From NCBI GenBank assembly GCA_937903605.1, contig CALCZC010000025.1, positions 206,618 to 270,617 of the forward strand: a stretch of 64,000 bases of DNA, given 5' to 3'. The notes below the pieces were generated by a model. That model saw nothing but the letters and a program-made list of their open reading frames with translations. It did no database searches and was not told the origin of the DNA. Both the position numbers and the translations under genes were made by a program. Source of the stretch: an uncultured bacterium (GTDB lineage Bacteria > Patescibacteriota > Patescibacteriia > Magasanikbacterales > GWA2-37-8). Positions 1-64,000 of this stretch are shown piece by piece (the first letter of the stretch is position 1; each line of letters starts with the position of its first letter).

Positions 1-272
1 CTAAACCAGACAGATGTTCTTTTAATCTCTTTTTTAAATTTGTAGTAAAACCAATATACCAACTTTTATCAATTTTATTTTCCAAAAGATATACAAATTG
101 CATATAATATATTAACATTAACATATTGTATCACAAAAAATAAGCCACGAAAAATGCTTTGCCTTTGGCAAATCATCTCGTGGCTAACGTAAACAAATAC
201 TTCGTATTTTACGTGGCTGCGCCACGTGATAAAACAAAGCACCCTGTTTAGGATGCTTTGTTTTATTTTACG

Positions 273-346
273 TGGTTCCGAGGCTTGGAATCGAACCAAG
301 ATAGACAGCTTCAAAGGCTGTTGTCCTACCTTTAGACGACCTCGGA
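273..346 (-). tRNA. tRNA-Gln (anticodon TTG); 3' CCA is genomically encoded
   Basis: Hand-folded cloverleaf on the reverse complement: acceptor TCCGAGG/CCTCGGA, anticodon loop CTTTGAA, T-arm CTTGG-TTCGATT-CCAAG, then A-CCA. The track ORF 75..350 overlaps it and is spurious. Confidence 0.8.
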
Positions 347-352
347 TCAAAC

Positions 353-1261
353 CTATACTTTCAGTTGTTTTCTCATTGCCAAGCCGCTACTAACAAAGGT
401 TAACAACAACACACTGACAAATTGAATTCCAACTAGCCAAATAATATGCGAATTATAATAATTTGTCAAGGTAAAGCCGTTACTAAAAACTATGGATAAA
501 TAAGGGTCTAAAAATCTTAACCCCAAATAAATAAGCCCAAAAGTTATGGCTACACTTAGTAAAGCAAAAACAAAAGCCTCCACAATATAAGGACCACGGA
601 TAAACCAAGTAGACGCACCAACCAATCTCTTGATGGAAATTTCTATTCTTTGAGTATAGATAGCCACCCTGACGGTATTAAAAATAATCAAAAAAGAAAT
701 AATGGCAAAAAGCGCCGCCAGACCGAAACCGACTCTTTCAATACGATTGGTTATATTTTGTAATTTTTCTATCCCCTCTTCATTACCTTCAAAACTTTTT
801 GTTTCAATCAAAGCATCATATTCCGGAACATCAACCGCTTGTAATACTTTTTTATAATCTTCCGGTTCTCGAGTTTTGATAATTAAAGTTGGTCCAAAAG
901 GATTTTCATTTAATTCTTCCAAAGCTGATAAAACTTCTTTACTCATTTGGTGACGGATTTTAAAAGATTCCAAAACCTCCTGTCTATTAACAAGCGTCAT
1001 CTCTGTAATCTCAGGTAAAATACTCAGGTATTTTTTAATTTCGGTCAAATTATCATCGGTAGCTTCCGCTTTAAAATAAAGTGAAATATTTATCTGTTCT
1101 TTGACAATACTGGTAGCCTGTTGGGTTAAAATATCCACACTCCATAAAATATTCACCGATAGAAGCATTAAAATCAAAATAAAAACGGTCATCGAAGAAA
1201 GTCCGAAATTTCTCCCTAAATCTTGAAAAGCATATTTAGTTACTCTATAAATTGATCTCAT
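353..1261 (-). CDS. ftsX: cell division ABC transporter permease FtsX
   Basis: 302 aa; N-terminal TM, periplasmic domain and C-terminal 3-TM FtsX fold; immediately downstream of ftsE. Confidence 0.8.
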
Positions 1262-1263
1262 AT

Positions 1264-1944
1264 TTATAAACGATATTTACCTGTTATTTCATCACTAACT
1301 ATTTCTCCACCACGTAAAGTAATCACGCGACGACGAAGTTCGTTAACTATCTCACGATTGTGCGTAGCCAATAAAATAGTAGTTCCAAATTCATTGATTT
1401 TTTTCAAAATTTCAATAATTTCCACAGTATTAAGAGAATCGAGATTACCTGTAGGTTCGTCGGCAATGATTATTTTTGGTCGATGTACCAGAGACCTTGC
1501 TATTGCCACTCTCTGTTGTTCTCCGCCTGAAAGTTGTCGCGGATAACGATTCATTTTATTTCCCAAACCAACTATATCCAAAACTTGCGGCACGATTTTT
1601 TCAATATGAGTGCTTTTTTCACCCGCTACTTCCAAAGCAAACGAAACATTTTCATAAACGGTTTTTTTGGGTAAAAGTTTAAAATCTTGAAAAATAACTC
1701 CTATTTGACGACGTAAGTAGGGTATTTCACCGGCGGGAATTTTGGTAATATCCCAATCACCAATAACAATCTTGCCTTTAGTAGGTTTCTCTTCGGCTAT
1801 TAAAAGACGAACCAAGGTGGTTTTACCAGTCCCACTTTGACCGACAATAGAAACAAATTCACCGGCTTTAATATGCAGATTAATATCACGTAAACCGACA
1901 GATTCGGTACTATAAATTTTAGTAACTCCTTCGAGTTTGATCAT
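1264..1944 (-). CDS. ftsE: cell division ATP-binding protein FtsE
   Basis: Walker [13 protein letters not shown] signature [15 protein letters not shown], Walker [12 protein letters not shown]; paired with ftsX. Confidence 0.85.
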
Positions 1945-1982
1945 AAATTAAAATTTCGTTTATAGTGAATATATTATAACAT

Positions 1983-2014
1983 AAAAAAAACAAACGGGCT
2001 AACTCCGTTTGTTG
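1983..2014 (-). terminator. intrinsic terminator downstream of the tRNA-Thr/tRNA-Gly pair
   Basis: On the minus strand: hairpin CAAACGGAGTTAGCCCGTTTG followed by T8. Confidence 0.55.
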
Positions 2015-2036
2015 TGGACAATTTTAATAAATTTGA

Positions 2037-2108
2037 GCCATCTCGGGGATTCGAACCCCGGACCTACGGTTTACGATACCGTTGCTCTACCAGCTGAGCT
2101 AAGGTGGC
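2037..2108 (-). tRNA. tRNA-Thr (anticodon CGT)
   Basis: Reverse complement GCCACCTTAGCTCAGCTGGTAGAGCAACGGTATCGTAAACCGTAGGTCCGGGGTTCGAATCCCCGAGATGGC; anticodon loop ATCGTAA; no encoded CCA. Confidence 0.8.
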
Positions 2109-2113
2109 AATTT

Positions 2114-2186
2114 TGAGCGGGATACCGGAGTCGAACCGGCCTCTTATCCTTGGGAAGGACACATACTACCGATGTACTAATCCCGC
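2114..2186 (-). tRNA. tRNA-Gly (anticodon CCC)
   Basis: Reverse complement GCGGGATTAGTACATCGGTAGTATGTGTCCTTCCCAAGGATAAGAGGCCGGTTCGACTCCGGTATCCCGCT; perfect 7-bp acceptor, anticodon loop TTCCCAA; no encoded CCA. Confidence 0.75.
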
Positions 2187-2189
2187 AAC

Positions 2190-2222
2190 AAACCCCGCCC
2201 CTTTTATTGGGGCGGGGGGAAA
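2190..2222. terminator. GC hairpin terminator (CCCCGCCCC-TTTTATT-GGGGCGGGG) after the PPIase gene
   Basis: Perfect 9-bp GC stem directly after the stop at 2224. Confidence 0.5.
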
Positions 2223-2223
2223 T

Positions 2224-3291
2224 TTATTCTGTAACAGTTGTTTCGCTGGCGCTCACTTCAAAAGGATTATGAATTTTGGAATAAAATCTTATTTCTGCGT
2301 TCTTTAGATAATCATCCATGTATTTTTCAAAGCTTGGTAAAAGAAATAAAATATGACTGGCTTTAACTTTTGGTTCGTTTACCCAAACACCGCTTTCATT
2401 TTTTACTCTTTCTGTTTTAGTATCATAAACTTTCACAATATGATAACCGAATTCTGTTTCTACCAAATCTTTTGCTAATTCACCTTTTTTCAAAGCAAAA
2501 ACCGCTTCTTCAAATTGTGGAATCATTTCTCCTTTTCCAAACCACCCCAAATCACCGCCTGTTTGTTTAGTACCATCTTCACCATGCAAAGCGGCCATTT
2601 CTGCAAAATCAGCACCATTTTTGATTTCTTCCAAAACTCCTTCGGCTTTTTGTCTGATTTGAAGTAATGCTTCTTTGTCGGTTTGAATAAGTTCATTAAC
2701 TTTATTCTGTAAAACAAAGGGTCTGATAACCTTGGCTTCATAAGCAGACATATTCCAACCATAACGCTTGATCAATTCTTTTTCCAATTCCGCTTCAGAA
2801 TCAAATTGCTGCAAAACCTCTTCTTTCAATTTTGCAATATCTTCCTTTTCCACTTTTACCCCGAGTTTATCAGCCACTTGAGCAACCATCTTATTATTTA
2901 CTAAACGCCAAATAACCTGGTCCGACATCTGATCTGCAGTTAATTCATAAACCGCACCTTCATTGTTTGTTTCTTCATAGGTTTTCATGGTTTGAATAGC
3001 TTCCATATCATCTAGGTAGTCGACATAGGAAATTTTTTGCCCATTAACCGAGATTAAAGATAAATGCATAAACTTGGCAGAATAATAAGCAAACGTGTCG
3101 GTTGCTCCTGCACGCACTCGTATAAACCCAAAAATTCCAGCAATCACTATAGCGCCGATAATCAAAGCGCCAAAACCATATAAAAAAATCTGTTTATTTT
3201 TTGAAACTATGTTGTTATCTTGAACAACCGTTTCACCGGCTTCTTTTTTCTCCTCTACGGGTAAATTTTGTTTTTCGTTTGAATTTTCCAT
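2224..3291 (-). CDS. membrane-anchored parvulin-type peptidyl-prolyl cis-trans isomerase (PrsA/SurA/PpiD-like)
   Basis: N-terminal TM helix; C-terminal PpiC rotamase motif GGDLGWFGKGEMIPQFEEAVF...GYHIVKV. Confidence 0.7.
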   Translation of the reverse strand: MENSNEKQNLPVEEKKEAGETVVQDNNIVSKNKQIFLYGFGALIIGAIVIAGIFGFIRVRAGATDTFAYYSAKFMHLSLISVNGQKISYVDYLDDMEAIQTMKTYEETNNEGAVYELTADQMSDQVIWRLVNNKMVAQVADKLGVKVEKEDIAKLKEEVLQQFDSEAELEKELIKRYGWNMSAYEAKVIRPFVLQNKVNELIQTDKEALLQIRQKAEGVLEEIKNGADFAEMAALHGEDGTKQTGGDLGWFGKGEMIPQFEEAVFALKKGELAKDLVETEFGYHIVKVYDTKTERVKNESGVWVNEPKVKASHILFLLPSFEKYMDDYLKNAEIRFYSKIHNPFEVSASETTVTE

Positions 3292-3313
3292 AAATTATAT
3301 ATTAGAAAATTAA

Positions 3314-3703
3314 TTATTTTTTAAAAAAATAGTCCCACCATTTTTTATAATTTGGCAAATCAGATTTTAACATATTATCCTTTGTTTGTCCACCGGTTTC
3401 TTCATTCAAGCCTTTTACTACCGCTACTTGCTCACCGGGTTTTACCAGATTCATTTCTAAACGAGCTCTTTTTTCTAAAAACTCATCCGATTTGAAATAT
3501 GCCAACAATTCAAAAGATTTAAACTTTTTTTCCTCCAAAACAGCCGCTTCCTTTTTTAAACGATCAATTTCTTTTTTAACTTGATAGTCTTGGTAATAGG
3601 AACGTACAAAAGCGACAGAAAAAATAAAAAAAATACCTATCATCAAAAAAAGAAACCAGTAGGAATAGAAAAATCTTTTTATTTTTTTACCGCTTGCAGA
3701 CAT
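3314..3703 (-). CDS. ftsB: septum formation initiator family protein (FtsB/DivIC-like)
   Basis: 129 aa; single TM then coiled coil; C-terminal LEMNLVKPGEQVAVV matches the FtsB/DivIC signature. Confidence 0.6.
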   Translation of the reverse strand: MSASGKKIKRFFYSYWFLFLMIGIFFIFSVAFVRSYYQDYQVKKEIDRLKKEAAVLEEKKFKSFELLAYFKSDEFLEKRARLEMNLVKPGEQVAVVKGLNEETGGQTKDNMLKSDLPNYKKWWDYFFKK

Positions 3704-3712
3704 AAATAAATT

Positions 3713-4339
3713 TTATTTTTTTCGTTTGATAATATTTTCCTCTATACATTCTTTTATCTCTTTTAAATCTTGGGTCTCAATAAGTGGTACATTATTGATA
3801 AACATATCTATAATTTCATCTATATCCAAATCTTTTTCTTTTAACCAAAAATCATTTTTTAATCTATTAACCAAATGAAATATTTTTTCCGGAGAAGATA
3901 TCTTGTTTAAGCGCAAAAGCTCTTGACGTTGATTATTTTCCAACGACAAATCTCCGTAATTAAAAATTTTGGCCAAGAATCCTTTTTTAAAATATAAAAT
4001 ATTTTGAATTTCGTAAAGATTGACTTCCAGTATCGCTTCATTAAAAAAACCTTCACCTTTGAAATCAATCACCCTTTTATCAGTCAAAACACTAAAATTT
4101 TTAGTTCGCTTCATCAGTGTTTTTGAAAACAACAAAACCCCAATTAAAATTGAACACCCGAAAGCAAACAAACCATATTTACCTTGAGCAAACAACCAAA
4201 AAGCAAAGTATGACGGTATCAAAATAAACAGCAAACCCAAAATCATCAACCACATATCGTTGAACAAACTTTTATGAATAACAGCCAAAATATTTTCGTC
4301 TTTTTCTAAATTTATTTTTTTTTCCAAAGACATAAACAA
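3713..4339 (-). CDS. membrane protein with bacterial PH (bPH_2/YdbS-like) domain
   Basis: Two N-terminal TM helices followed by a bPH-like segment (DKRVIDFKGEGFF...). Confidence 0.4.
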   Translation of the reverse strand: MFMSLEKKINLEKDENILAVIHKSLFNDMWLMILGLLFILIPSYFAFWLFAQGKYGLFAFGCSILIGVLLFSKTLMKRTKNFSVLTDKRVIDFKGEGFFNEAILEVNLYEIQNILYFKKGFLAKIFNYGDLSLENNQRQELLRLNKISSPEKIFHLVNRLKNDFWLKEKDLDIDEIIDMFINNVPLIETQDLKEIKECIEENIIKRKK

Positions 4340-4356
4340 GGGTTGTTTGCTATATA

Positions 4357-5652
4357 TTATAAAGTTTTCAAAATTTTTCGCGCCACTTCTCTATCGTCCC
4401 AAGGAATTTTCTTTCCGCTTCCAACCACAATACAAGGTTCAGTACCTTTAGCAGTTATCGCTACAGCATCCCCCGCTTTAGCTAAACTTAAAGCTTTTTT
4501 AATTGCCTGTTCTCTATCAATTATAACAAACAGGTTTTCTTCGTCTTTTTTACCAAATTTACGCACACCGACTGCCAACATTTCCGCGATACTTTTTGGA
4601 TCTTCATCAAAACAATTTACATCAGTAACTATCACATAATCGCAGAGTTGACCGGCGATTTCTCCCATTTTTTCCCTTTTAGTTTTATCTCTACCACCGC
4701 CATCACTACCAATAATCGCGATGATTTTTTTATCTCTTACCAAATTACGTAGAGTTTCAAACAAAGAGGTCAAACTCATACTTTCATGAGCGTAATCAAC
4801 TACCACGTTAAAATTTTGCCCTTCGTTTATAAATTCCATTCGTCCCTCTACTTTTTTTACTCCGGCAATTCCTAAACCTATTTTTTCCAATGGCAGTGAA
4901 AATATTTTACCGATCGCAATTGCCGGCAAAGCATTGTAAACATTGAAAGCTCCGGCCAGATTTAGGTTAAATAAAAAATTGTCAACTTGAAACTCGGTTT
5001 TTTGACCTTCTGCTTTCAAAATTCTGACACCCAGAAAATGTTCTTTTTTCACCAGATACTGATCTCTTTGACCGAAGGCTATTTTTTTATCAGCTTGGAA
5101 CTGTAAAAAATATCCGGCATTTTCATCGTCAGTGTTGGCGATAATTACTTTTTCTACTTTTTTGCCGTCAATAATTTTTCTTTTGTCTTTATTTAAACCG
5201 GCAAAAATTTTTCCTTTATCTCTACGCAGGTTTTCAAAACCGCCATGACGTTCTTGATGTTCAGTACCCAAATTAGTAAAAACGCAAATATCATAATGCA
5301 AACCGAAATGACGAAATTGCAAAATACCCTCAGACGATGTTTCTATCACCGCATATTTACAACCGTTTTTCAACATTTGTGCCATCATTTTATGAATTTC
5401 ACCACGACCAAGCATGGTCATCTTCTTATCATTTAAATAGCGATTACCGCCATCTTGAAACTCAACTGTGGACATCAACCCGACTTTGACACCGGTTTGC
5501 TCCAGTACCGAAGTAATAAAACGGCAAGTGGTGGATTTGCCTTTGGTGCCGGTAACTCCGATAACAATCATTTTTTTTGCCGGACGACCGTAATACCAAT
5601 AAAAAAAGACTGAAACCAAATAATGATAAAATTTCTTTAAAAAACTTAACAT
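4357..5652 (-). CDS. Mur ligase family protein (MurE-like central and C-terminal domains, lacks the canonical N-terminal domain)
   Basis: P-loop GVTGTKGKSTT only ~30 aa from the N-terminus; ETSSEGILQFR...FTNLGTEHQERHG and DYAHES motifs typical of Mur ligases. Confidence 0.6.
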   Translation of the reverse strand: MLSFLKKFYHYLVSVFFYWYYGRPAKKMIVIGVTGTKGKSTTCRFITSVLEQTGVKVGLMSTVEFQDGGNRYLNDKKMTMLGRGEIHKMMAQMLKNGCKYAVIETSSEGILQFRHFGLHYDICVFTNLGTEHQERHGGFENLRRDKGKIFAGLNKDKRKIIDGKKVEKVIIANTDDENAGYFLQFQADKKIAFGQRDQYLVKKEHFLGVRILKAEGQKTEFQVDNFLFNLNLAGAFNVYNALPAIAIGKIFSLPLEKIGLGIAGVKKVEGRMEFINEGQNFNVVVDYAHESMSLTSLFETLRNLVRDKKIIAIIGSDGGGRDKTKREKMGEIAGQLCDYVIVTDVNCFDEDPKSIAEMLAVGVRKFGKKDEENLFVIIDREQAIKKALSLAKAGDAVAITAKGTEPCIVVGSGKKIPWDDREVARKILKTL

Positions 5653-5654
5653 AA

Positions 5655-6230
5655 TTATTCAAATTTCAAACTAACTTCATAAACTACTTGTTGCAATTTA
5701 TTCAAAGCTTGTTTGGCCTGATCAAACTTTTGACGATTATAACCGGTTAAATTCATATCTACCAATTCATTGATTATTTCTTCTGTTGTTTTATAACAAC
5801 GCTTAACTTCGGAAATATTTCTTTCCGTTGCTGATTTTATGGCAAATCTCAATATTTCACCCGGCACATCGCATAATCCACCGATATAAATATCCGAATC
5901 TATTTTTAAATCTCTGATTCTGCTTATTTTTTTATCCTCTACAAAAGACAAAAAAAGTTCGGCTTCTACATATTCTTCCAAAGCTGCTTTAAAAGACCCT
6001 TCATCAAACAGATCAGCGGTGGTTTTGTACTTTTTACTTAGAGTTATAAGTATTTTTTTAGCTTCGTTTAAAGAATTTTTTGCTTCCTTTGTATTTCCTC
6101 CCTGGAGAGAAAAAATGGTTTTTTTAGCCAAAAATTGAGCATCACCGGCAAATTTTATGACATCTCGTCTCTTTTGTGCATAATTTAAAAGTTCTTTACG
6201 AACTGTTTGAAAAAAGCTTTTATCCAACAT
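5655..6230 (-). CDS. hypothetical protein, possibly translin family
   Basis: 191 aa, all-helical; YIGGLCDVPGEILRFA resembles the translin GGLxDxxGEL motif. Confidence 0.35.
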   Translation of the reverse strand: MLDKSFFQTVRKELLNYAQKRRDVIKFAGDAQFLAKKTIFSLQGGNTKEAKNSLNEAKKILITLSKKYKTTADLFDEGSFKAALEEYVEAELFLSFVEDKKISRIRDLKIDSDIYIGGLCDVPGEILRFAIKSATERNISEVKRCYKTTEEIINELVDMNLTGYNRQKFDQAKQALNKLQQVVYEVSLKFE

Positions 6231-6348
6231 ATAATATAAACAAAAATTAACTTATCCACTGTTTTTAAAATCAGGGACTTGATTTTTTTCTAAATTTAGT
6301 ATATCATAACGAGCGTTATTTTGTCTAATCCAAGCCAAGATAAAATAT

Positions 6349-6712
<364 letters not shown>

Positions 6713-6812
6713 CAAAACACATTATCTAAAATAAAAGATAGTGTTGTTTTTAGGAAAACAACAGGGTTAATAAGGATATATTAAAGTTCATTAAAAAAAA
6801 CTCGGAGGGAAC

Positions 6813-7052
6813 ATGTGCAATCTTAAGGTTGAAATTGCAAAGAAAGAGAAGAAGCTTCGCGGTCTCAGAAATGAGATTGCAAAAACAGGCAACAGTCTTT
6901 GCAACGCCACCAAAAAGCAAAATTTTAACATTGAGGAGATTCAGAAAATTACGGTTAAGCTTCATGACCTTACGGAAGAGGCCGATAATCTGGAAAGAGA
7001 GATTAATCTTTTGAAAAATCCTCAACAGGAACCCCAGCTTTCCCCCGCCTAA
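6813..7052 (+). CDS. small coiled-coil hypothetical protein
   Basis: 79 aa; GGAGGG RBS 5 nt upstream; an intrinsic terminator overlaps the stop codon. The antisense ORF 6750..7100 is rejected. Confidence 0.45.
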   Translation: MCNLKVEIAKKEKKLRGLRNEIAKTGNSLCNATKKQNFNIEEIQKITVKLHDLTEEADNLEREINLLKNPQQEPQLSPA

Positions 7053-7070
7053 CCAGGCGGGATTTTTTAT
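7042..7070 (+). terminator. intrinsic terminator CCCGCCT-AACC-AGGCGGG followed by T6
   Basis: Perfect 7-bp GC stem followed by a T-run. Confidence 0.7.
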
Positions 7071-7108
7071 TGCCAAATTTTGTTTTTTTGTTATAATCAA
7101 TCCAATGT

Positions 7109-8305
7109 ATGCAAATATCCTATCTTACTTTTGGCTGTAAACTTAATCAAGCGGAAACAGATTCCTTGCGCAGAGCTTTGGAAAATTTCGGTTATCAAAC
7201 CGTTGATTTTGATTCTGGAGAAAATGTTTGCATTATCCGCGCTTGTGCAGTTACGTGTGGCGCTTCTTCTACCACTCGCGAACACATTCGTCGTGCCAAA
7301 AGACAAGGTTCTCATGTGATTGTCGCCGGTTGTCTGGAAAACAAAGAACTGTCGGAGATTGATTTTGTCGGGCAAACCAACGAAATGATTATTGAGCATC
7401 TTTTGGAAAATTTTTATCCACAATCACAAGTTTCAAAATGCAGAACTTTATCAGTAGACAAAACTCGCGCTTTTGTAAAAATTCAAACTGGATGTAATTT
7501 TCAGTGTGCTTATTGTATTATTCCCTCTTTTCGAGGAAAATCTATAAGCCGCAAAACTGAAGAAATTATCACCGAATTAAAAATGTTGGAAAAACAGGGT
7601 TACAAAGAAGCGGTTTTAACCGGTGTAAATATTTGCCAATACCAGGACGGACCGGATAAATTGGCCGATTTATTGGCAGAGATTTTAAAAAAAACCAAAA
7701 TTCCGCGTTTTCGCTTGGGATCGCTTGATCCCCGCCTTATCGATGATAAGCTGATAAAAATTTATAAAAACCCTCGCCTACTTCCTCATTGGCATTTATC
7801 ACTACAGTCTGGTTCTGATAATGTTTTAAATTTGATGAGACGCGGTTATGGCACTGCTACTTATAAAAAAATTGTAGATAAAGTCAGAACTTTTTATCCT
7901 GATTTTTCCTTTACCACTGACATTATTGTCGGCTTTCCCGGGGAAACAGAAAATGATTTTCAAGAAACTTTGGACTTTGTAAAAAAGATTCAATTTACCA
8001 AAGTTCATATTTTCCCGTTTTCTCCCCGACCCAATACTCCGGCCAAAGATATGAAACCGGCGGTACAAGATAAAATTAAAACCGAGAGAGTAAAAATTTT
8101 AACCGACCAAACTTACAAAACAGCTCAAAAATTTGCAAAAAATTTTTACGGTCAAAATAAAAAAGTTCTTTTTGAACAAAAAAAATCGGGCTACTGGTTT
8201 GGTTACTCGCCCGAATATTTTAAAATAAAAATAAAAGCTAACAAAAATTTACACAATAAAATAATTACTGTCAAACTTTCCGAAAAAAATCTTATTATCG
8301 AATAG
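7109..8305 (+). CDS. radical-SAM tRNA methylthiotransferase, MtaB/MiaB family
   Basis: N-terminal TFGCKLNQAETDS (MTTase domain), radical-SAM CNFQCAYC, short TRAM-like C-terminus. Confidence 0.75.
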   Translation: MQISYLTFGCKLNQAETDSLRRALENFGYQTVDFDSGENVCIIRACAVTCGASSTTREHIRRAKRQGSHVIVAGCLENKELSEIDFVGQTNEMIIEHLLENFYPQSQVSKCRTLSVDKTRAFVKIQTGCNFQCAYCIIPSFRGKSISRKTEEIITELKMLEKQGYKEAVLTGVNICQYQDGPDKLADLLAEILKKTKIPRFRLGSLDPRLIDDKLIKIYKNPRLLPHWHLSLQSGSDNVLNLMRRGYGTATYKKIVDKVRTFYPDFSFTTDIIVGFPGETENDFQETLDFVKKIQFTKVHIFPFSPRPNTPAKDMKPAVQDKIKTERVKILTDQTYKTAQKFAKNFYGQNKKVLFEQKKSGYWFGYSPEYFKIKIKANKNLHNKIITVKLSEKNLIIE

Positions 8306-9374
8306 CAGCTACTTCGTTAATCAAACTGATTATTTTTTCTTTCTTGGTAATTGGCAAAACCGCATGCAAGCGTTCACCTAAATTTTGACGCTTGTTTTTA
8401 TTTTCAAGCAATTCTTGAGCGGTTTTACCGAGTTTCAAACCATTATCCCAAATTTCATTCATCAATATTACGGCATTTTTTTGCGCCAAATATAGCGCGT
8501 TTTCCAATTGATGAGAATCTGAAATTGGCAATAAAATAGCCGGCTTTTTTAATAACGCCAATTCTGTAATAGTTCCAAAACCCGCACGACACACTACTAG
8601 ATCCGCGGCCGCATAAGCATATTTCATCTCTTCATCAAAAAATTTATACATCTTATAATTAGGAAAAAATTTAACCGCTTTTTCCGCCATATCGGAAGGG
8701 CGTTCCTTGCCAACCAGATGGATAATATGCCAAGTTTTGGGCCAATGATTCATAGCTTCCAAAATCATTTTATTTACTTTAAAAGATCCGGTACCTCCGC
8801 CTAATGCAAAAACGACCGGTTCATTGTCATTTATTCCCAATTTTCTTTTTGCTTCCGCAATATCATCAAATTTTAAGTCCCTGGCCGGATTACCTATCCA
8901 TTCGGATTTTATCATGGGGAAATATTGTAAACTTTCATTTATTGCCACAGTTACTTTGGTGGCCGCGTGACTCATCAATCTGTTAGCCAAACCCGGACGC
9001 ACATCCTGTTGGTGTACCCAAGCTGGAATTCCCAAAACTTTACCGGCAAAATGAACCGGCACACTCACAAAACCGCCAGCAGAAATCAAAATATCCGGTT
9101 TCTCTTTAATCAAAAAAAATAAAGAGTGTAAAAAAATAAACCCAAATTTAAATAGATCATGGATATTTTTGATTGAAAAATAACGTCGCCATTTGGCCGT
9201 AAAAATAGCACGATATTTTATGCCTCGCTTTTCAATAATTTCTCTTTCCGGGCCTTTTCGTGTTCCTACCCAGATAAATTCCGCGTCCGGATAAGCTTGT
9301 TTATAAGTTTCATACACTGCCAAAAGCGGTGTTACCGGCCCTAATGTTCCCCCACCGGATAAAACTATTTTCAT
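8295..9374 (-). CDS. murG: undecaprenyldiphospho-muramoylpentapeptide beta-N-acetylglucosaminyltransferase MurG (GT28)
   Basis: 359 aa; N-terminal IVLSGGGTLGPVTPLLAV and GT28 C-terminal domain. Confidence 0.8.
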   Translation of the reverse strand: MKIVLSGGGTLGPVTPLLAVYETYKQAYPDAEFIWVGTRKGPEREIIEKRGIKYRAIFTAKWRRYFSIKNIHDLFKFGFIFLHSLFFLIKEKPDILISAGGFVSVPVHFAGKVLGIPAWVHQQDVRPGLANRLMSHAATKVTVAINESLQYFPMIKSEWIGNPARDLKFDDIAEAKRKLGINDNEPVVFALGGGTGSFKVNKMILEAMNHWPKTWHIIHLVGKERPSDMAEKAVKFFPNYKMYKFFDEEMKYAYAAADLVVCRAGFGTITELALLKKPAILLPISDSHQLENALYLAQKNAVILMNEIWDNGLKLGKTAQELLENKNKRQNLGERLHAVLPITKKEKIISLINEVAAIR

Positions 9375-9399
9375 ACATTATTTATAAGTTCGTAGAAAT

Positions 9400-10764
9400 T
9401 TAATAATCTCTCAACTTGGTGACAATATTCATGTTTTTTATTCTTTCCAAGGCCTTGGCTTCAATTTGACGGATACGTTCGCGAGTTACTCCGAATTCTT
9501 GTCCGACTTCTTCCAGTGTATGGGTTACCCCGTCGCTTAAACCAAAGCGCATTTCCAAAATTTTCTGTTCACGTGGTGCCAAATCTTTGATAGCACTTTT
9601 TACATAGTCGCGTAAAATTTGCAGCCCAGCAGATCTGTCCGGAGAAATATTTTTTACATCTTCAATAAAATCTTGTAAAGAAGAATTATCATCATCATCA
9701 CCGACAGATACTTCAAGAGATACAGTATCTTGAGAAATTTTGATAATATGATTGATTTTATCCACTTCTTCCCCCATTTCCGCCGCCAACTCCTCAGCGG
9801 TCGGATCACGTCCCAAATCTTGAAGTAATCGGCGTTGCACCTGTTGAAAACGATTGATAGTTTCCACCATATGCACCGGAATACGGATAGTACGCGATTG
9901 ATCAGCCAAAGCACGAGTGATAGCTTGGCGTATCCACCAAGTGGCGTAAGTGGAAAATTTATAACCTTTGCGATAATCAAATTTTTTAACCGCTCGAAAA
10001 AGCCCGATATTTCCTTCTTGAATCAAATCGAGCAATGATAGACTCTTACCGACAAATTTCTTGGCAATTGAAACTACCAAACGTAAATTCGCTTCAATCA
10101 ATTTTCTTTCAGCGGCTTTTTCTCCTTTTTCTTTTCTTTTGGCCAAAGAAACTTCTTCTTCGGTATTCAAAAGCGGAATTTTGCCGATTTCTCGTAAATA
10201 CATTTGAATAGAATCCGCAGATATTTGACCCAAATCAAATGGGGTAGCCATATCCGGTTGTTCTCCTTGAAACTCTTTTAATATTTCTTTGTGAGCTTCT
10301 CGGTTACCCAATAATCCTGTTTCATTTTCTACTAAAGAAAGACCGTTTTTTTCTATTAATTCCAGGAACCCTTCATACAAATCCAAATATCTCTCGGGTC
10401 TATTAAAAACAGTGTTTAATTCCACTTCTGTGATAAAACCCCTGCTTCTTCCTTTGTTTATCAAATTCCAAACTCTGTCTTCGCCAGGTTCTTTCACTTC
10501 TTCCAAAACAAAAGCGGGTTTGGTCTTTGCCTTGCTTTTTTTGACGATTTTAAAAACCTTTTTTTGTTTAATCGGTTTCTTGTTTTTTTTAAGTAAAACT
10601 TTTTTAAACGTTTTCTTTTTAGGTTTAACAATCATCTTTTTCTTTATCGGCTTAACAAGTTTTTTCTTAGCAACTTTCCTAGTCACACTTTTTTTCTTGA
10701 TAATCTTTACAACAATTTTCTTCGTCTTTTTGTTCTTTTTTTGTTTTATTCCGGATTTTTTCAT
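9400..10764 (-). CDS. rpoD: RNA polymerase sigma factor RpoD (sigma-70) with Lys-rich N-terminal extension
   Basis: Region 2 [13 protein letters not shown], region 4 helix-turn-helix; N-terminal ~90 aa is a K-rich low-complexity tail. Confidence 0.95.
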
Positions 10765-10770
10765 AAATTT

Positions 10771-12564
10771 TTAAATTTTAATTTTGTTTAATTGTGAAAG
10801 CTCATTAAAATATTTTTCTACTTCTTTAGTATCACCTTTTTCTTGAGCTTCGTTTAATAAAAATTTTATTTTATCTTTTTCAGTTTTTAACCATTCTTTG
10901 CGCATGCCTTCAAAAATTTTACCAATTATTTCTTTTAATTCTTTGTCGTCCTTATCTCCAAATTCTTTTTCCCCTTTCATTAGTAATATTTCTGCAATTT
11001 CTTTTTGTTTTTGGTCGGGCAAAATCGTTTCTAAATTTTTTAAATCAAAAACGGCTTTATTATTATAACTGTTTTTAATATTTTCGTAAAGTTCGCTAAA
11101 TTCCGGCAAAGAAAAATAATTTCTGTCCATTTTTGATAAAATTTCTATAAAAAATCCCTGTTTTTTCAATAAAATAGCTAAGAATTGTTCTTCTAAAACA
11201 CGGCTACGACTATTAAAAAGTTCAGAAAAATTACTTTCTCCTTTTTCTATTTCTTTTTTAGTTTTATTAAATTCTTTTTTATTTAAACTTCTCATGGTTT
11301 GTCGCAATAGTTCTGTTTGAACACTAAATTTATCCGACATCTTTTGCAACCAGTAGTCTTGTTCTATTTGCTCGGGAATTTTACTTATTTGTTCCAACAA
11401 TTCCCCAGCAGCTTTCTTTTTTTGCTGTGAATCTTGTAAAGAATATTTTTTTAATATATTTTCAAAAAACCATTCCATGATGAATTTGGCTTCTTCCACG
11501 GATCTAAACCAAACTTCCGGATTTTTTTTCAAACACTCATCCGCATCTTTTCCGGAATTTTCCGGAATTTGAATAACTTTTACATTCATCCCCTGAGCTA
11601 TGGCTGTGTCTATCCCGCGCTTGGCTGCATTTTCTCCGGCGCTGTCTTTATCAAAAGCCATAGCTATATTTTTTGTAAATCTTTTAATCAGACTTATTTG
11701 TTCCGCCGTCAAAGCCGTACCTGAAGCTGCGATCACATTTTTCATTCCCGCCTGATGACAAGCCAATACATCCATCTGACCTTCCACTAAAACAACCAAA
11801 TCTTTGTTTTTTATTTCTTGTTTTGCTTTATTTAAACCGTATAAAACTCTAGATTTATCATAAATTTCCGTTTGCGGCGTATTAACATATTTACCCCCGG
11901 AATTTTCCGTTTCTATCAAAACTCTTCCTGTAAATCCGACAACATTACCATGCACGTCAAAAAGCGGAAACATGATTCTTCCACGAAAACGATCAAAATA
12001 TCCCGAACCTCTTTCTTTTTTGAGCGATAATCCTGCGGCTATGATATCATCTACATTAAAACCTTTTTTCAATAAATATTGGGTCAATAAATCCCATTGA
12101 TCAGAAACAAAACCTATTTGCCACTCCTTTATCATCTCTAAGCTTAAACCTCTTTTTTCTAAATATTCCCGCGCCGGTTTGGCTTGGATCATCTCCAATA
12201 AAAAGTGGTGAAAAAAATTAGCAGCTTTGGAATTTATTTCCAACAATCTGTTTTTCTTGTCCTTATTAACTTCAGTAACAAAATTTTGAGTTAGTTTTAC
12301 TCCGGATCTATCCGCTAACAATTTTAAAGCTTCCGGAAAATTTATACCCTCTATTTCTTGTAAAAAAGAAAAGATATCTCCACCCTTACCACAACCAAAA
12401 CAATGCCAGATTTGTTTTTCCGGGGAAATCATAAAAGAAGGAGTTTTCTCGTGATGAAAGGGGCAGTTAGCTTTCCAATAAGCACCTGCCTTTTTCACCG
12501 GTATATACTCCTCTATAAGTTGCTTGATATCTATCTTGTCTTTTATGGACTGGACATCAGACAT
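10771..12564 (-). CDS. dnaG: DNA primase DnaG
   Basis: CHC2 zinc finger CPFHHEKTPSF...HCFGCG; Toprim domain; directly upstream of rpoD (classic operon). Confidence 0.95.
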   Translation of the reverse strand: MSDVQSIKDKIDIKQLIEEYIPVKKAGAYWKANCPFHHEKTPSFMISPEKQIWHCFGCGKGGDIFSFLQEIEGINFPEALKLLADRSGVKLTQNFVTEVNKDKKNRLLEINSKAANFFHHFLLEMIQAKPAREYLEKRGLSLEMIKEWQIGFVSDQWDLLTQYLLKKGFNVDDIIAAGLSLKKERGSGYFDRFRGRIMFPLFDVHGNVVGFTGRVLIETENSGGKYVNTPQTEIYDKSRVLYGLNKAKQEIKNKDLVVLVEGQMDVLACHQAGMKNVIAASGTALTAEQISLIKRFTKNIAMAFDKDSAGENAAKRGIDTAIAQGMNVKVIQIPENSGKDADECLKKNPEVWFRSVEEAKFIMEWFFENILKKYSLQDSQQKKKAAGELLEQISKIPEQIEQDYWLQKMSDKFSVQTELLRQTMRSLNKKEFNKTKKEIEKGESNFSELFNSRSRVLEEQFLAILLKKQGFFIEILSKMDRNYFSLPEFSELYENIKNSYNNKAVFDLKNLETILPDQKQKEIAEILLMKGEKEFGDKDDKELKEIIGKIFEGMRKEWLKTEKDKIKFLLNEAQEKGDTKEVEKYFNELSQLNKIKI

Positions 12565-12588
12565 AAAATAAACTAAAAAGTTTAAAAT

Positions 12589-12690
12589 CCTAAGCTCTAA
12601 TTTCTAATTTCTAAATAATATTATCCACCATGGCGGACAAATATCAAAATTAAATATTTGATATTAGATATTGTTTAGAATTTAAGGCTT
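12589..12690. repeat. solo inverted-repeat pair of the AGCTCTAAT/TTTAGAA 7-bp-periodic family around a ~45-bp spacer (cargo-less version of the 13990-14444 cassette arms)
   Basis: CCTAAGCTCTAATTTCTAATTTCTAAATAATATT ... ATATTGTTTAGAATTTAAGGCTT. Confidence 0.45.
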
Positions 12691-12738
12691 TATTTTACTT
12701 AACTATCACAGATTTAAGCCAAAAAGTCAACCATCTGA

Positions 12739-13983
12739 CTATTCTTTCCTCAATGCTTCAATTGGATTTAAATTCGCCGCTTTTTGAGCGGGATAAAGTC
12801 CAAAAATTAAACCTATAATTCCTGAAAAACCAACTGCCAAAATTATAGATGAAAGTGGTACAATATAAACCCAAACAAAATTATAAGAAACAGCTACTAA
12901 GTAAATAATTAATGCAAAAATCGCACCCAAAATAATTCCCAAAATTCCACCACTTAATGTCAAAATAACAGCTTCAGATAAAAACTGCCAAAGAACATCT
13001 TTGTTGGTAGCCCCAACCGCTTTGCGTAAACCTATTTCAAAAGTTCTCTCAGAAACGGAAACATACATGATATTCATAATTCCAACTCCACCAACCAAAA
13101 GAGAAACACAGACTAGAGCGACTAATAGCAAAGTCAATCCATCCACTACACTTCCGAGCATCTGTGCCGCTTCTTCCATAGTGTTTACAGCAAAATCATC
13201 TTTGTTGGGATCGGTAATATCGTGGTTATCTCGCATTATTTCTTCTATTTCCGCTACTGTTTCTTTAATTTTTTCCCGATCTTTTACTTTGGCTATAATA
13301 TTTATAAAATAATCAACCCCTAAAATTCTCTTTTGCATGGTTTTAGCCGGCAAAATTATCAGGTTATCCATATCAAAACCGAAAGTCGCGCCACGTTTGG
13401 CCGCCACTCCGACAACTTTAAACGGCTTACCTTTTATATACACGGTTTTACCCACCGCTTCATCTTCACCAAAAAGAGCGTCTTTGGTAGCGTGACCTAA
13501 AATTGCCACTTGAGAAAGGGACTCTTCCTCTTCTTTAGAATAAACTCGACCGGAATCCAATTGAAATTTTTCCACTTCGGGAAAACTATAACCCTGTCCC
13601 CATAGTAAAGTTGTTTTATTTTCACTTTGGTATTTTACCACCGCTTGCCCAATAACAAGCCCGTAAGCTGATTCTATATTTCTATGTTTCCCCACATCTA
13701 TCAAGTCTCTTTCTTTCAAAGTGGTGATAGTAATTCCGGTAGCCATACCCATCGCATTTTCACTGGAGGTTTTTTTGGTCGCCGGCACTTTTACTTCCAC
13801 GGTAATGGTATTGGGTGAATAAATTTCTAACTGACTCATTACCATCTTATCCAAGCCTCGTCCCGCAGACATTATAGCAATAACCACCGCAATACCAATA
13901 CTCACTCCAAGAATTGTCAAAAGAGTGCGGGTTTTCTGCGCCAACAAAGCTTTAAATGCCAGTTGTAGTGAAGTTTTATTCAT
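12739..13983 (-). CDS. ABC transporter permease, MacB-like (MacB periplasmic domain plus FtsX 4-TM)
   Basis: 414 aa; N-terminal TM, large periplasmic domain, C-terminal FtsX-type TM bundle ending NPIEALRKE. Confidence 0.75.
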   Translation of the reverse strand: MNKTSLQLAFKALLAQKTRTLLTILGVSIGIAVVIAIMSAGRGLDKMVMSQLEIYSPNTITVEVKVPATKKTSSENAMGMATGITITTLKERDLIDVGKHRNIESAYGLVIGQAVVKYQSENKTTLLWGQGYSFPEVEKFQLDSGRVYSKEEEESLSQVAILGHATKDALFGEDEAVGKTVYIKGKPFKVVGVAAKRGATFGFDMDNLIILPAKTMQKRILGVDYFINIIAKVKDREKIKETVAEIEEIMRDNHDITDPNKDDFAVNTMEEAAQMLGSVVDGLTLLLVALVCVSLLVGGVGIMNIMYVSVSERTFEIGLRKAVGATNKDVLWQFLSEAVILTLSGGILGIILGAIFALIIYLVAVSYNFVWVYIVPLSSIILAVGFSGIIGLIFGLYPAQKAANLNPIEALRKE

Positions 13984-13989
13984 AACTTA

Positions 13990-14444
13990 GTAGAAATTCT
14001 AAGCTCTAATCCCTAAATCCTAAACAATATTTAATATTAAATAAAAAATTAATCTTTGAATATGATAGAACCGAATATTTTCATTAATTGTGTAGCTTCA
14101 TCTATTAAACTTTTTTGATTTTCTTCTTCTAGAGTTACAGATAATCTTAACCATAAAATAGATTCTTTTGCTTCTTTACGACAAATTTTAATTCTCATCA
14201 TAAAATCTTTTTGACTCAACGCTTCACAAGCCTCTATATAATTTGCCGCCACAGAACCGGATGATCTAATAAGTTGTTTACCATATTCAATATTAGAAAT
14301 AGTTCTAGGCAAGCTTTTAATAAAATCTCTTACATTTCTTGCAAAAATAAAAGTTCTTTCTTCCAAATCGTAGTTTGTTCTTTTTTGTTTTTGAATTTCC
14401 TCCATTTTATATTGTTTAGAATTTAGAGCTTAGAAATTAGAGCT
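13990..14444 (-). mobile_element. IR-bracketed cassette carrying a four-helix-bundle (23S-IVS-type) protein gene, inserted between two MacB-like permease genes
   Basis: Left arm AAGCTCTAATCCCTAAATCCTAAACAATAT (13997-14030) and right arm ATATTGTTTAGAATTTAGAGCTTAGAAATTAGAGCTT (14406-14442) are imperfect inverted repeats that differ by one 7-bp unit. Confidence 0.5.
14049..14405 (-). CDS. four helix bundle protein (TIGR02436; 23S rRNA intervening-sequence protein family)
   Basis: 118 aa; ...GKQLIRSSGSVAANYIEA...EAKESILWLRL... matches the family signature. Confidence 0.8.
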   Translation of the reverse strand: MEEIQKQKRTNYDLEERTFIFARNVRDFIKSLPRTISNIEYGKQLIRSSGSVAANYIEACEALSQKDFMMRIKICRKEAKESILWLRLSVTLEEENQKSLIDEATQLMKIFGSIIFKD

Positions 14445-15680
14445 TCACTCGTAACGTAGTGCTTCTATTGGATCAAGTCTGCTTGCTTTACGCGCCGGAA
14501 TAATTCCAAAAACCAAACCTACTCCGACAGAAACAAAACAACCCAAAAATATCGCAGAAAAAGAAATAATGAATTCCCAATCATAACCCAACCCTTGAGC
14601 TATCCTAGCTACAACAAAAGAAATCATAACTCCCAAAAAGATTCCTATGATTCCACCAAGCGAGGTTATCATTACTGACTCTATCAAAAATTGAATGGTG
14701 ATATTTTTGTTTTTTGCACCCACTGCTTTACGCAACCCTATTTCTCTGGTTCTTTCTTGAACTGCGGCAAGCATAATATTCATAATTCCGACTCCACCCA
14801 CAAGCAGCGCGATAGCGGCTACGGCCACCAAAAACATAGTTAGGGCGTCAGTTATTTGTGTAACCGATTCCAATCCTTGCGCCATGGAACGAATGGAAAA
14901 ATCATCATTTTCCGGATTATCTATATCATGTCGCTCGCGTAAAACTATTTTGGCTTGATCCACCGCACTTTCTACATTTTTTGCTTCGTCAACTTTCAAT
15001 CTGGCAAAACTGACATGATCTATCCCAAGCAATAATTTTTGCGCCGTGGTCAAAGGGACAAAAATCTGGTCATCTTGATTTTGCATCCCGGAAACTCCTC
15101 TTTCTATCATCACCCCAATAACAGTAAAGAAGGTTTTTTTAATTTTTATTTGTTTACCGAGCGGATCTTCGTCCAAAAAAAGATCTCTGGCTGCATCATA
15201 GCCCAATACTGCTAATCTAGAATTTGTCTTTTCTTCTTCCTGAGTAAAAAATCTTCCTTTTTCAACTTTAGTGTCTTCCACCAAAAGATATTCGGCATTG
15301 ACACCGGTAAAATTAGTATCTATTTTTTGATCTTGCCAAGAAACAGTGTCTGTGCCTTTGACATAACCGGTACCGGCAATAAAATAAGGGATTTCTTTGA
15401 TCAGTTCTTTTATGTCGCCGTCAGTTAGAGTTGTTATAACCACACCCATCACCGAAGCCGGCGGACCTTTTTCATCCGCTTTACCTGGGAGTATACCTAC
15501 CAGATTTGTTCCCATACTTTTTACTTGATTGAGAATCAGACTTTGCGCCCCAGCACCAACTGACATTACTACAATCACCGACATCACGCCGATAACAATT
15601 CCAAGCATCGTCAAAAACGACCGAATTTTATTTCGGCCGATTATATGCCAAACATTTTTGATATTTTCAAAAATATCCAT
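14445..15680 (-). CDS. ABC transporter permease, MacB-like (second paralog)
   Basis: 411 aa; same architecture as 12739..13983; ends PIEALRYE. Confidence 0.75.
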   Translation of the reverse strand: MDIFENIKNVWHIIGRNKIRSFLTMLGIVIGVMSVIVVMSVGAGAQSLILNQVKSMGTNLVGILPGKADEKGPPASVMGVVITTLTDGDIKELIKEIPYFIAGTGYVKGTDTVSWQDQKIDTNFTGVNAEYLLVEDTKVEKGRFFTQEEEKTNSRLAVLGYDAARDLFLDEDPLGKQIKIKKTFFTVIGVMIERGVSGMQNQDDQIFVPLTTAQKLLLGIDHVSFARLKVDEAKNVESAVDQAKIVLRERHDIDNPENDDFSIRSMAQGLESVTQITDALTMFLVAVAAIALLVGGVGIMNIMLAAVQERTREIGLRKAVGAKNKNITIQFLIESVMITSLGGIIGIFLGVMISFVVARIAQGLGYDWEFIISFSAIFLGCFVSVGVGLVFGIIPARKASRLDPIEALRYE

Positions 15681-15684
15681 AAAA

Positions 15685-16410
15685 TTATTTTGCCAACTCT
15701 GTAGCTATTTGCGCGATCTGACGATTAATAACTTTTTCATCGCTTTCTATAACTCCGTCTTTGATACGTAAAATCCTTTTGGCATGTTCGGCAGTATAAC
15801 GTTCATGAGTTACCAAAATTATGGTTTTTCCTTCTTCGTTTAACGATTGTAATATTTTCATAATTTGTAATCCAGATTTACTATCTAGATTTCCTGTTGG
15901 TTCGTCCGCAAAAATAATTGAAGGGTTGTTAACTAAAGCACGGGCTATCGCCACTCTTTGTTTTTCGCCACCGGATAATTGCGAAGTATAATAATTTAAA
16001 CGATGTTCCAGTCCCACATTAACCAAAGCTTGTTTAGCTTTATAAACGCGGATATTACTATTACTCACCCCATCATAAAGGAGCGGCAACATTACATTTT
16101 CCAATACCGTAGTTCGCGGTAAAAGATTAAAAGATTGAAAAACAAAACCTACTTCTTTACTCCTCATCTGTGCCAATTCATCATCATTTAACTTACTGAC
16201 ATCTCTGTCTTTAAAAAAATATTTTCCACAGCTGCTTTTATCCAAAAAACTCAAAATATGCATAAGCGTGGATTTACCTGAACCGCTCGGACCCATTATC
16301 GCCACAAATTCACCTTCTTCTATTTGAAAGCTCATTTTATGAAGTACGGGTGTCACTACCTCGTCATTCACATACTCTTTACATAAATCTGTAACTTTTA
16401 TCAATGACAT
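15685..16410 (-). CDS. ABC transporter ATP-binding protein (MacB/LolD-type)
   Basis: [37 protein letters not shown]. Confidence 0.85.
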   Translation of the reverse strand: MSLIKVTDLCKEYVNDEVVTPVLHKMSFQIEEGEFVAIMGPSGSGKSTLMHILSFLDKSSCGKYFFKDRDVSKLNDDELAQMRSKEVGFVFQSFNLLPRTTVLENVMLPLLYDGVSNSNIRVYKAKQALVNVGLEHRLNYYTSQLSGGEKQRVAIARALVNNPSIIFADEPTGNLDSKSGLQIMKILQSLNEEGKTIILVTHERYTAEHAKRILRIKDGVIESDEKVINRQIAQIATELAK

Positions 16411-16411
16411 A

Positions 16412-18136
16412 TTAACGAGTTGAAATGATTATTTCTTCGTCTTGTTGTAGACCTTCTAGGATTTCCACCTTACCGTCATCAGCTCGTAAACCGGTAACAA
16501 TCTGTCTATCCTGAGCTTGGCCGTTTACCAAAACCCGCACAAAACGACCGTTATCTCCGGACCTTAACGAACGACTCGGAATATACAAAACATTTTCACG
16601 TTTATCGGTTTTCAAAACGACGTTGGCGGTCATCCCGGATTTTATCTCCTTGTCAGTTTCTTCCAAAGCTACCTTTATTTTATAATAAACCACATCCTGA
16701 ATCACGGTAGCACTATAATCAATATTAACGAGTTTACCGACAAATTTTACTTCATCACCATAAGCGTCTAGAGTTATTTCCGCCGCATCATTTAATTTTA
16801 TTTTTGCTACATCGGTTTCGGGAATGTCCACAGTAATTTCAAAATGCGGTGTCAATAAATTGACCATTTTTTCCGACGGCATTATTTGTTCACCGACTTT
16901 TTTATTTATTTTAGCTACCACCCCGTCAATCGGTGCGCGAATAATAGCTTTTTCTCTGTTGGCTTGAGCCTGATACAATAAAGCTTTCAAAGCCGCTACA
17001 TCAACTTCTCTTGGCGGATTTACCCTGCTTTGATAACTAGCCAAAGCCTGATTATAGGAAGCTTGTTTGATATTAATATTATTGGTTACTGTATTTTTTA
17101 CAGTATTCAAATCGCTAAGCGCTTTATCATAAGCCAGCTTATAAGTACTATAACTGTTTTTGGCGTTAAAAATATTTTGTTTTTGTAAAATAATATTAGA
17201 GTAGTTGGTGGCAATAGTTGAGCGCTGAGTTTCGATAGTGGTTTTCTTGGCATCAAGCGCAGCTTGGGTCAAAGTACCAACCGGCGGAGTTGCGCGCAAA
17301 ACATCACCGACCATAGTTAGTAAAGTATTCATAGAAGAAAGAGCTTCTTCAATAGCATCCAGACCGTTATCAATCTCTATATAAACACTCTGTGAAGTCA
17401 AAGACAAGGTTTTATTTTTTGCCTCATTTATTTTTTCTTTAGTCAAAGGGTACTGATTTTCCGCTTGAATTTTTTTACTACTATCAAGCGCGGATAAATA
17501 AGTTTCAAAATCGTCATTGGCTAGCTTATTATCAATTCCCAAAATATTATCCGCCTGGGTCAAAGCGCTATCCAAAGCACTGCCGGCGGTTTTAATATAA
17601 GCCACGGCAGTTTTGTAAGCACTATCGACTATAGCACTACTATCGCCGCCTTCAGCCATTTTTAAATTATTTTTAGCAGTTTCCAAAGCTGTTTCCGCTT
17701 GGGCTACGGCGCTTAGAGAATCTACTCTGGCTTGATCCAAAGCTGCTTTGGCTGCATCCACAGCTGCCGCATAATACCTTTTGTCTTCGTCAGAAATTCC
17801 AGTTAAACGTTGTTGTAAATTAGCATTGGCTTGAGCCACAGCAGCATTGAGATCATCAGCTTTAAGTTCAGCCAAAATCTGGCCGGTTTTTACTTCCGCG
17901 CCTTCACTAACTAAAATTCTACCGACCGTACCGGACATCTCAAAATTTAATTTCAGATCTTGCGAAGATTCTATTTTACCGGTTGCATCCACTGTTTGTA
18001 CCAAATCACCGCGCATTACTTTCACTGTGTCGTATTGCGGCTCAGAGGGCGCTTTGAAGCGACCATAAGCAACAAAGGCAACGATAAGACCGACAATAAT
18101 TATCGCATAGAATTTTTTTTGTTTGTAAAAAGACAT
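16412..18136 (-). CDS. HlyD/MacA-family periplasmic adaptor (membrane fusion protein) with long coiled coil
   Basis: 574 aa; N-terminal TM, extended alpha-helical hairpin, C-terminal beta-barrel; first gene of the efflux operon. Confidence 0.7.
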   Translation of the reverse strand: MSFYKQKKFYAIIIVGLIVAFVAYGRFKAPSEPQYDTVKVMRGDLVQTVDATGKIESSQDLKLNFEMSGTVGRILVSEGAEVKTGQILAELKADDLNAAVAQANANLQQRLTGISDEDKRYYAAAVDAAKAALDQARVDSLSAVAQAETALETAKNNLKMAEGGDSSAIVDSAYKTAVAYIKTAGSALDSALTQADNILGIDNKLANDDFETYLSALDSSKKIQAENQYPLTKEKINEAKNKTLSLTSQSVYIEIDNGLDAIEEALSSMNTLLTMVGDVLRATPPVGTLTQAALDAKKTTIETQRSTIATNYSNIILQKQNIFNAKNSYSTYKLAYDKALSDLNTVKNTVTNNINIKQASYNQALASYQSRVNPPREVDVAALKALLYQAQANREKAIIRAPIDGVVAKINKKVGEQIMPSEKMVNLLTPHFEITVDIPETDVAKIKLNDAAEITLDAYGDEVKFVGKLVNIDYSATVIQDVVYYKIKVALEETDKEIKSGMTANVVLKTDKRENVLYIPSRSLRSGDNGRFVRVLVNGQAQDRQIVTGLRADDGKVEILEGLQQDEEIIISTR

Positions 18137-18195
18137 ACAAAATCAATTTTTAATTTTTAATTTAAAATTTTTAATTAGTTTTCAATATTCAATAT

Positions 18196-19647
18196 TTAAT
18201 TTTTTTCCCAATCCTGCGTTTCAACCATATATTCATTTTTTATCTTTTCAAAATAACTTTTCGCTTCTTCGTAGTTGTTACCTATCTTCCCGTCTAGAAT
18301 AGCTTCTTCGATATCTTTTTTTATTTTTCCGACTGTCGGCCCGGGTTTGAGATTACACTCTTTCATAATCTCATCTCCACGCACCGGTGATTGAAAAGCT
18401 CGCATCTTATCTATCTCCAGAACTTCGGCTATTCTTTTTTCCAAGTTATCATAATTTTTCAAACGCTGTTCTTTTTTATTAGGATTTCCAGTAGTAATAT
18501 CGCATCGCCCTAAAATCAATAATTCCGGCAAATTATCTCCCAAACCGACAATGAGACGTCGCACAGCAGAATCTGTAACACCACTATCCATTAGAGCTAT
18601 TGGGTGTTGATGCCAACGAACAATCTTAGTTACAAATTTTGCTTCTTCTTTGGACGTTTTCAGACGTCGACAAATATCATAAGCCATTTTCCGACCCAAA
18701 TGTTCGTGCTGATTAAAAGTCCAACCGGTTTTGGGTACAAACTTTTTTGTTCCCGGTTTACCAATATCGTGAAGTAAAGCGGCAAAACGTAATAAAACAT
18801 TTTCCGAATACAAAGCTACATTATCCACTACTTTGAAAGTGTGGACCAAATTATTTTTGTGCTGATGACCATAAACTTCTTCCACTCCGTCTAATTTACT
18901 AACCTCCGGTAAAACCATATCCATCAACCCAGTATGAAACATCAAAATCAAACCTATTGAGGGCTCTTTGGTAGAAAGAAGTTTAAATAATTCTTCTTTT
19001 ACCCTCTCTGCAGAAATTATCTTTAGTCTGTGACAATTTTTATTGATAGACTCCAAACATTTTTTTTCAATAGAAAAGTTTAGTTGCGAAGCAAAACGAA
19101 CCGCTCGTAACATCCGCAACGGATCTTCGCTAAAAGTTTTATCCGGATCAAGCGGGGTTTTCAAAACTTTTTCTTTTAAATCTAGCTGTCCATCAAAAGG
19201 ATCAATGACGTTTTTTTTAAAAATAGTCGGAGTAATTTTTTTTAACATTATTTCCACGGGTATAGCCATGGCATTAACGGTAAAATCACGTCGTAGTAAA
19301 TCTTGCTCTAAAGTTGTCGGACTAACTTGGGGTTTACGTGATTTTTTTTCATAGCTTTCGGTTCGCGCACCAGCAAACTCCAGCTCTACTTTTTCTTCTC
19401 CTTCTCCCAAAATATAACGAGCAGTATCAAAATCGGAAAATTCTACCAGACTCCCGACTTGTTTCATCTTTTCATCCAATGCTTTGGCAAAAGAAAGACC
19501 ACTTCCTACCACCACAAAATCCAAATCTTTTTTTTGTTCTCTACCAAGCAATATATCTCTTACCGCTCCACCAACTAAAAAAATAGGCGTCTTTTCTTTT
19601 TTCGCCACCGTAACAATCACTTTTAGAGCTTTGCTGTTCCAATCCAT
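18196..19647 (-). CDS. cca: CCA-adding tRNA nucleotidyltransferase with HD domain
   Basis: PolyA_pol head LVGGAVRDILLGREQKKDLDFVV; HD motif LLHDIGKP. Confidence 0.75.
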   Translation of the reverse strand: MDWNSKALKVIVTVAKKEKTPIFLVGGAVRDILLGREQKKDLDFVVVGSGLSFAKALDEKMKQVGSLVEFSDFDTARYILGEGEEKVELEFAGARTESYEKKSRKPQVSPTTLEQDLLRRDFTVNAMAIPVEIMLKKITPTIFKKNVIDPFDGQLDLKEKVLKTPLDPDKTFSEDPLRMLRAVRFASQLNFSIEKKCLESINKNCHRLKIISAERVKEELFKLLSTKEPSIGLILMFHTGLMDMVLPEVSKLDGVEEVYGHQHKNNLVHTFKVVDNVALYSENVLLRFAALLHDIGKPGTKKFVPKTGWTFNQHEHLGRKMAYDICRRLKTSKEEAKFVTKIVRWHQHPIALMDSGVTDSAVRRLIVGLGDNLPELLILGRCDITTGNPNKKEQRLKNYDNLEKRIAEVLEIDKMRAFQSPVRGDEIMKECNLKPGPTVGKIKKDIEEAILDGKIGNNYEEAKSYFEKIKNEYMVETQDWEKN

Positions 19648-19653
19648 AATAAA

Positions 19654-20688
19654 TTATATTTTTTTATTGCTACTGATATATTGTTTAGCAACTTCCTCGT
19701 CTATCAAACCTTGGCTGGAATAATTTTCCAAAACTTTTTCCATGGTAATCATACCGTCTTTGGCACCGGTTTGAATAGCAGACTTGATTTGATTAATATT
19801 GTTTTCTTTTATCAAATTGGCTACTGCCGGCGTATTAACAAAAATTTCTCGCACAGCTATTCGTCCGCCGCCTTTTTTTGGTAACAGATGTTGAGCAACT
19901 ACCCCACGCAATACCGAAGATAATTGGATGAGAATCTGACGTTGTTTACTACCATCAAAAACATCCACGATTCTTTCTACCGCTTCAGCCGCACTGTTGG
20001 TGTGTAAAGTGGAAAAAACCAAATGCCCGGTTTCCGCCGCTGTTAAAACAGTGGCGATAGTTTCCGGATCACGCATCTCACCGACAAATATAATATCCGG
20101 ATCTTGGCGCAATACATATTTGAGTGCGCTGGCAAAACTTTTGGTATCTACTCCGACTTCACGTTGTTCTATCAAACTTTTTTTATCTTTAAAAACAAAT
20201 TCTATTGGATCTTCAATGGTCACGATGTGTGCTTTCTTGGTTTTATTAATTTCTTCAATCATAGAAGCAATGGTACTAGACTTGCCACAACCGGTCGGAC
20301 CGGTAATCAAAACCAAACCATCATTGATATTGGTAAATTTCAAAATTGTTTCATCAAAACCAAGTTCTTGCGGAGTAGGAACTTCGCTTGGAATTATTCT
20401 CGCAGTTAGCCCAATTTTTCTGTCTTGACGATGTAAATTGATACGAAAACGAACTCCTTCTATCTCATAACCTATATCCAAATCTTTTTCTTCCAAAAAA
20501 CGACGTTTTTGTTCGGTGGTTAAAATAATAGATAAAACTTCTTCTAGTTCATCATTATCTATTTTTTCCTCTGAAATTTCTACCAGTTCTCCGTCAATCC
20601 GAAGCATTGGCAATTCTTCGCCAACCAAATGAATATCCGAAGCTTTTTTCTGTATCCCTTCCTTAAAAATTTTCTGCAAATTTATCAT
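19654..20688 (-). CDS. pilT: type IV pilus retraction ATPase PilT
   Basis: 344 aa; Walker A GPTGCGKSST; TLHTNSAAEAVERI; PilT-sized. Confidence 0.85.
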   Translation of the reverse strand: MINLQKIFKEGIQKKASDIHLVGEELPMLRIDGELVEISEEKIDNDELEEVLSIILTTEQKRRFLEEKDLDIGYEIEGVRFRINLHRQDRKIGLTARIIPSEVPTPQELGFDETILKFTNINDGLVLITGPTGCGKSSTIASMIEEINKTKKAHIVTIEDPIEFVFKDKKSLIEQREVGVDTKSFASALKYVLRQDPDIIFVGEMRDPETIATVLTAAETGHLVFSTLHTNSAAEAVERIVDVFDGSKQRQILIQLSSVLRGVVAQHLLPKKGGGRIAVREIFVNTPAVANLIKENNINQIKSAIQTGAKDGMITMEKVLENYSSQGLIDEEVAKQYISSNKKI

Positions 20689-20760
20689 AAAAATAAGTTG
20701 AAATTACCAAAAATATAGCTCGTTGTGAGCTCCCCGATATTATACCACTTCTACCCCCTC

Positions 20761-20789
20761 TTGAAAAGGGCGGAAAAGTGTGTTAAAAT
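20761..20789 (+). promoter_or_regulatory. sigma-70-like promoter TTGAAA-N17-TAAAAT upstream of tRNA-Pro(GGG)
   Basis: Hexamers with 17-nt spacer end 18 nt before the tRNA. Confidence 0.45.
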
Positions 20790-20807
20790 AGCCCGGAAGT
20801 TAAATTT

Positions 20808-20881
20808 CGGGCTATAGCGAAGTTGGCTATCGCGCATCCATGGGGTGGATGAGACCGTGAGTTCAAGTCTCACTAGCCCGA
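20808..20881 (+). tRNA. tRNA-Pro (anticodon GGG)
   Basis: CGGGCTATAGCGAAGTTGGCTATCGCGCATCCATGGGGTGGATGAGACCGTGAGTTCAAGTCTCACTAGCCCGA; anticodon loop ATGGGGT with G37. The track ORF 20751..21080(-) overlaps it and is spurious. Confidence 0.8.
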
Positions 20882-20892
20882 CTAATTCTTTT

Positions 20893-21150
20893 ATGAATAA
20901 ATTAAAAATACTACGAAAAAAGATAGATGGAATTGACACAAAAATCATTTCTTTATTATTGCAAAGAGAAAAAGAAGTAAAAAAGATTGCTGCGTATAAA
21001 AAAAGCCATAATTTGTCAGTGGTTGACAAACAAAGAGAAGCTGGTGTTTTGAAGAGAGCGATCAAGAAAAGTAAGTGCAAATTATCAAAAATATTTATAA
21101 AAGACTTGTTCCAAAGGATAATAAAATATTCACGAAAGTTGCAAAAATAA
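20893..21150 (+). CDS. chorismate mutase (AroQ class, CM_2)
   Basis: 85 aa from the ATG at 20893 (the track ORF starts inside the tRNA): LRKKIDGIDTKIISLLLQREKEVKKIAAYK...DKQREAGVLKR matches the AroQ helical signature. Confidence 0.55.
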   Translation: MNKLKILRKKIDGIDTKIISLLLQREKEVKKIAAYKKSHNLSVVDKQREAGVLKRAIKKSKCKLSKIFIKDLFQRIIKYSRKLQK

Positions 21151-21174
21151 AAAACACCAGATAGGTGTTTTTTG
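21150..21174 (+). terminator. intrinsic terminator ACACC-AGAT-AGGTGT followed by T6
   Basis: Hairpin and T-run right after the chorismate mutase stop. Confidence 0.55.
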
Positions 21175-21179
21175 TATAG

Positions 21180-21253
21180 TCGGGGTACCGGGACTCGAAC
21201 CCGGAACCTTACGCACCCGAAGCGTACGCCCTAGCCAATTAGGCCATACCCCG
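21180..21253 (-). tRNA. tRNA-Pro (anticodon CGG)
   Basis: Reverse complement CGGGGTATGGCCTAATTGGCTAGGGCGTACGCTTCGGGTGCGTAAGGTTCCGGGTTCGAGTCCCGGTACCCCGA; anticodon loop TTCGGGT. Confidence 0.75.
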
Positions 21254-21393
21254 AAAATAAAGCATGCTAATTATAAATCAAAAAAATTAAAAAGTAAACA
21301 TTGTTAAAAATCGCTAATTTTAGCGGTTTTTTGTTTATTTTTAAACAATCTTGCAATCTTTCAATCTTTCAATCTTGTAATTTTATCCTAGGG

Positions 21394-21422
21394 CTTGACA
21401 AAATCTTCAAAATATGCTATAC
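21394..21422 (+). promoter_or_regulatory. perfect sigma-70 promoter TTGACA-N17-TATACT driving the large ncRNA
   Basis: TTGACA 21394-21399, 17-nt spacer, TATACT 21417-21422. Confidence 0.7.
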
Positions 21423-21429
21423 TGTGCAG

Positions 21430-22262
21430 TCGCTCAAATTGACGAAAAGACCCCTGTGTCTTCAGTCAAATCGGCGAAAGTTCGTTTCAAAACACCAAAA
21501 CCCGCTCGCCAAGGAGGTTCAGATGAACCGTACGAGAGATCGACCGTAAATTTCCCGGTCCAAAACTGAGATCTTTTTTTTAAGAAAACGTCGCAGATCC
21601 AGTAGGACAAATCTCATCGGCAAAGTTCGGTTTTCCAGGACATGTTCCCGGAAGCCTTAACCTGAACCGCCCAATCGGCGCGCCAAACAGCGCAATAAAG
21701 CGCAGGAGGTGTAGGATGTCCAGCATCCGCGATGGTCCCAAGTAATACAATCGTAACTGAACAACCATCTACGAAAAAAGTTTTGATGTTCCGTTCCTCC
21801 CGCCGTCGCCGACGCCTAGAATGGCGCCCCGTGCCCCGGCTTTCGTGGCACTTTTCCGGCGGGTTAAACACGCGAAGGCTAAACGGCATGTCGACGAGGT
21901 TAGGGTCGAGAGATTTCGACCTGGGCTACGTTTTTTTGTACCTCGCGGCAAAGACCGTTTTGGCCCATATCCGGCGTCAGGTCAGCCTCTCTGTAACTTT
22001 TGGAAATGTGTTCCTATGTCCAAGTGACGAGGAGACACTTTCCACTTTCAAAAAAGTTAGAGAGGCTGACACGCCGAGCGAAAATTGCGGATAAACCGGA
22101 TCAGCTTAAAAAACCGGTGATCTCCGCACCAACGTCAAGGCGATTTCTAGGCTTCCGGATCGCCCACGGCTCATCTGCCGTGTACAGTGAAGTCACATTT
22201 TCCCCGGTCTGCGATCAACAACTGAGCGCTCAGTGTTGATTCGCAGCCGGGGCGTTTTTTTT
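21430..22262 (+). ncRNA. large (~0.83 kb) GC-rich structured non-coding RNA of unknown class, flanked by tRNA-Pro genes
   Basis: GC ~50% against ~33% background; only overlapping Arg-rich pseudo-ORFs on both strands; bounded by a consensus promoter and a strong terminator; many local and long-range helices; internal hairpin plus T8 at 21533-21580. Confidence 0.6.
22201..22262 (+). terminator. strong intrinsic terminator (~24-bp interrupted stem followed by T9)
   Basis: CCCCGGTCTGCGATCAACAACTGAGCG / CGCTCAGTGTTGATTCGCAGCCGGGG then CGTTTTTTTTT. Confidence 0.8.
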
Positions 22263-22342
22263 ACATACGAATAAATAGATACTAATATACAAATTGTACT
22301 AATGATACGAATGCTATACGAAAATTTATACGAATGAACAAA

Positions 22343-22417
22343 TTTTAGATTTATGATTTTTGATTTATGAATTACCGTTTTTGTCATTCTAAAATCTGCA
22401 ATCTAAAATCTGAAATT
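22343..22417 (+). repeat. ~75-bp AT-rich composite repeat, copy A (TTTAGATTTATGATTTTTGATTTATGAATTAC...TGTCATTCTAAAATCTGCAATCTAAAATCT)
   Basis: 7-bp periodicity; near-identical copies at 24216-24293, 26158-26234 (inverted) and 49671-49794. Confidence 0.7.
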
Positions 22418-22464
22418 AGTTAATCTTTCAATCTTTAAATCTTGTAATCTTTAAATTTTTTACC

Positions 22465-22493
22465 TTGCAATCTTGCAATTCATTTTATATAAT
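22465..22493 (+). promoter_or_regulatory. promoter TTGCAA-N17-TATAAT for the U32 peptidase gene (places the TSS within ~2 nt of the ATG; possibly leaderless)
   Basis: -10 ends 8 nt before ATG 22502. Confidence 0.45.
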
Positions 22494-22501
22494 TAATTCC
22501 T

Positions 22502-23725
22502 ATGAAACCAAAACAAACTCATAAACCCATCCTCCTCGCTCCCGTCCGAGACGAGGTCTCTTTTACCGCCGCTATTGATGCCGGAGCGGATGCGGTTTAT
22601 TTTGGTATTGGTGAACTAAATATGCGATTAAGCTCCCGTGGGATAAATTTGAAACAACTCCCCCGCTTTGTCAAAAAAGCTCATCAAAAAAATGTTTTGG
22701 TTTATATCGCTCTGAATGTGATTGTTTATGAAAATGAACTGGCGCGAGTAGAAAAAATCCTCAAACAAATCAAAAAATCCGGAGTTGATGCCGTGATAGT
22801 TTCAGATTTTGCTATTATCTCTCTTTGTCAAAAACTCAAGATTCCTTTTCATCTTTCCACTCAAGTTAATATCAGTAATAGCTCTGAAGTGAAATTTTTT
22901 GAACGTCTCGGCGCCAAAGCCGTAGTACTCGCGCGCGAATGTACTCTATCTCAAATCAAAGAGATAAAAAAGAAAAGTAAAATCAAAATAGAAGTTTTTG
23001 TTCACGGTGCGATGTGTGTCTCTGTTTCCGGTCGTTGTTATATGTCGGAATTTACTTCTTGCAAATCCGCCAACCGCGGGCAGTGTTTGCAACCTTGTCG
23101 TCGTGAATATGAAATCAGAGACACCCAAACCGGTGATGAACTCGTCATTGGCAAAGGTTATGTGATGAGTCCGAAAGATCTTTGCACTTTACAAATCCTA
23201 GATAAAGTCATTGCAACCGGCGTGGACATTTTAAAAATAGAAGGCCGTAGTCGATCTCCGGAATATATCAAAACCGTAGTATCTGCTTATCGCCAAGCCA
23301 TAGATGCTGTAGCTACTAAAAAGTTCAACAAAAAACTGACTGACGAACTAATACAAAAAGTTTCTGGGGTGTATAATCGCGGATTTTCTACCGGCTTTCT
23401 TTTTGGCGCACCTAGTAGTGAAGGTTGGGCGAGAATTTCCGGAACTGCATCTAAAATAAAAAAAGAACGCCTCGGATACGTGCGTAATTATTATAGCAAA
23501 AATAAAATTGGGGAAATTTATCTGGAAGCCAATACTCTAAAAGCTGGTGATAAAATTCAAGTAGAAGGTCCAACTACCGGTGTTATTGATTTTGTTATCC
23601 TAGAATTTTGGGTGGATGATAAACCAGCCAAGAGCGCTAAATTGAAAGATGCGATAACGTTTAAGTCGCCGGTTGTTTTGAGAAGGAAGGATAAAGCATA
23701 TAAAATTACAAGATTACAAGATTAA
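22502..23725 (+). CDS. peptidase U32 family protein
   Basis: 407 aa; N-terminal PVRDEVSFTAAIDAGADAVYFG and central EIFVHGAMCVSVSGRCYMS, typical of U32. Confidence 0.7.
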   Translation: MKPKQTHKPILLAPVRDEVSFTAAIDAGADAVYFGIGELNMRLSSRGINLKQLPRFVKKAHQKNVLVYIALNVIVYENELARVEKILKQIKKSGVDAVIVSDFAIISLCQKLKIPFHLSTQVNISNSSEVKFFERLGAKAVVLARECTLSQIKEIKKKSKIKIEVFVHGAMCVSVSGRCYMSEFTSCKSANRGQCLQPCRREYEIRDTQTGDELVIGKGYVMSPKDLCTLQILDKVIATGVDILKIEGRSRSPEYIKTVVSAYRQAIDAVATKKFNKKLTDELIQKVSGVYNRGFSTGFLFGAPSSEGWARISGTASKIKKERLGYVRNYYSKNKIGEIYLEANTLKAGDKIQVEGPTTGVIDFVILEFWVDDKPAKSAKLKDAITFKSPVVLRRKDKAYKITRLQD

Positions 23726-23859
23726 AAGATTGTAAGATTGGACAATTTTAGATTTTTGATTTTTGATTTTAGATTGGTAATTGTCCGCCAAAGGCGGATC
23801 CGCCCGTGGCGGAAAAATTAATTAAAAATTGTAAAATTAAAAATTTAAAATTCTAATTA

Positions 23860-23888
23860 AAAAACTGCTCTTACGAGCAGTTTTTTAA
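23860..23888. terminator. bidirectional intrinsic terminator AAAAACTGCTCTTACGAGCAGTTTTTT between the convergent U32 and rplU genes
   Basis: GCTC-TTAC-GAGC hairpin with A-run on one side and T-run on the other. Confidence 0.65.
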
Positions 23889-24215
23889 TTAGTTGATTTT
23901 TACTTTGGTAAACGGTTGACGATGTCCGTAAGCTTTGTGGTATCTGACTTTTCGTTTGAATTTTTCCACAAGAATCTTTTTGGCACGGCCTTGCATTTCT
24001 ACACTGGCTTCTACGGTCATTTCCAAATATGGAGTACCGATTTTAACATCAGAACCGTCATCTTTGGCAGTCAAAAGGACTTTGTCAAAAACAACTTTCT
24101 CACCTTCTTTAACGGCAAGTTTTTCAATTTTAATGGCATCGCCGGTTTTTACCAAATATTGTTTACCGCCGGTTTCAATAACTGCGATCATAGTTTTGTG
24201 ATTAAATTTATCCAA
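23889..24215 (-). CDS. rplU: 50S ribosomal protein L21 (bL21)
   Basis: MIAVIETGGKQYLVKTGD... is the canonical L21 N-terminus; the true start is probably the internal Met at 24191. Confidence 0.9.
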   Translation of the reverse strand: MDKFNHKTMIAVIETGGKQYLVKTGDAIKIEKLAVKEGEKVVFDKVLLTAKDDGSDVKIGTPYLEMTVEASVEMQGRAKKILVEKFKRKVRYHKAYGHRQPFTKVKIN

Positions 24216-24293
24216 TTTTAGATTTATGATTTTTGATTTATGAATTACAGTTTTTTTGTCATTCTAAAATCTGCATTCTAAAATCTAAAATTC
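24216..24293 (+). repeat. ~75-bp AT-rich composite repeat, copy B (in the rplU 5' leader)
   Basis: Same sequence family as 22343-22417. Confidence 0.7.
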
Positions 24294-24339
24294 TTTGATA
24301 TTTATAGAATGTTTAAAAACTATATAAAAACAAGTTTTT

Positions 24340-24368
24340 AAATCCCCAATACTATACTAAAAACAGGC
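24340..24368 (-). promoter_or_regulatory. sigma-70 promoter TTGACA-N17-TATAGT for rplU (minus strand)
   Basis: Reverse complement reads TTGACAAATTGGCCTGTTTTTAGTATAGT. Confidence 0.6.
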
Positions 24369-24383
24369 CAATTTGTCAAGTGC

Positions 24384-24869
24384 TTAGCGTTTAAACTCTA
24401 TTTTATCTCCGATTTTAACCTCATATTTATCCAAAAAACCGGCCGGTAACTCCAAAACCATATTATTTTTAACCCTGGCAATATATGGGGTTAGTTCGGT
24501 TTCGGTTTTACCAGGTTCTGGTTGTAAGTTTTTGGCCATATCCACAATTTCCGTTCCATCTAACCACAGCATGTCCAAGGAAAAACGCATATTACGCATT
24601 ACCATAGGGTGTTGGCCATAATTACCAAAAACAAAAAGCATTCCATCGTATTTTCCTAAATTATCTTTATTACTGCAACCCTCATACAATCGTGCTGGAT
24701 TTTTGGCGACCAAAACTTTTAGATTTTGCCCAGCCAAAACAAGTTCGGCTTTAGGCCAATAATATTTTTGATAAAAATGTAGACAAACAGCGCAGACTAG
24801 AAGACCGACGATGATAACAACATTAAACTTGTTAACTTTTTTTTCTGTTTGTTCCGATTTGTTAAACAT
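24384..24869 (-). CDS. DUF192 domain-containing protein
   Basis: N-terminal TM; MRNMRFSLDMLWLDG matches the DUF192 (COG1430) core. Confidence 0.5.
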   Translation of the reverse strand: MFNKSEQTEKKVNKFNVVIIVGLLVCAVCLHFYQKYYWPKAELVLAGQNLKVLVAKNPARLYEGCSNKDNLGKYDGMLFVFGNYGQHPMVMRNMRFSLDMLWLDGTEIVDMAKNLQPEPGKTETELTPYIARVKNNMVLELPAGFLDKYEVKIGDKIEFKR

Positions 24870-24904
24870 AAATTAATTATTAGAAATATTGAATATTAAA
24901 TATT

Positions 24905-24975
24905 GGATATTAACCACCCCTCGCCCCTCCTTCGTAAGGAGGGGAAAATATTCAATATCCAGTATTCAGTATTAA
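24905..24975. repeat. GC hairpin element CCCCTCCTT-CGT-AAGGAGGGG flanked by inverted AATATTGAATATT repeats, copy 1
   Basis: Core at 24924-24944; second copy at 48257-48276; three tandem variants in-frame inside rarA at 48877-48971. Confidence 0.65.
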
Positions 24976-26024
24976 ATATTTTGTTTATTTTTTCTCGCCA
25001 ACCAAAAACCCAAACACAGCATAGCCACACACAACAATCCCAAAACCAAAAGCTTTTGCCAGCTTTGTAAAAATAAAGTAGTAAAACCAAAGGCAAAAGC
25101 AATGATATAAAATAATATTACACTTTGACGATGGCCCAGTCCTGCATCAACAAGTTGAAAATGCAGATGTCGTCTATCGCCTTTATAAAAAGGTTGTTTG
25201 TGTAAAATCCTCATGAAAATAACTCGCGCTAAATCCAAAATCGGAATTGCCATTACCAAAAGTGCGGTAGCAATTTTTCCGCCAGCGATAACTGCGAGTA
25301 CTCCAAGCAGAAATCCGAGCAGTAATGATCCACCTTCGCCCAAAAATATTTTTGCCGGATAAAAATTAAAAAATAAAAATCCCAAACATGCACCTGCCAA
25401 AATCAAAGCTAACGTGGCAGTTTCAGGTTGAAAAAATTTGGCAGTATTGGAAAGTGAAGCGATCATCAAAGCACCGATAAAAACTATCCCTGTAGTTAAA
25501 CCATCCAGACCGTCCAAAATTTTTGTAGTGTACATCATCCCGAGTAACCAGAAAAAAACTATTAGATCAGCTAAAATAAAAATATGACCGTAGCCAAATA
25601 AATCAAGCCCAAAAATTTCCAAATTAATAATTCCACCAAAAGGATTTGTGACCATTTGTAAATCTACTCCACCAAGTACAGCGATAGCTATAGCCGCGCA
25701 AGTTATCATTAATCTTTTCTTGGCTGATAAATTTTCTTTATCATCAAAAAATCCCAAAATCATCAAAATGACACTTCCCAAAAATACCCCTATAAATTCA
25801 CGAGGTTCAATATGGCGATGAAAAATATCGGTAAAAAAAGACAAATACCCTACTACTGACCAAAAACTCAAAAATATTGCCAAACCGCCCAAAAGTGGAA
25901 CATTGCGACCGTGAAGTTTGCGAATTCCTTCGGGTTTATCCACAATATCCAATTTTTTAGCTAATTTTAGCGTAAAAAATGTAAAAATAAGGGATAATAT
26001 GAAAGTTATAAGAAAATATTGCAT
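24972..26024 (-). CDS. GT4-family polyprenyl-phosphate N-acetylhexosamine-1-phosphate transferase (WecA/TagO/MraY family; WecA-like by N-terminus)
   Basis: 350 aa, ~10 TM; KLDIVDKPEGIRKLHGRNVPLLGGLAIF resembles the WecA N-terminus. An MraY assignment cannot be excluded by eye. Confidence 0.6.
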   Translation of the reverse strand: MQYFLITFILSLIFTFFTLKLAKKLDIVDKPEGIRKLHGRNVPLLGGLAIFLSFWSVVGYLSFFTDIFHRHIEPREFIGVFLGSVILMILGFFDDKENLSAKKRLMITCAAIAIAVLGGVDLQMVTNPFGGIINLEIFGLDLFGYGHIFILADLIVFFWLLGMMYTTKILDGLDGLTTGIVFIGALMIASLSNTAKFFQPETATLALILAGACLGFLFFNFYPAKIFLGEGGSLLLGFLLGVLAVIAGGKIATALLVMAIPILDLARVIFMRILHKQPFYKGDRRHLHFQLVDAGLGHRQSVILFYIIAFAFGFTTLFLQSWQKLLVLGLLCVAMLCLGFWLARKNKQNI

Positions 26025-26064
26025 ATTTTTATTATTGTTTAAATTCTATCAAATTTCCGCTCTA

Positions 26065-26093
26065 TTGACAAACGGGTTAATATTAGTTATACT
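26065..26093 (+). promoter_or_regulatory. sigma-70 promoter TTGACA-N17-TATACT for rpmA
   Basis: Perfect -35, 17-nt spacer, TATACT; ~150-nt leader contains repeat copy C. Confidence 0.6.
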
Positions 26094-26157
26094 TTTTGGG
26101 ATTCTAATATATTATCAAACATAATCAAAGTATTCAAAAATCTAAATGTTTTACATA

Positions 26158-26234
26158 TTTTAGATTTTAGAATGCAGATTTTAGAATGACAAAAAATGAT
26201 AATTCATAAATCTTAAATCATAAATCTTAAATTT
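26158..26234 (-). repeat. ~75-bp AT-rich composite repeat, copy C (inverted; in the rpmA 5' leader)
   Basis: Reverse complement matches copies A and B. Confidence 0.7.
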
Positions 26235-26242
26235 ATTAAAGT

Positions 26243-26521
26243 ATGTCCCATAAAAAAGCCGGTGGCTCAACGCGGTTGGGTCGAGATAGTATAGCCAAAA
26301 GACTTGGTATCAAAGTTCATGACGGACAAGAAATCAAATCAGGCATGATTATCGTAAAACAAAGAGGTACAAAAATTCATCCTGGAACCAATGTAAAAAA
26401 AGGAACAGATGATACATTGTTTGCTCTTACCCCAGGTAAAGTAAAATTTACCAACAAGAAAAGAATGCGTTTTGATGGAAAACTCAAAATTGCAAAATAC
26501 GCAAATGTAGTGACGAAATAA
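26243..26521 (+). CDS. rpmA: 50S ribosomal protein L27 (bL27)
   Basis: [16 protein letters not shown]...[14 protein letters not shown] is canonical L27. Confidence 0.9.
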
Positions 26522-26547
26522 TACTGAATACTAGATACTGAATATTA

Positions 26548-26585
26548 AAAAACATTCGTTTTAAAACGAATGTTTTTTGTTTTTA
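26548..26585. terminator. bidirectional terminator AACATTCGTTTT-AAAACGAATGTT followed by T-run
   Basis: Perfect 12-bp palindrome between the rpmA stop and the epimerase gene stop. Confidence 0.65.
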
Positions 26586-26641
26586 ATCAAACTTTTCTTC
26601 AACTCGTCAATATCCAATATTTAATATTCAATATTTTCATT

Positions 26642-27553
26642 TTACAATCCAAACTCTTTTTTAAGCATTGCGATTCCTTCTTCCAGTTTTACTGTCGGTT
26701 CCCAACCCAACATACTTTTCGCTTTACTGAAATCCGCATGAGTTTGACGAACATCACCTGGTCGTTCAGGGACAAAAATATGTTCTCCGCCGATAAGTTT
26801 AACTAAATCATTTACTGAGTGCGGATCGCCGTTACCAATATTGAACACTTCCCCACTTCCGACTTTACTATTTTCCATCGCCAAGATATTGGCACGAGCG
26901 ATATCGTCCACATGAGTATAATCACGGAAATATTCCCCATCTCCACACACGGTCATAGGTTCGCCGTTTTTGACCTGTTTGATAAATTTACCAATAACTA
27001 GCGCATAAGCCCCTTCTGGGTCAAAATAAGGGCCATAGACGTTGAAATAACGCAAAGAAACGGTTTTCAGGCCATAAAGCTCGTTAAATAACCGGCAATA
27101 ATGCTCACCTATGAATTTATGCAAAGCATATGGGCTTATCGGGGAAACTACAAAATCTTCTTTGAATGGCACAGCGTCTTGATTGCCATAAACTGAGGAC
27201 GAAGAAGAAAAAACTACTTTGTTTATTTTATTTTCTTTGGCAGCCATCAAAACATTTAGTGTGCCGTTTACATTCACGTCGTGAGTCAGAATAGGATTTT
27301 CTACAGAATAAGTGACACGAGGAAGTGCGGCCAAATGGAATATTCCGTCAAAACCTTCGGCACAAATTACGTTCAGAGCTTCTAAATTCCTGATATCCAA
27401 ATCAACATATCTAGCTTTTGGCTGAATGCGATTTTCTTTGTATCCCCCGGCATAGTTATCAACAACAACAACTTCGTGACCTTTTTCTAAAAGCATTTTG
27501 ACTAGGTTGGTTCCAATAAATCCGGCTCCGCCGGTTACTAAATATTTTGCCAT
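26642..27553 (-). CDS. NAD-dependent nucleotide-sugar epimerase/dehydratase (SDR, GalE/WbpP-like)
   Basis: GGAGFIGTNLV Rossmann motif; YALHK catalytic Y-x3-K. Confidence 0.75.
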   Translation of the reverse strand: MAKYLVTGGAGFIGTNLVKMLLEKGHEVVVVDNYAGGYKENRIQPKARYVDLDIRNLEALNVICAEGFDGIFHLAALPRVTYSVENPILTHDVNVNGTLNVLMAAKENKINKVVFSSSSSVYGNQDAVPFKEDFVVSPISPYALHKFIGEHYCRLFNELYGLKTVSLRYFNVYGPYFDPEGAYALVIGKFIKQVKNGEPMTVCGDGEYFRDYTHVDDIARANILAMENSKVGSGEVFNIGNGDPHSVNDLVKLIGGEHIFVPERPGDVRQTHADFSKAKSMLGWEPTVKLEEGIAMLKKEFGL

Positions 27554-27604
27554 AGTATTAAGTATTATGTATTAAGTATTAAGTATTAAGTATTATGTAT
27601 TTTT

Positions 27605-27678
27605 TGTCATTCCCGCGAAGGCGGGAATCCAGTGGCCGTTTTGATTTTTCCTGGATCCCCGCCTTCGCGGGGATGACA
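27605..27678. repeat. GC-rich nested-hairpin palindromic element (TGTCATTCCCGC-GAAG-GCGGGAATCCAG ... CTGGATCCCCGC-CTTC-GCGGGGATGACA)
   Basis: ~28-bp terminal inverted arms, each itself an 8-bp GC hairpin with a tetraloop; related copies at 42790, 46690, 47491 and 51009. Confidence 0.7.
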
Positions 27679-27699
27679 CTTTATATCACTTTATAAACT

Positions 27700-29112
27700 T
27701 TACGAACTTTGTGAACTTTTTTTTGTTGGGCTACCGACGGCAATAACATCGTATCCCAAATTATTTAATTCTTCAAATTGATCTGTCAACATACGACGGC
27801 CGTCCATTATCAAATAGGGAGTCGGACAAACATTCTTAATAATCTCCCCAAGTGAACGAAATTTTGCCCAGTCGGTTAAAATCAAACAAGCCTGACTATT
27901 TTCTAAAACACTTTTTTCATTATCAAAATATTTTATTTTCGCAAATCTTTTTTCTTTATTTGGATCAAAATTCTTCTGGAAAATATCCATAGCTGCCGGA
28001 TCGTAAACCCTTATTTCTTCTACACCCTTATCCAACAAAAATTCTACCGCATCAATAGCCGCGGAATTACGAATATCGTTTGTGTCCCTTTTAAATGCCA
28101 AACCCAAAATGGCTATCTTTTTATTTTGCCAATCGAATTTTGCTTCCTTTTGCGCGCGGGCAAAAAAATTATCCCTTTGAAAAGCATTGCCGGATAAAAC
28201 CCTTTGCACCTGTTCTGTGTTTGCTCCGGTTTCCGATAATTGTTTTTTAAGCGATTTGGCATCCTTTATCAGACAACTACCCCCAGCATAAAGACTATCA
28301 TAAAAACCCCATTTTCCTATCCTCTCGTCAGTAGTTAAAATTTGCCTTAGATTTTCAAAATGAATATCACCAAAACTCTCCGCTACCCTACCCACCACAT
28401 CATAGACCGATACCAATCTGGTAAAAAGCAAGAAGTTGGCTAATAATTTACCGGCCGCCGCTTCTTTGGGATTTACTTCAATATATTTTACTGTTGGAGA
28501 ATTATAAAAACGCTGGTAAATCCGACGCATTATTTCAAAATCTTGCTGATTCCAAGCACCAATTACTATCCGGTCAGGTTTTAAAGATCCGTCTATAGCC
28601 TTGCCTTCCACCAAAAATTCCGGATTAGAAACTACACCATAATTTTTCACTCCGTATTTATCCATTATCTTTTGTGTTTCATCCACCATATTTATCGGCA
28701 CCGTGCTTTTGTTCACAATCACTAAATAATTTTCTTGACTGTTATTTTTTCTTTTTACCAAATCAAGTGCCAATTTTTCAGCCGCCGCATAATAATAACT
28801 CAAATCCGATTCCCCTTCGCTATCCTTTTTTTCTGGCGTAGGCAAACACATAAAAATCGCTTCGACTTCATCTAAATATTTTATTACTTTTTCATAATCA
28901 CCGGTAAAAGTAATATTTTCTTTGTTACGCACAATCATGTCTCCCAGTCCTTTTTCAAACAGACATTGTTCAATGGTATCCCTGTCGCCCGAACTAAGCA
29001 TTTTTATTTTATTTTCATCAATATCATAAACCAAAACACGATGGCCGCTATCCGCCGCCACCGCTGCACTACAAGCCCCTACAAATCCGGCTCCGATATA
29101 TAAAATCCTCAT
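27700..29112 (-). CDS. nucleotide-sugar 6-dehydrogenase (UDP-glucose/UDP-ManNAc dehydrogenase family)
   Basis: N-terminal GAGFVG Rossmann; catalytic GGSCLIKD motif. Confidence 0.75.
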   Translation of the reverse strand: MRILYIGAGFVGACSAAVAADSGHRVLVYDIDENKIKMLSSGDRDTIEQCLFEKGLGDMIVRNKENITFTGDYEKVIKYLDEVEAIFMCLPTPEKKDSEGESDLSYYYAAAEKLALDLVKRKNNSQENYLVIVNKSTVPINMVDETQKIMDKYGVKNYGVVSNPEFLVEGKAIDGSLKPDRIVIGAWNQQDFEIMRRIYQRFYNSPTVKYIEVNPKEAAAGKLLANFLLFTRLVSVYDVVGRVAESFGDIHFENLRQILTTDERIGKWGFYDSLYAGGSCLIKDAKSLKKQLSETGANTEQVQRVLSGNAFQRDNFFARAQKEAKFDWQNKKIAILGLAFKRDTNDIRNSAAIDAVEFLLDKGVEEIRVYDPAAMDIFQKNFDPNKEKRFAKIKYFDNEKSVLENSQACLILTDWAKFRSLGEIIKNVCPTPYLIMDGRRMLTDQFEELNNLGYDVIAVGSPTKKSSQSS

Positions 29113-29117
29113 AAATA

Positions 29118-29861
29118 CTACTTAAAGATAAACTGGCCAACTTTATTTAAAATCCGCAACGGAATTATAAATCGGGGAATTTGCTTGGAGTTGGTTTTCC
29201 ACGCCCTTTTTATTTCTTGCCAACCGGACACTCTTTGTTTAAAACTCTTTGCACTATGTCCGCCCTCACGCATACAAACAAAGGTTTCCGGAATATAGGC
29301 CACGGAAATCCCCTTCAACAAAAACCGCAACATCAACTCGTAGTCAGCGGCAATTTTAAAAGAAAGATTGAATAACCCAAAACGCTCGTAGATTTCTTTT
29401 TTTACAAAAAATGTCGGATGTGGCATTATCCAGCCACGGAATAGTTTGTTTGCATTATACGATCCCGCTCTCCAATATCTAACCTGCTTAGAAACGTCAC
29501 GACGGTCAACATAAGCCAAATCGCCATAACAAGCGTCCGCTCCGGTAGAAATACTGTGTGCTACTTTACTCAATACTTTATTGTCCGCATAAAAATCATC
29601 GGAATTTATAATCCCGACTATATCGCCGGATGCCAACTTGATACCTTTATTCATGGCATCGTAAATTCCCTTGTCCGGTTCGGAAAATACTTTTGCAATT
29701 TTATCTTTATATTTGCCGACAATACCCAAAGTGCCGTCGGTAGACCCGCCATCAATAATAATATACTCCAAATCCGCATAATCCTGATTGATTACGCTTT
29801 TGATAGTGTCTTCGATTGTACCGACGCTATTGTAGCAAACGGTTATAATTGAAATTTTCAT
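29118..29861 (-). CDS. glycosyltransferase family 2
   Basis: IITVCYNSVGTIEDTI...IIIDGGSTDGT. Confidence 0.75.
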   Translation of the reverse strand: MKISIITVCYNSVGTIEDTIKSVINQDYADLEYIIIDGGSTDGTLGIVGKYKDKIAKVFSEPDKGIYDAMNKGIKLASGDIVGIINSDDFYADNKVLSKVAHSISTGADACYGDLAYVDRRDVSKQVRYWRAGSYNANKLFRGWIMPHPTFFVKKEIYERFGLFNLSFKIAADYELMLRFLLKGISVAYIPETFVCMREGGHSAKSFKQRVSGWQEIKRAWKTNSKQIPRFIIPLRILNKVGQFIFK

Positions 29862-30946
29862 TTAAAAAATTCTTTGATTTTTTCTATAATTTTACTCTGT
29901 TCTTCGTCGGTTAAGAAAGGATAACACGGCAAAGACAAAATCTCATTTTGAAAACTATCCGTTTTTTCCAAATTAATACCTGAATATTCATCTTTGTAAC
30001 AAGGTTGTTTCGGAATAATGGTTGGATAATGAATCAATGAATCAATTTCTTTATCACTTAGAAATTTTTTCAACTCGTCTCTTTTGTTATTCAAAACTCT
30101 AATCACAAATAAATGGTAAGCAGAAGTGTCGTCAAAATCATTAATTTTTAAATCGGAAATAGAAGACAACTCTTGAATATATCGCTTAGCGATATTTCTT
30201 CTTTTTTCAATAAATTTATTCATTTCTTTGAGTTTGGTATTTAAAAACACACATTGCAGCGAATTTATCCTATAGTTTACACCTTTTATAGTGTGATTGT
30301 ATCTTCCTTCTTGTCCATAATTTCTATAAGAAACAGCAAAATCAAAGACCTTTTTGTCGTTGGTAACTATCGCCCCACCCTCTCCCAAAGCGCCCAAATT
30401 TTTTGTAGGATAAAAACTGAAGGCCTTGGTGTTTACCAAAGATTCACCGGCAAACAAAGCCCCATGAGCTTGGCAAGCATCCTCAATAACTACCAGGTTG
30501 TGTTTTTTGGCAATTTTATTTATCGCTTCCATATTGCAAATTTTGCCAAATAAATGGACCGGCAAAATCGCTTTTGTTTTATCGGTAATCAATTTTTCAA
30601 TTTTGGTTTCATCCATCAAAAAATTGTCGCCGATATCGCAAAAAACCGGCTTGGCTCCCACACTGGAAATTGCCAAAGCGGTGGCTACGGCACTGTTGGG
30701 CACGGTAATAACTTCATCGCCGGCACTGATATTGTAAGCGCGTAAATTAATTTCCAAAGCGGACAATCCCGTAGAAACACCTACGGCATATTGGTAGCCG
30801 CAATAAGCGGCAAAATCTTTTTCAAATTGTTCCAATTCCGGTCCCAAAACGTAAATACCGTTTTGACCGAATTTTTTGAAGCCCGCTACAAATTTTTCTT
30901 CAAAATAACTCCACTCTTTTTTGAAATCAACAAAAGAAATTTTCAT
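29858..30946 (-). CDS. DegT/DnrJ/EryC1/StrS-family sugar aminotransferase (PLP-dependent)
   Basis: 362 aa; family-typical N-terminal and Lys-containing core; adjacent to FdtA-like and RfbB-like genes. Confidence 0.8.
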   Translation of the reverse strand: MKISFVDFKKEWSYFEEKFVAGFKKFGQNGIYVLGPELEQFEKDFAAYCGYQYAVGVSTGLSALEINLRAYNISAGDEVITVPNSAVATALAISSVGAKPVFCDIGDNFLMDETKIEKLITDKTKAILPVHLFGKICNMEAINKIAKKHNLVVIEDACQAHGALFAGESLVNTKAFSFYPTKNLGALGEGGAIVTNDKKVFDFAVSYRNYGQEGRYNHTIKGVNYRINSLQCVFLNTKLKEMNKFIEKRRNIAKRYIQELSSISDLKINDFDDTSAYHLFVIRVLNNKRDELKKFLSDKEIDSLIHYPTIIPKQPCYKDEYSGINLEKTDSFQNEILSLPCYPFLTDEEQSKIIEKIKEFFK

Positions 30947-30947
30947 A

Positions 30948-31367
30948 TTATTTTTTGATTATGGCTAAGAAGTCATCATAATTCCTGATATAGTCCGCTT
31001 CATCATATTCCATACTCGCCAAAACCATCAAAATTGTACCTGGTGTAAAATCCCTCATCACATGCCAAACATACGGTTCCAATTTCACCCCTTGGGTAAA
31101 TTTATCCAGTTTGACACTATCTTTTTTGTCTCCATAATCCAAATCAACGGTACAACCGCCATCTAGGGCAAACAAGATTTGTCTGGTTTTGTGGTGAGTA
31201 TGTCCACCGCGAATATCCCCTTCTTTCATATCTTTCATAATCAGCACCCTTTTGATATCAAAACCTACTTTTTGAAACATGCCCAAAATGCCGTTTTTTG
31301 TATCAAAGACCGGAAAATCCAACATCAGACTGTCACCGTCTGTTTGTTCGTTAATATTATTTACCAT
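30948..31367 (-). CDS. sugar 3,4-ketoisomerase (FdtA/QdtA/WxcM-like cupin)
   Basis: 139 aa; His-rich cupin core IRGGHTHHKTRQILFALDG. Confidence 0.55.
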   Translation of the reverse strand: MVNNINEQTDGDSLMLDFPVFDTKNGILGMFQKVGFDIKRVLIMKDMKEGDIRGGHTHHKTRQILFALDGGCTVDLDYGDKKDSVKLDKFTQGVKLEPYVWHVMRDFTPGTILMVLASMEYDEADYIRNYDDFLAIIKK

Positions 31368-32289
31368 ACTTGTTGTTATATAATTTAATTATTTCCGGTA
31401 AATACTGTTTGAGATCCATTTTTGGTTTCCAACCCAAAGCTTTTATTTTTGATGGATCTACACAATAACGTACGTCTTGGCCGACTCGATTATCCACAAA
31501 TTCAAAATGATCTTCCGGTTTACCCATGGCTACCAAGATTTTTTTGATGATTTCCAAATTAGTCAACATTTCACCGGAAGAAATATTATATATTTCGCCC
31601 ATTTTTCCTTTCTCCATGGCCAAAAGTATTCCTTCACAATTATCCCCGGCATAAGTCCATTCTCGGGTATATGAACCATCACCATGAACCGTCATTTTTT
31701 TGTCTTGCATGGTAAATTCTATGGTTCTTGGAATTAATTTTTCTTCGTGTTGACCATAACCGAAATTGTTACTACTACGACAAATAATATATTCCAATCC
31801 ATAGGTTCTACCCCAAGCATACAACAATTGTTCTGCTGAGGCTTTGGTAGCCGCATAAGGATTGGAAGGAATCAAACGAGCGTCTTCCTTTTTAGAACCT
31901 GTCAAAATATCTCCATAAACTTCATCCGTAGAAATTTGTAAAAATTTTGGACGATCAGCCGGGTCTTTCAAACGAACAAGTTCCAATAAATTATAAACTC
32001 CTTTTATATTAGTTTGCAAAAAAACATCATTTGCCAGAATAGAATTATCTACATGGGTTTCAGCAGCAAAATTTACTATCCATTCAATATTGCTTGGCAA
32101 ATGCACCATATTACAGATATCCTCTTTTATCCATTCATAATTTTCATTTTCTTCAAACTTCAGATCGTTTCTTGAAGCGTATGTTTGTTTATCTACATTG
32201 ATAACATAATACCCTCTGTCCAAAGCCAATCGTACAAAATAACTACCGATAAAACCTAACCCCCCTGTTACCATAATTCTTTTTTTCAT
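31357..32289 (-). CDS. dTDP-glucose 4,6-dehydratase-like SDR (RfbB family)
   Basis: GGLGFIGS Rossmann; YAATK catalytic pair; the genomic neighbours suggest a dTDP-3-amino-3,6-dideoxyhexose pathway. Confidence 0.6.
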   Translation of the reverse strand: MKKRIMVTGGLGFIGSYFVRLALDRGYYVINVDKQTYASRNDLKFEENENYEWIKEDICNMVHLPSNIEWIVNFAAETHVDNSILANDVFLQTNIKGVYNLLELVRLKDPADRPKFLQISTDEVYGDILTGSKKEDARLIPSNPYAATKASAEQLLYAWGRTYGLEYIICRSSNNFGYGQHEEKLIPRTIEFTMQDKKMTVHGDGSYTREWTYAGDNCEGILLAMEKGKMGEIYNISSGEMLTNLEIIKKILVAMGKPEDHFEFVDNRVGQDVRYCVDPSKIKALGWKPKMDLKQYLPEIIKLYNNKYGK

Positions 32290-32316
32290 ATTTTTTTTAA
32301 TAATTTTAAAATTAAA

Positions 32317-33276
32317 TTATTTTTTATTTGCATAATAAATTACCACCAAAAACCGCTTGGCTAACTGTTTAATTTTTTCCATAAAACTTTCCGGTTTAGT
32401 ATAACCATAATCGAAGTTTAAATCAACATCTTTTGTCATTTTAATAGCTTTTTGTATTTCTTTGATATACGGCTCATAAATATATTTTTTTACCTGTTTA
32501 CCCAAAGAATAAAAAGATGAATACAAGATAAATTTATTATTCGTAATTATTTTAAAGGTATGAAAATGATAAAATATCAACAAATCTTCATCTACAAAAA
32601 TTTGGTTATTTTTTTCAGTAATTTTATATTGTTCCACGTTCCAAGGAGCAACGTCTCCGCCTTTATGTTTCAAAATATGAACATTTTGATATTTTTGCGG
32701 CCAATAATCCAAGTATTTTTGATCACCAAATCTACCTTCTTCATCTTTGTTATAACACCATTGTATACAATCATTTTTCCAATCTTTTAAACAAGCTTTG
32801 CCAATATCGTCATTTTTAAAAATAACCATCGCCACATTATACAACCCCTTTTTTTCCAAATATTTTAATCTTTGAATATAATTGTGTTTGATAATTAAAA
32901 CGGAATTTTCACCCATTTCATCATAAATTGGCTGAAGCGGAGAATAGAAATACAAATCACTGTCCAAATAAGTGATATGATTCAAACCAGGATTGGTAGT
33001 CAAAACATAATGAGTAAAAACAGAACCCAGGGTCCAGCAATATTCACCATGAGAACGATTATTTTTGGCTACTAACAATTCCTTGTCTTCTATATCTTCT
33101 AGTTTAACTAAAGTAATATTTTGAAAATTTAATTTTGACAATAATTCGAAAGTTTCATTGTCCAAACACAAAATCCAAAGCTGAAAATCTTTACTTTGCA
33201 AAAGTAAGGAATTATACAAAACCAATCCACGGGTTAAATAATTTTTATCAAAAAGAGTGCAGAAATTATGCTTCAT
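32317..33276 (-). CDS. putative glycosyltransferase (GT-A fold with DxD-like YLDSDLYF)
   Basis: 319 aa; no confident family assignment; sits inside the glycan cluster. Confidence 0.4.
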
Positions 33277-33947
33277 ATTTTTTCACACAAAAAAATTGAT
33301 TCTTTGGAAAAGAAATTCGGCCAAATCAAGTCGGCAATTCTACGGAAACAACCCAAATGTTTTACTTGGAGTATTTTGATACGGTTGTTTTTACAAAACG
33401 TTTTGAAATCCCGGATACTTAGCTGGTGGATATGGCCGGTATTGAACCAAGTATATTTGTGAAGCATGGGTCTGGGCATAACTCCGTTAAACAAAAGATC
33501 CAACCTGTTTTCAAAATAAGCGAAATTAGGAAAAGATATGATTTGATATTTGGAAATCCTCATCATTTCTTTTAATAAAATTTCCGGATATTGGACCATC
33601 TGTAAAGTGACGTTGCAAACGGCTACATCAAATTGGGAATCAGCATATCCGGTATATGTTTCCGCTTTGTCTATTTCCCCTTGTCTGGCCTTTAATCCGT
33701 TGTTCAAACAAAAATCCACGCCGGATTGTGCAATTTCAATACCTTCAATTTCAATATTCTTTCTTTCTTTCAGATATTTCATCAAAGAACCGTTGCCACA
33801 ACCCAGATCAATGACTTTGTTTCCGTCTTTCAGCCAATCGGTGATAATCGGAAATTCCGCTCTGGTATAAAAACCTTCATTGCTAAAATCATAACAACGA
33901 TTGTCATTCTGTTCCGGCTTGTCTATATTTGTGCGATTATTTGACAT
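33273..33947 (-). CDS. class I SAM-dependent methyltransferase
   Basis: Motif [12 protein letters not shown]. Confidence 0.7.
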
Positions 33948-34851
33948 ACTTTTTAAAACTTTTGTAATAATATTTTAATCTTGTAAAACCAGTGATCATT
34001 TTTAGCGGCCAGGAATTAAAATACTTTTTAACCGCTTCTTTGGCTTCTTTGTTTTCAAAAATATCAATATTACCGACATTTAGAGATTTTTCAGAAATTT
34101 TAGTATTAAAATGTGTAATTTTACCAGTATGTGTACCACTATTATCAAAACCAGAATTACTGACCAACGACTTTCCAGGATAAAGCGTTAATTTATTTTT
34201 TAAAAAAGCCGAAGCATACCAAAGTATCGCCCAAGAATGGTTAAATCCTTTTATTTGTCCGCTTAACATTTGGGTATAGGGATATGAACCTTCAAAATCA
34301 AACTCATGGGTCAAATTTTTTTCTTTCAACTCCGCCAATAATTTTTGGCCATTTTGTTCAAACAAATCCCAACCCCGCTTCCAGGTCGCCCACCCCCAAC
34401 AATCCGCACCCCTCAAGAAAAAAGTCTCCGGCAATTCTTGTTTAACCGGATAAATATATCCATGGATACTGATTACTTTTTCTTCTTTTTCATACAAATC
34501 CAGCGCCTCGTTCATATATTTCAAAAAATAAGGCGCGGTTACCAAATCATCTTCCAAAACTATAATCTTCCCGTATTGATTTACTATTTCTGTAACTCCA
34601 CCAACAATGGATTTGGCAAGACCAAAATTTTCCGAACGCTCAACAATTCGCACACTTTTGAATCCGGTAATTGTTTTTAGATATCCCCGAACTTCACCGA
34701 CTTTATTCTTCACTTCTTCGTTTTTGGCTCCATCGGAAAAAATAATCAAATCGCTTTGGGTAGCCAATTCATTTTTTTGCAAAGCTAAAATAGTACGGCG
34801 GGTATGCTCCGGGCGGTTGTAAACAAATAAAGCTATGGGAGCAAATGACAT
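33937..34851 (-). CDS. glycosyltransferase family 2
   Basis: N-terminal GT2 signature IALFVYNRPEHTRRTILAL...IIFSDG. Confidence 0.7.
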   Translation of the reverse strand: MSFAPIALFVYNRPEHTRRTILALQKNELATQSDLIIFSDGAKNEEVKNKVGEVRGYLKTITGFKSVRIVERSENFGLAKSIVGGVTEIVNQYGKIIVLEDDLVTAPYFLKYMNEALDLYEKEEKVISIHGYIYPVKQELPETFFLRGADCWGWATWKRGWDLFEQNGQKLLAELKEKNLTHEFDFEGSYPYTQMLSGQIKGFNHSWAILWYASAFLKNKLTLYPGKSLVSNSGFDNSGTHTGKITHFNTKISEKSLNVGNIDIFENKEAKEAVKKYFNSWPLKMITGFTRLKYYYKSFKKYVK

Positions 34852-34852
34852 A

Positions 34853-35968
34853 CTATTTAATCTTTTTTAAAATTTTAGCGATCCTTTCGCTACTTTTTCC
34901 ATCACCATAAGGATTAAACGCCTTGGACATTTTCAAATAAGAAGTTTTATCAGAAAATAATTTAATGCTGGCTTTAACTATTTTTTGTTTATCGTGGCCA
35001 ACAAGAAGAGCCGTGCCTGATTTAATACCTTCCGGTCTTTCGGTTTTTTCCCTGGTAACCAACAGAGGTTTGCCCAAAAACGGCGCTTCTTCCTGAATAC
35101 CCCCGGAATCGGTAATTACAAAATAACTTTTTTTCATAAGCCAAATTAATTTAGAATAATCCAAGGGTTCTAACAAATAAATATTTTTTACAGACCGAAG
35201 CTCTTTATAAACAACTTTTTTAACATTGGGATTAAGATGAACCGGATAAATTATTTCTATTTCCGGAAATAATTTGGCTATATCACGAAGAGCAGAACAA
35301 ATATTTTTCAGCGGTGCTCCAAAATTTTCTCGACGGTGGCCGGTTACAAGTATTATCTTTTTATTAAAATCGATTTTTTTAAAATCTCCGGAAAAATCAA
35401 TTTTATTTTTTTTAATTATTTCCAACCCAATTTTCAAAGCATCAATAACCGTATTACCTACCGTAAAAATTGATTTTTTAAACCCTTCTTTTTTTAAATT
35501 ACCGGAAGCATTGATAGTCGGAGTAAAATGAAAATCAGCCAATTGGCTCACAAGACGACGATTGATTTCTTCAGGAAAAGGCGAAAATTTATCATCGGTC
35601 CTTAATCCGGCTTCAATATGAACGACTTTTATTTTTTGATAATAACCGGCCAAAGCGCCGACAAACGCAGTAGTAGTATCACCTTGAACAACGATTAAAT
35701 CGGGCTGACTTTTTGTTATTATTTTTTCCAACCCTCTTAAACCGTCGGCTGTAATATCGAATAATGATTGTCCTGGTTTCATCAAATTCAAATCGTAATC
35801 GGCTTTTATTTGGAAAAAATCAAGCACATCGTCAAGCATTTTACGATGTTGAGCGGTAACGGCAATAGAAACTTTAAAACTTTTTTTATCTTTTTTAAAT
35901 TCCTTAATAAGCGGCGCCAATTTAATCGCCTCTGGCCGGGTGCCAAAAATAAATAAAACTTTTTTCAT
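34853..35968 (-). CDS. wecB: UDP-N-acetylglucosamine 2-epimerase (non-hydrolysing)
   Basis: 371 aa; N-terminal IFGTRPEAIKLAPL and overall WecB architecture. Confidence 0.8.
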   Translation of the reverse strand: MKKVLFIFGTRPEAIKLAPLIKEFKKDKKSFKVSIAVTAQHRKMLDDVLDFFQIKADYDLNLMKPGQSLFDITADGLRGLEKIITKSQPDLIVVQGDTTTAFVGALAGYYQKIKVVHIEAGLRTDDKFSPFPEEINRRLVSQLADFHFTPTINASGNLKKEGFKKSIFTVGNTVIDALKIGLEIIKKNKIDFSGDFKKIDFNKKIILVTGHRRENFGAPLKNICSALRDIAKLFPEIEIIYPVHLNPNVKKVVYKELRSVKNIYLLEPLDYSKLIWLMKKSYFVITDSGGIQEEAPFLGKPLLVTREKTERPEGIKSGTALLVGHDKQKIVKASIKLFSDKTSYLKMSKAFNPYGDGKSSERIAKILKKIK

Positions 35969-35974
35969 ACGTTA

Positions 35975-37207
35975 TTATTGTAAGTAAAATTTTTTAATTA
36001 ACGGCCAAAACCAAGAAAACGGTTTATAAATCAAAGGATGTTTTCGATATAATTTGGTTCGCCAATTAGACCTTTTATTTTCATATCTTTTTATTTTTTC
36101 AATAACAACATCTTTATTTTCAGCATCAACCTTAACTTCTGAAAAAATTTTTATTAACAAATCGGCATTGTTTTCCCAATTTAAATTAACTTCAGCATAA
36201 GCGCGAGCTTTTATTTTTTGTTCTTTAACCAATTCCGGATGATCCGTATAATACTGTAATTGTTGACATAAATCATTTTCATCCAGTTCGCAAACCGGCC
36301 AGTAATAACCATCTGTGCGAGGTTTGCAATCAATAATTTTTACAAGCCGACCAAATTCCGGAGAAAAAAATTCATTCATTGGCGGATTATCACTAGTGAT
36401 TATGGCCAAACCACAAGCCAATGCTTCCGGTAAAGATAGCCCGATACCATCAAGACGCGAAGGATAGACATAAACATCTCCCAGATAATACAAACCCGGA
36501 GCGGATACGGTTTGAAAATATAATTCTAACCGTCCTTGTTCTAACAATTTATCAATTATACTGACTAAACTTGGGTAAGTTTTTTTTAAATCAATCTGGG
36601 TGTGAATAATAAGCTTGGATTTTCCTTGAATTCGAGCAAAAGCTTGCAAAAGCAAATCCGTTCCTTTTCTCTCCGGACTAAAACCAGCAGAATGAAAAAA
36701 AGTAACAAAATTATTATTAACTAACCCGTTTTGAACTGGTTTAAATAAATTAATATCTGTTCCCCAAGGAATATAGAAAGCGCCGGGATGCCAATTAAAA
36801 ACACTATGATGTCTTTTAGTATTACAAATCAAAAAATCATAAATTTCAAAAAAAGGAATCGTCTCCCTGGTATAGTAGTCGATATAGGCACCGGTTTTAA
36901 CACCCATTTTTTGACACATTAAAACAGGGTCCCACCATTGCTGTTCATTAAAAAAAATAATTTCCAATTTATTTTTTAAAATCCATTTTCTAAAATCAGC
37001 CAAATCCATAGACATAGGCATGTGAATTGGAATTTTTTTACCCCAAGTTATAGATTGATCATCCCAATTTTTATCACCAATGGCATACTTTTCACCACCA
37101 CGCGCATAAATAAAAACTTCGTGTCCTTTTTTTAAAAGGTCACGATATTGACGCGAAACATACGCCGCGCCCCGTTCTTGCCAGGTTGTGACAATACCTA
37201 TTTTCAT
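35975..37207 (-). CDS. glycosyltransferase (GT-B, GT1/GT4-like)
   Basis: 410 aa; C-terminal FFHSAGFSPERKGTDLLL resembles the GT4 donor-binding region. Confidence 0.5.
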   Translation of the reverse strand: MKIGIVTTWQERGAAYVSRQYRDLLKKGHEVFIYARGGEKYAIGDKNWDDQSITWGKKIPIHMPMSMDLADFRKWILKNKLEIIFFNEQQWWDPVLMCQKMGVKTGAYIDYYTRETIPFFEIYDFLICNTKRHHSVFNWHPGAFYIPWGTDINLFKPVQNGLVNNNFVTFFHSAGFSPERKGTDLLLQAFARIQGKSKLIIHTQIDLKKTYPSLVSIIDKLLEQGRLELYFQTVSAPGLYYLGDVYVYPSRLDGIGLSLPEALACGLAIITSDNPPMNEFFSPEFGRLVKIIDCKPRTDGYYWPVCELDENDLCQQLQYYTDHPELVKEQKIKARAYAEVNLNWENNADLLIKIFSEVKVDAENKDVVIEKIKRYENKRSNWRTKLYRKHPLIYKPFSWFWPLIKKFYLQ

Positions 37208-37209
37208 AT

Positions 37210-38064
37210 CTATTCAATAGCAATCAGAGATTTAAAATTATCTAATAATTTATAAATAGTGGCCGGAAAATATTTTTTATCTTTTTCCATATCCAAAACG
37301 CGAATTTGAAAATTTACTTTCGGATCAAACGGATATTTCTTATTTTTAACGGCGTCTTCTAAAATATTTTTATCGGCTAAATGTTTATAATCATGGTGGT
37401 GCCCGTAATAGCCAAGTTTACTGATCATTTCATCAACAGTTAAACACCAAGAAAAATGGCAACCGGCATAATTCTTATAAAGCCAGCCGTCATAACGCCA
37501 ATTAGCCGGATAATGATATTTATAATACTTGGCAAAACAAACAGTAGGGGCGATAAATTTATTATTTTCCCACAAATAATTTATCCTATAATAAAATTGG
37601 TACAACGGTAATTTAATAGCAGGTCTCCACCATTTCAATTGAGATATTATTTTTGGATATTCTTGACCAAAAATAATTTCATCCGCATCAACCGAAAATA
37701 TAATATCTTTATTCTCCAGTTTAATTTGCGAAGCAAAATAACCGCGAATAATTTTTTCATTCACATCATGAATTATACGGCCATCAGTTTCACTAAACTT
37801 AGCAAAAGCAGAAATATCCCCTTTGATATAAATTATCTTTTCTTTTTCTTCCGGCGTAAACTGATTCCAATAATTTTCAAAAATAAACTCTCTTTCCGAA
37901 CCAATATGCGTGCGATTAAACTCACAAATAATAAATTTATCAACGTAAGGGAAAGCCTCGGATAAATTCAATTTCAAAAATTTAATTTCATTGGGAGCGG
38001 AAAATATTGTTTTTAAATAAATCATATTAAAAAGACTTCCAAATGGAATAGTATTGACTTTCAC
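37210..38064 (-). CDS. hypothetical protein in the glycan cluster (possible glycosyltransferase)
   Basis: 284 aa; DADE acidic motif; no confident family. Confidence 0.3.
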   Translation of the reverse strand: MKVNTIPFGSLFNMIYLKTIFSAPNEIKFLKLNLSEAFPYVDKFIICEFNRTHIGSEREFIFENYWNQFTPEEKEKIIYIKGDISAFAKFSETDGRIIHDVNEKIIRGYFASQIKLENKDIIFSVDADEIIFGQEYPKIISQLKWWRPAIKLPLYQFYYRINYLWENNKFIAPTVCFAKYYKYHYPANWRYDGWLYKNYAGCHFSWCLTVDEMISKLGYYGHHHDYKHLADKNILEDAVKNKKYPFDPKVNFQIRVLDMEKDKKYFPATIYKLLDNFKSLIAIE

Positions 38065-38860
38065 TTTTTAATAATTTCACCCAGAAAGTATCGTTTTGGG
38101 CTACTGCATAATCTAACCAACTTTTGGCGTGAATAATTTTTTTATTTTTTCCTAAAATACCGGCAAAAATAGCAAATGTGCTTGGCGATGAAACGAGAAT
38201 ATCACACTGCGACATTTGATAAAGATCATAAATCGCCGATCTCCTATTGTCACTAATATAGTATTCAACATTTAGCGATTTCAAACAATCTACTGTTTTA
38301 GTAAAAGTATCAAACTTTAGATCGTCGGTAAAAATTACAAAAACCAAATTATTTTCTTTTAATTCTTGTAAACAAAAATCAATTGCCGCCTTATAATATT
38401 CAAACTTTAAAGAAGCATTTTCGTTCCAAGCTTTAAAATCTGTCCCTCGAAAATGTAAACCAACAACCGTTTTATTTTCTGTGCCAAAATTAAAATCTAC
38501 TTTGAATTTATCTTTTATTTTAATAAATTCCTCTGGCGGGTAAAATAAATAATCAAAAAATACTTCCCCTAACATTGGTGGATTAAAAACCACATCTTTC
38601 CCTATATTATTCTCTTTTTTTACAAATTCAACTAATTCTTCCGGTTTAAAATTAAGAACTTCTTTGGAAGTTAGAACTGTCTCTTTTTTAAACAAAGAAA
38701 ACGGTCTTTTTTTCTTTTCCATATCTTCAAAATATTTACTATCCGGTAAGTTGGGATGAAAATAATCAAGACCGGTTTTTTTTGATACTTGTCTTAAAAA
38801 ATGGTAATGAAACAAACGATTACCCATACGGCCTTTGGTAATTTTATTAATACCTATCAT
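38027..38860 (-). CDS. putative alpha-1,2-fucosyltransferase (GT11-like)
   Basis: N-terminal GRMGNRLFHYHF resembles the GT11 GGLGNQMFQYAF motif; GDP-fucose genes gmd/fcl lie nearby. Confidence 0.45.
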   Translation of the reverse strand: MIGINKITKGRMGNRLFHYHFLRQVSKKTGLDYFHPNLPDSKYFEDMEKKKRPFSLFKKETVLTSKEVLNFKPEELVEFVKKENNIGKDVVFNPPMLGEVFFDYLFYPPEEFIKIKDKFKVDFNFGTENKTVVGLHFRGTDFKAWNENASLKFEYYKAAIDFCLQELKENNLVFVIFTDDLKFDTFTKTVDCLKSLNVEYYISDNRRSAIYDLYQMSQCDILVSSPSTFAIFAGILGKNKKIIHAKSWLDYAVAQNDTFWVKLLKSESQYYSIWKSF

Positions 38861-38862
38861 AA

Positions 38863-39615
38863 TTATTTAATTGCTTCAACTGAGGCTGTGTGCCAAAGGG
38901 AGAATTTTAACAAAAGCTCATCTGTGTCTCTATTGTAATAATTTGATTCTAAATTATTGAGTTCTTTATATTCACTTTTTCCAGGATTTTCTTTTATTAT
39001 TAAAGAAAATCCGGCATCTTTTAACTGCTGGGATAATGCGCTAAAATTATAATTATATTTATATCCTTTGTCACCTATGACTTTATTTAACAAACTAACT
39101 CCTATTTTAGGTTCTTTTCTATCATCCACACCCATCACTTCACATGCTTTATTAAAAAAAACTTTATCATCATCACTGATTTCTAAAGGATTAACAATAA
39201 GATTAATAAACAAATCTAAGTTGGGTACACTTATTCTTAGCACGCCGCCAGGTTTTAATACTCTATTACATTCACGTAGCAAATTTAACCCATCTTCGTA
39301 AGATAGATGTTCGTGGACATGTTCTGAATATATAAAATCAAAAGAATCTGAGGGAAGTGGCAACTTTTTCCTTAAATCCATAGGTATTATTTTGGGATCA
39401 CTAAACAAATAAGCTTTGAAACTTTGAAATAGATCAACATTTAACCAGTCGCTAAAATTTCTAGCACCACACCCCAAGTGTAGACACCTAACCTTATGAG
39501 AAAACATATAACTTCTCAACATCTTTTCTCTAAAAAAATATATTATAAAACATTCCGATATTAAAGAAAGTACTTTATCAATTACTTTTTTTATTTTTTT
39601 AAAAATTTTTTTCAT
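38863..39615 (-). CDS. class I SAM-dependent methyltransferase (type 11-like)
   Basis: LHLGCGARNFSDWLNVD and VLKPGGVLRISVPN. Confidence 0.65.
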   Translation of the reverse strand: MKKIFKKIKKVIDKVLSLISECFIIYFFREKMLRSYMFSHKVRCLHLGCGARNFSDWLNVDLFQSFKAYLFSDPKIIPMDLRKKLPLPSDSFDFIYSEHVHEHLSYEDGLNLLRECNRVLKPGGVLRISVPNLDLFINLIVNPLEISDDDKVFFNKACEVMGVDDRKEPKIGVSLLNKVIGDKGYKYNYNFSALSQQLKDAGFSLIIKENPGKSEYKELNNLESNYYNRDTDELLLKFSLWHTASVEAIK

Positions 39616-39620
39616 GTCTA

Positions 39621-40325
39621 TTAATTATTTTTTATTAAAACCGCTCTAAAGCAAAAAAGTTTATTTTCTTTTGAATAGACGGCATTTTGAGGAATAGTAA
39701 AATCAACATTGTCAACAAATTTCAAACCTAATTCTGCTACTATCTTTTTAAAATGATTTAAATCAATTGTTGGATAATCAAAAGTCAAAATTATTAATCC
39801 ATTATCTTTTAAAACACGTCGAAATTCTTTTAATGTCTGACGAAATTTATCAAATTTAAATTTTTTTAACCAAGGAAACTGGTTCAGACGTGATAATTTT
39901 CCCTGCCAATCATTAAGATGTTCTAAAACTGATAAACAATAAATTTTATCAAATTTTTTGTCTTCATAAGGCATTTTCGTTAAAGTTGCTTTGGTATAAT
40001 TAATTGTTTTAAAATATTTATCTTCCATTTTTAAAACAGCTTCTTTACCGAAATCATTTATTATATCCTCTTTTATTTTTTCTTCTTTTAATATCCTGGG
40101 ATCACAATCCAACGCGTGTGTTTCTTTACATCTGTCTAATAGATAAAATTTAAACGGATGAGAAATACCACTCGCCGCATCCAACGAAATATCATCGCTG
40201 TTAATAAATTTACTCGCCCATGCATATTCATAAAAACGACTCCACCAAGAAGGGTTTAGTTTAAAGAAAAAAACATCATTTTTTTCATCATTTAAATTAA
40301 AAAATCTTGATTCGTTTAAATTCAT
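39621..40325 (-). CDS. class I SAM-dependent methyltransferase
   Basis: DKIYCLSVLEHLNDW...LKDNGLIILTF. Confidence 0.55.
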   Translation of the reverse strand: MNLNESRFFNLNDEKNDVFFFKLNPSWWSRFYEYAWASKFINSDDISLDAASGISHPFKFYLLDRCKETHALDCDPRILKEEKIKEDIINDFGKEAVLKMEDKYFKTINYTKATLTKMPYEDKKFDKIYCLSVLEHLNDWQGKLSRLNQFPWLKKFKFDKFRQTLKEFRRVLKDNGLIILTFDYPTIDLNHFKKIVAELGLKFVDNVDFTIPQNAVYSKENKLFCFRAVLIKNN

Positions 40326-40356
40326 AAACTTATTACTTATTACGTAAGTTAATTAA

Positions 40357-41691
40357 TTATTTAATATTAAATACTAAAGAATTACAAATCAAATAAATCT
40401 GTTTTCTTGTTTTTTTAAAAAATAACAACGAAAGAGGTACAAGACTGTAAGAGATAACCGTTGCCCATGCAGCCCCTATGATACCAAACTTGGGGATAAA
40501 CAATAAATTCAGTAAGATATTCAGCACAGCCCCAATTAGCGTAATTATAAAATAAATTTTAGTGTAATTTTCTACTACCAAATAATAATTTATTATGATC
40601 ATTAAAAAACTTGGGACTATCGACCAGATATAAATATTAAAAACTACGGCGGAAAAACTATATTGATAGCCAAATAATATTTTTATGATAAAAGAAGATA
40701 ATGCAAAATTTAAAACAGCTATAACAATTGCTAACCATAAAATTATCAAATACATTTTTTTTAATCTATTTTCAAATAACATATTATCAACTTTTTTAGC
40801 ATTAATTATCGCCGGAAACAAAGAAGCACAAATGATACTAGGAATAAAATACCAAATTTCAGATAATTTTACTGCAACAGAATAAATACCAACTGCCACT
40901 TCGTCCATCATGTGTCTTAAAATTACTTGGTCAATTTTTGAATAAATAACCACTGTTATCGTGGTAAACATCAGAGGGATAGAATCTTTAAGAAGGAGTT
41001 TTATCAAATTAAAATTTATAGACCAATTGAAATATTTTTTATAATTCTTATTATAAAGCAACGTTAATCCGATTGCTAAATTTATACTATCAAATAAATA
41101 AACAGTAATTATCCAAAAAACACCGAGATGTAGATATACAAACAATAATTTAACCAACGTTGATAAAAAAGTAATAATTAACTGAACGGAAACAATTTTT
41201 TTTGACAAAACCTGCGATTGAAAAAAAATACTTATAACTGTAAAGCTTTGAAAAACAAAAGTTAGAGAAAAAACAAAAACTAAAAGTCTTGTTAAAGTAT
41301 CTTCATTTGTAAAAAATGAAACAAAATTAATCACAATAATAGCAATAATTCCGCCAATTAACTTTAACCAAAAACTATTACCCAACAACTCATCTTTTTT
41401 TTCAGGATATTTCACTAATTCACGATTTAAAATATTATCAACACCGAAACCAGCTAAAAAACCAAACAGACTAACAAAACTAATTGTGTAACTCATTGCC
41501 CCGTAATTTTTCGGGCCTAAATATCGAGCAATGTAAGCCCCTATAAAAAAAGCCACGATCATGCTAAAAAATTGCCCAAAAAACATCCAACCCGTATTGG
41601 CAAAATATCTTTTAAAACCGCCGTGCTCCAAAACCCAATGCCATTTCTCTGGCACTATCGGTTTAAGTTTTTGAAATAGAATATCCAACAT
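40357..41691 (-). CDS. wzx: oligosaccharide flippase Wzx (MOP/PST family)
   Basis: 444 aa, ~12 TM; polysaccharide-biosynthesis protein architecture. Confidence 0.7.
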   Translation of the reverse strand: MLDILFQKLKPIVPEKWHWVLEHGGFKRYFANTGWMFFGQFFSMIVAFFIGAYIARYLGPKNYGAMSYTISFVSLFGFLAGFGVDNILNRELVKYPEKKDELLGNSFWLKLIGGIIAIIVINFVSFFTNEDTLTRLLVFVFSLTFVFQSFTVISIFFQSQVLSKKIVSVQLIITFLSTLVKLLFVYLHLGVFWIITVYLFDSINLAIGLTLLYNKNYKKYFNWSINFNLIKLLLKDSIPLMFTTITVVIYSKIDQVILRHMMDEVAVGIYSVAVKLSEIWYFIPSIICASLFPAIINAKKVDNMLFENRLKKMYLIILWLAIVIAVLNFALSSFIIKILFGYQYSFSAVVFNIYIWSIVPSFLMIIINYYLVVENYTKIYFIITLIGAVLNILLNLLFIPKFGIIGAAWATVISYSLVPLSLLFFKKTRKQIYLICNSLVFNIK

Positions 41692-41767
41692 AATTAAATA
41701 ATAATTTATACCAATATACTAATCGTACTAATTATACGAATGCTATACTAATCGAAAATAAAGACGA

Positions 41768-42715
41768 CTACATATTTTGATACCAGGTGTAGGCTAGGTT
41801 TAGGCCTTCTTGCAAACTATATTTTGGTTTCCAACCGAGATTATTGACTTTACTACTATCCATCAACCTCCCCGGTGTGCCGTCAGGCCTATCTGTGTCC
41901 CAAACGATATTTCCTTCATAACCAACTGTTTTTTTGATAAGTTCAGCCAAATTTTTGATAGTAATATCTTCTCCGGCGCCTAAATTGACAAAAATCTCAC
42001 CGCTTTCATTTTGTTCTTTACTCGGATTGAAATTTTGCAATAAAAATATACAACCCTCGGCCATATCATCTACATATAAAAATTCTCGTCTAGGATTACC
42101 TGTGCCCCAGAGAGTCACTTCTTGGTCTCCTCTAATTTTTGCTTCATGAAATTTACGAATCATCGCCGGAATAACATGAGATTTTTCTAAATCAAAATTA
42201 TCATTTGGGCCATAGAGATTTGCCGGCATCACGGAAATGAAATTGGTGCCATATTGGCGATTATAACTTTGGCACATTTTGATACCGGCAATTTTAGCCA
42301 ATGCATACGGTTCATTTGTAGGCTCCAGTGTTCCAGTCAATAAATATTCTTCTTTTACCGGTTCAGGCGCAAATTTAGGATAAATACAGACCGATCCCAA
42401 AAACAACAATTTTTTAACTCCATTTAAATAAGATTGATGAATAACATTGTTTTGGATCTGTAAATTTTGATAGATAAATTCTGCCGGATAAGCGTTATTC
42501 GCTCCAATACCCCCAACTTTCGCGGCCGCCAAAATAACATATTCGGGTTTTTCTGATTCAAAAAATTCCGCTGTAGCCTTTTGGTTGGTCAAATCAAGTT
42601 CTTCAAAAGTTCTGCAAACTAAATTATTGTAACCCTGTGATTGCAAGTTACGAACCAACGCTGAACCGACTAACCCTGTGTGGCCGGCGATGTAGATCTT
42701 GGAGGTAAAGTTCAT
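41768..42715 (-). CDS. fcl: GDP-L-fucose synthase (GDP-4-keto-6-deoxymannose 3,5-epimerase-4-reductase)
   Basis: [15 protein letters not shown]-terminus; partner of the adjacent gmd. Confidence 0.85.
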
Positions 42716-42789
42716 AAAGTTTTATAAAGTTTTTCCAATTTATGATTTATGATTTTAGAATTATGAATTATGATTTACAATCGACAAGT

Positions 42790-42880
42790 TGTCATCCTGA
42801 ACCTCAGGTGAAGGATCCCTTAAACAATGTTTAAAAAAATAGTTAAACTACAAGGGATTCTTCGCTCCGCTCAGAATGAC
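42790..42880. repeat. GC-rich palindromic element of the GTCATYCTGAAC...GAAGRATCCC family
   Basis: Arms GTCATCCTGAACCTCAGGTGAAGGATCCC and, reverse-complemented, GTCATTCTGAGCGGAGCGAAGAATCCC; embedded in an AT-repeat copy ending AATCTGCATTCTAAAATCTAAAATT. Confidence 0.65.
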
Positions 42881-42923
42881 GAAATGGTTTACCAATCATC
42901 AATCTGCATTCTAAAATCTAAAA

Positions 42924-43931
42924 TTATTCGCACATCAGTGCGACAAGTTCTTTGAACTTGACTTTCGGTTCCCACCCAAGAATATTCTTCGCTTTGGTGG
43001 CATCACCTAAAAGTAAATCCACTTCCGCCGGACGAAAATAACGTTTATCTATTTCAATAATAGTTTTACCGGTATTTTTATCTATTCCCACTTCCTGTAT
43101 CCCGCTCCCCTGCCAAACAATATCAAAACCGAAATATTTTCCCGCAACTTCAGCAAATTCGCGCACAGTATGAGTTTCTCCAGTGGCAATAACATAATCA
43201 TCGGGTTTATCTTGTTGAAGCATTTTCCACATCGCTTCTACATAATCTTTTGCATATCCCCAATCGCGTTTGGCATCCAGGTTGCCTAAATATAATTTTT
43301 CTTGTTTACCTTCTTTGATATTTCGTAACGCATCGGTGATTTTTTTGGTAACAAAGGTCCCGCCACGACGAGGAGATTCGTGGTTAAAAAGAATTCCGTT
43401 ACAGATAAACATATCATATGACTCGCGATAATTCACACACAGCCAATGCGCGTAAACTTTAGCACAAGCATAAGGACTGCGCGGATAAAAAGGCGTTGTT
43501 TCTTTTTGCGGAGTTTCTTGTACCTTACCAAACATTTCAGATGATCCAGCTTGATAAAATCTGGTTTTTATACCGGTCTCTTTGATAGCGTCCAGCAATC
43601 GTAAAGTTCCCAGTCCATCGGTATTACCTGTGAAAACCGGCATTTCAAAACTTACTTGCACATGACTTTGTGCACCGAGATTATAAATTTCATCAGGTTT
43701 TATTTGCTCCAAAAGGCGAGAAATATTACTACCATCGGTCAAATCTCCATAATGCAAAAACAATTTTACACCGTTCACATGCGGATCTTGATAAAGATGA
43801 TCAATGCGAGAAGTATTGAAAGTGCTGCTACGGCGAATCAAACCATGAACTTCATAGCCTTTAGATAGTAATAACTCGGCTAGGTATGAGCCATCTTGGC
43901 CGGTTATGCCGGTGATGAAAGCTTTTTTCAT
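42924..43931 (-). CDS. gmd: GDP-mannose 4,6-dehydratase
   Basis: [22 protein letters not shown] is the canonical Gmd N-terminus. Confidence 0.9.
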
Positions 43932-43957
43932 ATGTATAATCCGAATAACAATTTAAA

Positions 43958-44434
43958 GATTTAAAGATTGAAAGATTTAAAGATTGTTAAATTGTGTAAC
44001 TATTTTTTGTAATGTAAATTATCCAACAAATAACTACGAAAATTCGATAAATGGGTAGAAATCTTGTATATTTCTTCAATTAAATTTTCTGCTGTTTTAT
44101 TTTCTATATAATTATTATCCAATAAAATATATAGAATCGTTCTGACTTCTCCAGCTGAACCTTTGGCAATATTTATAAAATTAGCAAATTCTTTATTTGA
44201 ACTTCTTTCAAAACCTTCAGCTATATTTAAAGAGATTGAATAGGTCGCTCTTTTTAATTGATCACAGATAGAATAGTCCTTTTTTAATTTTTGATTATCG
44301 TCAATCAACTTATAAATATTAGCAACAAATTTTCTTGAAATTTGCCAAATTGGAATATCTTCAAATTTTTTATACTGCATACCCTCCCTTATTAATTAAA
44401 TTTTTAATCTTTAAATCTTTCAATCTTTAAATCT
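43958..44434 (-). mobile_element. cassette with perfect ~29-bp inverted repeats bracketing a second four-helix-bundle protein gene
   Basis: GATTTAAAGATTGAAAGATTTAAAGATT at 43958-43987; its exact reverse complement AATCTTTAAATCTTTCAATCTTTAAATC at 44406-44434. Confidence 0.6.
44000..44380 (-). CDS. four helix bundle protein (TIGR02436; 23S rRNA IVS protein family), second copy
   Basis: 126 aa; ...ATYSISLNIAEGFER...GSAGEVRTILY... family signature. Confidence 0.8.
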   Translation of the reverse strand: MQYKKFEDIPIWQISRKFVANIYKLIDDNQKLKKDYSICDQLKRATYSISLNIAEGFERSSNKEFANFINIAKGSAGEVRTILYILLDNNYIENKTAENLIEEIYKISTHLSNFRSYLLDNLHYKK

Positions 44435-44441
44435 TGCAATT

Positions 44442-46478
44442 TTACTCGCCCGCTGGCGTAGCCATAATCTGTGCAATAATATTATTTTCATTTTCTGTAA
44501 AAGTTACTCCGTTTTGCTGTGCTAATTGCAAAATATTTAAAGCCTTTTCATTTTCTCCGGCGATTTTATAAACATAAGCCAAACGCCAATAGCTTTCACC
44601 AATTTTAGCATTATCTTTTATCGCTCCGTCAAGCAATTTGATAGCGTCGTTAAATTTACCCATCTGCATCTGCAACATAGAAAGCGAATAAATCAACTGC
44701 TGACGGCGCGGTGATTTATTCAGCGCATCTTTGAGATAATTTTCCGCTTCCGCCATTTTTTGTGGATCATTATTAAGTTGTGCCATCACTTGCGCCATTT
44801 GCGACAGAGTCATCTGATTGCGAATGTCTAGGGGGTGAAGATCTGTATTTTTATGCAGTTCCGTAAAACAAACATCTAGGATTTTTTTTAAGAAATCTTT
44901 TTGTGCTTGTTGATTTTGCATCACGGTATAAGCGATTTGCACTACGGAACGAGAGATATCACTCCTGATATCATCAATATGCGGAGATTGAAAATGCAAT
45001 GCATCCTCCACTACACTCAACGCTATGGTCGGATTTTGATTGAGCGCTTTGATGGCAGTGAGAGATTTACTATTAGCACGAGCGGGTTGAAGATTAAAAA
45101 TTAAGATAAAGATTAAGACCAAAATTCCAGCTACAGAAACCGCACCAAAAGAAATGTTTTTATTAACTGAAGCAACTTTTTCAGTATTTTCATCCGGAAG
45201 CAAAGTAAGACGAGAAACCATAGCCAGCACGAACATAAAATAAATATATGAAGTCAAGTTTTCAAATACTGTAATATTTTCCACCAAATGCGAAATCACA
45301 TAGACTGATAAAACAATAAACAAAATCAAATCAATGTGTTTTTTGCGATACGCGATAGTAAGCGAAAAGAAAGCAATAGCAAAAAGTAGTAGATATACCA
45401 AAATACCAAATGTCCCCTGTACTGCCATAGTGTTGAGTACTATGTTGTGCGCATTATCAAACCAAGTTTCACCATATCCATGATCAAGAGATAGTGGGTT
45501 GTAATGAGTATTAAAAACATAAAAATAGTTGTTTGGTCCCCAACCAAAAACCGGTCTATCTTGCCAACCTTGCAGAGCTATTTTCCAAGCAATCCAACGA
45601 GGAGAAGCTTTGATATCAGAATATGAAGTATTGATAGCACGACCAACAGCTGGAATATTTCGGACAAAATCAGTTTGACGATTCAGATATAAAACTCCGA
45701 ATAACAAGGCAAAAGCTATAAGAGACCCCCAGAGATAAATTTTGGCTTTTGGATTATTTCTAAGTGAAACTGCTAATAAAAAGATGGTAAGCGGAATAGC
45801 TATACCCAAAGCCAAGATATCACCACGGGTACCGGAGAAAAAAATGTTGGCAAAAGCTAACAAAAACATCCCGCCCAAAATCCAACGCCAATACTGCTCC
45901 TTTTCCTTGATAAAAAGCAAAATCGCCATTGACGATAAAAACAAAGCATAACCACCCACATAAATAGGGTTCCCCAATGTACTGGCGACACGATCAGAAC
46001 CTTGGTTGAGTAGTAAATCCGGGTTGCCAACTTGTAAAAACCCGACAAACATCACGCCCATACCGGCGGTCAGGAAAACTTTTAAAGCCAAGCGGTAATC
46101 CGCCCAGGTCTGGAGTACCGCACCGACAATGTAAAAATAAATTACATAATGAGTAATAGTAAAAAACCCGAGCATGCGTTCGTGGTTATCCCAAAAACTA
46201 TGATAAGGGTCTACACCCAAAAAAGTAGAAAGTCCGAAACTGAGCCAAAACAAAAATACAGCGATATTTACCGGGGTAAATTTAGGTTTAAATTCTTTAA
46301 AATCTAAAATCAAAAGTAAACTATAAAGCCCAAGCATCACCATGACTATGGAACGGAAGGCCAAAATCTTTGGCACGATGAAGGGAAAAATAAATGAGCT
46401 TGGAAGTACGATAAGCGGAACGAAAAAACTGGCGTAAATTAGCAGTTTTATCGCCAAAATTACTTTGTCTTTAGACAT
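44442..46478 (-). CDS. O-antigen ligase (Wzy_C) family membrane protein with C-terminal TPR repeats
   Basis: 678 aa; ~12 TM N-terminal half; C-terminal ~250 aa of TPR-like helices. Confidence 0.55.
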   Translation of the reverse strand: MSKDKVILAIKLLIYASFFVPLIVLPSSFIFPFIVPKILAFRSIVMVMLGLYSLLLILDFKEFKPKFTPVNIAVFLFWLSFGLSTFLGVDPYHSFWDNHERMLGFFTITHYVIYFYIVGAVLQTWADYRLALKVFLTAGMGVMFVGFLQVGNPDLLLNQGSDRVASTLGNPIYVGGYALFLSSMAILLFIKEKEQYWRWILGGMFLLAFANIFFSGTRGDILALGIAIPLTIFLLAVSLRNNPKAKIYLWGSLIAFALLFGVLYLNRQTDFVRNIPAVGRAINTSYSDIKASPRWIAWKIALQGWQDRPVFGWGPNNYFYVFNTHYNPLSLDHGYGETWFDNAHNIVLNTMAVQGTFGILVYLLLFAIAFFSLTIAYRKKHIDLILFIVLSVYVISHLVENITVFENLTSYIYFMFVLAMVSRLTLLPDENTEKVASVNKNISFGAVSVAGILVLIFILIFNLQPARANSKSLTAIKALNQNPTIALSVVEDALHFQSPHIDDIRSDISRSVVQIAYTVMQNQQAQKDFLKKILDVCFTELHKNTDLHPLDIRNQMTLSQMAQVMAQLNNDPQKMAEAENYLKDALNKSPRRQQLIYSLSMLQMQMGKFNDAIKLLDGAIKDNAKIGESYWRLAYVYKIAGENEKALNILQLAQQNGVTFTENENNIIAQIMATPAGE

Positions 46479-46560
46479 AATTTATTAAATTTTAACAGAC
46501 AGGGCCTATCCCCGCCTTTTGTATTTATAATCTGGTATATTTTACTACAATCAAATTAAA

Positions 46561-46589
46561 TTGACAAGAAGTAAAATTTTTGCTAAAAT
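46561..46589 (+). promoter_or_regulatory. sigma-70 promoter TTGACA-N17-TAAAAT ~340 nt upstream of tsaE
   Basis: The long leader consists of AT repeats and the composite GC element 46690-46854. Confidence 0.45.
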
Positions 46590-46689
46590 TAGCATAATCT
46601 GATATTTCAGATTTATGATTTCAGATTGATGATTTCAGATTTATGATTAATAAATATTGGATATTAGAATATTAGATATTAAAATAATA

Positions 46690-46854
46690 TGTCATTCCCG
46701 CCTCCGAGCGGGAATCCAGTAGTTCGTCATTCTGAATTTATTTCAGGATCTCCCTTTTGTGGCTCAGTAGGGAGATGCCGAAACAAGTTCGGCATGACAC
46801 TTTGTGCTAATTTTTCCTGGATCCCCGCCTTCGCGGGGATGACACAACCTGTCA
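46690..46854. repeat. composite/nested GC-rich palindromic element (TGTCATTCCCGC...GCGGGGATGACA with an internal GTCATTCTGAAT...GGCATGACAC element)
   Basis: Same conserved termini as 27605-27678, with a second element nested between the arms. Confidence 0.65.
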
Positions 46855-46925
46855 TTCTAAAATCTGCAATCATAAATTGTTTGCTAACAAAATAAAACCC
46901 CTATCAGATTAATAAATATATATTT

Positions 46926-47429
46926 ATGAAAGAGTTATTAATTAAGAATGAGAAGGAAATGCTTGATTTCGGAAAAAAAATCGCCGCTGAACTTAAAAGC
47001 GGAGATGTTTTGTGTTTGTATGGGGATTTGGGGGCTGGAAAAACTACGATAACCAAGGGGGTCGCTCAATATTTCGGGATTAAAAAAAGAATCACCAGTC
47101 CGACATTTACTATTTTTAATGTTTATAAATTATCTACAGAAAATTATAAACCGGATCAACCCGACTTCGCTAAAGCTACGCCGGGCAAGCTAAATTTATC
47201 CGAATGCCCCGAATGCAACAAAAAGCCGAAATTATTGGTGCATATCGATGCTTATAGGGTAAAAGACGAGGAAGAATTGTTGGATGTAGGCATTGATGAT
47301 TATTTGGGAGATAGTGAGACTGTTTGCGTGGTAGAATGGGCGGAAAAAGTACCAGATCTTCTTAAAAAAAAGAAATGTGTAGAAGTACACATTGAACACA
47401 CGGAGACGGGACGAAAAATACGATATTAA
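46926..47429 (+). CDS. tsaE: tRNA threonylcarbamoyladenosine biosynthesis ATPase TsaE
   Basis: P-loop GDLGAGKTT and overall YjeE/TsaE fold, with a ~30-aa insertion. Confidence 0.7.
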   Translation: MKELLIKNEKEMLDFGKKIAAELKSGDVLCLYGDLGAGKTTITKGVAQYFGIKKRITSPTFTIFNVYKLSTENYKPDQPDFAKATPGKLNLSECPECNKKPKLLVHIDAYRVKDEEELLDVGIDDYLGDSETVCVVEWAEKVPDLLKKKKCVEVHIEHTETGRKIRY

Positions 47430-47490
47430 TCTCAAAAGTCAAAACGCAAAAGTCAAAACCAAAACCTTAAATGTCAAAACTAACACAAAG

Positions 47491-47581
47491 TGTCATTACG
47501 AATCCGCAAAGCGGATGAAGTAATCCCACTGTTTTCTGAATTTTGTGGGATTGCTTCGTCATTACACTCCTCGCAATGACA
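47491..47581. repeat. GC-rich palindromic element (TGTCATTACGAATCCGC-AAA-GCGGAT ... TCGCAATGACA)
   Basis: Same family; lies between the convergent tsaE and queH genes. Confidence 0.6.
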
Positions 47582-47586
47582 AGGTT

Positions 47587-48168
47587 TTAAGGTTTTAAGT
47601 TGTAGTTTTGAGATTTGACATTTGAGTTTTGAGTTCGGTTTTCTACCGAAAACCGACATCCACAATAATCCTGCCGATAAATCTTTCTATCAGCAACCAT
47701 CTTCCTTCCCTTCTCCTGTCTTCCTCCTGTTTTCCAATCAACATCTAAAAACTTCAAACCAAGCTTTTTGGCGATACTGCTCCCAAGTGGATGGATAACA
47801 TCCGCTTTTTTGTTTCTACCACTGGTCAAAGTAGTGGCAAAAATATCAAAACTATTTTTAACTGCATATTCTCCGGCTTTTTGAAGGCGTATGACAAAAC
47901 ATTTTACACATCTGACACCACCTTCGGGAGCATTTTCTAAACCTTTGACACTTTCTTCCCATTTTTGCGTTTCATAATCCGCATCAACCATAGGTATTTT
48001 CCATTCTTTACAAACACGAACTACTTCGGCTTTACGTTTTAAATATTCTGACTCCGGATAAATATTTGGATTATAAAAATAAACCGTCAAATCATAGAGG
48101 CCTTTCAATTCATCGATGATAGCGATACTGCAGGGAGCGCAGCATACATGAAGTAAACACCTTTGCAT
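47587..48168 (-). CDS. queH: epoxyqueuosine reductase QueH (DUF208)
   Basis: LLHVCCAPCS and YRQDYCGC cysteine motifs. Confidence 0.75.
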   Translation of the reverse strand: MQRCLLHVCCAPCSIAIIDELKGLYDLTVYFYNPNIYPESEYLKRKAEVVRVCKEWKIPMVDADYETQKWEESVKGLENAPEGGVRCVKCFVIRLQKAGEYAVKNSFDIFATTLTSGRNKKADVIHPLGSSIAKKLGLKFLDVDWKTGGRQEKGRKMVADRKIYRQDYCGCRFSVENRTQNSNVKSQNYNLKP

Positions 48169-48229
48169 AAAAAATTTATAAATTTCAAGATTTAAAGATT
48201 AAAAGATTGAAAGATTTTGATATTGGATA

Positions 48230-48295
48230 TTGAATATTAAATATTAACCACCCCTACCCCTCCTTCGTAAGGAGGGTAATATCCAGTATTCAATA
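48230..48295. repeat. GC hairpin element CCCCTCCTT-CGT-AAGGAGGG with flanking AATATT repeats, copy 2
   Basis: Core at 48257-48276; same as 24924-24944. Confidence 0.65.
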
Positions 48296-48303
48296 TTCAT
48301 TAT

Positions 48304-49653
48304 TTATTTTCGCAAGTATTTTTTATTTTTCAACTCTTCCGGCAAATATTCTTGATCAACAGGTCCGGTGTGATCCGGATTATATTTATAACCATCACCA
48401 TAACCGATATCTTTCATAAAACCCGTCACTGCATTGCGCAGGTGAAGTGGTACACCCAGATGAGAAGTATTTTCCGCATCTTTCATCGCCTTTTCATAAG
48501 CCACATACAACAAATTGGACTTGGTGGATTTGGCGCAATAAACTACAGCTTGAGCTAGATGAACTCCGCATTCAGGCATACCCAAACGATGACAAGCGTC
48601 GTACGCGGCATTGGCTTGGATAAGCGCTTCGCCATTGGCCATACCAATATCCTCACTGGCAAATCTGACCACTCGTCGCGCCACATAAAGAGGATCGGCT
48701 CCACCCTGCAACATTCGAGCTAACCAATAAATAGCAGCATCCGGATCGCTACCGCGCATAGATTTGTGTAGCGCGGAAATGAGGTTATAAAATTCCTCTC
48801 CTTGTTTATCAAAAACCACGTTTACTTTTTGTGCCGCTTCTTTAACAATTTCTTTGGTGATGTCTACCTCACCCCGCCCCTCTCCTTTTAAAGGAGAGGG
48901 TGACTGACCTCCCCCCGCCCCTCCTTCGTAAGGAGGGGATAATTGTCCCTCCTCTCCTTGCGAAGGAGAGGATTGAGGTGAGGTCTTCACCGCTAACTCC
49001 AAAATATTCAATGCTGTCCGCGCATCACCACCGGAAAAAAAGACGATACTTTTAATCACCTCATCATCAATTTTTATTTTTATATCTCCCAATCCTCGCT
49101 CTTTGTCCATCAACGCTCTTTTTATCACTTGAACCAAATCCTCTTCACCAAGAGATTTCAAAACAAAAACTCGCGAACGAGAAAGTAAAGCGCGAATAAT
49201 TTCAAACGAAGGATTTTCCGTAGTAGCGCCGATAAGAATTATTTCTCCCTGTTCTACATAAGGCAATAATGCATCTTGTTGGGCTTTATTCCAACGATGA
49301 ATTTCATCAATAAATAGAATAGTGCGCAAATTTTCTTTTTCTTTTTTTTCTTTGGCCACTATTACTGCCTGACGCAACTCTTCTTTACCGCTCATCACCG
49401 CAGATAGTTGAATAAAGTGAGATTTTGTTTTAGTGGCAATAATTTTGGCCAAAGTTGTTTTACCTACTCCCGGTGGTCCCCAAAAAATCAATGAAGTTAA
49501 ATCATCGCTTTCTATCAAACGGCGCAATATCTTACCCTGACCCACGATATCGGCCTGTCCAAAAAATCCGTCAAAATCAAGAGGACGCATACGCTCGGCG
49601 AGAGGAACAGAGTTTGTTGCTACAGTTTGAATTTTGTTCTGTTTAGGAGACAT
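48304..49653 (-). CDS. rarA: replication-associated recombination protein A (RarA/MgsA AAA+ ATPase) with ~40-aa low-complexity insertion
   Basis: GPPGVGKTTLA, DEIHRWNKAQQD, C-terminal MgsA_C; the insertion SPSQGEEGQLSPPYEGGAGGGQSPSPLKGEGRGE is encoded by three tandem GC hairpin repeats. Confidence 0.85.
   Translation of the reverse strand: MSPKQNKIQTVATNSVPLAERMRPLDFDGFFGQADIVGQGKILRRLIESDDLTSLIFWGPPGVGKTTLAKIIATKTKSHFIQLSAVMSGKEELRQAVIVAKEKKEKENLRTILFIDEIHRWNKAQQDALLPYVEQGEIILIGATTENPSFEIIRALLSRSRVFVLKSLGEEDLVQVIKRALMDKERGLGDIKIKIDDEVIKSIVFFSGGDARTALNILELAVKTSPQSSPSQGEEGQLSPPYEGGAGGGQSPSPLKGEGRGEVDITKEIVKEAAQKVNVVFDKQGEEFYNLISALHKSMRGSDPDAAIYWLARMLQGGADPLYVARRVVRFASEDIGMANGEALIQANAAYDACHRLGMPECGVHLAQAVVYCAKSTKSNLLYVAYEKAMKDAENTSHLGVPLHLRNAVTGFMKDIGYGDGYKYNPDHTGPVDQEYLPEELKNKKYLRK
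48877..48971. repeat. three tandem GC hairpin repeats (CCCTCTCCTTT-T-AAAGGAGAGGG; CCCCTCCTT-CGT-AAGGAGGGG; CCTCTCCTT-GCG-AAGGAGAGG) in-frame inside rarA
   Basis: Same family as the intergenic copies at 24924 and 48257. Confidence 0.65.
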
Positions 49654-49670
49654 AATCTTTATAAAAAATA

Positions 49671-49794
49671 TTTTAGATTTATGATTTATGATTTAAGAAT
49701 TATGAATTATGTAACAAAATACAAAATATTACAAAATTACAAAAAAGATAAGTTGTCCTGTCATTCTAAAATCTGCATTCTAAAATCTAAAATT
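49671..49794 (+). repeat. AT-rich composite repeat, copy D (with a ~45-bp internal insertion)
   Basis: TTTTAGATTTATGATTTATG...TGTCATTCTAAAATCTGCATTCTAAAATCTAAAATTC. Confidence 0.65.
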
Positions 49795-49795
49795 C

Positions 49796-50908
49796 TCAAA
49801 CAATTTTCTTCATCGCACTTCCCCACCACTGTTTAATCTTTTTTACAATCCAAAAATCAGTGAATTTTTTTCGATCATAGAGCACGGCTTGGTTTTTGAG
49901 TTCTTCAAAAATATTGTTCAATTCTTTGACCATATTTTTTTCTTCAAAAATTACGTCCGCTTCTTTGTTGATGTAAAAACTACGGTGAGTAAAATTATTA
50001 CTACCAATAGAACCAAATTTATTATCTACAGACATGGCTTTGCCATGATGCATTCGTGGCAAGAAAAAAAGTTTGGCTCCGGCCAAATGAGTCAATTCAT
50101 AAAAAGCCTGAGACGCCAATTGGATAAATTTATGATCCGGACGATAAGGTAAAATAATATTTATTTCCACTCCGCGTTTTTTGGCTTCAGTCAGAAGTTT
50201 CAAAAACTTCTTGTCAGGGATATAATACGGCGTCATCAAGGTAATAGATTGTTTGGCGGAACGAATAAGTTTGTAATAAAAATTTTTCAGTTTTGACTTT
50301 TCCGCATCAAAAATCGGCGCATGAAAAATAAAATTTATTTTCTTTTTCCAATCGGGTAATTCTTTATATTTTATCGGATGAAACAAACGACGAACTTTTT
50401 TCTTTTCTCCACCGGATTTTACATAACTGCGCGCAAACTGACGGATAAGCGGACGAACACTTTTCCCCTCCAACCGTAAATGTAAGTCTCCCCATTCTTT
50501 TTCTTCCGCCATCACATTTACTCCGCCCAAAAAAGATATTTCCTCATCCACTATCAAAACTTTGCGATGATTGCGTTGCCAAATACGTTTGAACCATTTA
50601 TAAAAATTGAATTGAAATTTAAAAACTTCGTTATAAATCACCAAGTCTATTCCTGCTTGACGTAAATCGTTTTGTTGAGCGCTCGTAAGAGAAAAACTAC
50701 CAAGATGATCGGCAATAATTTTTATTTCCAATCCGGCTTGAGCTTTTTGTATTAATAGGTTTATAAACTTCTGCCCCACTTCGTCATTGCCTATAGCATA
50801 AATTTCCCAAAAAACTGATTTTTGCGCTTCTAAAATAGCTTGATACATAGCATCCCAAGCTTCATTGGCAGTGGTGTAGAATTTGTAGGCAAAGCTTTTT
50901 TCACTCAT
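49796..50908 (-). CDS. phospholipase D family protein, cardiolipin-synthase-like (two HKD motifs)
   Basis: HRKVLIVDE and HGKAMSVDNKFGSIGSNNF HKD motifs. Confidence 0.7.
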   Translation of the reverse strand: MSEKSFAYKFYTTANEAWDAMYQAILEAQKSVFWEIYAIGNDEVGQKFINLLIQKAQAGLEIKIIADHLGSFSLTSAQQNDLRQAGIDLVIYNEVFKFQFNFYKWFKRIWQRNHRKVLIVDEEISFLGGVNVMAEEKEWGDLHLRLEGKSVRPLIRQFARSYVKSGGEKKKVRRLFHPIKYKELPDWKKKINFIFHAPIFDAEKSKLKNFYYKLIRSAKQSITLMTPYYIPDKKFLKLLTEAKKRGVEINIILPYRPDHKFIQLASQAFYELTHLAGAKLFFLPRMHHGKAMSVDNKFGSIGSNNFTHRSFYINKEADVIFEEKNMVKELNNIFEELKNQAVLYDRKKFTDFWIVKKIKQWWGSAMKKIV

Positions 50909-51008
50909 AAATTAAATACTAACGATTGATAAAAATGTTAAACTAAATTTTATATGAATAAACGAATTTCAGATTGTAGATTGCAGATTGATGATTAATA
51001 AAACGTTT

Positions 51009-51126
51009 TGTCATTCTGATCCGCCCAGGCGGAGAAGAATCCCTTGTATTTTAAATGTTTTTAAGAAGCATTGTTTAAGAGATCCTTTCCCAACGGGACC
51101 CCTTTGGGGCACACGTTCAGGATGAC
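51009..51126. repeat. GC-rich palindromic element (TGTCATTCTGATCCGCC-CAG-GCGGAGAAGAATCCC ... GAGATCCTTTCC...CAGGATGAC)
   Basis: Same terminal consensus family GTCATYCTGA...GAAGRATCYC. Confidence 0.6.
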
Positions 51127-51180
51127 GAACTGTCGGTCGTAATTATAAAATCATAAATCTGAAATCACAAATCATCAATT

Positions 51181-53643
51181 TTACAGGTATTCTAAGTATT
51201 TCTGCTCCAAACTGTCAATAAACCGACTTCTGGCTTGTTGTCGCGGACCGTAAGAGCTCAGATAATTATCGCTATAACTTAAATAAATATGTTTTTTTGC
51301 GCGAGTTAAGGCCACGTAAAATAAACGTTTTTCTTCTTCCAAATCACTTTTATAAGCCGGGAATTTGAATTCATTCATCCCGATAATAAATACATAATCA
51401 AATTCCAATCCTTTGGCTTGATGCACTGTAATAATCGGAGTCTTGCCGGATTCCAGTCCAAGAAAATCCAGATTTTTTGCCAAAGCAAAACGACCAACAA
51501 GTTCTTTCAATGCATTCTCACTATCTTTTTCAAAGTCGTCATAATATTTCAAAAAGTTCAATAATTTTTCCACATTTTTTATTTTTTCTCCGGTTTGATC
51601 ATTTTCTTCATAATATTTTTTCAAACCGGAATCTGTAAAAATAAATTCCACCGCTTTGTCCGGTCTAACATCGCGAACCGTTTTTTTCCAATTTTCCATT
51701 TTCAAAGCCAAAGCCAAAAATTTGTTGGCATATTCTTTGAAAAATTTTTCTCGTTCTTTGATATTTTTTTTCAAAATTTGTCCGAGCTTTAACAGTAAGT
51801 CTATAGTAGCCGCTACATCGTCATCTGCGCTATGCGTGGCAGAGCTCAAACCCAAGAGATTAGAAAGAGTCGTGAGTTTGTAATTTTCGCTTTGCAATAA
51901 ACGGCGACTCAAATCCAGGGTATCGTAAAATTCTTTTATTACTTTTTTGAGTCCCAGTCGTTTACAATTTTCCTCCATCATTTTCAAATCAAAATAAACA
52001 TTGTGTCCGACTACTGCGTCTGAACCGATAAATTCATTTATTTTTTGCAATACTGTTTTAGGATCTTGTCCGTGTTCACGTAAAAATTCATCGCTAAGTC
52101 CGTGCACGTCTTGAGAAGAACCGACCGGAACGGAATTTTTCAGATAAAAATGAAGTTTTTCTCCCGGTACACCGCTTTTTACTTCTTGAGCAAAAATCTG
52201 TACGATCTCATCACGCAATGGGTTGATACCCGTGGTTTCGGTATCTAACACCACCAAACGTCCTTTTTCCATTGAGACTAAAAGTTTTTCAAAAGGTTCG
52301 CTACGACCGAAATTTTCAAAAGACAAAAAATCACAAACTCGCAAACCAGAAGGAGAAATTTCTTCTGTCATTTTTTTGAAAGCCGGCGCAGTCATGATTT
52401 TCTCAGGTCTGACTGTCAATCGTGCTGCGCTTTCGGTATCAAATTTATTGAAAATTATTTTTATACAAGCAAGTAAATCTTTGATTTCCTGGCGACGAAA
52501 AAATCGGAATTTATCCACGGTAATAAATGGCTCGTTTTTTTCTTCAAATTTACTCACCGCTTCGCGGATAAGCTGGTGTCCGCGAGATAGTACCGCCACA
52601 CTCACCTGCGGCTCCTCTTGTCTTATCTTTTTGAGCTCTTCAATCACAAAACCGATTTCCTCGTTAAAATCAAAACCCCGCCAAACCGTAATACATTTTT
52701 CTTTACCTCCGTTATTTGGAGTAGTCAATTCACCGGTATGAGTTTTTTCAAAACTATTCAAAAAAGATTTAACTGCTAAAAGCAAATGCGGATTGAAGCG
52801 ATAGTTAACCGTCAGATAATGCTCCGTAACCGGCGCAAAATGAGATTTAAAAATTTGAGAAATAAAAGTAGGATTACTCCCGCGCCAAGAATAAATAGTT
52901 TGATCCAGATCGCCTATGAAAGCAATATTTTTATAAACCTTGGCCAGCTCTTTGACTACCAGATACTCGGACAAGTGCGTGTCTTGAAATTCATCCACTT
53001 GGATAAAACGATATCGAGAACTCCATTTTTGTTTACTTTTTTCTTCCAAATACAGAACTTTCAAAGTATTAACCACCAGCTCGTTGAAATCCAGAACATT
53101 CAAATCAGAAAGTTTTTGCAAATATTTATCTTTGATAATTTCTTCTTCTTTGTTTAGAGGTGTTTGTGCGGTTTTGCAACCGATGAGATTTTCCGTTTCC
53201 GCCAAACGATGACGATAAAGACGGTCAAACAATTTATCATTGCGCGGTTGTTTAAGTTCCGGATAATCATCCAAAATACTTTCGAAAATCTGCATTTGTT
53301 CTTCCTCGTCAATAACAGAAAAATCTCGACTCAACCCCAAAATTTCAGCTTCACTCTTGACCAGATTAGCGCAAAAACCATGAAAAGTTTTGACCGTCAG
53401 TTTTTCCCAAACTTCTTTTTCAGGTATCTGCGATTTTATCCGTTCTAGCATTTCCGTAGCTGCCTTGTTGGTAAATGTCAAACACAAAATCTCCTCGGGT
53501 TTTACCCCCTGTTTCAAAACAGAAAGCACTCGTTGCGCCAAAACAGTGGTTTTACCAGTACCAACCGGAGCGCAAACAAGATGGGCGCCAAAAACCGTAT
53601 CAATGATTTTTTGTTGTTCTTGATTAAAATTCATAAGTTTCAA
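51181..53643 (-). CDS. UvrD/Rep-family DNA helicase with embedded DnaQ-like DEDDh 3'-5' exonuclease domain
   Basis: N-terminal CAPVGTGKTT Walker A; exonuclease motifs VLDTETTG, GHNVYFDLKMM, HSADDDVAATIDLL (~aa 465-620); C-terminal UvrD motif VHQAKGLEFDYVFIIG. Confidence 0.75.
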   Translation of the reverse strand: MKLMNFNQEQQKIIDTVFGAHLVCAPVGTGKTTVLAQRVLSVLKQGVKPEEILCLTFTNKAATEMLERIKSQIPEKEVWEKLTVKTFHGFCANLVKSEAEILGLSRDFSVIDEEEQMQIFESILDDYPELKQPRNDKLFDRLYRHRLAETENLIGCKTAQTPLNKEEEIIKDKYLQKLSDLNVLDFNELVVNTLKVLYLEEKSKQKWSSRYRFIQVDEFQDTHLSEYLVVKELAKVYKNIAFIGDLDQTIYSWRGSNPTFISQIFKSHFAPVTEHYLTVNYRFNPHLLLAVKSFLNSFEKTHTGELTTPNNGGKEKCITVWRGFDFNEEIGFVIEELKKIRQEEPQVSVAVLSRGHQLIREAVSKFEEKNEPFITVDKFRFFRRQEIKDLLACIKIIFNKFDTESAARLTVRPEKIMTAPAFKKMTEEISPSGLRVCDFLSFENFGRSEPFEKLLVSMEKGRLVVLDTETTGINPLRDEIVQIFAQEVKSGVPGEKLHFYLKNSVPVGSSQDVHGLSDEFLREHGQDPKTVLQKINEFIGSDAVVGHNVYFDLKMMEENCKRLGLKKVIKEFYDTLDLSRRLLQSENYKLTTLSNLLGLSSATHSADDDVAATIDLLLKLGQILKKNIKEREKFFKEYANKFLALALKMENWKKTVRDVRPDKAVEFIFTDSGLKKYYEENDQTGEKIKNVEKLLNFLKYYDDFEKDSENALKELVGRFALAKNLDFLGLESGKTPIITVHQAKGLEFDYVFIIGMNEFKFPAYKSDLEEEKRLFYVALTRAKKHIYLSYSDNYLSSYGPRQQARSRFIDSLEQKYLEYL

Positions 53644-53703
53644 ACTTACTTAAATATATCCTAAAAAAGCGAATTTTACAACTTTTTTAACCATTTTAAT
53701 CAA

Positions 53704-53732
53704 TTGACAAAACGGATCGAAGATGTTATGTT
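53704..53732 (+). promoter_or_regulatory. candidate promoter TTGACA-N17-TATGTT for the repeat-protein gene
   Basis: Perfect -35, weak -10; GGAGGTG RBS before the ATG at 53772. Confidence 0.35.
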
Positions 53733-53771
53733 GAAAATAACCAGTTCTTTACACAAACCAAACGGAGGTGT

Positions 53772-54386
53772 GTGATGGTCAGGACTTTTACGGGTTATCA
53801 AACCTTTGAAGAAGCCTCGGACGCCTTTGCGGAAATTATCAAAAAGTATGGGATTGACAAAAGCAAGATCGGCACTGGTTTTCCTTTTTATCAGCTGTAT
53901 TACAAAGAAGATCCGAAATTACCTTCCAACCCACACATTCGCTACGGCAATGTTTGGAAAGAAAAAGATAGTTGGATCGGTTTTTTCAAAAAGAACAAAG
54001 AAGAAATGGGATACTACACTTTTGAAGAAGCTGTGCAGGCCATCCAAAAACTGCTTTTTGTCCCCAAAACTCCGGCGCAATACAGGCAGTGGCGCAAAAA
54101 AGATCCACGGCTACCGAGTAACCCTAGAAAGCATTATTCGGATTTTGAAGACCGCGGCGGATGGGATGCTCTTTTACTGATCGCTGAAATTTATATAAAC
54201 AAAAACCCTCGTTATTACGAGAGTGCGGAAAAAGCCAGACGAGCGGTTCACATCCTGGGCATTGTCAACGAAGAAGATTATCGGTTATCTTGTTGGCAGG
54301 ATTCGTGTTTACCGCCAAATCTGCGGGAATATTACGGAAGCTCCGCTTTTTTGAAAGCGTTTGGTTCAGGCAATAAATTCTCTTGA
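53772..54386 (+). CDS. hypothetical protein with two tandem ~70-aa repeats carrying a F-EA...DP(K/R)LPSNP...Y motif
   Basis: YQTFEEASDAF...KEDPKLPSNPHIRYGNVW...WIGFF and YTFEEAVQAI...KKDPRLPSNPRKHYSDF...GWDALL. Confidence 0.5.
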   Translation: MMVRTFTGYQTFEEASDAFAEIIKKYGIDKSKIGTGFPFYQLYYKEDPKLPSNPHIRYGNVWKEKDSWIGFFKKNKEEMGYYTFEEAVQAIQKLLFVPKTPAQYRQWRKKDPRLPSNPRKHYSDFEDRGGWDALLLIAEIYINKNPRYYESAEKARRAVHILGIVNEEDYRLSCWQDSCLPPNLREYYGSSAFLKAFGSGNKFS

Positions 54387-54388
54387 AC

Positions 54389-55177
54389 TTATTTCGGGAA
54401 ACCATTGGTTTCCCTTTTTTTTATCCAAAAAAATAGAAGTATGGAAAATATAATAAACGGAAGACTAAGCCATTGTCCGGCAGTCAAAATACCTTCCCAA
54501 GAAGTTTGATATTCTTTGAAAAATTCCAATAAGAATCGCGAAGAAAAATAAAGAAATAAAAATAAATTAAAAATTGAACCGGATCGCCAAGTTTTTGAAT
54601 ACTTTTGGTATACAATATACAAAATTACAAATAATATCCAAGCAACAAGCATTTCATAAAGTACTACCGGATGGCGCAAAAGCGGAAATTGTTCTGCGCG
54701 AGCAAAATAAACTCCCCAAGGAACAGATGTAATCCGACCCAAAATCTCAGAATTAAAGAAATTTCCTAAACGGATAAAACCGGCTAATAACGGAACAACC
54801 ACTACAAAAGTATCAGCAATATTAAAAAAAGATATTTTTTTATAATAGCCATAAATAATAACTGTCAAAATAATACCGATTGTCATCCCATGACTACTGA
54901 GTCCGCCGTGATTGATAAAAAATATTTCTATCGGATTTCGCCAATAATAAGAAAAATTATAAAACAAAATTTCGCCTATTCGCGCACCGAGAAGTCCGCC
55001 CAGGATAAGCCAAATACATAAATCCAAAGTTTGATCAGTAGTCCATTTTTTTGCTTTAAAAAGTTTTATCAAAACTAAAACTGCCAACAAAATCCCCAAA
55101 GCCAAAAAAATTCCGTACCAACGGATGGAGATAAAGTTTGATTGAAAGATTATTGGATTGAGATTATTGGTAAACAT
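54389..55177 (-). CDS. lgt: prolipoprotein diacylglyceryl transferase
   Basis: 262 aa polytopic protein; RHPVVLYEM matches the Lgt signature. Confidence 0.8.
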   Translation of the reverse strand: MFTNNLNPIIFQSNFISIRWYGIFLALGILLAVLVLIKLFKAKKWTTDQTLDLCIWLILGGLLGARIGEILFYNFSYYWRNPIEIFFINHGGLSSHGMTIGIILTVIIYGYYKKISFFNIADTFVVVVPLLAGFIRLGNFFNSEILGRITSVPWGVYFARAEQFPLLRHPVVLYEMLVAWILFVILYIVYQKYSKTWRSGSIFNLFLFLYFSSRFLLEFFKEYQTSWEGILTAGQWLSLPFIIFSILLFFWIKKRETNGFPK

Positions 55178-55225
55178 ACCTGGTTAGTATAACAGAAATC
55201 TACTTAATATTAAATATTGGATATT

Positions 55226-55253
55226 AAAAAAGACCTTTGAAAAGGTCTTTTTT
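55226..55253. terminator. bidirectional terminator AAAAAAGACCTTT-GAAA-AGGTCTTTTTT
   Basis: Perfect hairpin with A-run on one side and T-run on the other. Confidence 0.65.
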
Positions 55254-55258
55254 AATTT

Positions 55259-55390
55259 CTATTTTCCACAATCACATCCACAACCGCAAGTTTCTTCTTC
55301 TTTTTCTTCACATTTGCAGTCTGGACCACAGTCACAACCTTCTTTACCACATTCACAAGGTTCTTGTGGTTTTAATTCATCTAAGTTCAT
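55259..55390 (-). CDS. small cysteine-rich metallothionein-like protein (43 aa; absent from the ORF track)
   Basis: Minus-strand translation MNLDELKPQEPCECGKEGCDCGPDCKCEEKEEETCGCGCDCGK*; 12 Cys in CxC and CxCxC arrays; own consensus promoter and terminator. Confidence 0.45.
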   Translation of the reverse strand: MNLDELKPQEPCECGKEGCDCGPDCKCEEKEEETCGCGCDCGK

Positions 55391-55431
55391 AGTTTTTGTT
55401 TACGGCTACTAAAAGTAGCTACTCGGGGTAT

Positions 55432-55460
55432 ATTATAGCACATTTTAGCCTTTTTGTCAA
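55432..55460 (-). promoter_or_regulatory. perfect sigma-70 promoter TTGACA-N17-TATAAT (minus strand) for the Cys-rich small gene
   Basis: Reverse complement reads TTGACAAAAAGGCTAAAATGTGCTATAAT; a CCCCGC-TGA-GCGGGG hairpin sits immediately upstream. Confidence 0.6.
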
Positions 55461-55665
55461 CCCCGCTGAGCGGGGTAAGAATTTTGGCTAAAGAAAGAGA
55501 AAAATACTGTATTTATAAATTATAACTCTCTACTTTTTTTCTGTCACGCTTAGCGTGACAGTTTAAGAGAAGCGGGGTTATTAGATGCGCTCAGCGTATC
55601 AAGGGCTTAATTTGGCTAACTTTAGCCATTTTAGCTAACTTTAGCCTAATTAAATATTGAATACT

Positions 55666-55693
55666 AAAAAATCGCTTACTTCAGCGATTTTTT
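55666..55693 (-). terminator. atp operon terminator (ATCGCTGAAGTAAGCGAT followed by T6 on the minus strand)
   Basis: Directly after the atpC stop. Confidence 0.65.
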
Positions 55694-55698
55694 ATGAC

Positions 55699-56139
55699 TT
55701 ATTTATTTATTTTAATCTTCCTATATTTCTTGCCGACGACCGCGCGGTTCATTTCTTTTTCAATCATTGCTTGAATTCTGGCATATTCTACATCTTCTAC
55801 ATTTTTAATTTGCTTTAACAACTCTTCGGCTCGAGCTCTGGATGCTTCAGCGCGTTCTACATCGATTTCTTCTGCTCGTTCAGCTGAATCAGCAATCAAA
55901 TAAAGCTCGTTGTTGGGTCTCATTTCCAAAACTCCACCGGAAAGAGCCAGGTCGGTTTCATAACCATCTTTATAAATATTAATTTCTCCGGAACGCAAAA
56001 CAGAAACCATTGCTTCATGCTCTGGTAAAATAGTTACTTCTCCGGATTTAGTCGGTAAGGTGACTTTTTCTACATTATCCTCGTAGATAATACCACCCGG
56101 CGTAACAATGGTTAATTTAAATGTTTGTTCTTTGGCCAT
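55699..56139 (-). CDS. atpC: F1 ATP synthase subunit epsilon
   Basis: N-terminal beta-sandwich LTIVTPGGIIYE...PEHEAM plus C-terminal helical hairpin. Confidence 0.85.
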   Translation of the reverse strand: MAKEQTFKLTIVTPGGIIYEDNVEKVTLPTKSGEVTILPEHEAMVSVLRSGEINIYKDGYETDLALSGGVLEMRPNNELYLIADSAERAEEIDVERAEASRARAEELLKQIKNVEDVEYARIQAMIEKEMNRAVVGKKYRKIKINK

Positions 56140-56142
56140 AAT

Positions 56143-58508
<2,366 letters not shown>

Positions 58509-58509
58509 A

Positions 58510-60012
58510 TTATCTTAAAAATTGTTTTTGAAAATCTTCACAAGCGTTTTTTAATTCGGTCTCCAATTCTTCGTTCCATTCATTTTTTGCTATTTTATCC
58601 AACAAACTACGTTTGGCATTATTCATAAAAGCCAAAAATTTTTCTTCTGTTTCTTTGATATTTTTAACTTCAACCGCGTCAAAATAACCGTTGTTAACCG
58701 CAAAAATAGAAACTACTTCTTCTTCAACCGGATACGGTTTGTATTGTGGCTGTTTGAGCAATTCGGTCAAACGCTGTCCTCTGTCAATTTGTTTTTTGGT
58801 TTCCGGATCCAAATCAGAGGCAAACTGAGCAAAAGCTTCCATCTCACGGAACTGAGCCATAGCCAACTTCAATTTACCGGCAACTTTTTTCATCGGCTTA
58901 GTTTGGGCTGAAGAACCGACACGGGATACAGATAAACCAACATTGAGCGCTGGACGAATACCGCGGTAAAATAAATCTGTTTCCAAAAATATCTGCCCGT
59001 CGGTAATAGAAATCACATTTGTTGGAATATAAGCGGAAACATCACCGGCTTGAGTTTCGATAATCGGCAAAGCTGTGATAGAACCGCCACCATTTTCTTT
59101 GTTAAGGTTACAAGCACGTTCCAATAAACGAGAATGTAAATAAAAAACATCACCCGGATAAGCTTCACGACCAGGCGGACGACGAAGAAGTAGAGAAATT
59201 TCACGATATGCCCAAGCCTGTTTGGTCAAATCATCATACACAACTAAAACATCTTTACCTTTATCGGCAAAATATTCGGCCATAGCTACTCCGGCATAAG
59301 GAGCCAAATAGGACATCGGGGCCGGATCCGAAGCACCGGCCATCACTACGACAGTATATTCCATCGCACCGGTTTCTTGAAGTTTTGCCACCAATCTGGC
59401 AATTTTGGATTCTTTTTGTCCGACCGCCACATAAACACAGATCATGTTTTGTCCTTTTTGATTGATAATTGCATCAATTGCCAAAGCGGTTTTACCGGTT
59501 TGTCTGTCACCAATAATAAGTTCGCGTTGACCACGACCAATCGGAATAAGCGCGTCAACTGCTTTGACACCGGTTTGAACCGGACGATTTACTGGTTCAC
59601 GAGTCATAACTCCGGGAGCAATTCGCTCCAAAGGATAAAATTCTTTGGTTTTAATATTACCTTTACCGTCACGAGGATTACCCAAAATATCAACTACTCT
59701 GCCGATAAGCTGTTCGCCGACCGGTACTGACAAAATACGTCCGGTACGTTTTACCAAATCACCCTCTTTGATTTGTTTGTAATCGCCCAAGATAATAGAA
59801 CCGACAGTTTCTTCTTCCAAATTGAGTGCTACCCCGTAAACTCCTCCGGGAAATTCAAGCATTTCTTGCGCTTGGCAATTTTCCAAACCGCTCATACGCG
59901 CAATACCATCGCCAACCTCTATAACTGTACCAACTTCTTCCACTTGCGCCTGACGTTTAAAAGATTCGATATTATCTTTGAGAGCTTTGATGATTTGATT
60001 GGTATTTGACAT
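58510..60012 (-). CDS. atpA: F1 ATP synthase subunit alpha
   Basis: [10 protein letters not shown]-loop; canonical alpha subunit. Confidence 0.95.
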
Positions 60013-60021
60013 AACAAAAAT

Positions 60022-60408
60022 TTATATTAGTTGTTGTTTTAATTTATTTATTTGTGTTTTCAGCCCGGCATCAAAAATCTTATTTCCAACTCTGACCACC
60101 GTACCACCCAAAATTTCTTTATCAATTTCTGTTTTGATTTTACCTTTGAGTGAAAGAAATTTTTTAATTTCTTCAATGGTGCTTGGTGAAAGCTCTCGAG
60201 CACTCTTGATAATCGCCTCTTGCGCCCCTTCTGTCTTGGCAGTGTAAGTTTCAAATTCTTTTATAATATAAGAAATTTTATTTAAACTTTGATTTTTTTT
60301 CAGTAACTCAACAAAAACATTGATATTTTTTTCAAGGTCTTTATCAGCAACATCCACTGTTAGCGCATAAAGAATTTTTGCGTATTGTAAAGGCAAAATC
60401 TTTGACAT
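60022..60408 (-). CDS. atpH: F1 ATP synthase subunit delta (OSCP), unusually short at 128 aa
   Basis: Position between atpF and atpA; C-terminal GGTVVRVGNKIFDAGLKTQINKL. Confidence 0.55.
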   Translation of the reverse strand: MSKILPLQYAKILYALTVDVADKDLEKNINVFVELLKKNQSLNKISYIIKEFETYTAKTEGAQEAIIKSARELSPSTIEEIKKFLSLKGKIKTEIDKEILGGTVVRVGNKIFDAGLKTQINKLKQQLI

Positions 60409-60411
60409 AAT

Positions 60412-60921
60412 TTATTTTTTGATTTTTTCCACTATAGATTTAATATATTTTGCATCATCGGTAGCTTTGAGATTTTCACCAAATATTTTTTCTGTCACCA
60501 AAGAAACTAAACCAACGGTCTCCTGACGTAATTCTTCTACCATTTTTTCTTTTTCCGCTCCAATCGTTTTTTTGGCATCTTCTACTATTTTTTGCGTTTC
60601 TTCTTTGGCTTTTATTTTTGCATTTTCCAGTGTAATTTTTGCTTCATTTTGCGCTTCACCCATCAGGTGGTTTACCATCAAACGACCTTCGTCCACAATC
60701 TGTTTTGCTTCCTGTTTGGCAGAGGAAATTTCAGTTTTGGCTTTTTCAAAATTTTCTTGAGCTTCTTGAGCTTTTGTTTGACGTTCTTGAATAATTTTCA
60801 TCAATGGTGCAAAAGCAAATTTTTTCAAAATCCAAAAAGCCACAAGAAAGTTTATAAGATTAAACAAACTCATGTGCCAATCAAAACCGACTTTACCTAA
60901 AATTTCTAATAATTTTTCCAT
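60412..60921 (-). CDS. atpF: Fo ATP synthase subunit b
   Basis: Single N-terminal TM then long charged helix; operon position. Confidence 0.7.
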   Translation of the reverse strand: MEKLLEILGKVGFDWHMSLFNLINFLVAFWILKKFAFAPLMKIIQERQTKAQEAQENFEKAKTEISSAKQEAKQIVDEGRLMVNHLMGEAQNEAKITLENAKIKAKEETQKIVEDAKKTIGAEKEKMVEELRQETVGLVSLVTEKIFGENLKATDDAKYIKSIVEKIKK

Positions 60922-60988
60922 ATATTATTTATAATTTGTGTTTATGGGCACCGCCAAAAAATTTTTGACGGTAAACAAAACGCAAATT

Positions 60989-61204
60989 TTAAACGATAAA
61001 GAAACAAACGAAAGCGTAAATAGCGGTTGATTCGGCCATAGCTACCCCAATAATCATTTTGGAAAAAATACTTCCTTCCATTTTCGGGTTGCGACCGATA
61101 GCTTCGAGAGCTTTACCGATAAGATAACCTTCGCCAATAGCGGATCCGCCCATAGTGATGGTACAAAGACCCTTGGCGATAAGACGTGCGACTTCAATAT
61201 CCAT
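60989..61204 (-). CDS. atpE: Fo ATP synthase subunit c
   Basis: 71 aa, two TM helices; GRNPKMEG loop and conserved carboxylate (AMAEST). Confidence 0.85.
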   Translation of the reverse strand: MDIEVARLIAKGLCTITMGGSAIGEGYLIGKALEAIGRNPKMEGSIFSKMIIGVAMAESTAIYAFVCFFIV

Positions 61205-61242
61205 AAAAAATAAATTAAATTATTTAATTATATTATTAATAA

Positions 61243-62028
61243 TTAGTTAAGTTTTTCCGTATCCACCGCCAAACTATAAAATGCCGCGACAAGCGATCCA
61301 AACACCATAGTTTGCACCACGGCCGCCAATAAACTCAAGAAAAACCACGGTAACGGTAAAAGTAGAGCAAACATGGAAAATAATATTGCGGTCAATACTC
61401 CACCCGCATACATATTGCCAAAAAGACGAAGCGATAAGGAAATAATCCTGGCGATTTCCGAAACTATATCAAGTAGTCCGATAATAAAATCCACTATCGC
61501 CATCGCCCCTTTTCCAAAACCTTGTTTAAAACCTAAATACACTTCTTTGAATTTGAGATATTTACCGATATGTCCAAACAACCCAGCGTCTCTGATACTT
61601 TCTATCTGAATCAAAAGAATCATTGCCAAAGCCAAGCCAAAAGTAATATTAAAATCACTGGTATGTGTGCGGAAAAAGTAAATCCCGTTGTAAGTAAATT
61701 CGGACAAAATCGGTATAAGACCGAGTAGATTGGATAAACCAATATAAACAAAAAGTGCTCCAACTAAAGGCAGTATTTTGAAGGCAAATTTACGACTACC
61801 ACTAATCTGTTCAATAAGGTTAAAAAAAGCTTCGGTTAAACTCTCTGTTGCGGATTGAAATTTACCGGGAATAAATTTAATTTTAGAAGAAATAATAAAA
61901 CTACCGATAGCGATCAAAAGTAATACAAGCAATCCGGAAGTCATGGAATTGGTAAATTCAAAACCACCAACTTTAAAAAGTGTTTCCGGTTTTACAGGTG
62001 CGACTTGTGATTCAACTTGAAAAAACAT
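61243..62028 (-). CDS. atpB: Fo ATP synthase subunit a
   Basis: LSLRLFGNMYAGGVL with the conserved Arg. Confidence 0.85.
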   Translation of the reverse strand: MFFQVESQVAPVKPETLFKVGGFEFTNSMTSGLLVLLLIAIGSFIISSKIKFIPGKFQSATESLTEAFFNLIEQISGSRKFAFKILPLVGALFVYIGLSNLLGLIPILSEFTYNGIYFFRTHTSDFNITFGLALAMILLIQIESIRDAGLFGHIGKYLKFKEVYLGFKQGFGKGAMAIVDFIIGLLDIVSEIARIISLSLRLFGNMYAGGVLTAILFSMFALLLPLPWFFLSLLAAVVQTMVFGSLVAAFYSLAVDTEKLN

Positions 62029-62031
62029 AAA

Positions 62032-62298
62032 TTAAATTTGTTTGTTATTTTCTTCTTTTTCCAATTCTTTAAATTCACGAGAAATTTTGAAATACAATCT
62101 AAAAGCCAAGAACCAAGAAAAAATAAAAGCCCCCAACAATAGAGGCCATATAATATTAAAACTTACTATTTCTTTTTCTTGTAAATACTTTCCCAAAAAT
62201 AAAGCTCCAAACGCTGGAGCAGCAAAAATTATCAATATTTCAAACATCGCTTTAAATGTTTTATGAACTAGGGCTTGTTTTTTGTCCGAAGTTTGCAT
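62032..62298 (-). CDS. small 2-TM membrane protein at the head of the atp operon (AtpI/AtpZ-like?)
   Basis: 88 aa, two hydrophobic helices; position equivalent to atpI. Confidence 0.35.
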   Translation of the reverse strand: MQTSDKKQALVHKTFKAMFEILIIFAAPAFGALFLGKYLQEKEIVSFNIIWPLLLGAFIFSWFLAFRLYFKISREFKELEKEENNKQI

Positions 62299-62343
62299 AA
62301 TTATTTGCTAATTTTAGCTTTATTTTATTTTTAATCCGGCTTC

Positions 62344-62372
62344 ATTTTACAGGAAATTTAGAAACTCGTCAA
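62344..62372 (-). promoter_or_regulatory. sigma-70 promoter TTGACG-N17-TAAAAT (minus strand) for the atp operon
   Basis: Reverse complement reads TTGACGAGTTTCTAAATTTCCTGTAAAAT, ~45 nt upstream of the first atp-operon ORF. Confidence 0.5.
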
Positions 62373-62378
62373 GGGTTT

Positions 62379-63215
62379 TTAAATTTTGAATAATTTTTTG
62401 GCGTTCTCACCGGTTATTTCAACTACTTCTTCCGTTGTTTTTTGGCGAATTTCAGCGATTTTTTTGGCCACTTCCTCTACCATCCAAGGATCACATCGTT
62501 GACCTCGGTAGGCTTGAGGGGCTAGATAAGGAGCGTCCGTTTCTATCAATAATTTATCCGAGGGACAATTTTTGACTACTTCCAACAAATCTTCCTGGAT
62601 TTTTGGATCAGTCTTTTTTGGAGGAAAAGTAATAACACCGGTAAAACCTATATGTAGCCCGAGATCTAAATATTGTTTTGCATAATTCCAGTCCGCGGTA
62701 TAACAATGGACTACCCCATTAATTTTTTTCTTTAAACTTTTTAATAAATCAATCATTTCTTCATGGGCATTTCTAACATGAATAATTATTGGTAAACACA
62801 GTTCCTGCGCCAGTTCGTATTGTTTAATAAAAACTTCTTTTTGTTTTTGTAATATTTTTTCTTTATTCAAATTTTCAGGTAAATGAAAAAGTTCCAAACC
62901 GCATTCCCCTATGGCTATGACTTTTTTATTTTGTGCCAAAGTTTTATATTTATCATAATCAAAATCTTCTTCGCGCGATTTGAACGATGTTTCTTCTTCA
63001 TCAACGTGCGTTTCAAAAAGATGAATAGGGTGCAAACCGACACTAGCGTAAATGTTTTCATATTTTTGCGCCAAGGCTACAGCACGTTCCGATGTGTCAA
63101 TTTGTGATCCAACTACATTCATTATCATATCTTTATCCCCGCAACGTTGCAGAACTTTGTCAAAATCTTCTTGATAAGTTTTGAATTGTAGATGACAGTG
63201 GGAATCGAATAACAT
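62379..63215 (-). CDS. tatD: TatD-family metal-dependent hydrolase/DNase
   Basis: MLFDSHCHLQF N-terminal signature; conserved His/Glu/Asp ligands. Confidence 0.85.
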   Translation of the reverse strand: MLFDSHCHLQFKTYQEDFDKVLQRCGDKDMIMNVVGSQIDTSERAVALAQKYENIYASVGLHPIHLFETHVDEEETSFKSREEDFDYDKYKTLAQNKKVIAIGECGLELFHLPENLNKEKILQKQKEVFIKQYELAQELCLPIIIHVRNAHEEMIDLLKSLKKKINGVVHCYTADWNYAKQYLDLGLHIGFTGVITFPPKKTDPKIQEDLLEVVKNCPSDKLLIETDAPYLAPQAYRGQRCDPWMVEEVAKKIAEIRQKTTEEVVEITGENAKKLFKI

Positions 63216-63288
63216 ACAATAAATTAAAAAATTGCAAGATTGAAAGATTTAAAAATTATTTGGATACGAAATACAAAAATATACGTAA

Positions 63289-64000
63289 TTACGAACCGAG
63301 GTTAATGACAAGGTTGAAATTATTAAATTGATAATTTTGCAAACGGGAATTTTTTGCGAAGTCATCCATATACTTTTCCGCCTTTTGATATTCCATTAAC
63401 GATACAGCACTGGCTTGTTGCTGAAGCGGAAAAACATGTAAAGATATTTTATTTTCTTTTATAATTAAACCCAAAGCTAATCCTTGTTGGGTGGGAACGG
63501 AAAAATATTGATCAAAAATAAAATTTCCCAAAGAATAAAAAATTGGTTTATTTTGATAAATTTCCATTTCTTGCACTACATGCGGATGATGACCGATAAT
63601 AATATCTGCACCGTTATCTATAAAATAATGTGCGAGCTCGCGTTGATGGGTATTGGAAATTTCTTTGTACTCATATCCCCAATGAATAAAAATAATAATT
63701 TTATCAGAGCCTTTGCTTTTAGCTGAATCAATCAGTTTTTTTACCGCTATTTTTTCCACCGGTAAATTGGTATCGTTGAGTCCGATAAAACCTATTTTAT
63801 AATCCCCTGTTTGTTTAACAATCAAAGATTCATTATCTACTCTATATTGCGAACCAAAATATTCAAAACCAAATTTATCTAGATTTTTTTTCGCTTCATC
63901 AAATCCGGCTTTACTCATATCAAGTGTATGGTTATTGGCCAAACCAAATAAACCAAAATTGTATTTTTTCAATTCCGGTAAAAGCGTAGGGTCAAAACGA
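63289..64000 (-). CDS. CapA/PgsA-family metallophosphoesterase-like protein (N-terminally partial; continues beyond the window edge)
   Basis: GHHPHVVQ and LGNFIFDQ motifs. The frame stays open past the TTG at 63970-63972 to position 64000 (upstream residues ...RFDPTLLPEL). Confidence 0.55.
   Translation of the reverse strand, partial: RFDPTLLPELKKYNFGLFGLANNHTLDMSKAGFDEAKKNLDKFGFEYFGSQYRVDNESLIVKQTGDYKIGFIGLNDTNLPVEKIAVKKLIDSAKSKGSDKIIIFIHWGYEYKEISNTHQRELAHYFIDNGADIIIGHHPHVVQEMEIYQNKPIFYSLGNFIFDQYFSVPTQQGLALGLIIKENKISLHVFPLQQQASAVSLMEYQKAEKYMDDFAKNSRLQNYQFNNFNLVINLGS

Follow-up and report, generated by a model that had tools for sequence, protein, structure and literature searches.

The window analysed here is a 64,000-nucleotide stretch of a Patescibacteria genome of 35% GC (Candidatus Magasanikbacteria-like), in which a rarA/mgsA gene carries an in-frame insert made up of three repeat units, with two further units lying between genes. 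The features are listed below, with loops in lower case.

48304 to 49653, reverse strand: rarA/mgsA, the host gene of the insert (from the ORF list; 449 aa)
48865 to 48985, reverse strand: whole rarA insert, 121 bp, three triplex-motif units, in-frame (from unit decomposition)
48865 to 48900, reverse strand: unit C, G-rich strand is the coding strand, CCCTCTCCTT taa AAGGAGAGGG gcg GGGTGAGGTA
48906 to 48938, reverse strand: unit B, G-rich strand is the coding strand, CCCCTCCTT acg AAGGAGGGG cgg GGGGAGGTC
48950 to 48985, forward strand: unit A, G-rich strand is the template strand, TCCTCTCCTT gcg AAGGAGAGGA ttg AGGTGAGGTC
48246 to 48276, reverse strand: intergenic unit past rarA, CCCTCCTT acg AAGGAGGG gtag GGGTGGTT
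24912 to 24944, reverse strand: intergenic unit, CCCCTCCTT acg AAGGAGGGG cga GGGGTGGTT

The encoded protein is a member of the RarA/MgsA family, with an AAA+ module (Pfam AAA, residues 55–162), an AAA lid (AAA_assoc_2, residues 192–300), an MgsA_C domain (residues 301–447), and conserved Walker motifs, the sequences GPPGxGKTT and DEIHR being invariant across the RarA alignment. Residues 16–222 and 264–446 align with E. coli MgsA (3PVS; E = 1.5e-107), and the match to AAA_assoc_2 spreads 109 residues over 78 profile positions. The insert encodes T224–V263 (TSPQSSPSQGEEGQ LSPPYEGGAGGGQ SPSPLKGEGRGEV) and replaces the counterpart of the 11-residue loop 220–230 of E. coli MgsA, placing it inside the lid domain, and not between the AAA+ module and MgsA_C as an earlier, sequence-only reading of this DNA had proposed. 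AlphaFold assigns residues 229–260 a pLDDT below 50, with helix 211–224 and strand 263–265 on either side, and the segment is predicted to be disordered.

The hairpin CCCCTCCTTCGTAAGGAGGGG is found exactly at 24924–24944 and 48918–48938 and with one mismatch at 48257–48277, against a chance expectation of zero, and related perfect hairpins occur at 48878–48900 and 48950–48972; that of unit B is identical to the intergenic hairpin at 24924. Both intergenic units sit in AATATTG-type heptamer arrays, at 48220–48245 and 48277–48304 around the unit past rarA, and at 24884–24913 and 24947–24980 around the other. The sequence-only reading had reported AATATT-flanked hairpins at 24924–24944 and 48257–48276, and three hairpins in rarA that leave the frame unbroken, and both observations hold, with all three of the latter lying within the 449-aa ORF. 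Its three tandem variants at 48877–48971 are indeed three hairpins, however the units that contain them span 48865–48985 and do not form a simple tandem, since unit A is inverted with respect to units B and C. The outer arms of units A and C are complementary (inverted repeat I1), so that the ends of the block can pair. Besides the inverted unit, that reading overlooked the third, mirroring arm of each unit and the widespread in-frame colonisation of other genes. The other GC-rich islands of the window that were checked hold no triplex unit within any other gene.

Each unit consists of a pyrimidine arm, a 3-nt loop, a complementary purine arm, a 2–4-nt loop, and a third arm forming a mirror image of the purine one, with G placed opposite G and T or A placed opposite A, giving a repeat size of 31–36 nt. 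This mirror rule is kept at 10/10 positions in unit C, 8/9 in unit B, 9/10 in unit A, 9/9 in the unit at 24912–24944, and 8/8 in the fifth unit of the window. All five have the class II purine-motif order (5'-pyrimidine stem, loop, purine stem, loop, reverse-Hoogsteen arm-3'), and their stems of 8–10 nt and loops of 3 nt and 3–4 nt fall within the ITxF definition (stems of 6–15 nt, at most one mismatch, loops of 1–6 nt; Holder et al. 2015, PMC4666352), with the third arm antiparallel to the purine arm to give G.G-C and A.A-T or T.A-T triads. Judged by this signature, the rarA units fit the published class II purine-motif intrastrand triplex motif (BoxC/PIT/TM; Holder et al. 2015), with triple-helix formation itself being putative. 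The host sequence directly before the insert, GGTGAAG, also resembles a third arm.

The mirror arm recurs well beyond the window. Counting matches to the rule of at least 88%, it is present on one side of 105/152 canonical hairpins and 63/96 other pyrimidine-purine hairpins (127 loci), with only 2–5% of hairpin sides scoring positive in controls on the canonical hairpins, in which the mirror arm was placed far off or a direct arm was used instead. Over 23 distinct arm sequences, the match to an arm's own third arm averages 7.6/8 positions compared with 4.9/8 for other arms, a value reached by 0/10,000 permutations. The third-arm base opposite G is G in 1047 cases and another base in 16, and opposite A it is T in 336, A in 157, C in 28, and G in 11; both loops have a modal length of 3 nt. 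Two other readings of the third arm were rejected, with Watson-Crick pairing to the pyrimidine arm failing a by-eye check, and a G-quadruplex leaving the mirrored A/T positions unexplained. No described RNA family in Rfam matches the units (searched with the window at the gathering threshold and with eight loci rich in repeats at E values of up to 1), the only matches being tRNAs and meaningless long-hairpin microRNA models. So strong a covariation of the mirror arm across phyla speaks for the three-stranded fold, or its reader, being important in vivo, a question dating from the PIT and TM_ECO studies. The E. coli element TM_ECO forms a triplex in isolated single strands in vitro, and DMS footprinting gave no support for a stable triplex in vivo (PMC4666352).

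The rarA insert is lineage-specific and unstable. It is absent from the close orthologs P0005–P0008, P0010, P0012, and P0013 and from E. coli MgsA, an alignment that bears out the lineage specificity raised by the earlier reading, and the site is empty at the DNA level in the loci L001 and L006. Three units occupy the site in the window, L004, and L005, about five in L002 (extra units and a nested 20-nt hairpin), and a different inverted doublet in L003 and L007. Near-identical alleles differ in unit copy number, and the sequence of the insert differs between lineages, with every variant in-frame and lacking stop codons; the frame also survives a 3-nt indel that separates the window from L004. 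The insert is patchily distributed on the RarA tree, and in 21/91 close homologs the loop at this site is at least 8 aa above the modal length, with repeat-type peptides of many different sequences in most of the extended loops. L044, recovered in a blind hairpin scan, proved to be an unrelated Patescibacteria rarA in which the same AVK codon is followed by another doublet. The same RarA loop has been struck independently in other Patescibacteria, and the lid loop would appear to be a permissive hot spot; repeated gain at one codon could reflect targeting instead of mere tolerance.

RarA is not the only host. At least 25 further Pfam-verified genes of uncultivated bacteria carry complete units in-frame, with hosts including CysRS, Lgt, a beta-CASP nuclease, GT2, UDP-glucose dehydrogenase, FemAB, KsgA, DHFR, RecG, UvrB, UvrC, SMC, ValRS, peptide deformylase, HsdR, PPDK, a TPP enzyme, and CCA/poly(A) polymerase; 30 in-gene cases include orthologous duplicates and correspond to about 22 independent events. 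Long ORFs across units in the GC-rich loci L031, L079, L087, L090, L092, and L122 were set aside as spurious, having no Pfam support or having the unit upstream of the real gene. In-gene units of the metagenome sample are read as TSPxPSPxxGEG (16), PHPxPLLxKER (8), PLLxKER (5), or one other frame (1), with no in-gene use of the LTxxLSFxRR frame, though it is free of stops in 99/132 units, and this skew in reading-frame use argues that the units are translated. The same peptides recur in unrelated proteins, and units of either orientation are found in rarA as well as in other genes. Units of this type are numerous across dozens of phyla, where most of them lie between genes, and phage carriage is limited to six stretches among 2.9 million viral contigs. 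The earlier proposal that a dispersed repeat had colonised a RarA loop in-frame is supported.

Among known systems, the units resemble the BoxC/PIT/TM_ECO elements known from E. coli and further bacteria (Hoyne & Maher 2000, 2002, cited by Holder et al. 2015, PMC4666352) in having a C-rich stem, a 3–6-nt loop, a G-rich stem, a loop of about 3 nt, and a mirroring second G-rich arm, with stems of 8–10 nt. Further likenesses are the occurrence of both single units and inverted 'palindromic' doublets, local sequence instability, and the lack of a known linked transposase. Agreement with the actual TM_ECO consensus is seen in some units of other loci (GGGAGAGGG / GGGTGAGGG), whereas the window arms CCCCTCCTT/AAGGAGGGG and CC(C/T)TCTCCTT/AAGGAGAGG(G/A) depart from the strict TM_ECO/BoxC consensus (5'-CCCTCNCCC N3-6 GGGNGAGGG N3 GGGNGAGGG-3'), the layout nonetheless being related. 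In E. coli K-12, TM_ECO is 'always located intergenically' (PMC4666352), in contrast to the 3/5 window units inside rarA and the more than 25 in-gene cases elsewhere. The host here also differs, being a 35% GC member of the Patescibacteria, with units embedded in AT-rich heptamer arrays.

In their behaviour the units recall the Rickettsia palindromic elements (RPEs), outlined as ten Rickettsia-specific families of about 100–150 bp with a conserved peptide (Ogata et al. 2000 Science; PMC10969869). Both are palindromic selfish repeats found in-frame in unrelated housekeeping genes and translated as extra, fold-compatible peptide segments, in a small genome; this is shared behaviour, not membership, as the units described here are 31–36 nt long with a three-part mirror architecture, are spread over many phyla, encode a peptide that depends on frame and orientation, occur in a Patescibacteria host, and have no sequence relationship to RPEs. 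The small dispersed repeats (SDRs) of Nostoc and other cyanobacteria are 21–27 nt long and structured, and are often nested and often within tandem heptamer repeats. The likeness extends to both the very small size of these structured repeats and the heptamer arrays around the intergenic units of the window.

We consider it probable that what sits in rarA is a selfish, unstable triplex-motif repeat, present in three copies and tolerated in permissive loops. The units would be selfish or unstable DNA whose spread and expansion depend on a copy mechanism, for which structure-induced replication slippage, template switching, or an enzyme are candidates. Persistence within a gene would need three things, namely an added length that is a multiple of three, stop-free loops, and a solvent-exposed loop site. 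Tolerance in permissive loops would follow from the homopurine and homopyrimidine arms, which should be unable to form stop codons in most frames, and because these arms would encode Pro/Ser/Leu and Gly/Glu/Lys/Arg stretches, the product would be a disordered loop that does no harm. Most likely the insert brings no new function and is baggage, either neutral or slightly deleterious.

The units could instead be REP- or MITE-like elements moved by a single-strand DNA transposase (RAYT/IS200-like), with the third arm serving as a protein-recognition tag, a reading we regard as unlikely. REPs and REPINs, which are mobilised by RAYT transposases (PMC3116915) and in the case of REPs carry GTAG/CGTC tags (PMC3733652), are likewise GC-rich hairpins of 20–40 nt that occur singly or as inverted doublets in many dispersed copies, and the sharp unit boundaries, unrelated contexts, frequent REPIN-resembling doublets, and recurrence of the same arms across phyla are all consistent with transposition of this kind. 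However, REPs are extragenic by definition, and the units carry no GTAG/CGTC tag, the hairpin instead adjoining a variable loop followed by the mirror arm. A fixed tag would not predict a third arm that covaries by the mirror rule with A/T equivalence. Single units furthermore have no terminal inverted repeats, and 116/129 units have no adjacent direct repeat that would indicate a target-site duplication, with no conserved flank or target motif and random sequence outside the unit, in contrast to MITEs. The E. coli copies are also without nearby transposase or integrase remnants (Holder et al., PMC4666352).

Exaptation, favoured by the sequence-only reading, holds that the inserted peptide is now functional in RarA, for example as a longer flexible hinge joining the lid to the C-terminal domain, or as an interaction motif, and appears quite improbable. 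The retention of the frame in several related lineages, the longer loop in part of the close homologs, and the preference of genes for certain peptide types would all suit a selected peptide. In contrast, peptide sequence, length, and unit orientation vary by lineage, copy number varies even between near-identical alleles, orthologs as close as P0005 do without the insert, the segment is predicted to be disordered with very low confidence, and unrelated proteins carry the same peptides. The in-frame colonisation and lineage specificity of the earlier reading are retained, and its exaptation and its alternative of the linker as source are not.

It is very unlikely that the units are kept for a cis-acting nucleic acid role, whether as a replication or transcription pause, an effect on mRNA stability, or Shine-Dalgarno-like ribosome pausing that tunes rarA, with the intergenic copies acting like terminators or attenuators. 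Such a role could draw on the predicted stability of the insert as RNA (minimum free energy of -70 kcal/mol, z = -6.4) and as DNA (about -35 kcal/mol, z about -6), on the AAGGAGG within the purine arms, and on the position of the intergenic copies. The units at 48246–48276 and 24912–24944 sit exactly 27 nt past the stop codons of rarA and of ORF 24972–26024 respectively, in one orientation, and in L007 a unit follows rarA in the same architecture and orientation, also 27 nt past the stop codon. The terminator scan nevertheless called neither window unit an intrinsic terminator, the U-run after the hairpin being absent, and PIT/TM elements of E. coli show no promoter or terminator activity (PMC4666352). 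Both orientations occur in genes, and close orthologs manage without units.

The possibility that an ancestral RarA linker gave rise to the intergenic copies has nothing but hairpin identity in its favour and is refuted by the lack of the segment in E. coli MgsA and most close orthologs, and by the abundance of the unit type in dozens of phyla, mostly between genes. An artefact of sequencing or assembly, conceivable for GC-rich hairpins in an AT-rich genome, is refuted by the same or related in-frame inserts in contigs of four other independent assemblies beside the NCBI one, namely L002 (Logan), L004 and L005 (ENA/JGI), and the JGI contig behind P0002, with two assemblies mutually identical.

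Beyond the favoured reading of a tolerated selfish repeat, we tentatively suggest a wider possibility, that the units are among the smallest known mobile DNA elements (about 33–36 nt), copied in a triplex- or single-strand-dependent manner. They would systematically enter protein-coding genes in-frame, both in Patescibacteria and in further uncultivated bacteria, and return repeatedly to specific loops, such as the lid loop of RarA and certain loops in Lgt, KsgA, and DHFR. Housekeeping proteins would then owe disordered insertions to a general source that has gone undescribed, with site targeting possible. Neither the repeat class nor in-frame palindromic insertion is new in itself, and the combination of the two appears to be unreported; literature searches on triplex repeats in coding regions and on in-frame repeats of the candidate phyla radiation returned nothing relevant past Holder et al. 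2015 and the RPE and MITE work, and text searches for the arm sequences gave unrelated matches only.

The units account for common, odd Pro/Ser/Gly/Glu-rich inserts and for spurious ORFs in metagenome-assembled genomes, and their recognition is of use in annotation and alignment masking. The filled and empty natural alleles at one rarA codon provide a ready test system. The finding bridges the intrastrand triplex repeats of bacteria, described as intergenic and of no known function, and in-frame selfish DNA of the Rickettsia type, with about 35 nt sufficing for essential proteins to gain length time and again in the same loops.

The window has a GC content of 35%, and its proteins find their best matches in Candidatus Magasanikbacteria and other Patescibacteria. 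Its rarA/mgsA ORF (48304-49653, minus strand) encodes a RarA/MgsA of 449 aa, with Pfam domains AAA (residues 55-162), AAA_assoc_2 (192-300), and MgsA_C (301-447), and matches E. coli MgsA (PDB 3PVS) with E = 1.5e-107. The hairpin CCCCTCCTTCGTAAGGAGGGG has exact copies at 24924-24944 and 48918-48938 and a one-mismatch copy at 48257-48277 (chance expectation, none), with akin perfect hairpins at 48878-48900 and 48950-48972. The rarA reading frame is intact across all three internal hairpins, and the located copies and unbroken frame therefore confirm the sequence-only reading that one GC hairpin occurs twice between genes and as an in-frame triple within rarA.

Scanning a single genome per prokaryotic species for the canonical hairpin, CCCCTCCTT-NNN-AAGGAGGGG, gave at least 120 loci, the matches listed spanning many phyla, including Chlamydiota, Acidobacteriota, Nitrospirota, Bacteroidota, Gammaproteobacteria, Planctomycetota, Chloroflexota, and many Patescibacteria. 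In most loci among these matches one side of the hairpin carries (A)ACCACCCC or ACCTCCCC, with the G-rich strand reading hairpin, 2-4 nt, then GGGGTGGTT or GGGGAGGT. This extra arm mirrors the purine arm, with G opposite G, and T or A opposite A. Scored as present at a rule match of at least 88%, it accompanies 105 of 152 canonical hairpins and 63 of 96 other pyrimidine-purine hairpins of the same loci (among the matches listed), compared with just 2-5% of hairpin sides in canonical-hairpin controls where the arm was placed far away or a direct repeat was required in place of the mirror. The third arm covaries with the hairpin across 23 different arm sequences (for example AAGGGGAGG with GGTGGGGTA, AAAGGGGGA with AGGGGGATT, and GGGAGAGGG with GGGTGAGGG), the mean match being 7.6/8 for a unit's own arm and 4.9/8 for other arms; 0 of 10,000 permutations attain the observed value. 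Both unit loops have a modal length of 3 nt, and the layout of the E. coli TM_ECO/BoxC/PIT repeats is a C-stem of 9 nt, a loop of 3-6 nt, a G-stem of 9 nt, a loop of 3 nt, and a G-stem of 9 nt (Holder et al. 2015, PMC4666352). By that published definition the unit is, at the level of its sequence, a class II purine-motif intrastrand triplex motif, and all five window units fall within it. The TM_ECO triplex forms in vitro, with stable formation unsupported by in vivo DMS footprinting (PMC4666352). No Rfam family matches the repeat.

Triplex-motif units of the window, with agreement to the mirror rule
24912-24944, minus strand, intergenic unit, 9/9
48246-48276, minus strand, intergenic unit 3' of rarA, 8/8
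48865-48900, minus strand, rarA unit C, 10/10
48906-48938, minus strand, rarA unit B, 8/9
48950-48985, plus strand, rarA unit A, 9/10

With mirror arms included, these coordinates place the rarA insert at 48865-48985, encoding T224-V263. One of its three units is inverted, and the outer arms can pair, so that the block would fold into a closed three-hairpin structure, with a minimum free energy of -70 kcal/mol as RNA (z = -6.4) and about -35 kcal/mol as DNA. Residues 16-222 and 264-446 of the window RarA align with E. coli MgsA, whose 11-residue loop 220-230 is replaced by the insert; the site is within the AAA lid domain (Pfam), not between the AAA+ module and MgsA_C as first proposed. In a shallow AlphaFold model (28 sequences, mean pLDDT 63), residues 229-260 have pLDDT <50 and are flanked by helix 211-224 and strand 263-265. 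On the coding strand, the host sequence GCGGTGAAG/A, which lies immediately 5' to the insert (48986-48994), contains GGTGA, as it does at the same position in the comparison loci L003 and L044; this stretch is the complement of TCACC in the neighbouring unit arm and is similar to the third-arm motif GGTGAGG, and could reflect chance or microhomology used in insertion.

Among close RarA orthologs (about 80-97% identity), seven lack the insert (homologues P0005-P0008, P0010, P0012, and P0013), P0002 and P0003 carry three units as in the window, P0001 has additional units and a nested 20-nt hairpin, and P0004 and P0009 bear another insert at the same codon, an inverted doublet. In a tree of the flanking sequence, filled and empty alleles intermingle with those that are filled differently. 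The loop is at least 8 aa above modal length in 21 of 91 close homologs with clear anchor residues, most of these 21 having repeat-type peptides of many different sequences. L044, an unrelated Patescibacteria contig found solely via the canonical hairpin, holds another rarA with a different doublet after the same AVK codon. The segment is, as these comparisons indicate, a lineage-specific insertion. An ancestral RarA linker is ruled out by the insert-free orthologs and the E. coli MgsA alignment gap at 223-263, and the sequencing or assembly artefact that the sequence-only reading had allowed for is excluded, since the insert recurs in independent assemblies.

The genome sample contains complete in-frame units in seven Pfam-verified genes among the matches listed, encoding CysRS (Phycisphaerae), RarA, Lgt, a beta-CASP metallo-beta-lactamase, a GT2 glycosyltransferase, UDP-glucose dehydrogenase, and FemAB, the last with four such segments. 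This FemAB-family gene (locus L121, 2378-3538, from a MAG labelled uncultured Gammaproteobacteria) has its separate repeat-derived segments as TTPNPSLLRRGGETLPLNKGEMEGV; SSPFKGGVRRGKEK...PPLAGGD; TPSRSPSERGRQ; and CSPPLTKGGSGGV, and part of the locus is masked as a run of N. Scanning metagenomes with the unit of the window's lineage (CCTCTCCTTnnnAAGGAGAGGnnnnnGGTGAGGT) gave at least 120 loci and at least 132 units. Among the matches listed, 36 of 132 units sit in a frame that stays open for 60 codons or more in both directions (24 of 94 in loci below 45% GC), and 20 of 21 tested low-GC ORFs spanning units are real genes; for at least 12 of them, one Pfam domain match runs across the unit and is longer than the profile by roughly the size of the insert. 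In GC-rich loci, long ORFs over units were rejected as spurious.

Real genes hosting units in the metagenome matches listed
Nucleic-acid repair/maintenance: RecG, UvrB, UvrC, SMC, HsdR
Translation/RNA processing: ValRS, KsgA (two sites), peptide deformylase, CCA/poly(A) polymerase
Metabolism/envelope: DHFR, Lgt, PPDK_N, TPP enzyme, acyl-CoA dehydrogenase protein
Others: Ser/Thr kinase, NAGPA, T9SS- and PKD-type proteins

Frame use in genes is skewed, and 99 of 132 units carry no stop codon in the unused frame (among the metagenome matches listed).

In-gene units by coding strand and frame, metagenome matches listed
C-rich, frame 0, TSPxPSPxxGEG: 16
C-rich, frame 1, PHPxPLLxKER: 8
C-rich, frame 2, LTxxLSFxRR: 0
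G-rich, frame 0, PLLxKERxxVRS: 5
G-rich, frame 2, SPSPxxGEGxGEV type: 1

A 3-nt indel between the window and comparison locus L004 preserves the frame, and every variant at the rarA site is free of stop codons. Together with the frame skew, these sequence patterns argue that in-gene segments undergo translation and that selection on the peptide filters them.

Nearly all intergenic regions of the window are packed with short AT-rich tandem arrays whose repeated units are 7-8 nt long (AATATTG, AGTATTA, TTTATGA, AAAGATTT, AATCTTTC; for example 22342-22479, 24884-24980, 27554-27601, 44396-44444, 46604-46686, 48170-48217, and 49670-49711), in which the GC-rich units are embedded, with the same architecture 3' of rarA in comparison locus L007. 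Intergenic triplex units start exactly 27 nt past a stop codon in three cases (gaps at window 24945-24971 and 48277-48303, and L007 2377-2403), with the G-rich strand as mRNA strand; two of the cases are the 3' ends of orthologous rarA genes and the third lies behind another gene, and the spacing could stem from a larger composite element, about 90 nt long, that has inverted AT-rich arms. MITE-like inverted pairs of a second GC-hairpin family, TGTCATTCCCGCGAAGGCGGGAATCCAG ... CCTGGATCCCCGCCTTCGCGGGGATGACA, lie at 27597-27680 and 46692-46845, the latter with further nested hairpins; a peptide characteristic of the family, CHSRENGNP, occurs in-frame in the UDP-glucose dehydrogenase of locus L107, so this family may also enter genes. 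The GC-rich stretch (~60% or more) at 21644-21867, which neighbours a tRNA gene and overlaps with the beginning of ORF 21732-22094, has no Rfam match even at permissive thresholds, and could represent foreign DNA or a structured RNA that has gone unrecognised. The perfect hairpin CCCCGCCCC-ttttatt-GGGGCGGGG at 2193-2217, flanked by a tRNA gene (2116-2186) and the ORF 2224-3291 stop codon, lacks a mirror arm and is possibly a terminator-like element.

The repeat class (BoxC/PIT/TM) is already known, as, separately, is in-frame palindromic selfish DNA, namely the RPEs of Rickettsia (PMC10969869). The window units depart from the strict TM_ECO consensus and lie also inside rarA, whereas TM_ECO is intergenic in habit, and they lack the defining features of RPE, REP, and MITE. 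The searchable literature yielded no report of triplex-motif units within genes or in Patescibacteria, which is no proof of novelty. The rarA insertion is real and ordinary-looking, a known repeat class in a new context.

Units have sharp boundaries and variable loops, with no target-site duplication or conserved flanks around them, and occur singly, as inverted doublets, or in tandem arrays. Locus L076 of a Thiomargarita sp. has a head-to-tail array of complete units without spacers (7128-7312, 41-nt period) and inverted doublets nearby; this genome, with several loci in the scan, seems very rich in units. Units are rare in viral contigs, and the intergenic window copies are not called as canonical terminators. 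TM_ECO has been tied to local instability, with no transposase nearby (Holder et al. 2015, PMC4666352). The units are probably selfish or unstable DNA, and may spread and expand by structure-induced replication slippage or template switching, or alternatively through an enzyme. Homopurine and homopyrimidine arms are unable to yield stop codons in most frames and encode flexible Pro/Ser/Gly/Glu-rich peptides, so that copies adding a multiple of three bases in exposed loops would survive, and hot spots that are hit repeatedly, the RarA lid loop among them, would result.

Follow-up and report, generated by a model that had tools for sequence, protein, structure and literature searches.

A lineage-specific gene for a cysteine-rich, metallothionein-like peptide upstream of lgt in Candidatus Magasanikbacteria

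A short open reading frame (ORF) on the minus strand, directly upstream of lgt, is marked by its pattern of substitutions as a genuine gene that evolution treats as coding, with purifying selection acting on its protein. It lies in the window, by which we mean the whole 64-kb stretch of DNA that was analysed. As far as sequence comparison goes, its product belongs to a genuinely new, lineage-specific family of Cys-rich peptides without detectable homology to known metallothioneins. Comparison of relatives shows that the architecture of the transcription unit is conserved and that the composition and Cys pattern of the peptide are metallothionein-like. We hold with moderate confidence that the locus as a whole is explained by an independently transcribed small-protein gene encoding a cytosolic metallothionein-like buffer. 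A role as metal-thiolate buffer is the most likely one; from the sequence we infer metal binding and the identity of the metal, and likewise the strength of the promoter and the role of the leader hairpin.

Architecture of the transcription unit

The unit and the segment upstream of it contain five features, listed here in the direction of transcription:

55461..55598, minus strand: variable 138-bp module bounded by a TTGA direct repeat, with three GC hairpins of core CGCTNAGCG
55432..55460, minus strand: sigma-70-type promoter, 12/12, with a TG-extended -10
55405..55419, minus strand: 5'-proximal stem-loop GCUACU-UUU-AGUAGC within the 35-nt leader
55259..55390, minus strand: coding sequence of 43 codons plus TAG, product MNLDELKPQEPCECGKEGCDCGPDCKCEEKEEETCGCGCDCGK
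55223..55256, minus strand: intrinsic terminator, a GACCUUU/AAAGGUC stem between an A-run and a U-run

The ORF runs from the ATG at 55390 to the TAG at 55259, as an earlier sequence-only reading of this DNA had proposed, and retranslation gave an identical peptide. An in-frame TAA 12 nt upstream of the ATG makes an earlier start impossible. The promoter that had been read as TTGACA-N17-TATAAT on the minus strand (55460-55432) indeed scores 12/12, with the -35 TTGACA at 55460-55455, a spacer of 17 nt, the -10 TGcTATAAT at 55440-55432 and the discriminator ATACCCC. No other 12/12 site exists in the 64-kb window, where shuffles gave a mean of 0.17. The 25-nt promoter core TGTGNTATAATATACCYCGAGTAGC occurs once in the window and is exact in 27 of the 31 fetched loci, including locus L027, which has no ORF. 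From the promoter spacing, transcription is predicted to start at about 55425/55424. Inspection of the promoter by eye revealed no recognisable Fur/Zur box or other metal-sensor operator, and the 17-nt spacer speaks against control of the MerR type. RpoD is encoded within the window (9400-10764).

Between the stem-loop of the leader and the AUG lies an unstructured A-rich stretch, UAAACAAAAACU. The hairpin is predicted in every variant, and its stems differ: GCUACU/AGUAGC in the window, AGCCUA/UAGGCU in L028, GCUACU/GGUAGU with two G.U pairs in L029 and UAGCUA/UAGCUA in L027; the stem AGCCA/UGGCU of L031 was read from the sequence alone. RNAalifold recovered one U-A to C-G double change in the leader, in two lineages. 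Because the changes preserve G.U pairing, they speak for an element that acts as RNA and against a DNA operator. The leader palindrome AGTAGCTACT was considered as such an operator and rejected, as it occurs once in the window and as the G.U and compensatory changes of relatives break the DNA palindrome and keep the hairpin. The ORF is not preceded by a Shine-Dalgarno sequence, in agreement with the sequence-only reading; this is uninformative because nearly every gene of the window is without one. For contigs that start about 70 nt upstream of the ATG, assembly breaks at the polymorphic module are a likelier explanation than transcript ends.

At the 3' end, a terminator scan found the hairpin AAAAAAGACCTTTT-CAAAGGTCTTTTTT at 55256-55223, which is also the 3' hairpin of the folded transcript and bears out the terminator that had been noticed behind the ORF. 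Only 2 nt separate it from the end of the ORF. Every lineage has a terminator in this position, yet at least five unrelated stem sequences are used; on this comparison, the monocistronic architecture is conserved at the 3' end rather than the terminator sequence. The following gene, lgt, has its own conserved -10 element, TGTTATACT, about 8 nt ahead of its ATG.

Upstream of the promoter the picture is more variable. A GC hairpin, CCCCGC-TCA-GCGGGG, had already been recognised and directly abuts the -35 (55475-55461). The palindrome reported from the same segment exists as TGTCACGC-TAA-GCGTGACA, at 55560-55542 and not at 55548-55568, and its right arm forms the -35 of a second promoter (11/12, 55547-55519). 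Both the palindrome and the GC hairpin are among the three hairpins of the module. The core CGCTNAGCG is found five times in the window against 0.28 expected, three of the five within the module. The window-type loci carry the module, as do L009, L010, L014, L023 and L026; it is absent from L025, L012, L015, L016, L021, L022, L027 and L031. Since most lineages are without them, neither the palindrome nor the GC hairpin is a fixed component of the unit, and the operator that had been suspected here is reduced to an accessory element. A shorter, two-hairpin version of the module does recur in the distant L028 with dyad-preserving changes, which leaves a regulatory role in some lineages conceivable. 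We rejected a recent MITE-like insertion as the origin of the 138-bp segment, which is single-copy in the window and has its shortened form also in L028. The segment is better described as a variable module, possibly of REP-like or regulatory nature.

The peptide family and its likeness to metallothioneins

The peptide of the window contains 10 Cys among its 43 residues (23%), two fewer than the 12 first counted, together with 13 Asp and Glu, 5 Lys, and neither aromatic residues nor His. Six-frame translation of the window gives 602 ORFs with a minimum of 25 aa, and no product but this one is strongly Cys-rich. Six Cys form an N-terminal block, C-x-C-x4-C-x-C-x3-C-x-C, and a further three to four a C-terminal block, C-x-C-x-C(-x-C); a 21-nt tandem duplication inside the ORF (55325-55365) corresponds to the modules CECGKEG/CDCGPD. 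The gene had been described as unannotated. This holds in that it is nameless and that no source gives it a function, but on 12 public contigs gene callers have picked exactly this ORF.

The thirteen distinct alleles group into seven protein clusters that come without exception from one subclade of Candidatus Magasanikbacteria (CPR/Patescibacteria), and these seven clusters are the whole family among 5.8 billion proteins. The first profile was built from four sequences and its HMM search, exhaustive over 1.84 billion representative proteins, matched the family's own two clusters only; diverged members were recovered by synteny upstream of lgt and later by a widened profile. Family peptides have 42-55 residues and 8-12 Cys, are very acidic and aromatic-free, and carry duplicated C-x-C-G modules. 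In the short forms analysed, Cys makes up 21-24%, Phe, Trp, Tyr and His are absent, and all Cys lie within C-x-C arrays; His is present in some longer members.

In every case the gene lies immediately ahead of lgt, with either atpC or tatD before it. In L027 the ORF has been deleted entirely, so the gene is dispensable. An ArsR/SmtB-type regulator, which had been suggested as a neighbour to look for, is absent from the window and from each of the three genomic contexts observed in relatives, and no metal-responsive regulator, efflux pump or chaperone was found in the 64-kb window or in the relatives' flanks. More distant Magasanikbacteria have, at the position just ahead of lgt, genes for a ZIP metal permease and a Fur-family regulator, which is circumstantial evidence for the metal-buffer reading.

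Searches against SmtA/BmtA and other families returned no Pfam or NCBIfam match. With the peptide as query, the best Pfam entry was PF12749 (E=5.3, 7.5 bits vs a cut-off of 22), PF02069 (SmtA/BmtA) was not listed even at E<=10, and NCBIfam gave 0 families. A profile search of the PDB produced no metallothionein; an LDL-receptor module (E=1.6) was matched via a common 'CDxGPDC' string and was judged a chance hit. Against rat MT-2, hhalign gave only 35% probability over 13 columns. The description metallothionein-like thus stands for composition and Cys pattern and fails for homology, by Pfam, NCBIfam, PDB and hhalign alike. The peptide does have all those features of the operational definition of metallothioneins that can be read from a sequence, namely low mass, a Cys content within about 15-30%, scarce aromatics and conserved motifs of the C-x-C, C-x-x-C or C-C kind, here C-x-C.

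The closest pattern is eukaryotic. The Cu-metallothionein of N. crassa (1T2Y) and the vertebrate beta-domain (4MT2, 2MHU, 1M0J) are arranged as C-x-C-x5-C-x-C-x3-C-x-C(-x2-C), and the peptide has x4 in place of x5. Its segment 'PCECGKEG-CDCGPDCKC' aligns with 'PCECSKSGTCNCGGSCTC' of the fish beta-domain, and none of 5000 shuffles that preserved composition aligned to 1M0J as well as the peptide does, which is a likeness of pattern, not of function, and no proof of common descent. The nine to ten Cys are comparable to those of the 9-Cys beta-domain, which is likewise small and aromatic-free with all Cys in C-x-C. In contrast to the fungal and vertebrate proteins, the peptide is bacterial (CPR), has a Glu-rich linker or tail and shows no detectable homology to them. 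It is also strongly acidic (13 Asp and Glu vs 5 Lys), whereas classical metallothioneins are far less so, has its second block, C-x-C-x-C(-x-C), instead of an alpha-domain, and begins with an invariant MN(L/F)DEL. On sequence grounds, the resemblance to eukaryotic metallothioneins is best read as convergent.

Bacterial metallothioneins offer further parallels; few of their families are known, comprising the SmtA/BmtA type, MymT and a handful more. SmtA-type proteins have both Cys and His as ligands, within a zinc-finger-like fold that includes aromatic residues, and smtA comes together with smtB, which codes for an ArsR-type repressor. The peptide resembles SmtA/BmtA (PF02069) as a small, Cys-rich, cytosolic bacterial protein with a presumed part in metal buffering; unlike them, it is without His, aromatics, a profile match and an adjoining ArsR/SmtB-type repressor. 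MymT is a mycobacterial Cu(I) metallothionein of about 5 kDa, lineage-restricted, with Cys-x-Cys motifs, overlooked by homology searches and inducible by copper. By description the peptide is similar to MymT in being small, lineage-restricted and built on Cys-x-Cys; the inducibility is that of MymT, and the peptide gene gives no sign of it. In the literature we found no metallothionein described for the Candidate Phyla Radiation. A preprint, 'The Evolution of Insect Metallothioneins', reports that BLASTP/PSI-BLAST searches with the C-terminal motif of Drosophila MtnF found a similar motif in a Candidatus Magasanikbacteria protein, which is mentioned without accession (bioRxiv 10.1101/2020.06.25.172213). 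That protein possibly belongs to the family described here.

An AF2 model built from the family alignment, and thus metal-free, was disordered, without secondary structure and with a mean pLDDT of 58. Disorder of this kind in a model is what would be expected of an apo-thionein.

Selection on the reading frame and competing explanations

The sequence-only reading had allowed that conservation of nucleotide structure without the ORF would point to a small RNA. Instead, the ORF is conserved as protein and not only as nucleotide structure. Substitutions pile up at third codon positions (for instance 0/2/7, 7/6/22 and 11/10/25 for the three positions), dN/dS is roughly 0.1-0.4, with a range of 0.06-0.66 inside the clade and of 0.09-0.5 along deep branches, all indels keep the frame, and the stop codon alternates between TAG and TAA among alleles. 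In six diverged lineages, seven Cys columns stay unchanged at saturated dS and are coded by both TGT and TGC, and the G/P/D residues between them are also conserved. Individual 'conserved' Cys can nevertheless go, as with C25G in L022 and in P0127, which is down to 8 Cys. An antisense ORF of 51 aa (55237-55392, plus strand) was considered and rejected; the third positions of the sense frame are its second positions, and its translation is unconserved between alleles.

The invariant positions and spacing of the seven Cys, together with the conserved G/P/D, argue for a defined cluster geometry and not for bulk thiol content. They are evidence against a reading that we consider unlikely, in which the peptide is an abundant encoded thiol pool (a redox buffer, a persulfide/polysulfide carrier or a Cys reserve) and not primarily a metal buffer. 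Such a pool would make sense in a CPR bacterium that is anaerobic and genome-reduced and that probably lacks low-molecular-weight thiols of the glutathione type, and it agrees with a promoter of presumably maximal strength (12/12) devoid of metal-sensor features, the missing metal genes nearby, and the unusual acidity and Glu-rich linker or tail segments. The flexible number of Cys would likewise be tolerable in a bulk-thiol role. A bolder form of the idea, which we regard as rather improbable, is that the peptide, rather than being a classical thionein for metal detoxification, serves as the cell's main encoded low-molecular-weight thiol. As a Cys/Glu-rich mini-protein made constitutively and in massive amounts, it would replace redox or sulfur-carrier chemistry of the glutathione type in a genome-reduced CPR bacterium, and it would have arisen de novo in one Magasanikbacteria subclade from CxCG duplication at the slot that holds Fur-ZIP in sister lineages.

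The constancy of the N-terminal hexapeptide, set against the variable sequence downstream, would also fit the precursor of a RiPP, with MN(L/F)DEL as leader and a Cys-rich core that becomes, for example, a thioether or thiooxazole metallophore. Synonymous changes within the hexapeptide (AAC/AAT, GAT/GAC) do place selection on its residues themselves. However, in none of the three contexts, which are of the atpC-peptide-lgt and tatD-peptide-lgt kinds, does the gene adjoin genes for radical-SAM, LanM, YcaO or MNIO enzymes, a protease or an exporter. The 64-kb window holds no maturase apart from its sole radical-SAM protein, which is of the MiaB/RimO type and 47 kb off. The monocistronic unit ends in a terminator of its own, Ser and Thr are nearly absent and leave little scope for lanthionine, and the peptide has neither a signal peptide nor a double-glycine site. 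We give the RiPP reading very little weight.

Equally improbable is that the RNA, as an sRNA or dual-function RNA, is the functional product and the ORF incidental or secondary. The promoter and 5' leader are better conserved than the ORF, L027 keeps promoter, hairpin and terminator without it, dS in the ORF lies below that of neighbouring genes (0.2-1.0 vs 0.5-2.5), and the transcript folds better than shuffles (z = -3.95). The z-score is, however, owed mostly to the terminator and the 5' hairpin. Covariation within the ORF is absent (its energy term is -0.66 kcal/mol, and 1 of 49 pairs shows compensation), and nothing in the locus or the whole window reaches the Rfam threshold, the sub-threshold sRNA matches being terminator look-alikes. 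With protein-level selection on the ORF extending to deep branches, a purely non-coding reading is essentially excluded. An RNA-level role of the leader in addition to coding is conceivable, and structure-preserving changes are confined to the 5' leader hairpin. Finally, a Cys-codon leader peptide whose stalling at low Cys-tRNA charging governs terminator read-through into lgt is scarcely credible: a short ORF with 10 Cys codons, a terminator hairpin 2 nt on and lgt always next would suit it, but non-Cys residues and Cys spacing are conserved, contrary to attenuator leaders, a conserved alternative antiterminator pairing was not found, lgt carries its own conserved -10 and lies outside cysteine biosynthesis, and the terminator of L027 persists though the ORF is gone.

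Proposed function and significance

As a gene for a metallothionein-like buffer, the unit would work as follows. From its consensus sigma-70 promoter, which is probably very strong and mostly constitutive, the gene would yield a monocistronic mRNA of about 200 nt, the 5' end of which is probably shielded by the short stem-loop. Translation would begin from an A-rich leader that, in keeping with the habit of this genome, has no Shine-Dalgarno sequence, and the terminator would end the unit ahead of lgt, which has a promoter of its own. The peptide would then wrap Zn(II)/Cd(II) or Cu(I) in metal-thiolate clusters, its 9-10 thiolates being fit for about three divalent or about six Cu(I) ions.

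The family is tiny, the gene is dispensable in at least one lineage, and it is its function that we infer; these points temper what follows. The unit is compact and clearly bounded. As an example of CPR gene expression it brings together a sigma-70 promoter of consensus sequence, a putative stabiliser hairpin at the 5' end, Shine-Dalgarno-free translation and intrinsic termination, and it could serve as a reference or a synthetic part. If the peptide binds metal, it would represent a new, independently evolved metallothionein family. In that case, its Cys register would have converged on that of the eukaryotic beta-domain and fungal Cu-metallothionein, which would make it a clean case in which to study the reinvention of metal-thiolate clusters from duplicated C-x-C modules.

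Transcription unit and its upstream DNA

In all cases the peptide gene directly precedes lgt; on its other side the neighbour is atpC in some lineages and tatD in others. The elements of the unit and its flanks are as follows.

55598-55461, minus: upstream module of 138 bp, with a TTGA direct repeat at both flanks, containing a palindrome and a GC hairpin
55460-55432, minus: promoter TTGACA-17-TATAAT, a 12/12 match with TG-extended -10
55419-55405, minus: leader stem-loop, opening the 35-nt leader
55390 (ATG) to 55261-55259 (TAG), minus: peptide ORF, 43 codons, product MNLDELKPQEPCECGKEGCDCGPDCKCEEKEEETCGCGCDCGK
55256-55223, minus: terminator hairpin with flanking A- and U-runs, closing the unit
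55186-55194, minus: extended -10 of lgt, TGTTATACT, some 8 nt 5' of the lgt start codon and conserved in all lineages

The sequence-only reading had described the frame from 55390 to 55259, its perfect promoter and the terminator after it correctly; the translation contains 10 cysteines, not the 12 counted there. Because an in-frame TAA sits 12 nt 5' of the ATG, the start of the ORF is fixed. The promoter is the sole 12/12 site in the 64-kb window (shuffle mean 0.17), and its 25-nt core TGTGNTATAATATACCYCGAGTAGC, found nowhere else in the window, is identical in 27 of 31 loci that were fetched. A sigma-70-type promoter fits, as the window encodes the primary sigma factor RpoD. The intergenic alignment contains a conserved block with sharp edges: it starts at the -35 hexamer and ends with the terminator, and the DNA to either side is diverged or replaced. 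A terminator follows the stop codon in all cases, but its stem comes in at least five versions unrelated in sequence; the conserved trait behind these changing terminators is a gene standing alone. Since TGTTATACT lies so close to the lgt ATG, its position suggests that the lgt mRNA is leaderless or nearly so.

A hairpin of 5-7 bp is predicted at the leader position in every variant folded, with differing stems:

Window: GCUACU/AGUAGC
L028 (distant relative): AGCCUA/UAGGCU
L029 (relative): GCUACU/GGUAGU, with two G.U pairs
L027 (relative that lost the ORF): UAGCUA/UAGCUA
L031 (relative): AGCCA/UGGCU, from reading of the sequence with no separate fold

The leader alignment also contains one U-A to C-G double change, and stem changes that preserve pairing through G.U point to an RNA element rather than a DNA operator. 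An unstructured A-rich stretch separates the hairpin from the AUG. A 5'-end hairpin followed by an unstructured stretch is the classic layout of 5' mRNA stabilisers in E. coli and B. subtilis, and by analogy the leader hairpin may act as such a stabiliser.

The palindrome had been proposed as a possible operator, and the GC hairpin (55475-55461) had been noted beside it. Both exist, the palindrome at 55560-55542, slightly displaced from where it had been placed, with its right arm forming the -35 of a second promoter (11/12). However, both lie inside the 138-bp module, which is missing from L025, L012, L015, L016, L021, L022, L027 and L031, so the transcription unit does not require it. A random insertion was also rejected, as the module comprises three hairpins with a common core (CGCTNAGCG, which occurs five times in the window where 0.28 would be expected, with three of these copies inside the module), and L028 carries a shorter two-hairpin version at the equivalent place whose dyads are preserved despite changes (TGTCACGC/GCGTGACA to GCCACGC/GCGTGGC; CCCCGC/GCGGGG to GCCCGC/GCGGGC). 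We class the module as an accessory element, possibly REP-like or regulatory. Several independent assemblies (contig starts of L004, L005, L006, L013, L017 and L019) break within about 70-120 nt 5' of the peptide start codon, in or close to the promoter, probably owing to polymorphism of the module within populations. The DNA that separates the atpC terminator from the peptide promoter (55599-55660, minus) carries a series of short GGCTAAAG/TTAGCC-type repeats (TRF at 55611-55645: period 10, 3.6 copies, consensus TTTAGCTAAC), and similar TAGCCAAA/GGCTAA motifs occur 5' of the promoter in all lineages.

Elsewhere in the window, an 11/12 sigma-70 promoter with TG (TTGACA-17-TATACT, 21395-21423, plus) precedes about 800 nt of GC-rich DNA (21395-22230, plus; 43-59% GC vs. 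35% background), flanked by tRNA-Pro(cgg) and a peptidase U32 gene. ORFs in this stretch are fragmented and Arg-rich in all frames, it has no Rfam match at E<0.01, and its predicted fold (MFE -286 kcal/mol, z = -7 vs. shuffles) makes it a candidate large structured non-coding RNA.

Coding capacity and extent of the family

The closest named genome match is a 906-kb contig of a Candidatus Magasanikbacteria MAG, and Lgt homologues in public sources bear that name too, which places the organism in the CPR/Patescibacteria. The lack of an obvious Shine-Dalgarno sequence, noted in the sequence-only reading, is real but carries no weight against translation, because nearly all genes of this 35% GC window lack one and have A/T-rich DNA ahead of their start codons. 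One clear exception, a 23S-rRNA-IVP-family gene (44000-44380) preceded by AGGGAGGGT, may be a foreign acquisition.

Substitutions are in excess at the third codon position, both within the clade (positions 1/2/3: 0/2/7 and 2/5/16) and along deep branches (7/6/22 and 11/10/25). Indels across alleles are multiples of three, the stop codon alternates between TAG and TAA, and seven Cys columns are invariant, coded by both TGT and TGC even at saturated synonymous sites. Within the clade the ORF has a dN/dS of 0.06-0.66 (lgt, 0.11-0.22; atpC, 0.02-0.10), and deep branches give 0.09-0.5. RNAalifold found no covariation inside the ORF (covariation term -0.66 kcal/mol, 1 of 49 pairs compensated), and no Rfam family reached threshold. 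Together these features identify the ORF, from comparative sequence data, as a protein-coding gene under purifying selection; conservation of nucleotide structure alone, which would have implied an sRNA instead, was not what we found. The antisense ORF was rejected as a protein gene, its protein sequence not being conserved.

Gene calls on 12 public contigs include the exact peptide, and no source gives it a name. Word-indexed and profile searches yielded three further clusters (77-79% identity), and a genome scan plus a probe with the invariant leader added two more alleles. Walking through Lgt homologues revealed, in lineages with 68-71% Lgt identity, diverged members of 51-55 aa whose genes sit just 5' of lgt; a widened profile recovered these plus one extra. 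The family totals seven clusters in a set of 5.8 billion proteins. When 1.84 billion representatives were searched exhaustively with an HMM of the first four sequences, nothing outside the family matched. L027, whose Lgt is 74% identical, has lost the ORF by deletion but keeps promoter, 5' hairpin and a terminator (L027:2880-3000; predicted transcript ~50 nt), so the gene is dispensable in that lineage. We regard the following as secure: the gene is real, encodes a small protein, is restricted to its lineage and forms a monocistronic unit, with a promoter of consensus sequence and a 5' hairpin that is conserved. Two carrier MAGs, L023 and L024 (= L015), are titled 'uncultured Gammaproteobacteria bacterium', yet their AtpD is ~91% identical to that of the window and their gene order is of the Magasanikbacteria type; the labels look wrong or like placeholders.

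Resemblance to metallothioneins and rival functions

Of the 602 ORFs of 25 aa or longer in the six frames of the window, the peptide is the only strongly Cys-rich one. Its proposed metallothionein-like character stands at the sequence level, where the family shows every sequence feature of an operational metallothionein definition, but not as a match to a metallothionein in Pfam, NCBIfam or the PDB. Members have 42-55 residues and 8-12 Cys (21-24% in the short forms analysed), all in C-x-C arrays, with no aromatic residues and, in some longer members, His. No Pfam family (best match Metallothio_Euk, E=5.3) or NCBIfam family matches the peptide, the bacterial SmtA/BmtA family suggested for comparison is not even listed in the Pfam search, a PDB profile search returned no metallothionein, and hhalign against rat MT-2 gave 35% probability over 13 columns only.

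The N-terminal Cys block is spaced C-x-C-x4-C-x-C-x3-C-x-C, whereas Neurospora Cu-metallothionein (1T2Y) and the vertebrate beta-domain (4MT2, 1M0J; all checked against the PDB entries) have x5 in place of x4. Alignment of PCECGKEG-CDCGPDCKC with the fish beta-domain PCECSKSGTCNCGGSCTC beats 5000 of 5000 composition-preserving shuffles, which demonstrates likeness of pattern, not common descent. A 21-nt tandem duplication inside the ORF encodes CECGKEG/CDCGPD, and longer relatives contain one additional unit of this type; metallothioneins commonly evolve greater length by duplicating modules. The AF2 model is disordered (mean pLDDT 58), as expected of an apo-thionein, and is otherwise uninformative. 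Unusually for a metallothionein, the peptide is strongly acidic, with 13 Asp+Glu vs. 5 Lys and a linker or tail rich in Glu, and its family has an invariant N-terminal MN(L/F)DEL.

The window proteins that were scanned are housekeeping, envelope and ATP synthase proteins. None of them is a regulator of the ArsR/SmtB, CsoR, CopY or Fur type, a metal pump, a chaperone or a peptide maturase, and none of these was found in the relatives' flanks; the adjacent ArsR/SmtB-type regulator suggested as a partner was thus found in neither. In distant Magasanikbacteria (Lgt 57-58% identical) a ZIP metal permease gene lies directly upstream of lgt, in one case with a Fur-family regulator just upstream of it, and at L030:2166-3771 lgt overlaps the ZIP-family gene. 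That a metal-uptake module fills the slot that the peptide gene has in its clade is the sole contextual hint, and a circumstantial one. A UvrD-type helicase fused to an RNase T/DnaQ-like exonuclease domain (51181-53643, minus; 820 aa) and an Integrase-repeat (INT_rpt) protein are kept beside lgt in all relatives.

On balance the peptide is likely a cytosolic metal-thiolate buffer whose Cys register would have converged on that of the beta-domain and fungal Cu-metallothioneins; its synthesis would probably be constitutive and high. A bulk thiol, redox or sulfur-carrier peptide ranks next and appears unlikely. Much less probable is a RiPP precursor, as no maturase occurs in any context. An RNA-level function is equally improbable, its RNA-only version being essentially excluded by the coding signal; the retention of promoter, hairpin and terminator in L027 leaves room for a leader RNA that may have a role of its own. 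A Cys-sensing leader peptide for lgt is the least credible.

We found no description of a metallothionein for Patescibacteria in the literature; a passing remark in a preprint, with no accession where it is made, mentions a Magasanikbacteria protein sharing a motif with Drosophila MtnF (bioRxiv 10.1101/2020.06.25.172213). Tiny, and dispensable in one lineage (L027), the family is a previously undescribed, metallothionein-like one that apparently arose by convergence.
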